Assembly: GCF_000010625.1 (NCBI RefSeq)
Contig: NC_010296.1
Span: forward strand, 480,001 to 512,000
Direction of reading: 5' to 3'
Origin: Microcystis aeruginosa NIES-843
GTDB taxonomy: Bacteria > Cyanobacteriota > Cyanobacteriia > Cyanobacteriales > Microcystaceae
DNA: 32,000 nucleotides
Shown: piece by piece, positions 1 through 32,000 of the stretch
How the letters are laid out: every line of letters starts with the position of its first letter
How positions within the stretch are numbered: the stretch's first letter is position 1
Notes under the pieces: generated by a model
The model's input: the letters and a program-made list of their open reading frames with translations, nothing else
Database searches by the model: none
What the model was told of the DNA's origin: nothing
Position numbers and translations under genes: made by a program

Positions 1-1
1 A

Positions 2-310
2 CCCCATCCCCTCGAACGTAATTTACCCCTCGAACCAGATTACAATCACGTCTGGATGGAATTTTATCTCCCCTCTATCGGTTGGGTTCCCATGGAGTCC
101 AATCCCGATGATATTTTTGAAGGTGGTCCCTATCCCAATCGTTTCTTTATGGGTTTAGCTTGGTATCACACGGAAATTGCCAAAGATATCCCCTTTGAAC
201 GAATGCTAAGTGAAGGACAACCGGTGTTAAAAACCCAAGTTCCCATCGGCGATTTAGCGATTAATCACGTTCAATTCATCATTCTTGAGGAATTAGCCCC
301 AAAAGACTAG
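2..310 (+). CDS. transglutaminase-like domain protein, C-terminal part (5' end outside window)
   Basis: The frame of ORF 56..310 stays open back to nt 2. The translation ...PDYNHVWMEFYLPSIGWVPMESNP... resembles the His-containing core of transglutaminase-like cysteine peptidase domains. Confidence 0.5.
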   Translation, partial: PHPLERNLPLEPDYNHVWMEFYLPSIGWVPMESNPDDIFEGGPYPNRFFMGLAWYHTEIAKDIPFERMLSEGQPVLKTQVPIGDLAINHVQFIILEELAPKD

Positions 311-573
311 AATTCTGAGCCATCATCTAGGATGCCCATTTCTCTATCTCTTTCTTCTTTGAGTTCTTTGACCATTTGCAAACCCGCACCCACACAGAAG
401 CCCAGGGCTGCCCCGGCACCGGCAAAATAACGTCTATAGATGATTTGATAGTTATAGGGATTTCTATAGTTGACTTGGCTGGGATTGCGTTCAATGCGGC
501 TAATGCCATAACCGATACCAGCACCAACTAAAGCCGTTACTAGGCCTGAAAATAGAACTAGACGAAGGTTCAT
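307..573 (-). CDS. small hypothetical membrane protein (two Gly-rich hydrophobic segments)
   Basis: 88-aa ORF with the hydrophobic Gly/Ala-rich stretches LVLFSGLVTALVGAGIGYGI and AGAGAALGFCVGAGL. I recognise no family. Confidence 0.4.
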   Translation of the reverse strand: MNLRLVLFSGLVTALVGAGIGYGISRIERNPSQVNYRNPYNYQIIYRRYFAGAGAALGFCVGAGLQMVKELKEERDREMGILDDGSEF

Positions 574-711
574 GATCTTATCTCCCGATAGACTCTGACT
601 TTAGATTATCGCTGAAAATTAGTTAATGGCAAGCTATCGCAATAATTTGTTAAGTAGTCGTGTCAAATCAATTTCCCTTGAGATGTGTAATTAATTTTGC
701 TTAGGTACTTA

Positions 712-1110
712 TTAAGTAAATAAACTGGCATCAACCCGAAAATATGCTCCCAAAGACCTAGCTTCTGACTGATTGATGCTGCGTTGTCCATTAATTATTT
801 GCTCCACCGCATCAGGGGAACCCAAAATAGTAATTAGCTCTGCATATTCTATATCATTAGCTTCTATAAGATGTTGTAAAGTCGCTAAAGGATTTATGTC
901 AGGAATTGGATAATTATCCGCCTCGAACCTTTCGATCAAACTAATCAATAACTCCAGTAAAGCCTCCTCCTCTAAACTAAGTTCCGAGCGATGTTCCAAC
1001 TCTTGAGCAATTGCGATCGCTCGCTCGTTTTCCGCCTCTGTGGTGATTGCTTTTGGTTGATAGTGAGCGAGTAATTCTCCATAGGTTTTAGAATTAAAAG
1101 TAAGCATCAT
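712..1110 (-). CDS. higA: HigA-type HTH antitoxin
   Basis: 132-aa ORF overlapping the upstream toxin ORF by 17 nt. The C-terminal part (AELITILGSPDAVEQIINGQRSINQSEARSLGAYF) looks like an XRE/HigA helix-turn-helix. Confidence 0.7.
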   Translation of the reverse strand: MMLTFNSKTYGELLAHYQPKAITTEAENERAIAIAQELEHRSELSLEEEALLELLISLIERFEADNYPIPDINPLATLQHLIEANDIEYAELITILGSPDAVEQIINGQRSINQSEARSLGAYFRVDASLFT

Positions 1111-1354
1111 TTTTCCAATTTTCTTTATCGTACTCGGCGTGGGTAAGAATATATTTAATATAGATAGTCTGTCGGTTATAAACTAGATCTACAATTAGAC
1201 GATAGTGATTTCCTTTAATGTTAAAAACAGTGAAATTACCAACAGATTCAGCACTTTTATAAGTGGCTTGCACATCGATTAGATTTTGCCATGCTGCTTT
1301 ACTAGCGACTCTATACCAATCATAGAGAGACTCGCAGGAATTAGCGTTGGTCAT
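1094..1354 (-). CDS. higB: HigB-type mRNA interferase toxin
   Basis: 86-aa ORF. The motif FNIKGNHYRLIV...YILTHAEYDKENW is typical of the HigB_toxin family, and the ORF forms an operon with the HTH antitoxin. Confidence 0.7.
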   Translation of the reverse strand: MTNANSCESLYDWYRVASKAAWQNLIDVQATYKSAESVGNFTVFNIKGNHYRLIVDLVYNRQTIYIKYILTHAEYDKENWKNDAYF

Positions 1355-1727
1355 ACAGAAATCGCGAAGTATTCGACGGCTAAGCTAAACGGCTTTTACT
1401 TCGGATCACCGATATAGACTCCAAAAGGGTTATAGCTGTTGGATCATGCAGGTTAAGCGCCGTTTAGCTTAATTACCCGCATAATACAAATATACCTCTG
1501 GCAGTTTCTGTCAATAGCAATTATATCTCAATATCTAGGCTAACTCAAGCCGGCGGGCTGATTTGCTCACACTTTACATCCGGTAAAATGGTAGCACTTG
1601 GGGCTAGTGGGGACGTTTTCCCGCTTACCAATTCAGATAGGCTAAATTGAGAATATCAGGGGCATTGATGCCTAAAGGGAGAGAAAATGTATTAGGCTAA
1701 AAACTAAACTATTTTGGCAAGATTTCT

Positions 1728-2498
1728 TTGAAGACCTCCTCAGCCTACTTATTGGTTTTCCACGGTAGTCGCGATCCGCGTCCAGCCATGGCGGTGACAC
1801 GATTAGCAGCCTTAGTTCAAGAAAAAATCAGTCAACCCGCCGAAAGATTGGCGAGTAAATCGGAGTTTAGCCCATCTATAGCGGTTCTAGAAGCAGATAA
1901 TCGGGTATTAGTGGGGACTGCCGCCCTAGAATTAGCGATAACACCTCTCCATCAAGAAATAGAAGCTTTTGCCCAACAAGCACAAAGCCAAGGATGTAAC
2001 CGGTTGCAGATTATCCCCCTGTTTCTCCTGTCGGGGGTTCACGTTAAAGAAGATATTCCCGCGGCCGTGGCCAAAGTGCGATCGCCGATTGAGCTAGAGT
2101 TAAAGCCCCATTTAGGCAGTTATCAGGGCATAAAATCGCTGTTATCCCGACAATTTGCTGATTTAAGCCCCCAAGACCGCATTTTACTGTCCCACGGTAG
2201 TCGTCGCCCCGGGGGTAATCGGGAAGTGGAAAATCTAGCGGCGTTTTCTGGAGCAATTACAGCTTATTGGTCGATAGAACCGAGTTTATCCCAACAAATC
2301 GAGAGTTTAATTGCTCAAGGTAGCCCAACAATTGCTATACTGCCCTATTTCCTCTTTACTGGTGCAATTACGGACGCGATCGAAGCCCAAGTTTTTGAAC
2401 TATCACAAAAGCATCCAAATGTCAATATATCTTTAGGTAAATCTTTGGGGGCGACGGGGGAATTAGCCGAGATTATTGTTGAGGAAGGATGTGGATGA
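1728..2498 (+). CDS. cbiX: sirohydrochlorin chelatase, CbiX family
   Basis: Two CbiX-like halves, each with an (L)xxHGSR motif (LLVFHGSRDPRP and ILLSHGSRRPGG). The predicted start is TTG, so the 5' end is uncertain. Confidence 0.65.
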   Translation: MKTSSAYLLVFHGSRDPRPAMAVTRLAALVQEKISQPAERLASKSEFSPSIAVLEADNRVLVGTAALELAITPLHQEIEAFAQQAQSQGCNRLQIIPLFLLSGVHVKEDIPAAVAKVRSPIELELKPHLGSYQGIKSLLSRQFADLSPQDRILLSHGSRRPGGNREVENLAAFSGAITAYWSIEPSLSQQIESLIAQGSPTIAILPYFLFTGAITDAIEAQVFELSQKHPNVNISLGKSLGATGELAEIIVEEGCG

Positions 2499-2959
2499 AG
2501 CGGGCGGCGATCGCTTTAGGCGGTAATTTAGGGGATTCAGCGACAATTTTAGGGCAAGCTTTAGGGGAATTAGAGCGAGTCAAAGGAATTACACTAGAAG
2601 CTCATTCCCAATGGTATCAAACCGCAGCCGTCGGCCCTCCTCAGCCCGATTATCTCAACGGTTGCGCCATTGTGCAAGTGGACTTATCTCCCTTAGATTT
2701 ACTGCATAAATTGTTAGAAATCGAGCAGTTATTCGGGAGAGTCCGACGGGAAAGATGGGGACCGCGTACCCTCGATTTAGACTTAATATTTTATGATGAC
2801 CTGATCTTAGAAACGCCCGAATTAAAGATACCCCATCCCCGCTGCCGAGAACGGGCCTTCGTGCTGCTTCCCCTGGCGGAAATTGCCCCCGATTGGCGAG
2901 ATCCCGTCACTGGAAAAACTATCCTTCAGCTATTGGGTCAATTGGGATTGGCGGAGTAG
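2489..2959 (+). CDS. folK: 2-amino-4-hydroxy-6-hydroxymethyldihydropteridine diphosphokinase
   Basis: HPPK hallmarks are present: AIALGGNLGD, RTLDLDLIFYDD and PHPRCRERAFVLLPLAEIAP. It overlaps the cbiX stop by 10 nt. Confidence 0.85.
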   Translation: MWMKRAAIALGGNLGDSATILGQALGELERVKGITLEAHSQWYQTAAVGPPQPDYLNGCAIVQVDLSPLDLLHKLLEIEQLFGRVRRERWGPRTLDLDLIFYDDLILETPELKIPHPRCRERAFVLLPLAEIAPDWRDPVTGKTILQLLGQLGLAE

Positions 2960-2972
2960 GATGTTAGGTGTT

Positions 2973-3006
2973 GGGGTTTTAGGGTTTTAGGGTTTTAGGG
3001 TTTTAG
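2973..3006 (+). repeat. (GGGTTTTA)x4 tandem array, G-quadruplex-type motif on + strand
   Basis: Direct reading: ggggttttagggttttagggttttagggttttag. Confidence 0.9.
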
Positions 3007-3030
3007 TTGAAATTCCCCCATCTCTCCTGC

Positions 3031-3067
3031 TCCCCACTTCCCCACTTCCCCACCTCCCCACCACCCC
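3031..3067 (+). repeat. (CCCCACTT)-type tandem array; G4-type motif on - strand
   Basis: Direct reading: tccccacttccccacttccccacctccccaccacccc. The same unit recurs at 17606-17655 and 20272-20336. Confidence 0.9.
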
Positions 3068-3145
3068 AAATAACCGCGTCTCAGTTACCGCCCCGAAACT
3101 CTACAATAAAGGCAGCAGCATCAATAAACAGTAAAAAAATCAACC

Positions 3146-4510
3146 GTGACCAAGACCCCATCGCTCGAGGAAACTCATTACAATCAGGCTAAAGCTAGTT
3201 TACAACAGGCTTTAACTTGGTATGCCAGTTTTCGCCGTCATTGGAATTATCCCCCCGATCCCCAACTTCAGGCCGCCGTTAAACAGGATTTACAGTCCCT
3301 AAAATCGGCCTTGGCTAAACTGGATGAAACGGTGATTCGGGTGGCAGCCTTCGGGTTAGTCAGTCGCGGTAAATCCTCGGTGGTAAACGCTTTAGTCGGT
3401 CAAAAAGTCCTGGCAACCGGACCCCTGCACGGGGTGACACGCTGGCCGCGATCGGTGCGTTGGACACCAGCCACGGGTAAAATCCAGATAGAATTAATCG
3501 ATACCCCCGGATTGGATGAGATTGAAGGGGAAGCGCGGGCGAATATGGCCAGAGAAGTCGCTAAAAGTGCCGATTTAATTTTATTTATCGTTGCGGGGGA
3601 TATTACCCGCACTGAATACGAGGCCTTAGGAGAATTGCGCCGGGCAAAAAAACCGATTATTTTGGTGTTTAATAAGATTGATCTCTATCCAGAAGCGGAT
3701 CGCCGTCAGATTTTTCAGCAGTTACAGAGATTAGGAACCAATCGGGACGAAAAAACGTTAGAAGATTTGTTAACTAGCGATGAGATAGTTATGGTAGCCG
3801 CCGAACCGCAACCGATTCCCGTCCGGGTGGAATACCCCGATGGGCGCGTGGTGACTGAGTGGGAAACCCCTCCCCCCCAAATTGAGGAGCTGCAAGATAA
3901 ACTCTTAACGATTTTAAATCGGGAAGGGCGATCGCTACTGGCCTTAAATGCTTTAGTGCAAGGGCAAGAAGCGGAGGAAAATATCGCTAGAAAAACCCTA
4001 GAACTCCGGGACAGTCAAGCGGAGGAAATTATCTGGCAATACGCGAAATATAAGGCTTTAGCGATTGCGGCCAATCCGATCGCTATTTTAGACCTACTAG
4101 GGGCTTCAATCGTCGATTTAACTCTAGTTCGGGCTTTAGCTCGTTTGTACGGCTTGCCGATTACCAGTCACCAAGCTGGTCAACTCTGGCGGACTCTACT
4201 TTTGAGTAGTGCGGGGTTGCTGTTGGGGGAAATCCTCGGCACTGTGATTATCGGTTTGGGCAAAACGGCGGCGGCAGCGGCGAGTATTTTTGAAAATCCC
4301 ACCTCTTTAACCCTCTACGGTAGCACCGCTCTCTTACAGGGAGCAATTGCCGCTTATGGAACCTATATCATCGGGAAAGCCGCTAAAATCTATCTAGAAC
4401 GCGGTTGTAGTTGGGGGGCATCCGGACCGAGTACGGTGATCAATCAAATTCTCGCTCAAGTTCATCCGCAAACTATTTTATATCGTTTACGTCTAGAACT
4501 AGAACAGTGA
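3146..4510 (+). CDS. membrane-associated GTPase (Era/EngA-like G domain plus hydrophobic C-terminal domain, DUF697-like)
   Basis: G1 GLVSRGKSS, G3 DTPG and G4 NKID are present. The C-terminal third is hydrophobic (LLLSSAGLLLGEILGTVIIGLG). The start is GTG. Confidence 0.7.
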   Translation: MTKTPSLEETHYNQAKASLQQALTWYASFRRHWNYPPDPQLQAAVKQDLQSLKSALAKLDETVIRVAAFGLVSRGKSSVVNALVGQKVLATGPLHGVTRWPRSVRWTPATGKIQIELIDTPGLDEIEGEARANMAREVAKSADLILFIVAGDITRTEYEALGELRRAKKPIILVFNKIDLYPEADRRQIFQQLQRLGTNRDEKTLEDLLTSDEIVMVAAEPQPIPVRVEYPDGRVVTEWETPPPQIEELQDKLLTILNREGRSLLALNALVQGQEAEENIARKTLELRDSQAEEIIWQYAKYKALAIAANPIAILDLLGASIVDLTLVRALARLYGLPITSHQAGQLWRTLLLSSAGLLLGEILGTVIIGLGKTAAAAASIFENPTSLTLYGSTALLQGAIAAYGTYIIGKAAKIYLERGCSWGASGPSTVINQILAQVHPQTILYRLRLELEQ

Positions 4511-4562
4511 TTTTAAAGGAAAAAGTAAAAAGGAAAAAAGGCAACAGTGATCAATTAAATAT

Positions 4563-4707
4563 GGTTCTTCGTTACTTGGCATGGTTCGATCGGATGGCAT
4601 AAATCGACTAAATTCTTATCTGGCAAAAGACTTAATTGATTAGTTCGTTCTAGAGGGAAAACAATTGACAAATCCCTGATAACCCCGTCCATTGCATAAC
4701 ACGAACC
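4563..4707. mobile_element. MITE-like dispersed repeat (family also at 28280-28457)
   Basis: About 145 bp sharing ggttcttcgttacttgg...ggcataaatcgactaaat...aaaacaattgacaaa...ccgtccattgcata.cac.aacc with 28280-28457. The ends are imperfectly inverted (GGTTCTTCGTTA / GGTTCGTGTTA). Confidence 0.5.
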
Positions 4708-4803
4708 ACTGACGACCGACTCCTGACTCCTGATGACCGACTCCTGATTTTAGAAACTTAATTTTTGACAACGACAACTAGCTAGAAATATTGAGAGAAA
4801 ATC

Positions 4804-5361
4804 ATGTCTGCTGCCCATAAGTCCTATATTCCCGTTCCCGTTTCTCGCCAAAAAAGCCAAGGGAGTCAACGTCGTCCCCAGTCGCGGGTAACTTCCCCCA
4901 ACCCCACTACTAAACCAGTTACTCAATCCTCCCCGACTCCCACCGTCAAACCGACGACTAAATCGGTGGCGAGAGTTCCCGTGGCCCCGACACAAAAACA
5001 ATTAGCCTCGCGTCAATTACGTTCCCTTTGTCTCCTAGAAAGAATAGTGGCCGTGATTACTTTTTGTCTGTTGGGTTCGACTCTGGGAATATATGCTTGG
5101 ACGGTATATATTCCCAAGGTTTGGGACAAAGAATTTGGTAAACTGGAAACACTGCAACGTCACGAGCGCAATCTTTTGGCCACCAATGAAACCCTTAAAC
5201 ATCAACTAGCTCAACAAGCAGAAAAACCCGAAACCGGATTAACTCATCCCCAACCCTTCCAAACTATCTTTTTACAGCGTAAATCTGCCCCTAACCTGAA
5301 ACCGGCCAACGCTTCTCAACCCCAATCTACCGTCAATTCTCGACCGAGAAGTGCCTATTAA
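4804..5361 (+). CDS. hypothetical bitopic protein, possible FtsL/DivIC-like divisome component
   Basis: It has a Pro/Thr-rich N-terminus, one TM segment (IVAVITFCLLGSTLGIYAWTVYI) and then a heptad-like segment (LETLQRHERNLLATNETLKHQLAQQAE). It lies directly upstream of ftsI. The function is inferred from architecture and position only. Confidence 0.35.
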   Translation: MSAAHKSYIPVPVSRQKSQGSQRRPQSRVTSPNPTTKPVTQSSPTPTVKPTTKSVARVPVAPTQKQLASRQLRSLCLLERIVAVITFCLLGSTLGIYAWTVYIPKVWDKEFGKLETLQRHERNLLATNETLKHQLAQQAEKPETGLTHPQPFQTIFLQRKSAPNLKPANASQPQSTVNSRPRSAY

Positions 5362-5700
5362 CAGTTATCAGTTAACAGTTAACAGTTATCAGTGGGGAAG
5401 TTAACAGTTAGCAGTTATCAGTTAAGTGGGGAGGCACAATTATGTGTAGGATGGGTTAGCGGTAGCGTAACATAATCGGGCGTTGGGTTTCATGCTTCAA
5501 CCCAACCTACGTTCATCTTATATTTAATTCCACCCACCCACTTATCAGTTATCAGTGGGTAAGTTAACAGTTATCAGATGTGAGTTTTTAAGTGTACTGA
5601 TTACTGTTTACTGTTTACTGTTTACTGCTCACTGTTTACTGTTTACTGCTCACTGATTACTGCTTACTGATTACTGATTACTGCTCACTGATAACTGAAA
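5362..5700. repeat. composite of heptamer tandem arrays (CAGTTAW)n ... (TTACTGN)n flanking an 87-bp dispersed element
   Basis: Direct reading. The left array is cagttatcagttaacagttaacagttatcag. The right array is ctgattactgtttactgtttactgtttactgctcactg...ctgataactg. The two arrays are approximately reverse complements of each other. Confidence 0.85.
5428..5514. repeat. 87-bp hairpin-forming dispersed element (second copy at 17498-17583)
   Basis: gggaggcacaattatgtgtaggatgggttagcggtagcgtaac...gggcgttgggtttcatgcttcaacccaacctacgttc is nearly identical to 17498-17583. It contains the stem gttgggtt/aacccaac and an outer stem gtagg.tgggtt/aaccca.cctac. Confidence 0.8.
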
Positions 5701-5710
5701 GATACTGCTC

Positions 5711-7564
5711 ATGACTGACACAAAAAGACCCAGATTTAGAGGTAAAAAAACTCGATCGCCCTCTGGCAGGATCCAGGACAGAAAGTCCTATTTAAACGCC
5801 AAAAAACGGCAAAAAAAGTTAAAAAATTTGCCTTTGAGTAACGGGCGATTGGTGGCGGTGTGGTTGATTTTAGTCATGGGTATTGTGGGTTTAGCTTGGC
5901 GATTGTACCAACTGCAAATAGTACAAGGACAGGAATTGCAAAAAAGAGCCAGACAACAGCAAACTACCAGTATTAGACCCTATATTCCCCGACGGGCGAT
6001 CGTCGATAGTAATGGTAATGTTTTGGCGACCGATCGCTTGATTTATACTCTTTATGTACACCCAAAACTGTTTGCGATTCCGCCGGCAGAAGTGGCTGAT
6101 AAATTAGCTCCTTTATTAAATATTCCCAGTAATCAACTGATTCAAAAATTTAAAGAAAAAGAAACAGGAATTCGTTTAGCCAATCAATTAACCGAATCCG
6201 TGGCTAGGGGCTTAAAACAATTATCTCTTGACGGTGTAGAATTAGAGGAAAAGTACGCTCGTTATTATCCCCAAGACGATGTGGCAGCCGACGTGATTGG
6301 CTATGTAGATAAAGAACATCGTGGTCAAGCAGGATTAGAGAGAGGTTCCAGTCAGTTATTAGAAAGAGATCCCTTTTCTGTCAATACAAGACGCATGGGA
6401 GACGGGCGAATTTTACCAGCTTTTGTTCCCCATGGTATCTTTCAATTTGATGAATTACAGTTAGAAGTAACCCTCGATTTAAAACTACAAAGAGCGGCGC
6501 GGACGGCCCTACGAGAACAGCTAAAAAAATTTAATGCTAAACGGGGAGCCGTCATCGTCATGGACTCCCTTGATGGTTCTCTTTTAGCCCTAGTTTGTGA
6601 GCCAACTTTTAACCCCAACGAATACTATAAAGCCAATGTGGCTCTATTTAAAAATTGGACCGTAGCCGATCAGTACGAACCGGGGTCAACTTTTAAACCA
6701 ATTATTGTCGCCATGGCCATGGAAGCGGGGGCAATTAAAGCTAATACGGTAGTCAATGATCCAGGGGCAATTACTGTCGGTCCCTGGACGATTAAAAATG
6801 CCTCTAAACAGGGTTATGGGGCGCTAGATATGGCCCGAGTCCTACAAACCTCTAGTAACGTGGCCATGGTGCAAATTGCCCAAAAAATGGGGCGAGTTGA
6901 TTTCTATAAAAGTTTATTAGGATTGGACATAAATCAAAGGGTTGGTGTAGATTTACCCGGAGAAGTATCAGGATATCTCAAACCTGAACAAGAATTTCTG
7001 GATAATGCCATTGAATCGGCCACCGCTTCCTTTGGTCAAGGTTTATCCCTAACGCCTTTAAAATTAGTACAATTGCACGGTGCGCTGGCCAATGGTGGCA
7101 CCCTGGTGACTCCCCATGTGATCAAAGGATTAGCCGACGACCGCGGCCGTTTGCACTGGCAGCCCGATTATCCAAGCAAAAAAGTCTTTTCTCCCACCGT
7201 GGCCCGGCAAGTGGTGGAAATGATGGAAACCGTCGTCAGCAAGGGGACGGGGGTAGCGGCCCAAATCCCCGGTTATCGCATCGGAGGCAAAACGGGAACC
7301 GCACAAAAAGCTAGTCCGACGGGGGGTTATCTACCTAACGCCAAAATTACCAGTTTTGTCGCGATTTTACCGATCGAATCGCCCCGTTATGTGGTTTTGG
7401 TGGTGGTGGATGAACCCAAGGGTGCCAATACTTTTGGCTCCACTGTTGCCGCTCCTGTGGCAAAAACGGTGATGAATACGCTCATTTCCCTCAAAGGTAT
7501 CCCCCCCACCTCCAAGGTCGTTCCGGCGGGTTCTGCGACCAATAAACCCCCGCGGCACGATTAA
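5711..7564 (+). CDS. ftsI: penicillin-binding protein 2/3 family transpeptidase (FtsI)
   Basis: An N-terminal TM anchor is followed by the SxxK (STFKP), SxN (SSN) and KTG (KTGT) motifs in canonical order. Confidence 0.85.
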   Translation: MTDTKRPRFRGKKTRSPSGRIQDRKSYLNAKKRQKKLKNLPLSNGRLVAVWLILVMGIVGLAWRLYQLQIVQGQELQKRARQQQTTSIRPYIPRRAIVDSNGNVLATDRLIYTLYVHPKLFAIPPAEVADKLAPLLNIPSNQLIQKFKEKETGIRLANQLTESVARGLKQLSLDGVELEEKYARYYPQDDVAADVIGYVDKEHRGQAGLERGSSQLLERDPFSVNTRRMGDGRILPAFVPHGIFQFDELQLEVTLDLKLQRAARTALREQLKKFNAKRGAVIVMDSLDGSLLALVCEPTFNPNEYYKANVALFKNWTVADQYEPGSTFKPIIVAMAMEAGAIKANTVVNDPGAITVGPWTIKNASKQGYGALDMARVLQTSSNVAMVQIAQKMGRVDFYKSLLGLDINQRVGVDLPGEVSGYLKPEQEFLDNAIESATASFGQGLSLTPLKLVQLHGALANGGTLVTPHVIKGLADDRGRLHWQPDYPSKKVFSPTVARQVVEMMETVVSKGTGVAAQIPGYRIGGKTGTAQKASPTGGYLPNAKITSFVAILPIESPRYVVLVVVDEPKGANTFGSTVAAPVAKTVMNTLISLKGIPPTSKVVPAGSATNKPPRHD

Positions 7565-7593
7565 TTTAAGTCTTTTTGAAAGAGGCTTTATTT

Positions 7594-7829
7594 AGGGTTT
7601 GCTGAAAAAGTTTGTTGGTGGGGTTAGGAGTCAGGAGTCGGTCGTCAGTAGCCGGTCGTCGGGAGTTTCAGGCTTTGTTGCCCTCTCTTTTTTGTACCAA
7701 CCCATGTACTATAATAAGGATAATGCCAGGTTTTTGATGGTCCCAATCCGATTTTTTGGCACTAACATCGGATTTTAACAGGTCAAAAGCCTTATTTTAA
7801 AAGGGTTTTACCATTATTCAGCAAGCCCT
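7594..7829. mobile_element. 236-bp MITE with AGGGYTTGCTGAA termini (same terminal family as 21749-22754 and 26119-27117)
   Basis: The left end is agggtttgctgaaaaagttt. The reverse complement of the right end is agggcttgctgaataatgg. These termini match the ends of the two 1-kb intron-bearing elements, but the interior differs. Confidence 0.6.
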
Positions 7830-8236
7830 AAATAGGCTAAAAAAGTCTCTAACATCCCTCTAGATTGATTATCTGGCATCATCCACACACCGAATTTTAT
7901 CCCCGATTCTAGAGTCATAATTAATCCCGCTGCTGGTAAATTTTGAGGTAAGCTAGGTATATTTGGTAAACAGGCATTATATAAACTTTTCCAACGATTA
8001 TCAGGTTCTTCGTCCGCATCTATGATAATTCCTAAATGAGTTAGTCCGTTAGGAGTTTTTAGTTGCGTAGAGATATATTTAGGTTTTAGTAAATTTTCAA
8101 CACCATCACAATTTATGATATTCAATGGTTCTTCCCCTCTATTCCAAGTAACTCCATTTGCTGCCATTAATTGGGGAATAACTCTCAATTCCTCTGCACC
8201 TTCCACTAATAACTTTTTTGTCTCTATTTTAGGCAT
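7814..8236 (-). CDS. TOPRIM-like small protein (DUF3226/DUF4276/DUF4435-like signature), 3'-truncated by MITE
   Basis: LLVEGAEE (the conserved Glu) and IIIDADEE (DxD) fit a TOPRIM-type acidic pattern, and GVWMMPDNQSRGMLETF resembles DUF3226 as I recall it. The start lies 2 nt after the ATPase stop. The last five codons (LGLAE) and the stop are encoded by the MITE terminus. Confidence 0.5.
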   Translation of the reverse strand: MPKIETKKLLVEGAEELRVIPQLMAANGVTWNRGEEPLNIINCDGVENLLKPKYISTQLKTPNGLTHLGIIIDADEEPDNRWKSLYNACLPNIPSLPQNLPAAGLIMTLESGIKFGVWMMPDNQSRGMLETFLAYLGLAE

Positions 8237-8238
8237 TG

Positions 8239-9390
8239 TTACCGCACCTCAAGATTACTTGTAGCAGCAATAACAATTTCTTCTGGATCAAAGATTACAG
8301 ATTGGCTTTTTTCCCTATCTATCCTTTGAATAGTAATCTCGTTATCGGTAATTTTTTCTTCGGTAATTAATTCGGCTAAACTTTGCCAACAATCGCGGCT
8401 GTGAGTGGTGGCAAATACCTGAATATTGAGTTTTTTGGCGGTTTCCCAGACTACTTTCCACATATCAGTCATGACAGTAAAATGCAATCCGCTATCAATT
8501 TCATCAACTAATAAAATTCCATTTTTAAGATTAACCATTGCTAAAACTAATCCTAACATTCGCCAAAATCCATCGCCTAAACTGCCAATAGGTATAGGTT
8601 GATCATGATTTTTAATTTTGATTAAAAACCCACCTCTAACACCTAGGTTATTTGAAGTTAAATACTTGCCAGAAACAACACTGGCTATTCTTTCAATTTT
8701 TGGCTCAATAATTTTCAAAGATTCAATAATTAAATCTTCTAAAGGAGAGAGAACAATGTTATCAAAAAGTGCTGCCATATCAGAACTTGTTAGAGAAAAT
8801 GGTGTTAAGAACTTCAATTCAATTTGATTATCAATACCTATTTTATGGGAAATTCTGCTTAAACTAGCTATTCTTCTTATAGAATCTCTGGCAAGAGTAC
8901 CGTTGGCAAGAAGTTCCATTTCAATAGGTTTTTGTGATTGACTCCATCTAATACTTAAAAGAAGTTTATTCCATTCCTCATCGTCGAAAATATTATCATT
9001 ATTTAAATCATCATTTTTGTCTGAAAATAAAGATAGTTGTATAGGAATACTTTTAACAGAAATAGTAACACTTTCCTGATGTGATTCCCTAGAACCAATG
9101 ATAATAATTTCCTGACTTGGGACGATTTCATGCCCAGGAAATAAATGACAAATTTCAAAAACTTTAGTGCGACCAGCTAACTTATTTTCCAACCAAGCGA
9201 ACTCGCCTCTATAGCTAATAGTTTCAAGAAATATATCTATATTATTCTGAGCATACAAAAACTGAATCGCTTCTAAAATAGAAGTTTTACCGCTATTATT
9301 TTTACCCACTAAGAGATTAATTCGACCAAGATTGGCCATCTCAAAATTTTGAAAACCGCGAAAGCCTTCAATTTTTAGGGATTGTAACAT
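8239..9390 (-). CDS. ABC/AAA_21-type ATPase (OLD/RecF-like ATPase fold)
   Basis: Walker A GKNNSGKTS follows the LKIEGFRGF N-terminus. Walker B is ILLVDEIDSGLH and an H-loop-like FATTHS is present. The gene is visibly AT-rich relative to its flanks. Confidence 0.8.
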   Translation of the reverse strand: MLQSLKIEGFRGFQNFEMANLGRINLLVGKNNSGKTSILEAIQFLYAQNNIDIFLETISYRGEFAWLENKLAGRTKVFEICHLFPGHEIVPSQEIIIIGSRESHQESVTISVKSIPIQLSLFSDKNDDLNNDNIFDDEEWNKLLLSIRWSQSQKPIEMELLANGTLARDSIRRIASLSRISHKIGIDNQIELKFLTPFSLTSSDMAALFDNIVLSPLEDLIIESLKIIEPKIERIASVVSGKYLTSNNLGVRGGFLIKIKNHDQPIPIGSLGDGFWRMLGLVLAMVNLKNGILLVDEIDSGLHFTVMTDMWKVVWETAKKLNIQVFATTHSRDCWQSLAELITEEKITDNEITIQRIDREKSQSVIFDPEEIVIAATSNLEVR

Positions 9391-9607
9391 GAGTGATTAC
9401 CCCGGATTTTCAGTTATTAAATCTAGTTTATCTCAACCCCAGTAGCCAAGACCACCGACGAGACTAGATAGCGCAGACTCACCTTACCATCGCGGATTAA
9501 CTCAATCAGCGCTTTTAGTCCCTTTTCACCTTTCGAGCATTATAGCTGGTTTCGGGGCAGAAAACCAGCAAAAACATGACTACAGAGGGAATCGCTGACT
9601 CTAGAGA

Positions 9608-9907
9608 TTAATGACAATAAATTCCTAGCTGCCGATATAGTTCAACCTCATCCTTGCAAACAGTTAAGGTTTTTTGTTCTTCAATATTCTGAATAGCTTG
9701 TTGAGTTTTTTGGTTAAAATCGCTTATCGTATAATTACCTTCTGCAATTCGTCTTTCTTTTTCCTCTAATTCAAGACAAAGTTCCATAGCTTCTTGAATA
9801 TTGCTCAAAGCTTCTTCGAGATGATGTCCTTCATTAATACAACCGGGGAGAGAAGGAATAGAAAGATTATAATCTCTTTCCTCGCTTGGTTCTAAAATAA
9901 AATTCAC
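9608..9907 (-). CDS. HicB-like antitoxin domain protein without adjacent hicA
   Basis: The N-terminus FILEPSEERDYNLSIPSLPGCINEGHHLEEALSNIQEAMELCLE matches the UPF0150/HicB pattern (LPGC...EEA...EA). No HicA-like ORF is present on either side. Confidence 0.55.
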   Translation of the reverse strand: MNFILEPSEERDYNLSIPSLPGCINEGHHLEEALSNIQEAMELCLELEEKERRIAEGNYTISDFNQKTQQAIQNIEEQKTLTVCKDEVELYRQLGIYCH

Positions 9908-10057
9908 TTTCAGATCGGCTCAAGGTAATAAGTAAGATAACTATATTATAAGTGAGAGTGCATCTCATTTTTGTCAATCTACTAAGTTGGGATTTTTAAG
10001 GGGGAAACTCTCTGCTAAAATCGGGCGTTACTTGCGATTTTATCACTCAATCCAAGC

Positions 10058-10130
10058 TTTTGGGGGGTTCTACCCCCCAAACCCCCCGTTGGGGTCGTGG
10101 CGCCGCCCCCAAACCCCCCGCGCATTAGCT
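10058..10130. repeat. G/C-run palindromic repeat cluster
   Basis: ttttggggggttctaccccccaaaa forms a 9-10 bp hairpin. It is followed by ccccccgttggggtcgtggcgccgcccccaaacccccc. Confidence 0.7.
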
Positions 10131-10254
10131 TTTCGGTGGGATGCTTACAGGCAGCTGCTGGCACATTTGTGGTAATTTAAGAGTTACTGATAATTGCTGA
10201 TTGTCGGTATTTCTGCAAATGTGAAATGCACCCATAAGTGATGTTGCCGGGGAG

Positions 10255-10749
10255 TTACTCAAATTCTTCTATTTGCGATCGCACTAATTCTAGGGGAAGT
10301 TTTAAAACTCTAGCAATTTGTTCGATAGTTAATCCTTCTTTGATTAATTCGGGAATGGTTTCTAATTTAGCTTGTTGATAAATTTTAGATGAGGGTAATT
10401 CACTGTTCTCTTTTCCAGTACAAAAATTACCGCTATTGATTTGTATAACGTCTTTAATATTACTAGAGTTAGAGAAATTAGAATAACAATATCTTTGTAA
10501 ACTCGATTTAATGTTAGCCTTACTGACTTCCTGTCCTAATATTTCTGATAAGGTTTTCCATAATTTACCTGCTGTTTCCTTGATATATTTCTGAGAACGA
10601 TGATTTTTTTGAGCGATTTCGGCGTATTTTTGATGATTGACGACTCCCTCTAAGATTTCATGCTGAAGATCGTCTAAATGTTCTCCTGTATGGGAGAAAA
10701 CAAGCTCATCAATAGTTATTATAAAAGATTGAATATCAAATGAGTTCAT
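10255..10749 (-). CDS. stand-alone HTH protein (sigma-70 region 4/LuxR-like N-terminal module plus a second C-terminal HTH)
   Basis: LDDLQHEILEGVVNHQKYAEIAQKNHRSQKYIKETAGKLWKTLSEILGQEVSKANIKSSLQR resembles the N-terminal module of many large cyanobacterial STAND/WD40/vWA-MoxR-associated proteins. The C-terminal part GLTIEQIARVLKLPLELVRSQI is also HTH-like. Confidence 0.45.
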   Translation of the reverse strand: MNSFDIQSFIITIDELVFSHTGEHLDDLQHEILEGVVNHQKYAEIAQKNHRSQKYIKETAGKLWKTLSEILGQEVSKANIKSSLQRYCYSNFSNSSNIKDVIQINSGNFCTGKENSELPSSKIYQQAKLETIPELIKEGLTIEQIARVLKLPLELVRSQIEEFE

Positions 10750-10911
10750 AGGATGATTTTAAATAGGGAGTTAAGTCAGGATTGCCTGATATTATACCGC
10801 AAAATGCAAATTTAGTGTCTTTATATTTCTTTATAGGGCTTTTATGGGTCTTGAAAGTAAATTTTGATTTATTTACACTTTCATTAATTATTTTACTGAT
10901 AGATTTTTTTT

Positions 10912-11529
10912 ATGAAGTTTCTTCGTTTTTGCGCCCAGTTCTCTGTACCTATTGCTACGGCAGGGATAACAACCTGTATTGTTAGTTTACCAAGTCAGGC
11001 CGTTGAACTTGTATTTTCAAGTCCTGGTGTGATCAAAGGTATAAATGGAGTGTCTTTTACTTTGCCAAGTACGGGTATCTCAAGAACCTACAATGTTATT
11101 CTTGAACGAGGAACGGTAAATGATATCTATGGTACACCTCCACTATTTGATGTGTTTACTGAAGAAGATGCTTTAGCTGCAATGAATGCTTCTGCTCAGG
11201 GTATAAACTTTTATATTACTAATTTATCTGAAAATCTGTCATTTGAATCTTTAGGAACAGATGTATTTTATATTCCATATTTTACGGATTCCGTTAACGT
11301 TATTGCAAGTTCTAGTAAAAGAAAAGAAGAATCACCAGGACTTATAGAGGTAGGCTTTATAGATTTACCTGTTGATGTTGAGGTAGTTTATACACGCCTT
11401 ATACAAGTTCCCGAACCCACTTCAACTTTAGGACTCTTTTCTCTAGGAATACTCGGTGCTGGTGCAACCATAAAACGCCAAGTTAAACGCCATCATTCTA
11501 TCGAAAAAGAAACCACCAAAATAGGCTAA
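10912..11529 (+). CDS. PEP-CTERM sorting-domain secreted protein
   Basis: An N-terminal signal-like segment is present. The C-terminus VPEPTSTLGLFSLGILGAGATIKRQVKR is the PEP motif, a hydrophobic helix and a basic tail. Confidence 0.75.
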   Translation: MKFLRFCAQFSVPIATAGITTCIVSLPSQAVELVFSSPGVIKGINGVSFTLPSTGISRTYNVILERGTVNDIYGTPPLFDVFTEEDALAAMNASAQGINFYITNLSENLSFESLGTDVFYIPYFTDSVNVIASSSKRKEESPGLIEVGFIDLPVDVEVVYTRLIQVPEPTSTLGLFSLGILGAGATIKRQVKRHHSIEKETTKIG

Positions 11530-11552
11530 ATTGCCCATTAATATAACTCATG

Positions 11553-11586
11553 CCCCTTAATTTTACAGAATTGAGGGGGATTTTTA
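11553..11586 (+). terminator. Rho-independent terminator candidate downstream of the PEP-CTERM gene
   Basis: ccccttaatt-ttacag-aattgagggg forms a 10-bp stem with one G-U pair, followed by gatttttat. Confidence 0.55.
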
Positions 11587-11737
11587 TGGGCTATAATTTG
11601 ATATAAATGGGTTGGGTTAGGCAATGCCTTGTTTTTAGGGAAAAAAATCAAGATATAAATACTGCCCTAACACACCAAAAAAAAGTTTTTGTTCTAAGTA
11701 GCTGGTTATAATTAAATTGAAGATAGATTTTGCCTCT

Positions 11738-11846
11738 GATCCCCCCTGCCCCCCTTGATAAGGGGGGTGCCGATAGGCGGGGGGATCTCCCCTTAATAAG
11801 GGGGGTGCTGATCCCCCCTTAGTCCCCCCTTATTAAGGGGGGTATC
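11738..11846. repeat. cluster of three CCCCCCTT(G/A)ATAAGGGGGG-type palindromes
   Basis: Direct reading gives ccccccttgataagggggg, ccccttaataagggggg and ccccccttattaagggggg. They lie between convergent genes. Confidence 0.85.
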
Positions 11847-11873
11847 TGACAATTTTTAACAGCTACCCACTAT

Positions 11874-12827
11874 TTACAATAAAGCCATTTCTCCCACCAC
11901 TTCCAAGCGGGTATAACTGCCGATTTTAAGGAATTTTTCCGAGAGAGATTCGGCCACATTGGGAGTAATCCAGCCTAACTGTTTGAGAATTTGCAAAGCT
12001 GCGGCATATTTAGCCCGTTTGGAACCATCTAAAGCTTTTATTGCTAATCCTAAACCTTCACCGACGCGCCCGATACATTGAATCCCTTCGGCCCCGGCTT
12101 TACTGACGATTTCCCCCTGACTAGCCCGCATTAATTCCGTATCAAAAGCCCCTTCTCCTGCTACCATGCGGGGATGATAGGTCATCGCCCGGACGATTCT
12201 TTCTAAGTCTAAACGGTTGCCAGAGGCTAACTGGGCGTAGAGATGGGCCATTTGCCCCAACTGCATTGAATAGGTGGGCGCGCCGCAGTCATCGTGGGCG
12301 CTGATTAATTCATCCCCCGGCATCCCCAATAATTCGGCAATTTTGCTGAGAATTAGCTTCTGTATCGGACTAGAACGCCGGAGATAGCTATTTAACGGCC
12401 AGCCGCGCTGTTGACACACCGCTAACATCCCGGCGTGTTTACCAGAACAATTGTACTGCAAGCGACTGGGTTTACCTTCCGGGAGAGGACATTGCAGGGC
12501 ATTAGGATCGATATCGGCACGCCAGAGAATATTAAAGACTTGACGGGCGTGTTCCACCGTGCCTTGGTGAGAACTACAGATAATGGCTAGATCCTTATCG
12601 TTGAGATCGTAGCGTTCGAGGGTGCCGGTACTGATGACAGCCAGTGCTTGAAAAGGTTTCAGGGCCGAACGAATAAAGGCGCTAGTTTCGGCGCTGCCGG
12701 CGGTGGATAATACCCGGCCGCGGTCATCGCAAATAGCGGCCTCGACATTATGAACCGATTCAATAATACCTTCCCGGAGGAGATGAATTTCTAAGCGGTG
12801 GGTTGGTGAACGTTTTACCCTATTCAT
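11874..12827 (-). CDS. asparaginase II family protein (Asparaginase_II, PF06089-like)
   Basis: The 317-aa product has HLLREGIIESVHNVEAAICDDRGRVL...FIRSALKPFQAL...CSGKHAGML, which is characteristic of this family. Confidence 0.75.
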   Translation of the reverse strand: MNRVKRSPTHRLEIHLLREGIIESVHNVEAAICDDRGRVLSTAGSAETSAFIRSALKPFQALAVISTGTLERYDLNDKDLAIICSSHQGTVEHARQVFNILWRADIDPNALQCPLPEGKPSRLQYNCSGKHAGMLAVCQQRGWPLNSYLRRSSPIQKLILSKIAELLGMPGDELISAHDDCGAPTYSMQLGQMAHLYAQLASGNRLDLERIVRAMTYHPRMVAGEGAFDTELMRASQGEIVSKAGAEGIQCIGRVGEGLGLAIKALDGSKRAKYAAALQILKQLGWITPNVAESLSEKFLKIGSYTRLEVVGEMALL

Positions 12828-12849
12828 TCAGATTGGTGATTGGTTGCGG

Positions 12850-13353
12850 TTAGTGAGTGAAAAATAGCCAAAAAAGACCACTGATAGCGACAATTGCCCC
12901 TAGAATCAGGGCGGTTTTTTGTAAACGCTGGAGAATGGGCTGGATTTGATAGGAGACGATTAAACGATCGCGGGTTAAAATGGCGGCGGTTTTTGTCCAG
13001 ATTTGGCCATCGTACCAGCCCGACTCTTCATAAAATACTTTCTCCGATTGCAAGCGATCATAGACGTAGATCCAGCCTAAATACAAGCGCAATAACACCA
13101 ATCCTACCAAAATTGTCGAGCCAAAAATCCCCGCGCAGAAGAAGAGAAAAGGGGCTTTTTTGAGGGGAAAACTAGCGGCGGCAATCGGTCCGACAATTAA
13201 CCATGTCCATAACCATAACCAGACAATTTTTTTTGTATAAGAGGCTACATCTAGCGTCGCCCAACGGAAAAACCAAGATTCTTTTAATTGTTCGTACTCG
13301 TTAACCGGTTGCTGTTCTTCCGGGACGGGACAGAAATCAAGGGAGGATTTCAT
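12850..13353 (-). CDS. ycf36: Ycf36/DUF1230-like membrane protein
   Basis: The N-terminal CPVPEEQQPVNEYEQLKESWFFRWA motif and two TM segments match my recollection of Ycf36. Confidence 0.5.
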   Translation of the reverse strand: MKSSLDFCPVPEEQQPVNEYEQLKESWFFRWATLDVASYTKKIVWLWLWTWLIVGPIAAASFPLKKAPFLFFCAGIFGSTILVGLVLLRLYLGWIYVYDRLQSEKVFYEESGWYDGQIWTKTAAILTRDRLIVSYQIQPILQRLQKTALILGAIVAISGLFWLFFTH

Positions 13354-13358
13354 GGATT

Positions 13359-13763
13359 CTACTCCTCCAAATGGTCGCTAGGTAGAGGAATCCGTTGAGC
13401 ATGACCCCAAAATGCTTCTAAATTATAAAATTCTCGCTCTTTTGGTAAAAAGATATGGACAATGATATCGCCATAATCCATCAGGATCCAGCTACCTTCG
13501 CTTTTTCCTTCCACTTGTCGGGGAGACTGTTGCCATTCTAGTTCCATAGCAGCTTCGATCGCATCCTCGATCGCTCGCACTTGGGTGGTAGAATAGCCGG
13601 TAATAATCAGAAAATAATCGGTTAAATAACAGATATCGGCGACTTTCAGGATGGCGATGTCCCCCGCTTTCTTGTCCTCGGCAGCGGTGACAATTGTCTC
13701 TAGAAATTTTTCGGTCTTGAGATTTTCGGCGACGGAGGTAATAATTCCAGTGGGATTGGTCAT
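13359..13763 (-). CDS. rsfS: ribosome silencing factor RsfS (iojap family)
   Basis: DYFLIITGYSTTQVRAIEDAI...WILMDYGDIIVHIFLPKEREFYNLEAFW is the canonical RsfS core. Confidence 0.85.
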   Translation of the reverse strand: MTNPTGIITSVAENLKTEKFLETIVTAAEDKKAGDIAILKVADICYLTDYFLIITGYSTTQVRAIEDAIEAAMELEWQQSPRQVEGKSEGSWILMDYGDIIVHIFLPKEREFYNLEAFWGHAQRIPLPSDHLEE

Positions 13764-13818
13764 TCAGGTTGTGGTTATCCTTTGGCTGAGGTGGTTTTAA
13801 GCGAGTCTTGAGATTATG

Positions 13819-14415
13819 TTAATCAATGGTTTTAGTTTCTGTTGGTTGTTCTTTAACAATTTGTAACGCCCAGTTGCGCGTTAGCACGGTGCGGGGATGA
13901 ATGGGACAATGGCTACTTAAAAGATATTTTAGGGAATAATCACAGGTTTGTTGAACGCTTTTATGGAGATTTTGATAGCTGAGTTGTCGTAGGGCGTTTA
14001 ATTCGGGTGTATCGCCGCGATTGGGTTCCAAGGCATCGGCAATAAAGACTATACAGCTAAGATCGCTCATATTGGGTTTACCGAGGGTATGATTGCGAAT
14101 TGCTTCGAGAATTTCCTCGTCGGTAACGTTAAATTCTTTTTGGGCGACAACTGCACTCACATCGGCGTGGAGTAAGTGGGGATGGGATAAACAGATATTA
14201 TCCACGTCTATTCCCGCCGATTCCGCCATTTTTAGCAGTTTTTTGGGCTTGAAAAATTTAGCCAGATCGTGTAGTAATCCCGCTTGCCCTGCTTGGACGG
14301 GATCGAGATCGTGATGACGAGCTAAATCAATACACATGGTCTCCACACCGAGAATATGTCGCAGACGGTGTTCGTTGACGTTTTCTTTTAACCAGTCGAT
14401 AACTTGCTGTCGCAT
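13819..14415 (-). CDS. yqeK: HD-domain bis(5'-nucleosyl)-tetraphosphatase YqeK
   Basis: RLRHILGVE...AGLLHDLAK is the HD motif, and the gene is adjacent to rsfS as in nadD-yqeK-rsfS clusters. I moved the start to the internal ATG at 14415 (MRQQVIDWLKENV). The longer ORF beginning at 14502 would overlap the upstream GTPase gene. Confidence 0.7.
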   Translation of the reverse strand: MRQQVIDWLKENVNEHRLRHILGVETMCIDLARHHDLDPVQAGQAGLLHDLAKFFKPKKLLKMAESAGIDVDNICLSHPHLLHADVSAVVAQKEFNVTDEEILEAIRNHTLGKPNMSDLSCIVFIADALEPNRGDTPELNALRQLSYQNLHKSVQQTCDYSLKYLLSSHCPIHPRTVLTRNWALQIVKEQPTETKTID

Positions 14416-14495
14416 CTTTTTTTTGCCCTTGTGGAACCCCAAAACGATTGTAACAATTACTATACAATTTTGCCTATTGCTCCCTGGTTCGATCT

Positions 14496-16064
14496 TTACC
14501 AATCATCCTCGCAACTAGCTTCTAAAACTTCTTCTTGCTGCCAATCATCCTGAAAAGGTTGTACCACTTTACCGATCGCATCGGCCACAAAAGACTTAAT
14601 AAATTCTTCCTTGCGACTGAGTTGAAATTGTCTTTGTACCACTTCCGTCATACCACCGTCACCCCAGTCTTGATCCTGACGGAAATATTCAATAAAACTT
14701 TTGCCGGCAATGCGGGTTAAATAGGCGGCACTGACCCCTTGAATTGCCTTACCGACTATATAGGTAGTAAAATTTAACTGTAGGATTCTGGCTAATAATT
14801 CTACCGCTCCTTTTACCACTCCCAAACTAACTAGAGTTTTGCCCAAAGATAGAGCCAATTCCTTGCCTCGATCGCTGTTAATTTCACAGCCATAAACTTG
14901 ACCAATTTCCCTGACCATTTGAGCATTAACCGCCGCCGTTGCTAACATATCGAACACTGGTAAGGGAGTCACCGCAATCACTCCCGCACCGATCCACTGA
15001 TAGCGATCAATAATTTTATCAGCTTGGCGACGACGTTGGCGATCAATAATTTTCCTAGCTTCTTCTCCTAATCTTTGGGATTGTAAGAGGATATTATCTG
15101 CCACTAAATCCTCCCCTTCGGCCCGTAAAACTGAAGCCAAACGTTTAATTAAAGCTAAAATATCTGGTTCCGGTGTGATCATTTGTCCACCAGTTAACTG
15201 TACTGGTTGGGGATTAGCGGCGACGGCAATAATATCGGCGGAAAGGATCACTCCTTTTAGCCGTTCTCGTAATTGTTTTAAAATAATGTCTCGATCTTCA
15301 TCGCTATAGAGATCGATTTTATTAAAGACTAAGAGAGAACGTTTACCGATATCAATTAAACGCAATAAAGGGCCGTATTCCGATTGTCGAATATCGTTAT
15401 CAATGACAAATAAAAGTAAATCTGCTTCCGTGGCTAATTGTCGCGCTAACTGTTCCCTTTGACCTCCGGCCGCACCAATTTCGAGAATGCCGGGGGTATC
15501 GGTAATTTGAATTTCCCGATTCACACCTTTCATTTTTAAACTATAGGTTTCCCCTTTTTCCGTGGTTCCCATGGTTGCCTCCACATTGCCCACCATTTGA
15601 CCGATGAGGGCGTTAATTAGGGAGGTTTTTCCCGCCGATCCTGTGCCGAAAACAATGATTTTAACTTCTTTTCTGGCTAAACTTCGCTCAATTTCTTGGG
15701 AACGATTAATAAAAACCTGTTGAGTTACTTTATCTTGAATTTGCTCCACTTGTTGCCGGATAGCTTTTAAGGTTTCCCCGGCGGCCTCGGTTTTTTCTAC
15801 CGGTAATTTTAGGGGTGGACGGGAGGAAGAACGTAACCCGCGGCGACTTTTTTGGTGCTGGGGCAGCAGATAAAAGTAATACAGAAGAACGTAGATCAGC
15901 AAGCCCAGCAGTCCGATAATGAGCAAAAGCAGAATATTAGCTAAGATAGGAGCGGTAAAGGCGATCTGGATGTAAAGACGATAGATAGAGTTGACTAACC
16001 ACAACATTAATCCGAAAATAAAGCTCAGACCAATGATTAAAGTGGCAAGACGGGGTAATTTCAT
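14496..16064 (-). CDS. membrane-associated GTPase, paralogue of 3146..4510
   Basis: G1 GTGSAGKTS, G3 DTPG and G4 NKID are present, with N-terminal TM segments and a DUF697-like C-terminal region. I set the start at ATG 16064 (MKLPRLATLIIG) because codons upstream of it are the reverse complement of the IS605-family left end. Confidence 0.7.
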   Translation of the reverse strand: MKLPRLATLIIGLSFIFGLMLWLVNSIYRLYIQIAFTAPILANILLLLIIGLLGLLIYVLLYYFYLLPQHQKSRRGLRSSSRPPLKLPVEKTEAAGETLKAIRQQVEQIQDKVTQQVFINRSQEIERSLARKEVKIIVFGTGSAGKTSLINALIGQMVGNVEATMGTTEKGETYSLKMKGVNREIQITDTPGILEIGAAGGQREQLARQLATEADLLLFVIDNDIRQSEYGPLLRLIDIGKRSLLVFNKIDLYSDEDRDIILKQLRERLKGVILSADIIAVAANPQPVQLTGGQMITPEPDILALIKRLASVLRAEGEDLVADNILLQSQRLGEEARKIIDRQRRRQADKIIDRYQWIGAGVIAVTPLPVFDMLATAAVNAQMVREIGQVYGCEINSDRGKELALSLGKTLVSLGVVKGAVELLARILQLNFTTYIVGKAIQGVSAAYLTRIAGKSFIEYFRQDQDWGDGGMTEVVQRQFQLSRKEEFIKSFVADAIGKVVQPFQDDWQQEEVLEASCEDDW

Positions 16065-16074
16065 CGAAAATTTG

Positions 16075-17390
16075 GGTCTGAAACCCCGCCGTTTTACGGC
16101 GGCTTTACCGTTAAATACTAGCGCATTTAGACGATATATTCTAAAATGTGAGACATGGAAAAAGCCTATTCTTACCGATTTTACCCCACACCAGAACAAG
16201 AGTCGCTATTGCGGCGCACTTTGGGCTGTGTAAGATTAGTTTACAATAAAGCTCTCCATGTCAGAACACAAGCATGGTACGAAAGACAAGAAAGAGTAGG
16301 CTAAGCTCAAACTTCTTCAATGCTAACCGATTGGAAAAAGCAAGAAGAATTAGACTTTCTCAATGAAGTAAGCTGTGTACCTTTACAACAAGGGTTAAGA
16401 CACCTACAAACAGCTTTTACTAACTTCTTTGCTGGTCGTACTAAGTATCCTAACTTTAAGAAAAAACATCAGGGAGGAAGTGCCGAATTTACCAAATCTG
16501 CTTTTAAATTTAAAGACAAACAAATCTATTTAGCTAAATGCACAGAACCTTTACCTATTCGATGGTCAAGACAAATACCAGAAAGCTGTGAACCAAGCAC
16601 AGTAACAGTCAGATTACATCCCTCAGGACGTTGGCATATTTCAATTAGATTTGATGACCCAACGATTAAGCCTTTACCAGTAACAGATAAAGCCATTGGA
16701 ATTGACTTAGGAATTAGTAGCCTCGTGATTACCAGCGATGGCGATAAAGTGTCTAATCCCAAGCATTTTAAAAAGCATTATCGGAGACTGCGAAGAGCAT
16801 CGAAAAATCTTTCTAGAAAACAGAAAAACTCAAAGAATCGAGAAAAGGCAAGAATCAAAGTAGCCAGAATTCACGCTCAAATCACGGATAGTAGAAAAGA
16901 CCATTTACATAAGCTAACCACTCAATTAGTTCGTGAAAACCAAACGATTGTGGTTGAGAATTTAGCCGTCAAGAATATGGTCAAAAACCCGAAATTATCT
17001 CAGGCAATATCTGACGTTAGTTGGGGAGAAATCACTCGACAATTAGCCTATAAATGCCGTTGGTATGGCAGAAATTACATCGAAATAGATAGATGGTTTC
17101 CCAGTTCTAAAAGGTGTAGTAATTGCGGGTATATTGCTGAGAAAATGCCGTTAAATGTTCGAGAGTGGGATTGTCCAAGCTGTGGGACTCACCATGACCG
17201 AGATATTAACGCCAGTAAAAACATTTTGGCCGCAGGGCTTGCGGTGTCAGTCTGTCGAGCGACCATAAGACCAGAACAGAGTAAATCTGTTAAGGCAGGT
17301 GCGAAAAATCCTTCGGGAAAGAAGCAGAAACTCAAATCGTGAGGTTTGGGAATCGCCGTCCGTTTTACGGCGGTGAGGATGTCAACAGCT
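16075..17390 (+). mobile_element. IS200/IS605-family element carrying tnpB only (no tnpA); boundaries approximate
   Basis: Related subterminal hairpins lie at 16086-16102 (ccgccgttttacggcgg) and 17356-17373 (ccgtccgttttacggcgg) and bracket tnpB. No Y1 transposase ORF is present. Confidence 0.6.
16155..17342 (+). pseudogene. tnpB: tnpB (RNA-guided nuclease) with an in-frame TAA at 16302-16304
   Basis: The ATG at 16155 gives MEKAYSYRFYPTPEQESLLRRTLGCVRLVYNKALHVRTQAWYERQERVG, then TAA, then AQTSSMLTDWKK... in the same frame as ORF 16320..17342. RuvC and Zn motifs are intact: IGIDLGI, VVVENLAVKNM, CSNCGY..CPSCG and HDRDINASKNI. Confidence 0.8.
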
Positions 17391-17497
17391 TTAACGGTAG
17401 GGGATTCCTTGATCTTGATCTTAGTTCTTTGCCGGCCGATTGTCGGGAACCAGAATAGACTATTATCTATAGTCATAATTTCTTTTATTCATCAGTA

Positions 17498-17583
17498 GGG
17501 AGGCACAATTATTTGTAGGATGGGTTAGCGGTAGCGTAACCCATGCGGGCGTTGGGTTTCATGCTTCAACCCAACCTACGTTC
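17498..17583. repeat. second copy of the 87-bp hairpin-forming dispersed element
   Basis: Near-identical to 5428-5514, with differences at only a few positions. Confidence 0.8.
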
Positions 17584-17605
17584 TCCACCTACTTTTATTT
17601 ATTCT

Positions 17606-17655
17606 CCCCACTTCCCCACTTCCCCACCTCCCCACTTCCCCACTTCCCCACTTCC
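17606..17655 (+). repeat. (CCCCACTT)n tandem array
   Basis: Direct reading: ccccacttccccacttccccacctccccacttccccacttccccacttcc. Confidence 0.9.
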
Positions 17656-17731
17656 TATTCCCTGGGACCAGAAAAGGGGTAAGATAATAAGTTTAGTGAT
17701 AAGATGACCGAATTGTAAACGGGGACTTGAT

Positions 17732-18715
17732 ATGGCAGAAACCCTATTATTTAATGCTTTGCGACAGGCGATCGATGAGGAAATGGGCCGCGACCAGACA
17801 GTATTTGTTTTAGGTGAAGATGTGGGTCATTACGGTGGTTCCTACAAAGTTACCAAAGATCTCTACAAAAAATATGGCGATTTAAGGGTTTTAGATACTC
17901 CCATCGCTGAAAATAGTTTTACGGGCATGGCAGTGGGGGCAGCCATGACGGGATTGCGTCCGATTATTGAAGGCATGAATATGGGTTTTCTTCTGCTTGC
18001 CTTTAACCAAATTGCCAACAATGCTGGGATGTTACGTTATACCTCCGGCGGTAATTTTAAAATCCCCATGGTTATCCGCGGTCCGGGGGGTGTGGGGAGA
18101 CAATTAGGTGCGGAACATTCCCAACGTTTAGAGGCCTATTTTCACGCGGTACCCGGACTAAAAATTGTCGCTTGTTCCACTCCTTACAACGCCAAAGGTT
18201 TATTAAAATCGGCGATTAGAGATAATAACCCCGTGCTTTTCTTTGAACACGTTCTTCTCTATAATCTCAAGGAAAATTTACCTGATACCGAGTATCTTTT
18301 ACCCCTCGATAAAGCGGAAATCGTTCGCAAGGGAGAAGATATCACCATTCTCACCTATTCGCGGATGCGTCATCACTGTTTACAGGCATTAAAACAGTTA
18401 GAAAAAGATGGCTATGATCCAGAAATTATCGATTTAATTTCCCTGAAACCCTTTGATATGGAGACGATCGCCGCTTCGATTCGCAAGACTCACAGGGTGA
18501 TTATCGTGGAAGAATGTATGAAAACGGCGGGAATTGCTTCCGAGTTAATTGCTTTAATTAACGAGCAGTTATTCGATGAATTAGATGCCCCCGTGTTAAG
18601 ATTATCTTCCCAAGATATCCCCACACCTTATAACGGTAATCTAGAAAGATTGACGATTATTCAACCTAATCAAATTGTCGAAGCTGTCCAAAAAATGGTC
18701 GGCGATCGCATTTAA
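17732..18715 (+). CDS. pdhB: pyruvate dehydrogenase E1 component beta subunit
   Basis: The 327-aa product has the typical transketolase-like pyrimidine-binding and C-terminal domains ([38 protein letters not shown]). Confidence 0.9.
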
Positions 18716-18741
18716 AAAATTCTCCTTTTGATACTGAAGTT

Positions 18742-20148
18742 ATGCAGAGACAAAATTGGTTATTGTTACTGATCATCGGCCTGGTTGTTGCCTCGATCAT
18801 CGTCCTGATTAAGTTACCCCTACAATTAGGTTTAGACCTGCGCGGTGGTAGTCAATTAACCATTCAGGTTAAACCCACTGAAACCGTCAAAACCATTCAA
18901 CCTAATGATTTAAAAGCCGTACAAAATGTGATTGAAAATCGCGTTAATGCCCTCGGTGTTTCTGAATCATTAGTGCAGACTGTGGACAGTAAAAATCAGG
19001 TAATCGTGCAACTACCCGGGGTCACAAATCCCAAAGAAGCTGAGAGAAACTTAAATGTTCAGGCCCAATTAGAATTTCGTCAGCAAAAACAAGGTACAGA
19101 AGGAGAATTCCGGGCTGAATATTCAATTTTTCAACAAAAAAAAGCGGAATTAGCCGCCCTCAAAGCCGAGAATAAACCCGAAAATGCCGCTAAAATTGCC
19201 GAACTAGAACAATCTCTGCAAAAATCTAAAGAGGCGATTTTAAATTTATTTGAATCGGTGGACTTAACTGGAAAAAATCTGCAAAATGCCACTATTAGTT
19301 CCACCCAAGGCACTAACTGGGAAGTGGCCATTACTTTCGATTCGGAAGGGGGCAATAAATTTGCCGAACTGACTAAAGCGATCGCAGGTACTGGTCGCAG
19401 TATTGGGATTTTCCTCGATAATGAATTAATTAGCGCCCCTGTGGTTGATGTGCAGTTTGCCCAAACGGGAATTACAGGAGGCCGGGCCGTGATTACTGGT
19501 AATTTTACCGCCGAAACTGCCAACGATCTAGCGATTCAATTGCGCGGTGGTTCTCTACCTTTCCCCGTTAAAGTGGAAGAAATTCGCACCGTCGGGGCAA
19601 CTTTAGGCCAGGATAGCATCCGTCGCAGTATCTACGCCGGTTTAGTGGGTTTACTGTTAGTTTTAATCTTCATGGCGGTTTATTACCGTTTACCCGGTAT
19701 TATTGCCGATGTTTCCCTGATTATCTATACTATTCTTTCTCTGGGGGCTTTTGCCCTAGTGGGAGTCACCATGACGTTACCCGGTATTGCCGGATTTATC
19801 CTCAGTATCGGCATGGCAGTTGATGCAAATGTACTGATTTTTGAGCGTACCCGGGAGGAATTAAGGGCCGGAAAATCCCTATTTCGGGCGGTGGAGTCGG
19901 GATTTTACCGGGCTTTTTCCAGTATTCTCGATAGTAATGTTACTACTTTAATCGCCTGTGCTGCCTTATTTTGGTTGGGTTCGGGATTAGTCAAGGGTTT
20001 TGCTTTAACTTTAGCCATTGGGGTAGCTGTGAGTATGTTTACCGCTTTAACCTGTAGTCGCACTCTCCTGTTAATCACCGTGTTAAACGTCCCTAGCGTC
20101 CGTCAAAAACCGCAACTTTTCTGCCCCAATTTACCGGTAAATCAATAA
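18742..20148 (+). CDS. secD: protein translocase subunit SecD
   Basis: An N-terminal TM segment and a large periplasmic domain ([11 protein letters not shown]) are followed by a C-terminal six-TM block. Confidence 0.9.
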
Positions 20149-20423
20149 TCAGTAATCAGTAATCAGGAGTCAGGAGCCGGTCGTCAGGAGTCGGTCGTCA
20201 GGATTCAGGAGGAGATAGGGTGATAGGGTGATAGGGTGATAGGGTTTTGGGGTGATAGGGTGATGAGACAACTTCCCCACTTCCCCACTTCCCCACTTCC
20301 CCACTTCCCCACTTCCCCACTTCCCCACTTCCCCACTGATTACTGCTTACTGATAACTGAAAAATCTCCCCACTCCCCAAATCCCTTTTTTCCTTTTTCC
20401 TTTTTCCTTTTTACTTAATCGAT
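20149..20423. repeat. 275-bp composite of short tandem arrays separating secD and secF
   Basis: Reading in order gives (TCAGTAA)n, GTCAGGAG/CCGGTCGTCAGGAG, (GATAGGGT)n at 20214-20265, (CTTCCCCA)x7-8 at 20272-20336, CTGATTACTG-type heptamers and (CCTTTTT)n. Confidence 0.9.
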
Positions 20424-21356
20424 ATGGCATTTAACGTTACAAAACAGCGTAATTTTTGGTGGACAGTCTCGGCCTTGCTGACGATTGGTAGTATTTTGGC
20501 CATGGTAATTTCTTGGTTCACTATTCAAGCGCCTTTGCGACCGAGTTTAGATTTTGTTGGTGGTACGAGAATTCAGATAGAATTAGCCTGTGCCAAAAAG
20601 AATAACTGTGAAAAACCCTTAACTACTGCCGAAGTGCAAGTGATTTTAGACGAGGAGGGATTGGGTAACAGTAGTGTGCAGGTGTTGGATAAATATACTT
20701 TATCGGTGCGGACGAAAACCCTCGCAGAAGAACAGAGAACAAAATTACTCGACACCTTAAACCAGAAAATCGGTGCCTTTGACCCCGAAACCAGTCAAAT
20801 CGATACGGTCGGTCCCACCATCGGTCAAGAATTATTTAGGTCGGGATTTTTAGCTTTATTAGTGTCATTTTTTGGCATTGCTGTCTATCTAAGCTTCCGT
20901 TTTCAACGGGATTACGCTTTTTTTGCCATTGTCGCCCTGCTGCACGACGTTTTGATCACTTTAGGGGTCTTTGCGGTTTTAGGCTTAATTGCGGGGGTAG
21001 AAGTGGATAGTTTATTTTTGGTTTCCCTCTTGACAATTGTGGGCTTTTCTGTTAATGACACAGTGGTAATTTATGATCGCGTTCGGGAAAATTTTGTCAA
21101 TACCCCCGAATTATCCGTGGATGAAATTGTCGATAATGCGGTGAGTCAAACCCTAACTCGTTCGATTAATACCACCCTGACCACTTTATTGCCTCTGGTG
21201 GCGATTTTTCTCTTTGGTGGCACGACTTTAAAATATTTTGCCCTAGCTTTAATTATTGGCTTTGTAGCGGGGGCCTATTCGAGTATTTTTATCGCTAGTA
21301 CCCTACTAGCTTGGTGGCGCAGTCGTTCCCATCGACCCACACTCAATTACAGTTAG
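20424..21356 (+). CDS. secF: protein translocase subunit SecF
   Basis: The 310-aa product has SecF topology and motifs ([23 protein letters not shown]). Confidence 0.9.
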
Positions 21357-21676
21357 GATGCCATTGGTGAAGAATCAGTGGTTCTTGGATGGGTCGTAAT
21401 AGTAATTTCAACCTGTTGATTGAGACGACCCAAAATTGAGATCAAACGGTCAATAGTAAAGCGTCCCAAATTAGCACGGCGAATCTGGACAAATTCACTG
21501 TGATTAATTCCAGTTCGCACTTGAGCATCGCGGGTTGATAAGTCTTCCTTCTCCAGAACCTTGATAATTTCAGCAGCAAGCAGTGCTTTCGCTTGTCGCA
21601 CGTCCGCATCTACATCGCCAAAATCGCGGTACACATTACCGCTACCTTGTACCAGTTCAAATTGTTCTTCACTCAT
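21353..21676 (-). CDS. XRE/HTH_37-type antitoxin
   Basis: The N-terminal [10 protein letters not shown] motif and the HTH ([37 protein letters not shown]) are typical of antitoxins paired with RelE/Gp49-like toxins. Its ATG overlaps the stop of a toxin remnant (ATGA). Confidence 0.65.
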
Positions 21677-21748
21677 GAGAGTTCCTCCTTCAATCCCTTG
21701 AGCCGTGCTTTGATAACTTCGACTTCCTGTTGTGGTGTTTTGATAGTT
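21673..21748 (-). pseudogene. 3' remnant (about 24 codons) of a RelE/Gp49-like toxin gene, cut by the 1-kb element
   Basis: The minus-strand translation is ...[25 protein letters not shown]. The KTPxxE(I/V)E..A..R tail is typical of Gp49/HigB-2-type toxins. The sequence upstream of codon L is the terminus of the inserted element. Confidence 0.5.
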
Positions 21749-22754
21749 AGGGCTGGCTGAATAAATCTAAAAACCTTGCTGGATAAGACTTTTAGACTTT
21801 GTTGAAATCCAAAAGTACCAGATATGGGAGTGATCAGGGGTAAATTCAGGTACTTTTTCCCTGAAAATTAGGTAATTGACCCCCTCAAAATCGGTAAAAC
21901 CCCACACCCGTTACAGTAGAGCAGGAAGTCGCCTTCCCACCCCCTGCTTCAAAACCGGACTTACGACTTTCGCCGTATCCGGCTCCTGAGTAACTAGGCT
22001 ACTGTCATTAGTAGAATAATAATGGGAATTATTATTTCCTTGTCTATTCAACCCTCTTGGCTGTATCCCCACCAGACAAGATTGTTGGTTTTAGGGCGTA
22101 TATGACCGTTGATTGTTGCTTAGACTTCCTAGTTACCCGTCCTTTGTCAGCATATCTTTGATATTACTCAAAGCCTTGGCTTTTAAGGACATCCTCTCCC
22201 TCTATTGACTTGCGGATGGTTTCCTACTGCCCCGAACGGGCAGAGTCAATCAGGGTTACTTCGTTCCCTATAACCATTGGTTGAACCCTTAGGATGATAC
22301 TGTCCACAACAGAGTAACGGGAATGCCTTACTGATAGTGGTATGAGCTATCAGCCCCAACTCTGTTAACTTTTGTTTCGAGCCTGTCAGCCTTTTGGCTC
22401 GTGGGTGTTGACGATGGTTAATTCGTATCTTCGCCCCAGGGCTATCCATAGGTTCTGGCTCAACGGGTTTCTGATTTAGGCTATCAGATACCGCTTTTTT
22501 TTCCTCGCTCACTACCTCAGATGTACCAAGTCTAAAGCAGCAGGAAATGCCGTCACTCTAGGCATCTAGAGGACAGGACTAAGGTTATTACTAACCCGCA
22601 CCTGTAGGGTTATAAAGTTATCAAGGTACTACATTTACCAAGCGGCTAATCCTCTAAACGTCTTACTGTCTAGTTTCTAGCCAACGAATCGCACCACACC
22701 CTACACCCTACACCCTATACCCTGCCCCTAGGAAAAACTTTTTCAGCAGACCCT
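21749..22754 (-). mobile_element. 1006-bp TIR-bounded element carrying an ORF-less group II intron (copy A)
   Basis: The imperfect termini are agggctggctgaataaatc and, as the reverse complement of the right end, agggtctgctgaaaaagtt. The element is about 99 percent identical over its interior to 26119-27117. Confidence 0.7.
21916..22694 (-). ncRNA. ORF-less group II intron ribozyme, copy A (3' boundary +/- 15 nt)
   Basis: On the minus strand the 5' end is GTGCGATTCG, starting at 22694. Domain V is GAGCCGGAUACGGCGAAAGUCGUAAGUCCGGUUU (21985-21952), folding as 9 bp, an AA bulge, 5 bp and a GAAA loop, with the AGC triad. It is followed by a GCGA-capped hairpin (candidate domain VI) ending ...CUCUAC. 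No RT ORF is present. Confidence 0.75.
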
Positions 22755-23106
22755 AAGTACAGTTGGCTAAAACCGCGCGCACTTGTCGAGAATGCCTCTA
22801 CTTTCTCAGGAGAAATTCTGTCTAAGCAAGTAATCTCGGTGAACCAAGAATCCCCAAGACTTTAGGCTGGGGAGTGTTAAAAAATTGTTATGGCTAGGGG
22901 AGCTTTAAGATTGCTTCGAGGGCTTTGGTGATACAATGAGCCGTTAACTAGCTATCTCTCGGTGGCATGGAGAGCCAAATTGTCAGGAGGTCGAAGCGTG
23001 AAAACTCGGTTGCGTTGGTTTTGGGTGGCTTTAGGGGCATTTCTTGCCATTATTGGCGAGGAATTCTTGAGAAAGCTGCTGGCACTCTCTCTGTGGCGTT
23101 TTTCTG

Positions 23107-23457
23107 TTGAGTTACTGTCTGCCTGATGCTAAATATAGCGCTTCTGTCGTGGCTCAAACTCCACAACCGGCTATTGGGCAATCTCAAACAGAGCAGAAAA
23201 TTGATAATTATTTTAGCCCCATTCAACCAGATGGTACACCCAAATTAGGGATCGATCGCTGGTGGGCAACCGCAGGAGTAGATAAGGAAATTACGGTTAA
23301 CTGGACGGTAGAAGTTAAGGAAAAAGGCGAATATTATCTCCGTCTAGGTGTAGATTTAGAAAATTTTGATGTAATCAAAAGATTTAGAAAGTGGAAGCTC
23401 AGTGATCAGGTTTCTATTAAGATTTCAGATGATTATAATAGACCTGTTTCTAGCTAT
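23107..23457 (+). pseudogene. 5' segment of a disrupted Vps62/DUF946-like gene (continues at 27309)
   Basis: The ORF reads ...KISDDYNRPVSSY and then runs into the IS terminus. The same frame resumes after the CTAT duplication at 27309. Confidence 0.6.
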
Positions 23458-23645
23458 TGGGACTTAAACAAATTTCAAGCCCAAACAAAGCCTAAACTGG
23501 CTTTGTAAGCGGCAAACACATCCCGATTCTCGGTCAGCCACTCAAAGAAACGGAAAGACATCGCTGTCCGAAAAGCTTCCAAGGCTTCCACAAAAGTGTT
23601 TAAAGGTCGATTCGCCCACCGCCTTTGCAATCCCCCAGTTAACTG

Positions 23646-23758
23646 ATATCATTTTTCAAAAGTGATGACAGACTTAGTTGATTATTCCAAAGCGCAATTC
23701 CGCTCTCGGAAAGGAATTGCGCTTTTAGATGTTAGTCACGACTATTGAAAATTGGTAT
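23646..23758. mobile_element. about 113-bp MITE inside the outer IS copy (boundaries +/- 3 nt)
   Basis: It is absent from the intact copy, which reads cagttaacttatgccacagg at 24137-24156. Imperfect 22-bp TIRs are ATATCATTTTTCAAAAGTGATG and ATACCAATTTTCAATAGTCGTG. The internal 10-bp palindrome is gcgcaattcc...ggaattgcgc. Confidence 0.65.
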
Positions 23759-23963
23759 GATGCCACAGGATAAATGTATAGGCACAAAACACCAAGATAA
23801 AATGACGAAGTAAGCTTCGTTTATCCCTGACTTGATATTCCCTTAACCCTAACCATCCTTTGGCTTCTCGGTAGAATACTTCCACCCAATTTCTTTCGGT
23901 GTAAGTCCTCACTATCCACGAAGCTGTTACTGTATCTGCCTCAACTACATTGGTGATGAAATA

Positions 23964-25327
23964 GTGGGACTTAAACAAATTTCAAGCCCAAACAAAGCCT
24001 AAACTGGCTTTGTAAGCGGCAAACACATCCCGATTCTCGGTCAGCCACTCAAAGAAACGGAAAGACATCGCTGTCCGAAAAGCTTCCAAGGCTTCCACAA
24101 AAGTGTTTAAAGGTCGATTCGCCCACTGCCTTTGCAATCCCCCAGTTAACTTATGCCACAGGATAAATGTATAGGCACAAAACACCAGGATAAAATGACG
24201 AAGTAAGCTTCGTTTATCCCTGACTTGATATTCCCTTAACCCTAACCATCCTTTGGCTTCTCGGTAGAATACTTCCACCCAATTTCTTTCGGTGTAAGTC
24301 CTCACTATCCACGAAGCTGTTACTGTATCTGCCTCAACTACATTGGTGATGAAATAGTCCACCTCTGTGGCTTTTTCCATTGAACTTGCATTCATGACGA
24401 TCGCCAAGTTCCTTTCTCCTTCTAGTTGAGATATTTTCGCTCTGAATACCGCTACCCAAACCGTTTTTTCTTTATCTAGATTTAGGGTGATTTTCTCCCA
24501 ATCCTTTTCTGATAGGCTTTTTGCTAGTTGCTCAAGCTGGATTGTTTCTTCCACACCCCCTTCTTTTTCAATAATTACTTTTCGATTTTTTGCCAATCCT
24601 CCTAAGTATTTTAGCTTTCTTTCTTCCAGGGCTTTGAGAAAATTTGTGTTGTTGCCATAACCAGCATCTATTAAGACGATTTTCGGTCGATAGCCTCTGG
24701 TTAAGCTCCGGTCAATTAAATCTATCGCTATCTCTGGTTTCTTCTTAAATTCTTTGTCTTCTTTCCCCTCGGCTAAGGAACTAGCCGGTTGATAAATTTC
24801 CCTGTCTAGGGGTACACTTTTTTTGCCGTCGTAGAGATGAGTAGTGACGGCGACTATTCCGTTGTCTGTCTTGCCAATTTCTCCTAGGTACTGCCTGCCA
24901 ACTCCGGCGGTCAGATTGCCACTTTTTCGATGTCCTGAGTCATCGACAATCAGGGAAAATCCTCGGGGGATTTGCGTCTGGCGGCATTGGTTCATCACTT
25001 GCAACCGACATTCATTCACCTGACGGTCTGACCAGGGAGATTCGGTCAAAAAGTGATGTAATCGGTTATAAACTACTCCGACGGCATTATTGGCCATTTG
25101 AGTGAGGTTTTTCCGCTCACTTTCCCCTAATAATCCTCCTAAATATTGTCTGAAGCCGTTTTTTTGCGCTTCGTTTTTGAAGCAATTGTCAAACCGCCGA
25201 CACCATCGGTCAAAGCATGGGGGCATCGCGGCTGGGGTTGTCTCTTTCATCGCTGATCTTTCAACGTAAAGTGCTTACTCTTTAACGATTATACTCGATT
25301 TGATCTTTATTTGGCGTTTAAGTCCCA
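23964..25327 (-). mobile_element. inner, intact IS701-family element (1364 bp)
   Basis: Perfect 12-bp TIRs TGGGACTTAAAC are flanked by an ATAG duplication (23960-23963 and 25328-25331). The uninterrupted target ggtgatgaaatagtccacctctg is visible inside its own transposase gene at about 24348-24370. Confidence 0.85.
23982..25250 (-). CDS. IS701-family DDE transposase
   Basis: The 422-aa ORF has an N-terminal region typical of IS701 (FRQYLGGLLGESERKNLTQMA...LHHFLTESPWSD). Candidate DDE residues lie in LIVDDSG, VLIDAGYG and NWVEVFYREAKG. Confidence 0.8.
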   Translation of the reverse strand: MKETTPAAMPPCFDRWCRRFDNCFKNEAQKNGFRQYLGGLLGESERKNLTQMANNAVGVVYNRLHHFLTESPWSDRQVNECRLQVMNQCRQTQIPRGFSLIVDDSGHRKSGNLTAGVGRQYLGEIGKTDNGIVAVTTHLYDGKKSVPLDREIYQPASSLAEGKEDKEFKKKPEIAIDLIDRSLTRGYRPKIVLIDAGYGNNTNFLKALEERKLKYLGGLAKNRKVIIEKEGGVEETIQLEQLAKSLSEKDWEKITLNLDKEKTVWVAVFRAKISQLEGERNLAIVMNASSMEKATEVDYFITNVVEADTVTASWIVRTYTERNWVEVFYREAKGWLGLREYQVRDKRSLLRHFILVFCAYTFILWHKLTGGLQRQWANRPLNTFVEALEAFRTAMSFRFFEWLTENRDVFAAYKASLGFVWA

Positions 25328-25331
25328 ATAG

Positions 25332-26118
25332 TCCACCTCTGTGGCTTTTTCCATTGAACTTGCATTCATGACGATCGCCAAGTTCCTTTCTCCTTCTAGT
25401 TGAGATATTTTCGCTCTGAATACCGCTACCCAAACCGTTTTCTCTTTATCTAGATTTAGGGTGATTTTCTCCCAATCCTTTTCTGATAGGCTTTTTGCTA
25501 GTTGCTCAAGCTGGATTGTTTCTTCCACACCCCCTTCTTTTTCAATAATTACTTTTCGATTTTTTGCCAATCCTCCTAAGTATTTTAGCTTTCTTTCTTC
25601 CAGGGCTTTGAGAAAATTTGTGTTGTTGCCATAACCAGCATCTATTAAGACGATTTTCGGTCGATAGCCTCTGGTTAAGCTCCGGTCAATTAAATCTATC
25701 GCTATCTCTGGTTTCTTCTTAAATTCTTTGTCTTCTTTCCCCTCGGCTAAGGAACTAGCCGGTTGATAAATTTCCCTGTCTAGGGGGACACTTTTTTTGC
25801 CGTCGTAGAGATGAGTAGTGACGGCGACTATTCCGTTGTCTGTCTTGCCAATTTCTCCCAGGTACTGCCTGCCAACTCCGGCGGTCAGATTGCCACTTTT
25901 TCGATGTCCTGAGTCATCGACAATCAGGGAAAATCCTCGGGGGATTTGCGTCTGGCGGCATTGGTTCATCACTTGCAACCGACATTCATTCACCTGACGG
26001 TCTGACCAGGGAGATTCGGTCAAAAAGTGATGTAATCGGTTATAAACTACTCCGACGGCATTATTGGCAATTTGAGTGAGGTTTTTCCTCTCACTTTCCC
26101 CTAATAATCCTCCTAAAT
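25332..26118 (-). pseudogene. central fragment of the outer IS701 transposase gene
   Basis: Near-identical to 24352-25141 of the intact copy. Its 5' continuation lies at 27118-27227 beyond the 1-kb insert, and its 3' continuation lies at 23458-23963. Confidence 0.8.
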
Positions 26119-27117
26119 AGGGCTGGCTGAATAAATCTAAAAACCTTGTTGGATAAGACTTTTGGACTTTTTTCCCCTCAAAAAGTACCAGATATGGGAG
26201 TGATCAGGGGTAAATTCAGGGACTTTTTCCCTGAAAATTAGGTAATTGACCCCCTCAAAATCGGTAAAACCCCACACCCGTTACAGTAGAGCAGGAAGTC
26301 GCCTTCCCACCCCCTGCTTCAAAACCGGACTTACGACTTTCGCCGTATCCGGCTCCTGAGTAACTAGGCTACTGTCATTAGTAGAATAATAATGGGAATT
26401 ATTATTTCCTTGTCTATTCAACCCTCTTGGCTGTATCCCCACCAGACAAGATTGTTGGTTTTAGGGCGTATATGACCGTTGATTGTTGCTTAGACTTCCT
26501 AGTTACCCGTCCTTTGTCAGCATATCTTTGATATTACTCAAAGCCTTGGCTTTTAAGGACATCCTCTCCCTCTATTGACTTGCGGATGGTTTCCTACTGC
26601 CCCGAACGGGCAGAGTCAATCAGGGTTACTTCGTTCCCTATAACCATTGGTTGAACCATTAGGATGATACTGTCCACAACAGAGCAACGGGAATGCCTTA
26701 CTGATAGTGGTGTAAGCTATCAGCCCCAACTCTGTTAACTTTTGTTTCGAGCCTGTCAGCCTTTTGGCTCGTGGGTGTTGACGATGGTTAATTCGTATCT
26801 TCGCCCCAGGGCTATCCATAAGTTCTGGCTCAACGGGTTTCTGATTTAGGCTATCAGATACCGCTTTTTTTTCCTCGCTCACTACCTCAGATGTACCAAG
26901 TCTAAAGCAGCAGGAAATGCCGTCACTCTAGGCATCTAGAGGACAGGACTAAGGTTATTACTAACCCGCACCTGTAGGGTTATAAAGTTATCAAGGTACT
27001 ACATTTACCAAGCGGCTAATCCTCTAAACGTCTTACTGTCTAGTTTCTAGCCAACGAATCGCACCACACCCCACACCCTACACCCTGCCCCTAGGAAAAA
27101 CTTTTTCAGCAGACCCT
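26119..27117 (-). mobile_element. 999-bp TIR-bounded element carrying an ORF-less group II intron (copy B)
   Basis: It is inserted between cctcctaaat and aaatattgtctg of the transposase gene, and AAAT is duplicated at 26115-26118 and 27118-27121. The intact copy reads cctcctaaatattgtctg at 25136-25153. Confidence 0.8.
26286..27064 (-). ncRNA. ORF-less group II intron ribozyme, copy B (3' boundary +/- 15 nt)
   Basis: It has the same GTGCGATTCG 5' end (27064) and an identical domain V (26355-26322). By hand alignment I count five nucleotide differences from copy A. Confidence 0.75.
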
Positions 27118-27308
27118 AAATATTGTCTGAAGCCGTTTTTTTGCGCTTCGTTTTTGAAGCAATTGTCAAACCGCCGACACCATCGGTCAAAGCAGGGAGG
27201 CATCGCAGCTGGGGTTGTCTCTTTCATCGCTGATCTTTCAACGTAAAGTGCTTATTCTATAACAATTATACTCTATTATACTCTTGTTGATCGTTTAAGT
27301 CCCACTAT

Positions 27309-28279
27309 GAAGCATCAGGATATGATGATAAAATATCGATTCGTTTTCGAGAACCAGGTATTTACCAGATCACCATCGACAAATTTGTTGTCCCTCAAGA
27401 AGCTGTTGTTGAAGAAATTGAGTTTAAGTTAAATAAATTACACAAGGGTGAATTAGGCGAAGATATTTATCTAAAAACTCTTTTTATTGCTGACCGTCCT
27501 GAAGTTACTATCAAAAATTTTAGGATCAAAGTTCCTGACAGTCAAAACAAAGTGATCGACAGTAGAGAACTGACGAAACAAGGTTTAATTAACTATTTTA
27601 CTCCGATTTTGAATTTTGAGCCAGAGTAAGAATATCAAGTTCCTTTTGATGTTAATAAAAATACTTGGAAAGCCGAAACTAAAGCCAATATTAAGGGAGC
27701 ATCTCACTTACGCGATAAGTAATTATACTTAGCCTAAAAGCCACTCTTAATCGTGTCTTGGAACGAAATAGAGGCTTTTAAAGACTGCGTACATGGAGAA
27801 TTAAAACAAGAATTACCCTCGAAAAGCCTATTTTTCCACTAAGTATTTATGCTCATTGCAAAGGTGAGATGCTCCCAATATTAAGGATAGAGGAAATGCA
27901 GATGATTACTTAGATCTTAGTCAATTTAAAACAGATATCAAAGGCGCTTACAGTCGAAGTAAAAAAACTCCTGCTAAAATTTATGCCTCAATTGTTGAAA
28001 ATGATAATTTAGAAATAGATAACAAAAAAACAGGGATTAAAGAATTAGCAATTAACTATTACTTTCACTATCCCCATAGCAATTGGTACGACCACGAAGG
28101 ATTTAATAATCATGAAGGAGATTGGGAAGGAATCACGGTCTTTTTACGGAAGGATCGGGATGGCTACTACTATCCTTGTCGAGTTGCTTTTGGCGAACAC
28201 ATTTTCTTGGTGAGTGAGTTTGCTTCCGATGGGGGAGAAATAATTGAATGGACAAGATTAGTTAACAATAATAATATTC
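27309..28279 (+). pseudogene. 3' segments of the disrupted Vps62/DUF946-like gene
   Basis: The frame continues from 23457 as EASGYDDKISIRF...NFEPE. An in-frame TAA follows at 27627-27629, and the same frame then continues as EYQVPFDVNKNTWKAETKANIK. A 182-bp MITE interrupts it, after which the frame reads DRGNADDYL...INYYFHYPHSNWYDHEGFNNHEGDWEGITVFL...LVNNNNI. The reading frame then runs into another MITE-like repeat at 28280. Confidence 0.6.
27695..27876. mobile_element. 182-bp MITE with perfect 13-bp TIRs and an 8-9 bp target duplication
   Basis: The TIRs are gggagcatctcac and gtgagatgctccc. AATATTAA is duplicated at 27687-27694 and 27877-27884. Confidence 0.85.
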
Positions 28280-28457
28280 GGCTCTTCGTTACTTGGTATG
28301 GTTCGATAGGGGGGCATAAATCGACTAAATCCTTATCTGGCAAGAGTTCTATTGATTAGTTTGTTCTAGCTCGAAAACAATTGACAAAAATCGCATCAAT
28401 GTCCTTCTCTATAAGGGTTTCATCCCTTATAACTCCGTCCATTGCATAGCACAAACC
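28280..28457. mobile_element. second copy of the MITE-like repeat seen at 4563-4707
   Basis: It shares the termini and core with 4563-4707 and has an extra internal hairpin (ataagggtttcatcccttat). Confidence 0.5.
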
Positions 28458-28465
28458 GAAGAACC

Positions 28466-28627
28466 GTTAATTGTAGCAATACAGCGATAGTTGGTTTTGG
28501 TAATGATCAATCAGATTGGGGTGAAGATTACTACATTCAATCTGATGGAACGACAAAATTAAATAAGTGTGTTAAACCAGAAAATGCTCCTAGTCCTCTT
28601 CCTTGGGGGGTTTCAGTCTGCCTATGA
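28466..28627 (+). pseudogene. 3' fragment of a paralogue of the secreted-protein gene at 29559..30062
   Basis: It encodes ...NCSNTAIVGFGNDQSDWGEDYYIQSDGTTKLNKCV..., compared with ANCGNTAIVSFGVYPSDWGEDYYIQSDGTTKLNKCV in the full gene. No N-terminal part is present. Confidence 0.65.
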
Positions 28628-28669
28628 AAATCGGCTCTCCCGACATTATGGGGTAAAATGTTAGTGTAT

Positions 28670-28705
28670 GTTACATTCTGGGTGCAGGTTCCTTGCGCCC
28701 CTACA
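28670..28705 (+). repeat. 36-bp hairpin repeat, upstream copy flanking the brnT/brnA-like pair
   Basis: gttacattctgggtgcaggttccttgcgcccctaca contains a 9-bp stem with a 3-nt loop (gggygcagg ttc cttgcgccc). Confidence 0.8.
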
Positions 28706-28837
28706 ATAGGGCAAATTCGTTTTCTGTCGCGCCGTATGGTATACGCCCTACCTTAGATAACCTTTTCTTATCACCACAAGTACGGGAGAGCCAGAAATTC
28801 TGCTATAATTTTCAGCCAACCCATATAAATGTAACCC

Positions 28838-29113
28838 ATGTTATTCGATTGGGACGAGGAGAAAGCCAAAAGGAACTTGGCCAAACATGGTGTTTCTTTC
28901 GATGAAGCTAAATCCGTGTTCTATGATCCCTTATTTTTAACCTTTGCCGATCCAGAACACTCTCTTGGGGAGCGACGTTTTATTATAATGGGGGAATCAG
29001 CCAAAGGACGATTGCTAGTTGTTTCTTATACTGACCGCACGGAAACCACACGCTTAATTAGTGCCCGTTTAGCTACCACCCAAGAACGTAAAGCTTATGA
29101 ATCAGACCTGTGA
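28838..29113 (+). CDS. brnT: BrnT-family (DUF497) ribonuclease toxin
   Basis: MLFDWDEEKAKRNLAKHGVSFDEAKSVFYDP...ERRFIIMGESAKGRLLVVSYT matches the DUF497 pattern. Confidence 0.8.
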   Translation: MLFDWDEEKAKRNLAKHGVSFDEAKSVFYDPLFLTFADPEHSLGERRFIIMGESAKGRLLVVSYTDRTETTRLISARLATTQERKAYESDL

Positions 29114-29297
29114 TCTAGATGATGATTTACGCCCCGAATATGACTTTACTAAACTTCCAGTCATAGCAAGAGGTCAAGGGCGAAAAAGAACTACTTTAAC
29201 CGTCGAAATAGACCCCGACGTTGCTACTATTTTTCCTGATTCAGCAGCCGTTAATGAAGGATTACGTTTGTTATTACGCCTAATTCAAAATAGTTAA
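29097..29297 (+). CDS. putative cognate antitoxin of BrnT (BrnA-like position)
   Basis: 66-aa ORF overlapping brnT by 17 nt. The motifs LRPEYDFTKL...EIDPDVATIFPDSAAVNEGLR are common in small antitoxin partners. The family assignment is uncertain. Confidence 0.55.
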   Translation: MNQTCDLDDDLRPEYDFTKLPVIARGQGRKRTTLTVEIDPDVATIFPDSAAVNEGLRLLLRLIQNS

Positions 29298-29396
29298 CCT
29301 CAAGTAATTGAACAGTCTTTAACTATCTCAAAAACATCATAATCGCGGTATTCAAATAAGTGAGGCTGACTCACCAGACTTGATAAATTGAGAGAG

Positions 29397-29432
29397 GTTA
29401 CATTCTGGGCGCAGGTTCCTTGCGCCCCTACA
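29397..29432 (+). repeat. 36-bp hairpin repeat, downstream copy flanking the brnT/brnA-like pair
   Basis: gttacattctgggcgcaggttccttgcgcccctaca is in the same orientation as 28670-28705 and differs at one position. Confidence 0.8.
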
Positions 29433-29558
29433 GTTCCTAGCCATGTAGGTTTGATTAAGGCACAAAACCCAACACAACCAACGGTTACTTTTTTAACGTC
29501 AACTCAACTACTAACAAAAATATTTCATTTTAATTAAGTTTCCTCAGAGGACAAAACC

Positions 29559-30062
29559 ATGAAACGACTTAACTCCCAAAATCTCTTAATTGCTTCCTTA
29601 TTAGGATTGTCAACGCTTTTTGCTGGTTCCTATCCTTCGGTTAAAGCACAATCAGAACCAAAGCTAGGCTGTCAAGCTACTGTCAATAAAGTCCTTGAAG
29701 AAATTCGCTCAAAGGGAGTTAGAAGGGTTAAGTTTAGTATTTATAAAGGAGTAGCCAATGAAGGTAGAACGGGAAATCCAACGAATAGAACTGATGTATT
29801 GAATATTGCATTAAGTTCAGTGGATTGGAGTGTGACCACTAGATCTGAACCAAAAATAGAGAGCATAATTATTAATATTATGGAATCTAAAATTTTAATG
29901 AAAAGTTGGACGGATAAAATTGTTGCTAATTGTGGTAATACCGCTATAGTTTCTTTTGGTGTATATCCATCAGATTGGGGTGAAGATTACTACATTCAAT
30001 CTGATGGAACGACAAAATTAAATAAGTGTGTTCCTGCTGGGACACCCGGACTATTACCTTGA
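29559..30062 (+). CDS. hypothetical secreted protein
   Basis: The signal-peptide-like N-terminus is MKRLNSQNLLIASLLGLSTLFAGSYPSVKA/QS. Cysteines are conserved with the fragment at 28466-28627. I recognise no family. Confidence 0.55.
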   Translation: MKRLNSQNLLIASLLGLSTLFAGSYPSVKAQSEPKLGCQATVNKVLEEIRSKGVRRVKFSIYKGVANEGRTGNPTNRTDVLNIALSSVDWSVTTRSEPKIESIIINIMESKILMKSWTDKIVANCGNTAIVSFGVYPSDWGEDYYIQSDGTTKLNKCVPAGTPGLLP

Positions 30063-30591
30063 AGGGTTTCAATCTGCCTATGAAAATATAGCGGTATGCA
30101 GTGAGTTTTAGCATATAATAAGTCTAGGCGTGTAGCTTTAGCTAAGGTACGAAACCCAACAATTACTGCCTATTGAAATTAACGTCTAGTTTCGCATGAC
30201 CAAGATCCTCATCATACTTGATATAATGAGATTACAGACTGTTTTTATTCAACTAAGAGACATGAAATCCATGATAACAATACCTATCACCCTAGAACAA
30301 CTCATTTCTGTCATTCAACAATTACAGCCCAGTGAGCGTACAAAAATAGCCAATCTTTCTTAGAATATTTAACAGAATAAATCTGATCGCCTATTTGATA
30401 ATGATCATGCGATCGCTGATAGGTTATACTAAATCCGGTTATTAAAAACTGATTATTTATTCCCCTTGCCTTTTGCCTCTTGCCTTTTGCCTCTCCTCAT
30501 AACTAGCCTGTACTCAACGGATTTAGTATTAGATATATTAACAGAGTATTGACAACAAAACAAAACTTGATTATGGACATTACTATTCACT

Positions 30592-30766
30592 TTGGTAAAC
30601 GATATAAGCATGGAGCAAAATTGGCAATCGGGGAATCCATTACCAATGGCAAAACAAGCTGAGATCGATCCTCGTAAATTCACTGAATACTCTATGAATC
30701 CATTCAATACTAACAATCAAGGAAAATGGCAAGCATTTATGATTCTTGGATATAATATAGAAAGTT
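30592..30766 (+). CDS. 5' exon of a DUF6883-like gene interrupted by a group II intron
   Basis: AEIDPRKFTEYSMNPFNTNNQGKWQAFMILGYNIES fits the pattern I recall for DUF6883 (K..EY.LN....GK...F...GY). The ORF continues only 8 codons into the intron before a stop. The start is either TTG 30592 or ATG 30610. Confidence 0.45.
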
Positions 30767-32000
30767 GTGCGAAACGTTTAGGCATGAAATAGGGCTGAAA
30801 TGCCCGAAATAACCGCCTAGTAAGGTCTTCAGTCCCCCGACTGAATCTAAGAGGTCAACCCAGACCAACCTTATAACTGTTTATATGTCCCAACGTTTAG
30901 TATCACCCGATACCAAATCAGGCAAGGGGACTCAAGGTCAATACACTTTGTAACAATCAATCACAAATCGTTACAAAGCTGAGAGTAACGGCGATAGCCA
31001 CCCCCAGATTCAGAAGTCACAACTCTGGGACTGAAGCGGGGAACGGAAGGCTCCTAGATGTAACCTAACATCCAAACCGAGACCACTGCCAACCATCCAA
31101 GATTAGGCGTGAGCCAAATGTCCGACTTGAACCATCGTAAACATTGAGTAGTGAAATAGGTTGACACACTACATTCAAAAGAATAAGGGGAATAGTGAGG
31201 GTCTTACCTTTCCCACTCACACAGACCTTTAAAGTACCCCGGTGGAGAGGACAAATCTAAAGATGGAATGCCCATATAAACGGAACGTTATAAACCCTTT
31301 TAGGCTCTGAGTATCGGTCGAAATACCCAGTAGCGATAAGTGTAAGCGCAAGCCTTCAAGGGTGTGAGATGTAACCAAAAGCCAACGCCTGACAGTAATA
31401 ATCAGGATATGCTGACGGGTTACGGTTTGATTGTAAGGATAGAGTCTAGTAGGAGTCTATATGACGAAATCGAGAGAAGGTAAAGGATTCGGGAAACCGA
31501 AAACCACTAAGACTACGAATGTATGGAAAACTATCAATTGGGCAAAAGTCCAAAGATATGTTTTCAAGCTCCAAAAGAGGATATACCAAGCGGCTAAATC
31601 GGGACAGGATGCAAAGGTTAGAAGGTTGCAACGTCTATTGGTGAAATCATACTATGCTCGTTTATTAGCAGTTCGCAAAGTAACCCAAGATAATCAAGGA
31701 AAGAAAACAGCAGGAGTCGATGGAATGATAGCAATATCCCCAGAACAAAGGCTAAATCTAACCGAAGAAATCAAAGGAACACTTAAAGCAAAACCGCTAA
31801 GAAGGGTATGGATTCCTAAACCCGGCAGGGATGAAAAACGCCCATTAGGAATACCAACCATCAAAGACAGAGCTAGACAAGCGTTGATTAAATCGGCACT
31901 TGAACCAGAATGGGAGTCAAAAATGGAAGGAACCAGCTATGGTTTCCGACCCGGAAGGTCTGACCATGACGCTATATCAAGGATATACATCACCATTAAT
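30767..32000 (+). mobile_element. full-length-type group II intron (5' end and IEP start; 3' part outside window)
   Basis: The consensus 5' end GTGCG lies at 30767-30771. About 690 nt of non-coding sequence (domains I-III expected) precede a reverse transcriptase/maturase ORF. Confidence 0.75.
31461..32000 (+). CDS. group II intron reverse transcriptase/maturase (IEP), N-terminal 180 codons, runs off the window
   Basis: The frame is open from ATG 31461 to the window end, so it is absent from the ORF track because it has no stop. The translation is MTKSREGKGFGKP...QKRIYQAAKSGQDAKVRRLQRLLVKSYYARLLAVRKVTQDNQGKKTAGVDG...RRVWIPKPGRDEKRPLGIPTIKDRARQALIKSALEPEWE...YGFRPGRSDHDA, covering RT motifs 0-3. 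Confidence 0.85.
   Translation, partial: MTKSREGKGFGKPKTTKTTNVWKTINWAKVQRYVFKLQKRIYQAAKSGQDAKVRRLQRLLVKSYYARLLAVRKVTQDNQGKKTAGVDGMIAISPEQRLNLTEEIKGTLKAKPLRRVWIPKPGRDEKRPLGIPTIKDRARQALIKSALEPEWESKMEGTSYGFRPGRSDHDAISRIYITIN

Follow-up and report, generated by a model that had tools for sequence, protein, structure and literature searches.

A shortened DUF3226 TOPRIM gene beside an intact ABC ATPase gene in Microcystis aeruginosa NIES-843: probable decay of a conserved two-gene module with a candidate anti-phage role

The window, by which we mean the whole stretch of DNA that was analysed, comprises 32,000 nucleotides of Microcystis aeruginosa NIES-843 (NC_010296.1, positions 480,001 to 512,000). 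Two adjacent genes, named A and B′ here, were studied together with the features that surround them:

8239–9390, minus strand: gene A, intact, 383 aa, an ABC ATPase (PADLOC PDC-M38A)
7814–8236, minus strand: gene B′, 140 aa, a cut-down OLD-type TOPRIM protein (DUF3226 / PDC-M38B)
7589–7834, no strand assigned: MITE-like element of 246 bp with 21-nt terminal inverted repeats (TATTTAGGGYTTGCTGAA...)
7828–7834, minus strand: junction TATTTAG, 7 nt common to B codons 134–136 and the MITE terminus
9391–9607, minus strand: region upstream of the operon, holding a DUF212 gene remnant
9608–9907: ORF of a HicB-like antitoxin (Pfam HicB_lk_antitox, E = 2.7e-8)

The stop codon of gene A (8241–8239) is separated by 2 nt from the ATG of B′ (8236) on the same strand, and the two ORFs of the preliminary description, with their coordinates, their gap and the motifs quoted from them, were all found on the minus strand. 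The AT-rich island described there is likewise present, with a GC content of 0.33–0.39 over ~7.5–11.5 kb of the window against 0.47–0.51 on either flank, while the TA-type genes said to lie next to it amount to one HicB-like antitoxin ORF; the adjoining ORFs of ≥40 aa included no HicA partner for it. Upstream of the operon, a 69-bp remnant (9455–9523) is 100% identical to an internal part of the DUF212 gene, which precedes the A-B pair in other Microcystis genomes. This fragment was also considered as a dispersed repeat, which was ruled out by its being single-copy and syntenic in the Microcystis loci. On the 3′ side of B′ the MITE is followed by a PBP gene. When the surroundings of the operon were scanned for promoters and terminators, the results did not surpass those from shuffled sequence.

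Protein A carries a Walker A motif (VGKNNSGKTS, residues 28–37), a Walker B/D-loop (LLVDEIDSGLH, 293–303) and an H-loop (ATTHS, 327–331), and is a Rad50/SMC-like ABC ATPase of the Pfam AAA_15/AAA_21 type. Its match to the PDC-M38A HMM (PDLC04611) has an E-value of 1.2e-88 and places residues 1–383 on profile positions 1–383 of 383. Other PADLOC profiles matched were AbiLi (PDLC02336; E = 1.2e-53, residues 1–383 on positions 1–340 of 340) and the AriA models (E = 1.8e-37), with weaker matches to HEC-01A (~1e-15) and mad3 (1.3e-12). The predicted monomer model (pLDDT 82.7) contains a beta-rich insert and is without a long coiled coil, and the Foldseek comparison that had been proposed as a check returned PtuA, Rad50, SMC and GajA, all with a probability of 1.0. 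The insert, at residues ~60–190, lies between Walker A and the signature motif and is hypervariable.

A housekeeping DNA repair module of the RecF/RecR-like or SMC-like kind was also considered. The domain types agree, RecF being an ABC ATPase and RecR having a TOPRIM domain; several source annotations of A read "recombination protein F" or "chromosome segregation protein SMC", and the neighbours of the family are often housekeeping genes. We consider such a role very unlikely, since A reaches 43 bits against the recF cutoff of 172 (TIGR00611) over residues 2–46 only, B has no RecR match and finds its closest relatives in OLD nucleases, and the patchy spread, decaying copies and within-genus module swaps described below are unlike those of core repair genes.

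The protein encoded by B′ displays the motifs LLVEGAEE (Glu12) and IIIDADEE (Asp73 and Asp75). Among the families guessed for it previously, DUF3226 proved to be the right one, with the Pfam profile (PF11536) matched at E = 1.1e-37 and 130.3 bits against a gathering cutoff of 27, over positions 2–130 of 208. The PDC-M38B profile (PDLC04624) was matched at E = 1.7e-40 over positions 11–140 of 220. Among the PADLOC HMMs, a resource also suggested earlier, both window proteins match the two sets of PDC-M38 best, and gene order and strand agree with it; the assignment gives a name, not a mechanism, and B′ spans only the first ~60% of its family profile. An ATPase with a separate TOPRIM-type protein, as first described, is borne out by these profile matches and by the OLD-like fold of intact B.

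Intact homologues of B measure about 213–225 aa; the native length in Microcystis is 213 aa, and the family as a whole ranges over about 207–239 aa (123 representatives). The alignment of B′ to the 213-aa Microcystis alleles stops at ...FLAYL, and the blastn homology to an intact locus (L001) stops at window position 7828, which corresponds to B codon 136. This break sits exactly at the inner, inverted terminus of the MITE, and the sequence past 7828–7834 is not homologous to intact B genes. Residues 1–136 of B′ are authentic, while the final four codons (GLAE) and the stop are provided by the MITE terminus, and the three downstream frames hold stops and unrelated sequence only, with no frameshift or readthrough continuation. 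What B′ has lost is codons 137–213, that is, four helices making up the whole C-terminal helical domain, with Lys167 and conserved hydrophobic core residues, whereas it has kept Glu12, the acidic residue at 16, Asp73/Asp75 and Glu130, i.e., all acidic metal ligands. The short length of B′ is a truncation, because its homology to intact alleles stops at the MITE terminus and the helical domain is gone; this, together with the family assignment of the pair, is established almost beyond doubt.

The preliminary description had taken the short protein for a possible distinct subtype, in which the 140-aa form would be a native minimal TOPRIM partner and the window pair functional. The ORF is indeed open and retains Glu12, acidic 16, Asp73/Asp75 and Glu130, and several metagenome contigs carry this 140-aa allele too. 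However, the close relatives are all 213 aa long, the norm for the 123 family representatives is 207–239 aa, the DNA homology ends abruptly where the MITE terminus provides the last codons and the stop, and the missing part holds the invariant residues K167, L174 and W206. In the Bp OLD nuclease, the helical domain gives the metal-B ligands and K562, and its deletion abolishes both nicking and cleavage (PMC6755086). A native 140-aa partner is accordingly extremely unlikely, and the subtype proposal is largely refuted. The loss of the helical domain, Lys167 and core residues would leave the effector most likely inactive or unfolded, and from this analysis the window copy is very probably non-functional. 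Since all acidic metal ligands are kept in its sequence, the shortened B′ may retain some residual nicking or a regulatory role. In this Microcystis strain the window copy should be left out of any tally of active defence systems, and it is not suited to cloning in its present form.

The ends of the MITE form an inverted repeat (I1) that is 90% complementary; they pair, and the terminus of the element occurs in five copies in the window against 0.02 expected. Copies of the element were also found at other places in two Microcystis loci (L010 and L012). A rearrangement at the 246-bp MITE would have removed B codons 137–213. Decay was seen repeatedly, with B cut at codon ~49 in one locus (L004) and A split in two in another (L092). 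In Cyanothece PCC 7425 A is broken and B intact. The Microcystis alleles are mosaics, in which the swapped ATPase insert shares 27–58% nucleotide identity and the flanks are 93–100% identical. Between Microcystis haplotypes I and II, block 1 of the mosaic corresponds to A codons ~40–265; a second, co-segregating block takes in A residues ~347–383 and B residues 1–60. Protein A is 100% identical in loci with a 140-aa, a 58-aa and an intact B, and in one locus (L007) a protein identical to the window A adjoins an intact B. That A is still intact is explained by a recent break, as this identical A beside an intact B indicates.

Alternatively, A might have been retained as an orphan with an independent role after nuclease loss, such as that of a decoy or of a sensor serving another effector. 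Its intactness and complete identity beside three forms of B, and the further AAA_15/21 ATPases that lie close to the pair in some genomes, are compatible with this. However, identity with the A of an intact pair speaks for recency only and not for selection on A, no second effector gene adjoining A was seen in the window (ORF list and Pfam search), and the Cyanothece locus shows the reverse, with a broken A beside a whole B. A retained orphan ATPase is thus quite unlikely, and a recent break in a formerly complete pair is the reading we follow.

The intact B relatives reveal what has been removed. An intact allele (P0002) matched PDC-M38B in full length (E = 2.2e-70, positions 11–219). The predicted model of intact B (pLDDT 84, pTM 0.80) comprises a TOPRIM core and a C-terminal helical domain. 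The best PDB structures in Foldseek were the C-terminal, catalytic regions of class 2 OLD proteins (6njv, 6njw, 6njx and 6nk8), over the full length and with probabilities of 0.93–0.99, though TM-scores were moderate (0.38–0.46) and E-values ranged from 3e-3 to 2.5e-2. At the sequence level, neither B by itself nor a profile of 62 sequences found a meaningful match in the PDB, and Foldseek against viral structures was without a significant one. A local hhalign alignment, covering the N-terminal 68 residues of B only, placed B 8–75 onto P2 Old 394–455, with E12 at E398, E16 at E402 and D73/D75 at D453/D455; all four positions are essential to P2 Old in vivo (PMC7049728). Pfam OLD-like_TOPRIM was touched by 49 of the 62 family members.

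Across the 123 representatives, which share 31–54% identity, E12, D73 and E130 are invariant and position 167 is basic in every one (123/123); L174 and W206, both in the part absent from the window B′, are invariant as well. The layout is that of a TOPRIM domain, with Glu12 after strand 7–11, Gly45 after strand 39–42 and Asp73-x-Asp75 at the end of strand 67–73. Gly at position 45 occurs in 91 of the 123 representatives and Ser in 27. From position and conservation rather than superposition, we infer that Glu130 and Lys167 are probably equivalent to OLD E508 and K562. Intact B would accordingly be read as a stand-alone nuclease of ~215 aa, with a TOPRIM core (Glu12, acidic 16, Asp73-x-Asp75) and, behind it, a helical domain in which Glu130 and Lys167 lie, and E12, D/E16, D73, D75, E130 and K167 are candidate catalytic residues for mutation.

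A homologue of A lies directly upstream of B in all 80 loci compared, as separate ORFs, with a gap of 2 nt in 48 of them and of 0–4 nt in 73. Intact pairs are present, for example, in Microcystis ichthyoblabe FBCC-A1114 (L009) and in Nostoc. The pairing is far beyond chance, given the profile E-values (A 1e-88, B 1e-40) and this arrangement in 80/80 loci, and the intact unit can be defined as proteins of about 380 aa and about 215 aa separated by a 2-nt gap. Relatives of B were found in at least 595 species genomes, and the family comprises 3,170 clusters at 50% identity, with a patchy spread over phyla. Copies on plasmids were few, at 4 of 72,556 records, with the A-B pairing present on two gammaproteobacterial plasmids. 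No relatives were found in a phage genome collection or in the IMG/VR viral contigs.

Enrichment of homologous pairs near defence or mobile genes had been named beforehand as the point on which the defence proposal could fail. Among 130 flanking proteins from 36 loci there were, as raw counts, eight to nine Uma2/PDC-S03 proteins, four AriA/mad3-like ATPases and a few R-M proteins, with the remainder mostly housekeeping. Uma2, R-M, TA and other ATPase genes are minority neighbour types overall, and any association with defence or mobile genes would be weak.

These surroundings also bear on another reading, in which the module is a TA-like addiction or stabilisation cassette of mobile elements, or a general stress-response nuclease, with B as toxin and A as an antitoxin or regulator that depends on ATP. 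The relatives found on a 14-kb MOBQ plasmid lie beside a RelE/ParE toxin-antitoxin pair, the chromosomal copies are solo cassettes adjoining HicAB, Uma2 or DUF433 genes, the repeated loss of B fits a costly toxin, and PARIS itself acts, according to the literature, as a type II TA system. However, plasmid copies are few, and the hypervariability and recombination of the ATPase insert suggest that what it recognises is itself diversifying. Such a role is also compatible with defence, as many TA-like systems are abortive-infection systems. A cassette serving addiction or stress alone is unlikely in our judgement, and a candidate anti-phage module is the interpretation pursued below.

Several known systems combine the same two kinds of protein. 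PDC-M38 is one of 145 phage defence candidates in PADLOC, a prediction (Payne et al., bioRxiv 10.1101/2024.01.29.577857), and PDC candidates are defined by lying inside systems of the BREX, DISARM or type I R-M kinds (bioRxiv 10.1101/2024.01.29.577857). The family is already catalogued under this name and as Pfam DUF3226, so it is not new, and a search of a literature library returned no publications on DUF3226 or on PDC-M38. The window locus is a degenerate copy of an already known kind of module.

The closest fold to intact B, a TOPRIM plus helical domain, is that of OLD class 2 (Bp/Xcc OLD 6nk8 and 6njv, and GajA of Gabija); the alignment to P2 Old covers the LLVEGxxE and DxD motifs, and A resembles the OLD N-terminal ABC ATPase. 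In sequence, B is only marginally similar to OLD proteins. However, ATPase and TOPRIM are fused in OLD classes 1–3, whereas they are separate genes in the window and in the 80 loci. In class 2 OLD/Gabija a UvrD/PcrA-like helicase lies immediately downstream, while none was found at the window pair or among the neighbours examined, with UvrD absent from the top families listed for the 130 flanking proteins and from four annotated loci. The OLD catalytic C-terminal region with its basic residue is present in the intact homologues, whereas the window B′ keeps Glu130 without Lys167 or the helical domain.

AbiL of Lactococcus (AbiLi and AbiLii) is also an ABC ATPase with a TOPRIM/OLD-fold partner in two genes, and A matches AbiLi over its full length. 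According to one report (PMC13064643), AbiLii superimposes on the OLD structure 6NJV as well. However, AbiLii (RloB-like) had no match at E ≤ 1 for the window B′, nor was it among the top families listed for the 62 members, and AbiL is plasmid-borne in lactococci.

PARIS (AriA and AriB, class 4 OLD) is likewise a split ABC ATPase and TOPRIM toxin, and A matches AriA. In that system AriA sequesters AriB until a trigger frees the AriB dimer, which cleaves tRNA-Lys, and by analogy PARIS is the best mechanistic template for the pair. The second proteins differ, AriB being a DUF4435 protein of ~35 kDa and B a DUF3226 protein of ~24 kDa. B is not an AriB, in line with the lack of an obvious match noted at the outset: the window B′ had no match to the AriB HMM at E ≤ 1, and the Foldseek probability of intact B against AriB (8v46_D) was 0.15. 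In the B family, two of 62 members touched the AriB HMM at E ≥ 0.004 and one of 62 touched DUF4435 at E = 0.095. AriA, moreover, has coiled-coil insertions and a hexameric propeller, while the A monomer model has the beta-rich insert instead, and PARIS frequently travels on phages or satellites, in which respect the DUF3226 family, with no relatives in the phage collections, differs. The ABC ATPase and TOPRIM pairs mad3/mad4 of MADS and HEC-01 are joined to the window pair by marginal profile links (five of 62 B members match mad4, best 2.3e-5, and one of 62 matches HEC-01B), other MADS genes are absent, and HEC-01 gave no protection in its only published test.

A defence role is hinted at by the embedding that defines PDC candidates, the mosaic ATPase inserts, the patchy spread and the repeated decay. 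If OLD, Gabija, PARIS and AbiL are a guide, ATPase A might act as an infection sensor or regulator that holds or licenses nuclease B, and upon a trigger the two-metal TOPRIM nuclease would cut nucleic acid, either DNA or tRNA, and abort the infection. On this analysis the intact pairs are rather likely to be anti-phage or anti-MGE systems, and the whole explanation, a decayed copy of a conserved ATPase-TOPRIM module with a candidate anti-phage role, is held with good confidence. A further proposal is tentative: DUF3226/PDC-M38 could be a genuine uncharacterised split OLD-type immune class, in which the insert is cassette-swapped between alleles of one genus to change sensing, the block joining the C-terminal end of A to the N-terminal part of B is a docking interface, and inactivation reflects an autoimmunity cost of the nuclease. 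The autoimmunity part is based on two different B truncations in Microcystis beside identical A.

ABC ATPase and TOPRIM pairs such as OLD, Gabija, PARIS and AbiL are a major theme of bacterial immunity, in which the DUF3226 branch is widespread, and the natural allele swaps in Microcystis point to a candidate sensing region in the ATPase. DUF3226 is absent from the domain list behind the published AAA15/21 tree. In addition, an unnamed two-gene system of Nostoc sp. appears in the literature, which a review credits to Makarova et al. 2011, and it may belong to the PDC-M38 family.

The pair of genes for an ABC ATPase (A) and an adjacent TOPRIM-type protein (B) was found where the preliminary description had placed it, with 2 nt between the stop codon of A and the ATG of B, the motifs GKNNSGKTS, LLVDEIDSGLH and ATTHS in A, and VEG and IIIDADEE in B. 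The AT-rich island reported around the pair was also confirmed, with a GC content of 0.33–0.39 at about 7.5–11.5 kb against 0.47–0.51 on either side. The features concerned are as follows:

7589–7834: MITE-like element, 246 bp, with 21-nt terminal inverted repeats (arms 7589–7609 and 7814–7834)
7814–8236, minus strand: ORF B, 140 aa
8239–9390, minus strand: ORF A, 383 aa
9455–9523: 69-bp remnant of a DUF212 gene
9608–9907, minus strand: HicB-like antitoxin ORF, 99 aa, GTG start, directly upstream of A
10255–10749, minus strand: 164-aa protein with a C-terminal sigma-70 region-4-like HTH, within the AT-rich stretch
10912–11529, plus strand: 205-aa PEP-CTERM protein, within the AT-rich stretch
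21748–22756 and 26118–27119: repeats of ~1.0 kb, 97.8% mutual identity

By its profile matches, the pair is assigned to PDC-M38, a two-gene phage defence candidate of PADLOC. Protein A matches Pfam AAA_15 and AAA_21, and its best match in PADLOC-DB is PDC-M38A (1.2e-88, residues 1–383 on profile positions 1–383), followed by weaker full-length matches to AbiLi (1.2e-53) and AriA (1.8e-37) and more distant ones to GajA, NsnB, HEC-01A, mad3 and PtuA. Protein B matches PDC-M38B (1.7e-40, profile positions 11–140 of 220) and Pfam DUF3226 (1.1e-37, positions 2–130 of 208), a family that had been suggested for it, and both of these strong matches span only the first ~60% of the profile. Against OLD-like_TOPRIM, B scored 23.0 bits, which is below the cutoff of 23.2, and no AriB or AbiLii profile of PADLOC-DB was matched.

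The 140-aa B had been proposed as a possible distinct short subtype, but it is a MITE-associated truncation. Its closest relatives are Microcystis proteins of 213 aa (96–98% identity), with 210–230 aa being typical of the family, and the alignment to them stops at ...FLAYL, residue 136, with no continuation of B in any of the three downstream frames. In a blastn comparison with the intact Microcystis locus L001, the window is 95% identical from upstream of A to 7828, with nothing beyond. The breakpoint is the inner arm of the 21-nt inverted repeat, and the last four codons of B (GLAE) together with the stop are the MITE terminus sequence. On its far side the MITE is followed not by the remainder of B but by a penicillin-binding-protein gene, of which the 3′ end is met first, so the 3′ third of B was lost in a MITE-associated rearrangement and not simply interrupted by an insertion. 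Both the family assignment and the truncation are almost certain.

The 246-bp element recurs in other Microcystis loci (L010 and L012) at unrelated positions, which identifies it as a MITE. Its terminus, TATTTAGGGYTTGCTGAA, is present in five copies in the window (7589+, 7817−, 21744+, 22742− and 27105−), against 0.02 expected, and the motif is found at both ends of the first ~1.0-kb repeat and at one end of the second. Each of these repeats carries a minus-strand match to the Rfam group II intron RF00029 (domain V/VI; 21910–21987 and 26280–26357; 55 bits, gathering score 40), and no ORF ≥90 aa lies within the first (21748–22756); in appearance they are ORF-less elements of a group II intron-like or MITE-like kind. 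In other Microcystis genomes a DUF212 gene stands ahead of the pair, and the 69-bp remnant matches part of its interior at 100% identity (L001, 6397–6465); in those genomes about 326 bp lie between this part and the A-proximal sequence. The haplotype of the window was thus also rearranged or deleted upstream.

For the intact form of B, a 213-aa allele was modelled from 62 homologues (pLDDT 84.3, pTM 0.80). The predicted fold comprises a TOPRIM-like alpha/beta core (strands 7–11, 39–42, 67–73, 105–108 and 114–120), a helix at 128–134 and then four helices at 141–211. The top PDB matches in Foldseek were the catalytic C-terminal regions of class 2 OLD proteins from Xanthomonas and Burkholderia (6njv, 6njw, 6njx and 6nk8; prob 0.93–0.99, E 3e-3 to 2.5e-2, TM 0.38–0.46), aligned over the whole length of intact B; the TOPRIM domain of retron Eco2 and DnaG ranked next, while AriB came only at rank 47 (prob 0.15), in keeping with the earlier remark that B is unlike AriB. 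With hhalign, B 8–75 was paired with P2 Old 394–455 at 33% identity. The 123 B representatives of 31–54% identity all share Glu12, Asp73 and Glu130; an acidic residue stands at position 16 in 112 of them, D or N at position 75 (Asp75) in 122, and Lys at position 167 in 122, with Arg in the remaining one. In Bp OLD, the metal-B ligands T506 and E508 and the catalytic K562 come from the helical domain after the TOPRIM, and removal of this domain abolished both nicking and processive cleavage (PMC6755086). By position, Glu130 would correspond to E508 and Lys167 to K562. The B of the window keeps the acidic ligands, but Lys167 is gone, as are the conserved hydrophobic positions L174, W176, F203, W206 and L210. 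This protein has most likely lost its activity or its fold, and the window copy of the pair is very probably non-functional.

Proteins A that are 100% identical to that of the window adjoin the same 140-aa B in three loci (L003, L005 and L006), a 58-aa B in L004 and an intact 213-aa B in L007. The breaks are therefore recent and arose in at least two events, and the intactness of A is uninformative on selection. In L004, the truncated B (2604–2780) is cut where a different dispersed repeat begins at codon ~49, which is a second, independent truncation. This repeat is 88% identical to 28273–28462 and 4557–4707 of the window, and a pentapeptide-repeat gene comes after it. Decay is also seen in the pair of Cyanothece sp. 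PCC 7425 (L092, 7928–8997), with the ATPase split into ORFs of 135 and 176 aa and the DUF3226 gene intact (223 aa).

The AlphaFold model of A (68 homologues; pLDDT 82.7, pTM 0.84) is predicted as a Rad50/SMC-type ABC head, with PtuA, Rad50, SMC heads and GajA as the best PDB matches (prob 1.0 each) and a beta-rich insert at ~60–190 that contains a disordered acidic loop. Across eight Microcystis operons (from material including the window, L001 and L009–L014), the DNA is 93–100% identical except for two independently assorting blocks, each with two haplotypes, and all four combinations occur. Block 1 (A codons ~40–265) covers the ABC insert, with 27–58% nucleotide identity between haplotypes, and A residues ~101–190 are also the least conserved family-wide, the pattern expected of a recognition module under diversifying selection. 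Block 2 (50–78% identity) extends from A codon ~347 into B as far as codon ~60; it is perhaps a module for A/B docking, and simple linkage of a recombination tract can explain it as well.

Classification as an ATPase with a separate TOPRIM protein of OLD-like logic was essentially correct, and by analogy the pair would act as a split OLD nuclease. Intact pairs would most likely work as other ABC ATPase plus TOPRIM systems do, in which case the ATPase would sense an infection cue through its variable insert and control the nuclease, and the two-metal TOPRIM nuclease would then damage nucleic acid and abort infection. The best-studied template is PARIS, in which AriA sequesters AriB until a trigger frees an AriB dimer, which cleaves tRNA-Lys (PMC11464382). 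Intact pairs are rather likely to be anti-phage or anti-MGE systems. Membership in the named systems was rejected for OLD classes 1–3 (ATPase and nuclease genes unfused, helicase partner absent), PARIS (B is not DUF4435/AriB) and AbiL (A is AbiLi-like, B is not AbiLii), and links to MADS mad3/mad4 and HEC-01 are weak. PDC-M38 is one of 145 candidates predicted from embedding in BREX, DISARM or type I R-M systems (Payne et al., bioRxiv 10.1101/2024.01.29.577857); the DUF3226/PDC-M38 family is already catalogued as a predicted candidate, the window copy being a degenerate member. A published tree of AAA15/21 ATPases annotates TOPRIM-Old, DUF4435, RloB and DUF4276 partners and not DUF3226, and an unnamed ATPase plus TOPRIM pair mentioned in the literature for Nostoc may belong to the DUF3226 family.

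An exhaustive profile search gave 3,170 B clusters at 50% identity, 790 of them with E ≤ 1e-30, and relatives occur in at least 595 species-level genomes, of which the majority are cyanobacterial and some come from cable bacteria (Desulfobulbaceae) and Planctomycetota. This breadth, together with the allele mosaicism, makes intact homologues a reasonable experimental target. Neither the 50,697 phage records searched nor IMG/VR yielded a match. In all 80 fetched loci, B is immediately preceded on its own strand by an A homologue, with a gap of 2 nt in 48 and of 0–4 nt in 73, and the arrangement is kept in two distant gammaproteobacterial plasmid copies, from Plesiomonas (L090, NZ_CP027853) and Acinetobacter (L089, NZ_CP118894). 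One plasmid pair adjoins P2-like tail genes (tail protein X, VgrG/gpD-like), and a 14-kb MOBQ plasmid carries the other beside a RelE/ParE toxin–antitoxin pair.

For the proposed enrichment near defence or mobile genes the signal is weak, since the 130 neighbours (two genes on each side, 36 loci) are mostly housekeeping (tRNA synthetases, peptidase U32 and MetH, for example), with a minority of Uma2/PDC-S03 (8–9), AriA/mad3-like ATPases (4) and a few R-M genes. The same mainly housekeeping surroundings were seen in four annotated loci. [quoted passage not shown] In Nostocales the pair often comes immediately after alaS (alanyl-tRNA synthetase), as in several genomes (L094 and L095 among them); this may be a preferred insertion site, with Uma2, HicAB, DUF433 or a second AAA_15/21 ATPase nearby.

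Of the TA-type neighbours described for the window itself, one HicB-like ORF does stand upstream of A, matching Pfam HicB_lk_antitox (E = 2.7e-8) at profile positions 4–53 of 123 only; no HicA partner was detected among ORFs ≥40 aa upstream of it, and it is probably an orphan or a remnant. The metagenome haplotype L003, otherwise collinear with the window, is without both the HTH and the PEP-CTERM genes, and hence the content of the AT-rich island differs among strains. Between the HicB-like ORF and the 164-aa HTH gene, the spacer holds two exact copies of CCCCCAAACCCCCCG, 32 nt apart (10074–10120).

Follow-up and report, generated by a model that had tools for sequence, protein, structure and literature searches.

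An ORF-less group II intron in a Microcystis MITE: probably two nested but independent mobile elements, the MITE carrying the heptanucleotide-repeat target of the intron

Here, we analysed a unit of Microcystis aeruginosa NIES-843 (copy A, window 21749-22754, minus strand) in which two MITE arms, of 60 nt and 161 nt, enclose a complete ORF-less group II intron; the window is the whole 32,000-nt stretch of DNA under study. We consider it highly probable (about 85%) that copy A and a second such unit, copy B, each consist of two nested but independent mobile elements, the intron having retrohomed separately into the heptamer array of MITEs that were already in place. The intron apparently sits in the MITE because the MITE carries the 7-base-repeat target of the intron. 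On this interpretation, Microcystis genomes have recently been invaded by an ORF-less intron that targets a G-rich heptanucleotide microsatellite; this amounts to a known process rather than to a new chimeric element.

Results

The initial annotation of this DNA had recognised an ORF-less group II intron of roughly 780 nt in copy A, and its reading stands, at a measured length of 785 nt. The intron begins at 22694 with GTGCGATTCG and ends at 21910 with ...CUACUGUAAC. The Rfam covariance model of group II domains V and VI (RF00029) matches 21910-21987 on the minus strand over the full model length with 55 bits (gathering score 40, E = 2e-8), and copy B yields the identical match (26280-26357, minus strand, 55 bits); among the Rfam models of domains I-IV, D1D4-2 gives a weak match at 22481-22548. 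The folding energy of the copy A intron corresponds to an MFE z-score of -5.1, and unconstrained MFE folding produces a six-domain layout (I-VI; Table 1) which, given that the intron copies are identical, rests on MFE and on the complementarity between EBS and exon, not on covariation. The check by covariance models and folding proposed in the initial annotation thus came out positive, with RF00029 above threshold, the weak D1D4-2 match and six domains including EBS sites. Domain V, with its AGC triad, bulge and GAAA loop, is found exactly where it had been placed, at 21985-21952, and the GNRA-capped hairpin noted after it corresponds to domain VI with a GCGA loop; the bulged branch-point A of domain VI is intron nucleotide 778, at window position 21917, and lies 7 nt before the 3' end. 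The two short motifs UAUGG and CCUAAG in domain I we take to form a putative GAAA-tetraloop receptor (zeta').

No similarity to RTs was detected in the copy A unit by tblastn with a related intron RT as the query. The sole ORF within the unit (88 aa) has no Pfam match on record, and the internal 88-aa ORF of copy B is not on record in the collection searched. A full-length RT-encoding relative, L001, resides on Fremyella/Tolypothrix plasmids, and its domain I aligns with that of copy A; in the domain IV stub of copy A, a short remnant similar to the beginning of the L001 RT gene is left (…GUCUAAGCAACAAUCAACGG). With blastn in distant mode, the first ~90 nt of the intron are matched at 77% in Nostocales plasmids, and the plasmid collection contains such distant relatives only, with no copies of the ORF-less intron itself. 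Another candidate relative, L002, was discarded because it proved to be unrelated, a deletion derivative within a transposase gene. Taken together, the 5' GUGYG, the 34-nt domain V, the bulged A of domain VI, and the complementarity of the 5' exon to EBS1 and EBS2 identify the intron of copy A as a genuine and complete group II intron without an ORF. It is a IIB-type, chloroplast-like intron, from which the RT/maturase ORF appears to have been lost by deletion within domain IV. The intron RNA of copy A is presumed to be still able to splice.

Table 1. Positions of the intron, its carrier and neighbouring features in the window
Feature	Position	Strand	Basis and remarks
Intron-free MITE of a sister subfamily, 236 bp	7594..7829	+	Same terminal repeats and TA flanks; AGGAGTC-type repeats replace the GGGTGT array
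HTH_37 antitoxin gene	21353..21676	-	Pfam; directly downstream of copy A
Gp49 toxin gene remnant, about last 20 codons	about 21674-21744	-	Partner of the HTH_37 gene
3' arm of the MITE, copy A, 161 nt	21749..21909	-	Begins GGGTGTGGGGTTTTACC; terminal repeat 21749-21765
Copy A intron, complete, ORF-less, 785 nt	21910..22694	-	Starts GUGCG, ends CUACUGUAAC
Domain VI, GCGA loop	21913..21947	-	RF00029 match and MFE fold
Domain V, 34 nt, AGC triad, bulge and GAAA loop	21952..21985	-	RF00029 match
Domain IV stub, 151 nt, 11-bp closing helix, without ORF	21988..22138	-	MFE fold and comparison with L001
Domain III (approximate)	22139..22190	-	MFE helices
Domain II (approximate)	22198..22255	-	MFE helices
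Domain I (approximate)	22258..22689	-	MFE helices; aligns with domain I of L001
CCUAAG, second half of tetraloop-receptor-like motif	22288..22293	-	Read from sequence
EBS1 loop CUCAUACCA on 8-bp stem	22338..22346	-	Sequence reading and MFE fold
EBS2 ACACCC	22403..22408	-	Pairs with exon -14 to -9 (GGGTGT); aligns with EBS2-like position of L001
UAUGG, half of 11-nt GAAA-tetraloop-receptor-like motif (zeta')	22446..22450	-	Read from sequence
5' arm of the MITE, copy A, 60 nt	22695..22754	-	Terminal repeat 22738-22754; (A)GGGTRT heptamer array 22695-22723
Copy B, same MITE family	26119..27117	-	3' arm 26119-26279, intron 26280-27064, 5' arm 27065-27117
Predicted ligated-exon junction, copies A and B			…GGGTGTG/GGGTGTGGGG…
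RT-encoding group II intron, 5' part, runs off the window	30766..32000	+	Starts GTGCGAAACG; RT ORF from 31461

The target of the intron is uniform in sequence: exon positions -14 to -1 read GGGTGTRGGGTGTR in 11 of 11 distinct 5' exons and positions +1 and +2 read GG in all 12 distinct 3' exons. The resulting consensus from -14 to +2, GGGTGTRGGGTGTR/GG (the slash marks the insertion point), is complementary to EBS2 (ACACCC) and to the EBS1 loop (CAUACC). The pairing between ACACCC at 22403-22408 and GGGTGT, suggested in the initial annotation as a possible EBS/IBS pair, is borne out, and by position this element is EBS2, not EBS1; the partner of EBS1 itself (CAUACC, 22339-22344) is GGUGUG at exon positions -6 to -1, with one G-U pair. 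A C-A mismatch occurs at position -1 of the EBS1 pairing at two sites, and copy B has a variant EBS1 loop, CUUACACCA, with pairing to the exon retained. IBS2 and IBS1 are supplied by two successive heptamer units, and the intron-bearing copies range in register of insertion from 0 to 2 units when measured against GGGTTTTACC. The intron would accordingly recognise two successive heptamer units, with EBS2 on -14 to -9 and EBS1 on -6 to -1, and would insert at GGGTGTRGGGTGTR/GG by reverse splicing and reverse transcription (retrohoming). Any such heptamer array, whether within a MITE or standalone and intergenic, would be a target, and therefore the MITE::intron arrangement would have arisen repeatedly, by separate retrohoming into existing MITE copies.

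The flanks of the intron had been described as a TIR-bounded MITE with imperfect repeats, and so they are: the terminal inverted repeats of copy A match at 12 of 17 positions, those of the family consensus (TAGGGTYTGCTGAA / TTCAGCARRCCCTA) being much better matched, and the terminal motif occurs three times in the window against 0.16 occurrences expected by chance. The 60-nt arm is as originally measured; the second arm is 161 nt long, not 167 nt. Copy A minus the intron is a non-coding, TIR-bounded sequence of 221 nt, within the MITE size limit (<600 bp). A scan of Microcystis contigs yielded at least 123 copies of the family on at least 120 contigs, dispersed and with differing flanks; the median length in the sampled family is 213 nt, from GGG to CCC. 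Just inside the 5' terminal repeat lies a (R)GGGTGT heptamer array, and intron-free MITEs have the same layout. The likeness to the MITE at 7594-7829 claimed in the initial annotation holds for the terminal repeats, which are common to both, but not for the interior, which differs. The element is flanked by TA at 30 of 31 5' ends and 25 of 31 3' ends; filled and empty orthologous sites gave no clean junction, so that the TA could belong to the terminal repeat. Three orthologous comparisons (L007/L138, L012/L105 and copy A/L140-149) were tried as a source of the target-site duplication and set aside, their junctions being blurred by local divergence or rearrangement. Sampled Microcystis contigs totalling about 1.1 Mb, a small sample, yielded no autonomous IS with the terminal repeats of the MITE, only pairs of neighbouring MITEs. 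Pfam assigns the transposase ORFs that separate copies A and B to the DDE_5 type, and no link between them and the MITE terminal repeats was seen. The outer element belongs to a Microcystis MITE family of ~215 bp that is both old and abundant.

The intron and the MITE differ sharply in divergence. A comparison of copy A with copy B shows 5 differences in the 785 positions of the intron (0.6%) and 9 in the 161 positions of the 3' arm (5.6%; Fisher p = 9e-5). Across copies, the 3' parts of the intron are 100% identical, versus 81-90% identity of the MITE arms to the arm of copy A, and the intron copies overall, copies A and B included, are 99.4-100% identical, a level that could partly reflect gene conversion. 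The arms of intron-bearing MITEs are 77-94% alike and form no group of their own; 6 of the 7 compared have an intron-free MITE as their closest relative, and the 3' arm of copy A is 97.4% identical to that of one such MITE (L103). The intron is demonstrably independent of the MITE, and its spread is recent relative to the MITE. Copy B is substituted at the putative tetraloop receptor and, owing to these substitutions, may be inactive.

In other Microcystis assemblies, the same intron is present at about 14 distinct sites, with 99.7-100% identity, and some of these copies are identical to copy A over all 785 nt. About half of the distinct intron sites lie outside a complete MITE, for example, in plain heptamer arrays, and seven further complete copies, 99.7-100% identical to copy A, mostly occupy plain arrays or sit beside a single MITE end. 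A domain V scan of species-representative genomes revealed 9 copies in one M. aeruginosa MAG, followed by a MITE arm in 5 cases and not in the other 4; contigs of this MAG that end about 100-117 nt into the intron had been considered as a full-length intron variant, which was rejected, as this is the ordinary assembler k-mer overhang at a repeat. Two additional intron copies were found (L038 and L065), and the intron 5' end has no match among viral contigs. Conversely, none of the 123 MITE copies among the matches listed carries the intron, the heptamer array being uninterrupted in all of them, an occupancy that may be too low, given that short-read assemblies break at repeats. MITE-only, intron-only and composite copies, the separate tally of which had been recommended in the initial annotation, are thus all seen in other Microcystis assemblies. 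Orthologous loci in other strains lack the intron (L136 and L052) or the MITE (L138, L105 and L140-L149), and at several sites the 5' flank does not accord with the 3' flank when strains are compared. Orthologues of the toxin-antitoxin locus adjoining copy A (Table 1) contain an intact 128-aa Gp49 gene and no MITE; simple interruption of the Gp49 gene by copy A was nevertheless rejected, because the 3' flank alone is orthologous and the upstream flank is unrelated.

To be mobile, the ORF-less intron presumably needs an RT/maturase that an ORF-containing intron of the same genome provides in trans, by analogy with the TeI3 introns discussed below. The RT-encoding intron at 30766-32000 is a candidate source, as yet unproven. 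Its RT, the only one in the window, shows 59% identity to the L001 RT (tblastn) and is 94% identical to a group II intron RT of Microcystis wesenbergii. No nucleotide similarity is detectable between the 5' part of this intron and the ORF-less intron, and the Rfam models of domains I-IV and V/VI find no match in 30600-32000 or in the M. wesenbergii homologue, the locus of which contains a run of N that leaves the 3' half of the candidate intron unrecovered. The ORF remnant in domain IV of the ORF-less intron is closer to the Nostocales-plasmid type than to the RT of the window.

Discussion

The initial annotation had interpreted the intron and its carrier as fused into one repeated unit; such a composite would multiply as a whole by DNA transposition, via the MITE terminal repeats and a transposase acting in trans. 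Copies A and B do have the intron at the same place, together with both terminal repeats and the TA flanks, and a 1-kb element with intact terminal repeats is in principle still a transposase substrate. However, MITEs without the intron account for all 123 copies among the matches listed, a complete MITE is absent from about half of the distinct intron sites, the register of the intron within the array differs among intron-bearing copies, and the arms, 77-94% alike, are interspersed with those of intron-free MITEs, in contrast to the 99.4-100% identity of the introns. On this evidence, the fused composite appears largely refuted and is very unlikely, and the MITE transposase route, as far as sequence comparison goes, demonstrably did not produce the observed copies. 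That an intron within a MITE with intact terminal repeats has occasionally been moved to a new locus by the MITE transposase, in rare events, is a separate proposal that we also regard as unlikely; if true, an RT-less retroelement would gain a second, DNA-level route of spread that requires no RT and seeds new donor copies. An origin of the intron in the founder of one MITE subfamily, followed by precise deletion from most copies, borders on the negligible. All 7 copies of the MITE adjoining an intron carry the intron at the array, but these were gathered by the intron search and are a biased sample; it is implausible that more than 100 copies should have lost the intron precisely, the arms are far older than the intron, and the intron also occupies arrays without a MITE.

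The intron might instead be an immobile relic, the identical copies of which were generated by duplication, ectopic recombination and gene conversion among heptamer arrays, not by retrohoming. Neither the window nor the locus of the M. wesenbergii homologue yielded a cognate RT, and the discordance of 5' and 3' flanks between strains at several sites indicates that recombination does occur at these elements. Recombination, however, would not make precise boundaries where the flanks are unrelated, as at L006 with its coding-like 3' flank, whereas the junctions are exact at about 14 sites, with GUGCG directly after R at -1 and GG directly after AAC, and the invariant 14-nt upstream motif matching EBS1 and EBS2 is a signature of reverse splicing. 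We therefore hold an immobile relic to be improbable, and separate retrohoming into arrays, including those of existing MITEs, to be the preferred reading.

The heptamer arrays are numerous, intergenic and located on an abundant MITE, and would therefore act as harmless landing pads, making this intron a natural example of group II intron proliferation without gene damage. The identical 785-nt copies, in turn, appear to provide substrate for ectopic recombination and thereby bear on the genome plasticity for which Microcystis is well known. Our literature search retrieved no description of group II introns of Microcystis or of introns that target simple-sequence repeats, so that the intron family and its target may be unreported; the mechanism is conventional.

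As for the carrier, MaeMITEa of M. aeruginosa NIES-843 is about 219 bp long and present in 240 copies (Kaneko et al. 2007, PMC2779907), and the summed arms of copy A measure 221 bp. Our guess is that the two are the same family, an identity set by size and abundance, the only properties compared, and not by sequence. The MaeMITE paper is silent on introns in MITEs (PMC2779907).

The closest counterparts of the intron itself are the ORF-less TeI3 introns of Thermosynechococcus elongatus, for which mobilisation in trans by the RTs of related introns has been demonstrated experimentally (Mohr, Ghanem and Lambowitz 2010, PMC2882425). Like the Microcystis intron, these are cyanobacterial, chloroplast-like and IIB-type, and have lost the RT ORF in domain IV while keeping remnants of the ORF ends; in Microcystis, too, an intact ribozyme without an RT ORF is found in near-identical copies at about 14 sites with matching EBS/IBS. 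Unlike the TeI3 introns, which form diverged families with different EBS, the Microcystis copies all share one heptamer-repeat target, and mobility has been assayed for the former whereas for the latter both mobility and the RT in trans are inferred only. IStrons, e.g., CdISt1, in which a group I intron is fused to IS200/605-type transposon ends (PMC4853749), likewise bring together a ribozyme intron and parts of a DNA transposon, the type of chimera envisaged in the initial annotation. The parts of an IStron, however, always travel together, whereas 0 of 123 MITEs among the matches listed have the intron, which is moreover a group II ribozyme; constant co-occurrence is not observed here, and arms and introns diverge unequally.

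The nesting itself, of which the initial annotation knew no description, has precedents, given that introns homing into multicopy transposable elements are known: RmInt1 of Sinorhizobium meliloti homes into ISRm2011-2, and RmInt2 into the inverted repeats of ISRm17 (PMC4615759). These introns encode their own RT and target an IS with a transposase, whereas the Microcystis intron is ORF-less and its carrier a non-autonomous MITE; furthermore, the target in Microcystis is a simple-sequence repeat that occurs outside the transposon as well. In both systems, nevertheless, a multicopy DNA transposable element contains the site into which the intron naturally homes, offering abundant harmless targets and giving rise to recurring composites.

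Anatomy and origin of the intron

The 785-nt insert of copy A, one of two intron-bearing MITEs in the window, is a group II intron without a reverse transcriptase (RT) gene. The Rfam search matched RF00029 (domains V and VI) over its full model length with 55 bits and E = 2e-8, above the gathering score of 40, and an identical match was found in copy B, the second such MITE (see the table). A permissive Rfam scan of the insert also matched a plastid-type domain V model and, partially and below threshold, group-II-D1D4-2. The insert starts with GUGCGAUUCG and ends with CUACUGUAAC. Folded without constraints, it reaches -259.5 kcal/mol (z = -5.1 against shuffles) and falls into six predicted domains, I to VI, at intron nucleotides ~6-437, 440-497, 505-556, 557-707, 709-744 and 748-782, domain IV being a 151-nt stub. 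Domain I contains both UAUGG and CCUAAG, each of which we take for one half of the classical receptor of a GAAA tetraloop, consistent with the GAAA loop of domain V. A tblastn search of the copy A unit with a related intron's RT as query detected no RT similarity, and no Pfam hit is recorded for the unit's sole ORF (88 aa). Thus, the initial annotation of an ORF-less group II intron, with domain V in this position and a 60-nt arm on one side, is confirmed, the 3′ arm being corrected from 167 to 161 nt.

A 2427-nt intron on Fremyella/Tolypothrix plasmids is a full-length relative, resembling the window intron (~77%) in domain V and over the initial ~90 nt; its 607-aa RT has a C-terminus of HNH type. 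Domain I of the window intron can be aligned lengthwise to that of the plasmid intron, with recognisable shared blocks, and past the common GAUAUGCUGAC block the window intron retains a short vestige similar to the opening codons of the plasmid-intron RT gene. Thus, it appears to derive by deletion from a chloroplast-like IIB-type intron that had an ORF; lacking an RT itself, it cannot be assigned to a class by RT phylogeny. The host is a Microcystis: among species-representative genomes, all exact domain V matches are in one Microcystis aeruginosa MAG; the flanking genes are 99-100% identical to loci of NCBI assemblies, and one of these loci shares its contig with a protein attributed by its source to Microcystis wesenbergii TW10; GC content is ~43%.

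Features of the window
Feature	Position	Strand	Remark
Copy A	22754-21749	-	arm 60 nt, insert 785 nt, arm 161 nt
RF00029 match, copy A	21987-21910	-	
Domain V	21985-21952	-	AGC triad, bulge, GAAA loop
Domain VI		-	GCGA loop; bulged A at 21917, 7 nt before 3′ end
group-II-D1D4-2 match	22548-22481		
ACACCC (EBS2)	22408-22403	-	
CAUACC loop (EBS1)	22346-22338	-	
Copy B	26119-27117	-	
RF00029 match, copy B	26357-26280	-	
Sister MITE	7594-7829		236 bp, intron-free
Second group II intron, 5′ part	30766-32000	+	starts GTGCGAAACG; RT ORF from 31461; runs past window end
Antitoxin gene	21353-21676	-	
Toxin remnant	21674-21748		~20 last codons
Sequence upstream of copy A	22755-23300		
DDE_5-family transposase ORFs	23982-25250; 25307-26023		second is a fragment
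Perfect internal direct repeats	23455-25626		193-300 nt, spacing 393-974 nt
Repeat just past copy B	27115-27307		193 nt, 91% identical
Octamer arrays, intergenic	2999-3097; 17581-17671; 20250-20356		TCCCCACT (other strand GGGGAAGT)
Dispersed repeats, 77-90 nt	5425-5514 / 17494-17583; 4553-4629 / 28270-28346		86-93% identical

Target recognition

The intron is preceded by GGGTGTRGGGTGTR (positions -14 to -1) in all 11 distinct 5′ exons and followed by GG (+1,+2) in all 12 distinct 3′ exons. ACACCC, at intron nucleotides 287-292, is fully complementary to -14 to -9, and CAUACC, in a 9-nt loop (349-357) on a predicted 8-bp hairpin, complements -6 to -1, one of the pairs being G-U. Segments of the full-length relative aligned to these two match that intron's own 5′ exon; given this alignment and their order, ACACCC is EBS2 and CAUACC is EBS1. 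The pairing of ACACCC with GGGTGT suggested initially was therefore correct, and the element concerned is EBS2. The heptamer period puts IBS2 and IBS1 on two consecutive repeat units. Vacant consensus target sites are abundant, with 359 in the 1.1 Mb sampled, which are enriched for the MITE family.

Carrier MITE and distribution of the intron

The arms end in TAGGGTCTGCTGAAAAAG… and …TTTATTCAGCCAGCCCTA. In copy A these inverted repeats are imperfect, as had been proposed, and match at 12 of 17 positions. Metagenome contigs (at least 120) scanned with a conserved 3′-arm block yielded at least 123 MITE copies in varied contexts. Among the 123 listed, ~116 are complete; their median length from GGG to CCC is 213 nt, and the 5′ terminal repeat, TAGGGTYTGCTGAAAAAG or the variant TAGGGTTTGCGGCAAAAAG, is followed by 2-9 uninterrupted (R)GGGTGT heptamers (GGGGGTT in some listed copies) and then GGGTTTTACC…. 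TA adjoins 30/31 5′ ends and 25/31 3′ ends. In size and abundance, the family fits MaeMITEa of NIES-843 (219 bp, 240 copies; PMC2779907). The sister MITE, initially assigned to the same type, shares the terminal repeats and TA flanks but differs in its interior, where AGGAGTC-type repeats occupy the position of the GGGTGT array. Four intron-free MITEs (L026, L082, L097 and L102) carry inside the array a small palindromic insert, GACCCCCCCAACCCCCCCGACATCGGGGGGG; this may be one more tiny element, mobile or hairpin, that exploits the array.

Nine contigs of the MAG terminate within the intron, their 102-117 intron nucleotides being 100% identical to the window; beyond it, five enter MITE 3′ arms, and the other four each run into something else: a GGGGAGT-type repeat, coding-like sequence, a GGGCTGT array and GGGTGTGGGGAAGG…. 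The spurious 88-aa ORF, used as an exact-protein query, retrieved seven further loci from ENA and NCBI assemblies, all with the complete 785-nt intron (six at 100% and one at 99.7% identity to copy A). Four of the seven (L013, L015, L018, L019) lie in plain GGGGTGT arrays, L014 and L017 have just a MITE-like 5′ end, and L016 has just a MITE 3′ arm. With two more copies among the MITE-scan loci and orthologous loci merged, distinct insertion sites number ~14, seven with a recognisable MITE 3′ arm. One of those two MITE-scan copies, on a metagenome contig (L065, 12471-13900), is cut after nt 140 by an IS encoding an ISL3-like transposase: an IS within an intron within a heptamer array.

Two elements rather than one

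The initial annotation regarded intron and carrier as fused into one repeated unit. Four lines of evidence argue instead for two elements. None of the 123 MITEs listed from the metagenome scan contains the intron. Divergence is unequal: the introns are 99.4-100% identical, whereas other arms are 81-90% identical to that of copy A, and between copies A and B the introns differ at 5/785 positions and the 3′ arms at 9/161 (Fisher p = 9e-5). The intron-bearing arms, with pairwise identities of 77-94%, are polyphyletic by sequence comparison; an intron-free MITE is the nearest relative of six of the seven, and the copy A arm is 97.4% identical to L103, a MITE at another locus. Finally, the intron register relative to GGGTTTTACC varies among intron-bearing copies (intron followed by GGGTTTTACC, GGGTGTAGGGTTTTACC or GGGTGTAGGGTGTAGGGTTTTACC). 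Some orthologous loci of other strains have no intron (L136 versus L013, L052 versus L015), and some have no MITE at all (L138 versus L007, L105 versus L012, ten genomes versus copy A). The simplest reading is that the MITE family is old and diverged and the intron young, and that the intron has retrohomed, recently and repeatedly, into heptamer arrays in any location.

Mobility and rearrangements

Retrohoming requires an RT/maturase, which this intron does not encode. Thermosynechococcus has ORF-less introns that arose through a similar domain IV deletion and whose splicing and mobility are served by RTs of related introns (PMC2882425). By likeness to these, we infer that the window intron would be spliced and mobilised in trans by the RT/maturase of a related intron. 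The second group II intron of the window is a candidate helper only. Its RT has a 94% identical counterpart in a group II intron of Microcystis wesenbergii, followed by relatives from Arthrospira/Limnospira, and shows 59% identity to the Fremyella RT; the majority of its database relatives are short or partial. This second intron has no similarity to the ORF-less intron at the blastn level, and the domain IV ORF remnant resembles the Fremyella type more. An N assembly gap at the locus of the Microcystis homologue suggests that the RT-encoding intron is also multicopy. Of the five substitutions private to the copy B intron, two fall in the EBS1 loop, with pairing kept, and another two lie at the putative tetraloop receptor. 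This copy may be decaying; its internal ORF sequence had no match elsewhere in the protein collection searched.

In ten other Microcystis genomes (L140-L149), an intact 128-aa Gp49-family toxin gene, RuvC and an epimerase precede the antitoxin gene. Beside copy A only the toxin remnant is left, and the sequence upstream is unrelated; thus, as judged from this comparison, copy A marks a rearrangement breakpoint. Across strains, one intron 3′ flank occurs with differing 5′ flanks (L016 versus copy B; L017 versus L018/L019/L038; L015 versus L052), which suggests ectopic recombination between dispersed identical introns or heptamer arrays. The DDE_5 region between copies A and B has the appearance of an IS that was duplicated or rearranged. 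Short tandem repeats of GGGGAAGT, GGGCTGT, GGGGGTT and GGGGAGA adjoin many intron/MITE sites on other Microcystis contigs; these and the octamers are all of G-quadruplex-type composition. The dispersed 77-90-nt repeats, unrelated to the intron, are probably further small repeat families.

Relation to known systems

In the literature searched, nothing specific turned up on Microcystis group II introns or on introns in MITEs or heptanucleotide repeats, so that this intron family and its simple-sequence-repeat target may be unreported. Cyanobacteria are known to have an excess of G-rich heptamer repeats with the potential to form G-quadruplexes (PMC4692102). The observation itself is real, but its interpretation as a novel fused element is unsupported. 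In IStrons, a true ribozyme-transposon fusion, the parts always co-travel; the Microcystis intron and MITE, tested for this, do not. The arrangement is also of a known kind: introns homing into multicopy transposable elements are already established, with RmInt1 in ISRm2011-2 and RmInt2 in the inverted repeats of ISRm17 (PMC4615759), as is the proliferation of ORF-less introns in cyanobacteria (PMC2882425).

Follow-up and report, generated by a model that had tools for sequence, protein, structure and literature searches.

This locus raises the question of how a group II intron came to sit within a MITE that itself interrupts the transposase gene of an IS701-family IS, and whether the MITE and the intron arrived there together or one after the other. 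The window, by which we mean the whole 32,000-nucleotide stretch of Microcystis aeruginosa NIES-843 DNA that was analysed, contains two intron-bearing copies of the MITE, copy A (winA) and copy B (winB), and it is copy B that lies in the interrupted gene. An earlier note on this DNA had described copy B as a clean insertion with a target duplication, had taken the duplicated target as a mark of DDE-type insertion of the carrier rather than of intron retrohoming, and had offered two histories, one in which the whole composite was mobilised as DNA and one in which the MITE came first and the intron homed into it later. The second of these agrees with an intron-less copy of the same insertion, found on another Microcystis chromosome (L079), while the first found no support. 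We regard it as very probable that the MITE inserted into the IS701 gene and that the intron later retrohomed into the heptamer tract of the MITE.

The element that received copy B is a dead copy of an IS701-family IS (the outer IS, 23458..27304, minus strand), with 12-bp perfect TIRs (TGGGACTTAAAC / GTTTAAGTCCCA) and the duplication CTAT at 23454-23457 and 27305-27308. Three insertions interrupt it: a MITE-like insert of 114 bp (23644-23757), an intact sister IS701 of 1363 bp (23965-25327, minus strand) nested in it with its own duplication ATAG at 23961-23964 and 25328-25331, and the 999-bp unit of copy B (26119-27117). The sister IS encodes an intact transposase of 422 aa (23982-25250, minus strand) that matches the NCBIfam profile NF033540 (IS701 family) without a break over residues 13-366 and profile positions 1-362 of 363 (344.9 bits, cutoff 150), and Pfam DDE_5 over residues 20-228 (E = 2.9e-43). 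A 4-bp target duplication is the rule in the IS701 family (ISfinder), and 4-bp duplications were found around the outer (CTAT), the inner (ATAG) and the L079 (CTAG) copies. Exact-protein look-ups returned no record for the sister transposase or for the 238-aa truncated transposase ORF. The outer IS is absent from a related contig (L070), in which the host gene is a diverged allele and the exact empty CTAT site is unalignable. From strain NIES-843, ISMae34 has been described as an IS701-family element of 1368 bp with 32 copies (PMC2779907); the IS studied here agrees with it in genus, size (1363 vs 1368 bp), family and high copy number and, as far as a comparison by description goes, is probably the same element.

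The sister IS provides an empty site for the insertion within the window itself. After removal of the inner IS, the outer IS was aligned globally with its sister; of 1353 aligned bases 15 are mismatched, and a single gap of 1003 bases lies at the insertion point. The extra DNA thus comprises exactly 1003 bases, that is, the 999-bp unit and the 4-bp repeat AAAT, as had been claimed, or in equivalent bookkeeping 997 bp and TAAATA. In the outer IS the unit starts at 26119, with CCTCCTAAAT before the boundary and AGGGCTGG after it, and ends at 27117, with CAGACCCT before the boundary and AAATATTGTCTG after it, while the uninterrupted reading of the sister IS at this point is CCTCCTAAATATTGTCTG. 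The outer copy can therefore be written CCTCC-TAAATA-GGG…CCC-TAAATA-TTG and the sister CCTCC-TAAATA-TTG, with the single hexamer at 25140-25145 and the insertion point at codons 35-37 of the intact 422-aa ORF. The left target copy occupies 26114..26119 (AAAT at 26115-26118 in the register of the earlier note) and the right one 27117..27122 (AAAT at 27118-27121). The coordinates given earlier for the sister site, 25136-25153, were one base off and should read 25135-25152. We take the sister reading as the true IS sequence because its frame is intact and follows the IS701 family profile without interruption; an extra AAAT of 4 bp would break the transposase frame, which excludes an IS consensus already carrying AAATAAAT, the circumstance under which the repeat would not be a duplication at all.

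The inserted MITE is ~216 bp long with invariant ends TAGGG…CCCTA, and in copy B it is split by an intron of 785 nt. Its termini are TAGGGYYKGCTGAA / TTCAGCMRRCCCTA, which appear at the arm ends as TAGGGTCTGCTGAA… and …TTCAGCCAGCCCTA. The long arm of copy B (161 bp, 26119..26279, minus strand, GGGTGTGGGGTTTTACCGATTTTGAGGGGGTC…TTCAGCCAGCCCT) forms the 3' exon of the intron, and the short arm (53 bp, 27065..27117, minus strand) forms the 5' exon and reads AGGGTCTGCTGAAAAAGTTTTTCCTAGGGGCA followed by GGGTGTA GGGTGTG GGGTGTG, the intron lying within this run of GGGTGTR heptamers. Without the intron the MITE measures 214-216 bp, and the longest ORF wholly inside its arms is 46 aa. A third MITE in the window (7593..7830, no strand assigned) has the same termini, TAGGGTTTGCTGAA…TTCAGCAAGCCCTA, with a different interior, no GGGTGTR tract and no intron. 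With 7 occurrences of the terminus AGGGYYKGCTGAA in the window, where 0.31 would be expected, the likeness of the termini is not due to chance. An exact 22-mer of the long arm retrieved 53 loci (L001-L053) from a species-representative genome collection, all of them in Microcystis and in several species; the termini are accordingly common to many dispersed copies, and for copy B the target duplication is verified against an empty site.

Across the family the flanks follow the pattern TANN-TAGGG…CCCTA-NNTA. Among 30 complete copies, TA is found at -4/-3 in 29 and at +3/+4 in 27, and the NN dinucleotides are identical on both sides in 12/30 (p = 1e-7); counted by site, they are equal in 11 of ~24 distinct sites (p = 7e-8 vs a chance of 1/16). 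Matching flanks are therefore far above the chance rate, and from this pattern we read the target of the MITE as TANNTA, of which the AAAT of the earlier note is the ANNT register. The size of the duplication depends on where the ends of the element are drawn, being 2 bp (NN), 4 bp (ANNT) or 6 bp (TANNTA) for one and the same sequence. In 18/30 copies the NN dinucleotides are unequal, which means either that recombination often exchanges flanks or that the rule of insertion is incompletely understood. Two nested MITE-in-MITE arrangements (L030, L033), considered as extra empty-site controls, proved to be chimeras and not clean insertions.

The autonomous transposon for which the earlier note had proposed a search did not come to light: ~670 kb of Microcystis DNA, in which we inspected terminus pairs 500-3500 bp apart and the neighbourhood of orphan termini, yielded no transposase-bearing element bounded by TAGGG… ends. 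The terminus pairs enclosed ordinary genes between two MITEs (for example L077 6039-7834 and L037 177-1981), the orphan termini had no adjoining transposase genes, and an IS1634-type element in L079 has unrelated termini. A MITE named MaeMITEa, of 219 bp and 240 copies, has been described from Microcystis aeruginosa NIES-843 (PMC2779907). Our MITE agrees with it in genus, size (~216 vs 219 bp) and high copy number, as far as a comparison by description goes, and is probably of the MaeMITEa type.

The order of events can be read from L079 (AP019314.1:292596-300745), a Microcystis chromosome with an IS701 copy at a different locus, in the context …TCGTCTAG, IS, CTAGGAAT… and with its own duplication CTAG. 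This locus was found by exact-sequence look-up of a 49-aa ORF (27078-27227, minus strand) that runs from the transposase start into the MITE; the ORF ends before the intron and is thus unchanged with or without it, and L079 was the only other place matched. The MITE of L079 has the position, orientation and flanks in IS701 that it has in the window, and its arms are identical to those of copy B at 214/214 positions. Its tract carries no intron and reads GGGTGTAGGGTGTGGGGTGTG^GGGTGTGGGGTTTTACC, and the only gap of L079 against the window within the MITE is 26280-27064, which is the intron base for base (785 nt). The occupied and empty alleles consequently differ by the intron alone, with no duplication at its borders. 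Since L079 has the same MITE at the same site without the intron, it was the MITE that made the duplication and the intron that arrived later, and the duplicated target does mark insertion of the carrier. The only alternative to a later arrival is precise loss of the intron in L079, a kind of event that is rare for group II introns at the DNA level.

Empty homing sites are not confined to L079. Only one of the 53 loci has the intron junction (L053), the rest being intron-less where the 5' context is readable, and in other Microcystis genomes the homing site is preserved in ~50 MITE copies that have no intron, with the tract reading …GGGTGTR GGGTGTR GGGTTTTACCG…. Intron-less copies of this MITE subfamily, proposed earlier as a check, are therefore abundant.

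The intron of copy B (26280..27064, minus strand) has the 5' end GTGCGATTCGTTGGC, beginning GTGCG, and the 3' end …CTACTGTAAC. Its boundaries GTGCG…CTGTAAC fit the group II pattern 5' GUGYG / 3' AY and are fixed independently by intron-less L079. Domains V-VI, at 26280-26357 on the minus strand, match RF00029 over the full model (1-77) with 55 bits against a gathering score of 40, and an identical match is present in copy A at 21910-21987. A bulged A is predicted 7 nt upstream of the 3' splice site in the minimum-energy fold, and domain I gives a sub-threshold match to group-II-D1D4-2 (26.7 bits vs 36). The longest ORF in the intron is 88 aa. With no reverse transcriptase/maturase ORF in domain IV, the intron is an ORF-less derivative, a known sub-type, and as such it must borrow these activities. 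There was no reverse transcriptase match among ten window ORFs lying outside the intron that were scanned against Pfam, and exact-protein look-ups gave no record for the copy-B 88-aa intron ORF or for a 53-aa intron ORF.

The same fold suggests how the intron may recognise its target. A candidate EBS1, UACACC (intron positions 351-356), lies in a 9-nt hairpin loop and is complementary to GGUGUA, and by wobble to GGUGUG, at -6 to -1, both of which endings are observed. A candidate EBS2, ACACCC (positions 287-292), is complementary to GGGUGU at -14 to -9, one heptamer upstream. UACACC and ACACCC are plausible as EBS1 and EBS2, the pairings being predictions from one minimum-energy fold of intron copies so nearly identical that they carry no covariation.

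The distribution of the intron was followed with two queries: the 88-aa ORF of the copy A intron retrieved seven further contigs and the domain V pattern ten metagenome contigs. Together with the window, the same intron was found in at least 14 distinct insertion contexts. All visible 5' exons end in GGGTGTR-GGGTGTR, all 3' exons begin with G, and the orientation of the intron relative to the heptamers is always the same, as retrohoming to one motif would have it. Some of these contexts are full MITEs (copy A, with its ortholog L070, copy B and L053) and others half MITEs (L055, L057, L058); in L075/L078 and L077 the intron lies in other MITE subfamilies in the opposite orientation, in L054 and L056 neither flank is a MITE, and L072, L074 and L077, whose contigs begin inside the intron, have non-MITE 3' exons. 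Within the window there are only two (GGGTGTR)>=2 tracts, and both are occupied by the intron. Because it is found in at least 14 contexts, several without a MITE, and always after two GGGTGTR heptamers, the intron appears independent of the MITE; judged from these junctions, its homing site is the heptamer tract, for which the MITE is just one of the carriers. A full-text search of the literature turned up no description of a group II intron that targets either a Microcystis MITE or a heptanucleotide tract.

The copy-A intron is identical at 785/785 positions in L054-L059, that is, in six loci representing five distinct sites (L058 and L059 have a common 3' exon), which indicates recent spread. 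A possible source of the missing protein is seen in L071 (VYLL01000380.1), a contig that starts close to the intron end and contains its last 118 nt at 98% identity, preceded by a different domain IV ending in an open frame, of which a 22-aa C-terminal peptide is visible (…KKQKPKS*). On this evidence L071 is probably the 3' end of a protein-coding parent intron; beyond this fragment no full-length ORF-containing sibling was recovered. A reverse-transcriptase ORF in L065, also considered as the parent, is part of an intron that shows no relationship to this one in nucleotide sequence. The domain V pattern had no match in viral contigs, and the composite of MITE and intron had none in plasmid or phage collections.

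Copy A (21749..22754, minus strand, with the intron at 21910-22694) carries the same intron in a MITE of a different sub-lineage and has one heptamer more than copy B. The arms of copies A and B differ at 10/214 positions and by a 7-bp indel, whereas the introns differ at 5/785 (Fisher p = 1.8e-4), an arm divergence ~7-fold greater than that of the introns. The nearest arm relatives of both copies among L001-L053 are intron-less and belong to other genomes (L021 for copy A and L046 for copy B, at 2/153 differences each), compared with 9/153 between copy A and copy B and 21 between copy A and L053. The intron of copy B has 5 private changes, and L057 combines a B-type arm with an A-type intron (0 differences from A, 5 from B). 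These comparisons speak for recent homing on repeated occasions and against a composite that spread as a single unit of DNA.

The surroundings of copy A differ from those of copy B in that its flanks, TAGTTA and TAAGTA, are unequal. Its left flank is a truncated Gp49-type toxin gene; this type of toxin gene is intact in eight genomes, where it lies upstream of the orthologous HTH_37 antitoxin gene. Collinearity of the window with seven of the eight extends to 21744 and is lost 4 bp before the MITE, whereas with L065 it already ends near 21718, and in none of the eight loci did we find the sequence that follows copy A on its right. Judged by this alignment, copy A lies at a rearrangement breakpoint, which accounts for its lack of a duplication. 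The comparison of strains for presence or absence, proposed in the earlier note, was informative here: in L070, a Microcystis contig assembled from a metagenome, copy A occupies the same locus, but the outer IS and its nested contents are lacking.

The history that we propose for copy B has three steps. The MITE of ~216 bp entered the TAAATA site in the transposase gene and made the duplication, and for this step the MITE transposase would have been supplied in trans. The MITE-bearing IS then reached at least two chromosomal sites, in different strains, probably through mobilisation in trans by intact sister copies of the IS. The 785-nt intron arrived last, in the lineage to which the window belongs, entering the (GGGTGTR)n tract on the sense strand of the transposase gene, and this arrival was presumably by retrohoming. 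Two tandem heptamers and a G are predicted to supply IBS2 (GGGUGU), IBS1 (GGUGUR) and IBS3, and the reverse transcriptase/maturase would have come from an ORF-containing relative of the intron at another place in the genome; of this relative the 3' end alone has been seen.

Another reading, which we consider unlikely, is that the intron uses the MITE as a vehicle and that the MITE transposase cuts and pastes composites of MITE and intron. If true, EBS1 and EBS2 would read one heptamer and each MaeMITEa-type MITE, of which there are hundreds per genome, would be a landing pad, and an ORF-less retroelement would have, besides retrohoming, a way of spreading as DNA that is independent of reverse transcriptase.

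Alternatively, copy B may have gained its intron by DNA-level recombination or gene conversion between MITE copies, with no RNA intermediate, a reading that we find improbable even though exchange between MITEs does seem to take place. At the orthologous site represented by L053 (with intron) and L002 (without), the flanks are 695/700 identical and the arms differ at 9/153 positions, which resembles replacement of a whole MITE and hints at MITE-to-MITE gene conversion at that site; the unequal flanks of copy A at the break in collinearity with eight genomes likewise indicate that MITE-associated rearrangement occurs. At copy B itself, however, the identity of its arms with those of L079 leaves no co-converted tract, and elsewhere the intron is found in the same register, …GGGTGTR-G…, in tracts without MITE homology (L054, L056). 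The insertion point also fits the predicted EBS1/EBS2 pairings, and the one constant orientation relative to the heptamers counts against conversion as well.

Very improbable is the reading in which the 999-bp composite of MITE and intron was cut and pasted whole by the MITE transposase and L079 later lost the intron precisely, a type of loss that, as noted above, is rare. The intact terminal repeats and a duplication that flanks the whole unit are what such an event would leave, and larger chimeras with these termini and matching outer flanks (L030, TATT…TTTA) make mobilisation of an oversized element conceivable. Against this stand the identical MITE at the identical site in L079 without an intron, the fact that intron-less copies are the rule among the 53 loci, and the failure to find the same composite with its own duplications at two loci; the ~7-fold excess of arm over intron divergence between copies A and B and the joining of a B-type arm to an A-type intron in L057 point the same way. 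A simple TA duplication of the IS630/mariner kind, with an IS701 consensus already reading AAATAAAT or TAAATAAATA, has in its favour that TA adjoins GGG…CCC in every copy, but we reject it as practically ruled out, since it is contradicted by the single TAAATA of the empty site in the sister IS, in an intact frame continuous with the IS701 profile, by an insertion in L079 of 218 bp (214 + 4), and by non-palindromic NN dinucleotides that are directly repeated in 8 copies.

Insertion of the MITE first and homing of the intron later thus remains the reading that we prefer. Each of its layers is known, namely insertion of a MITE with a target duplication, IS in IS, and an ORF-less intron in multicopy DNA, and the locus is a well-documented but essentially ordinary stack of mobile DNA in Microcystis. 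It is an unusually clean case, in that a natural empty site serves as control at every step, the sister IS in the case of the MITE and L079 in that of the intron, so that the order of events is directly readable. With a tandem-heptamer target, a high-copy MITE multiplies the landing sites of the intron, and carriage of the target by such a MITE can explain how many near-identical ORF-less intron copies occur in Microcystis without damage to host genes. The motif (GGGTGTR)2-G is simple enough to be used for annotating these introns, which are currently unannotated and break short-read assemblies, several contigs starting or ending inside the intron.

Physical nesting of an intron and a transposon is known from the 'MITEtron' of Candidatus Thiomargarita nelsonii, a MITE inside a group I intron, and from IStrons, in which a group I intron is combined with an IS200/605 element (PMC4853749). 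The nesting found here is opposite to that of the MITEtron, with the intron inside the MITE, the intron is of the group II class, and in this case there is no evidence of intron and MITE moving as one unit. Dependence of ORF-less cyanobacterial introns on their relatives is well known from the TeI3 introns of Thermosynechococcus elongatus, which are mobilised by 'driver' proteins of ORF-containing siblings (PMC2882425); here the sibling is seen only as the L071 3' fragment with a different domain IV, and the copies here all have one target motif, in contrast to the TeI3 introns, whose divergence has produced families that differ in target. Residence of group II introns in multicopy mobile DNA is also well known, examples being RmInt1 and RmInt2 of Sinorhizobium meliloti, whose natural targets are in ISs (ISRm2011-2 and the inverted repeat of ISRm17, respectively; PMC4615759). 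Like these, the Microcystis intron draws its homing sites from a multicopy mobile element and recognises them by EBS/IBS pairing, which is predicted in our case; unlike them, it has no ORF and is known from sequence alone, and its target is a heptanucleotide tract found both inside and outside the MITE rather than a unique IS sequence.

The sequences on either side of copy A, a MITE split by the ORF-less group II intron at 21749-22754, were compared (window 21673-21748 and 22755 onward) with the corresponding regions of eight other genomes (L061-L068). Copy A adjoins a Gp49/HigB-type toxin gene of which only the final ~24 codons are left; the toxin-antitoxin pair is intact in 7 of the 8 genomes, L065 also being without an intact pair. 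TAGTTA on one side of copy A and TAAGTA on the other originate from different places, and the MITE thus marks a rearrangement breakpoint. The arrangement, with its toxin-gene remnant and breakpoint, is common to the window and to L070, the contig carrying the copy A ortholog.

Within the dead outer IS701 copy (23458-27304, minus strand), the intact sister IS701 and its ATAG duplication occupy 23961-25331. Taken together with the CTAT duplication of the outer copy and the CTAG duplication of the intron-less IS701::MITE copy in L079 (AP019314.1), this suggests a CTAK-like target preference. Gene prediction in L079 places the start of a 411-aa DDE_5 transposase (4252-5487) inside the MITE arm, so that the MITE may supply a substitute N-terminus rather than simply killing the gene. 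The outer copy also contains a 114-bp insert (23644-23757), absent from the sister IS, with imperfect inverted ends of ~20 bp (ATCATTTTTCAAAAGTGATGAC … GTCACGACTATTGAAAATTGGTA) and TGAT on both sides where the sister IS reads TTAT; it looks like a further small MITE with a 4-bp duplication.

The heptamer tract that the intron targets within the MITE holds, in many copies (L008, L018, L019, L020, L029, L032, L038, L044 and L073), a palindromic G/C-rich insert of about 30-40 bp (e.g. CCCCCCCAACCCCCCCGACATCGGGGGGG), which looks like a second small element targeting the tract. An intron variant at L071 1-230 has identical domains V-VI and a different domain IV that terminates in an open reading frame (…EQSKSVKAGAKNPSGKKQKPKS*); a degenerate heptamer-like tract adjoins its insertion point. 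This variant is probably the ORF-containing parent of the intron, truncated by the contig end. Many draft or metagenome contigs with intron-bearing loci (L053, L072-L078) start or stop within the intron, and the intron therefore breaks short-read assemblies, making draft-genome counts of intron-bearing copies underestimates.

A dispersed repeat of ~90 bp (…GGGTTTCATGCTTCAACCCAACCTACGTTC), present at 5425-5514 and 17494-17583, also forms the 3' exon of the intron copy in L074. Around the arm match, L030 and L033 carry chimeric MITEs, in which the 5' part of one MITE ends at an internal TACCTA site and is fused to a second complete MITE; the outermost flanks in L030 agree (TATT…TTTA), as would be expected had the whole chimera transposed together. 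A different, 186-bp MITE lies at 28280-28465 (ends GGCTCTTCG…CGAAGAACC, internal MSFSIRV… mini-ORF), with a partial relative at 4563-4700. Compared by description, it fits the 187-nt ISL3-associated MITE reported from M. aeruginosa PCC 7806 (PMC11448079).
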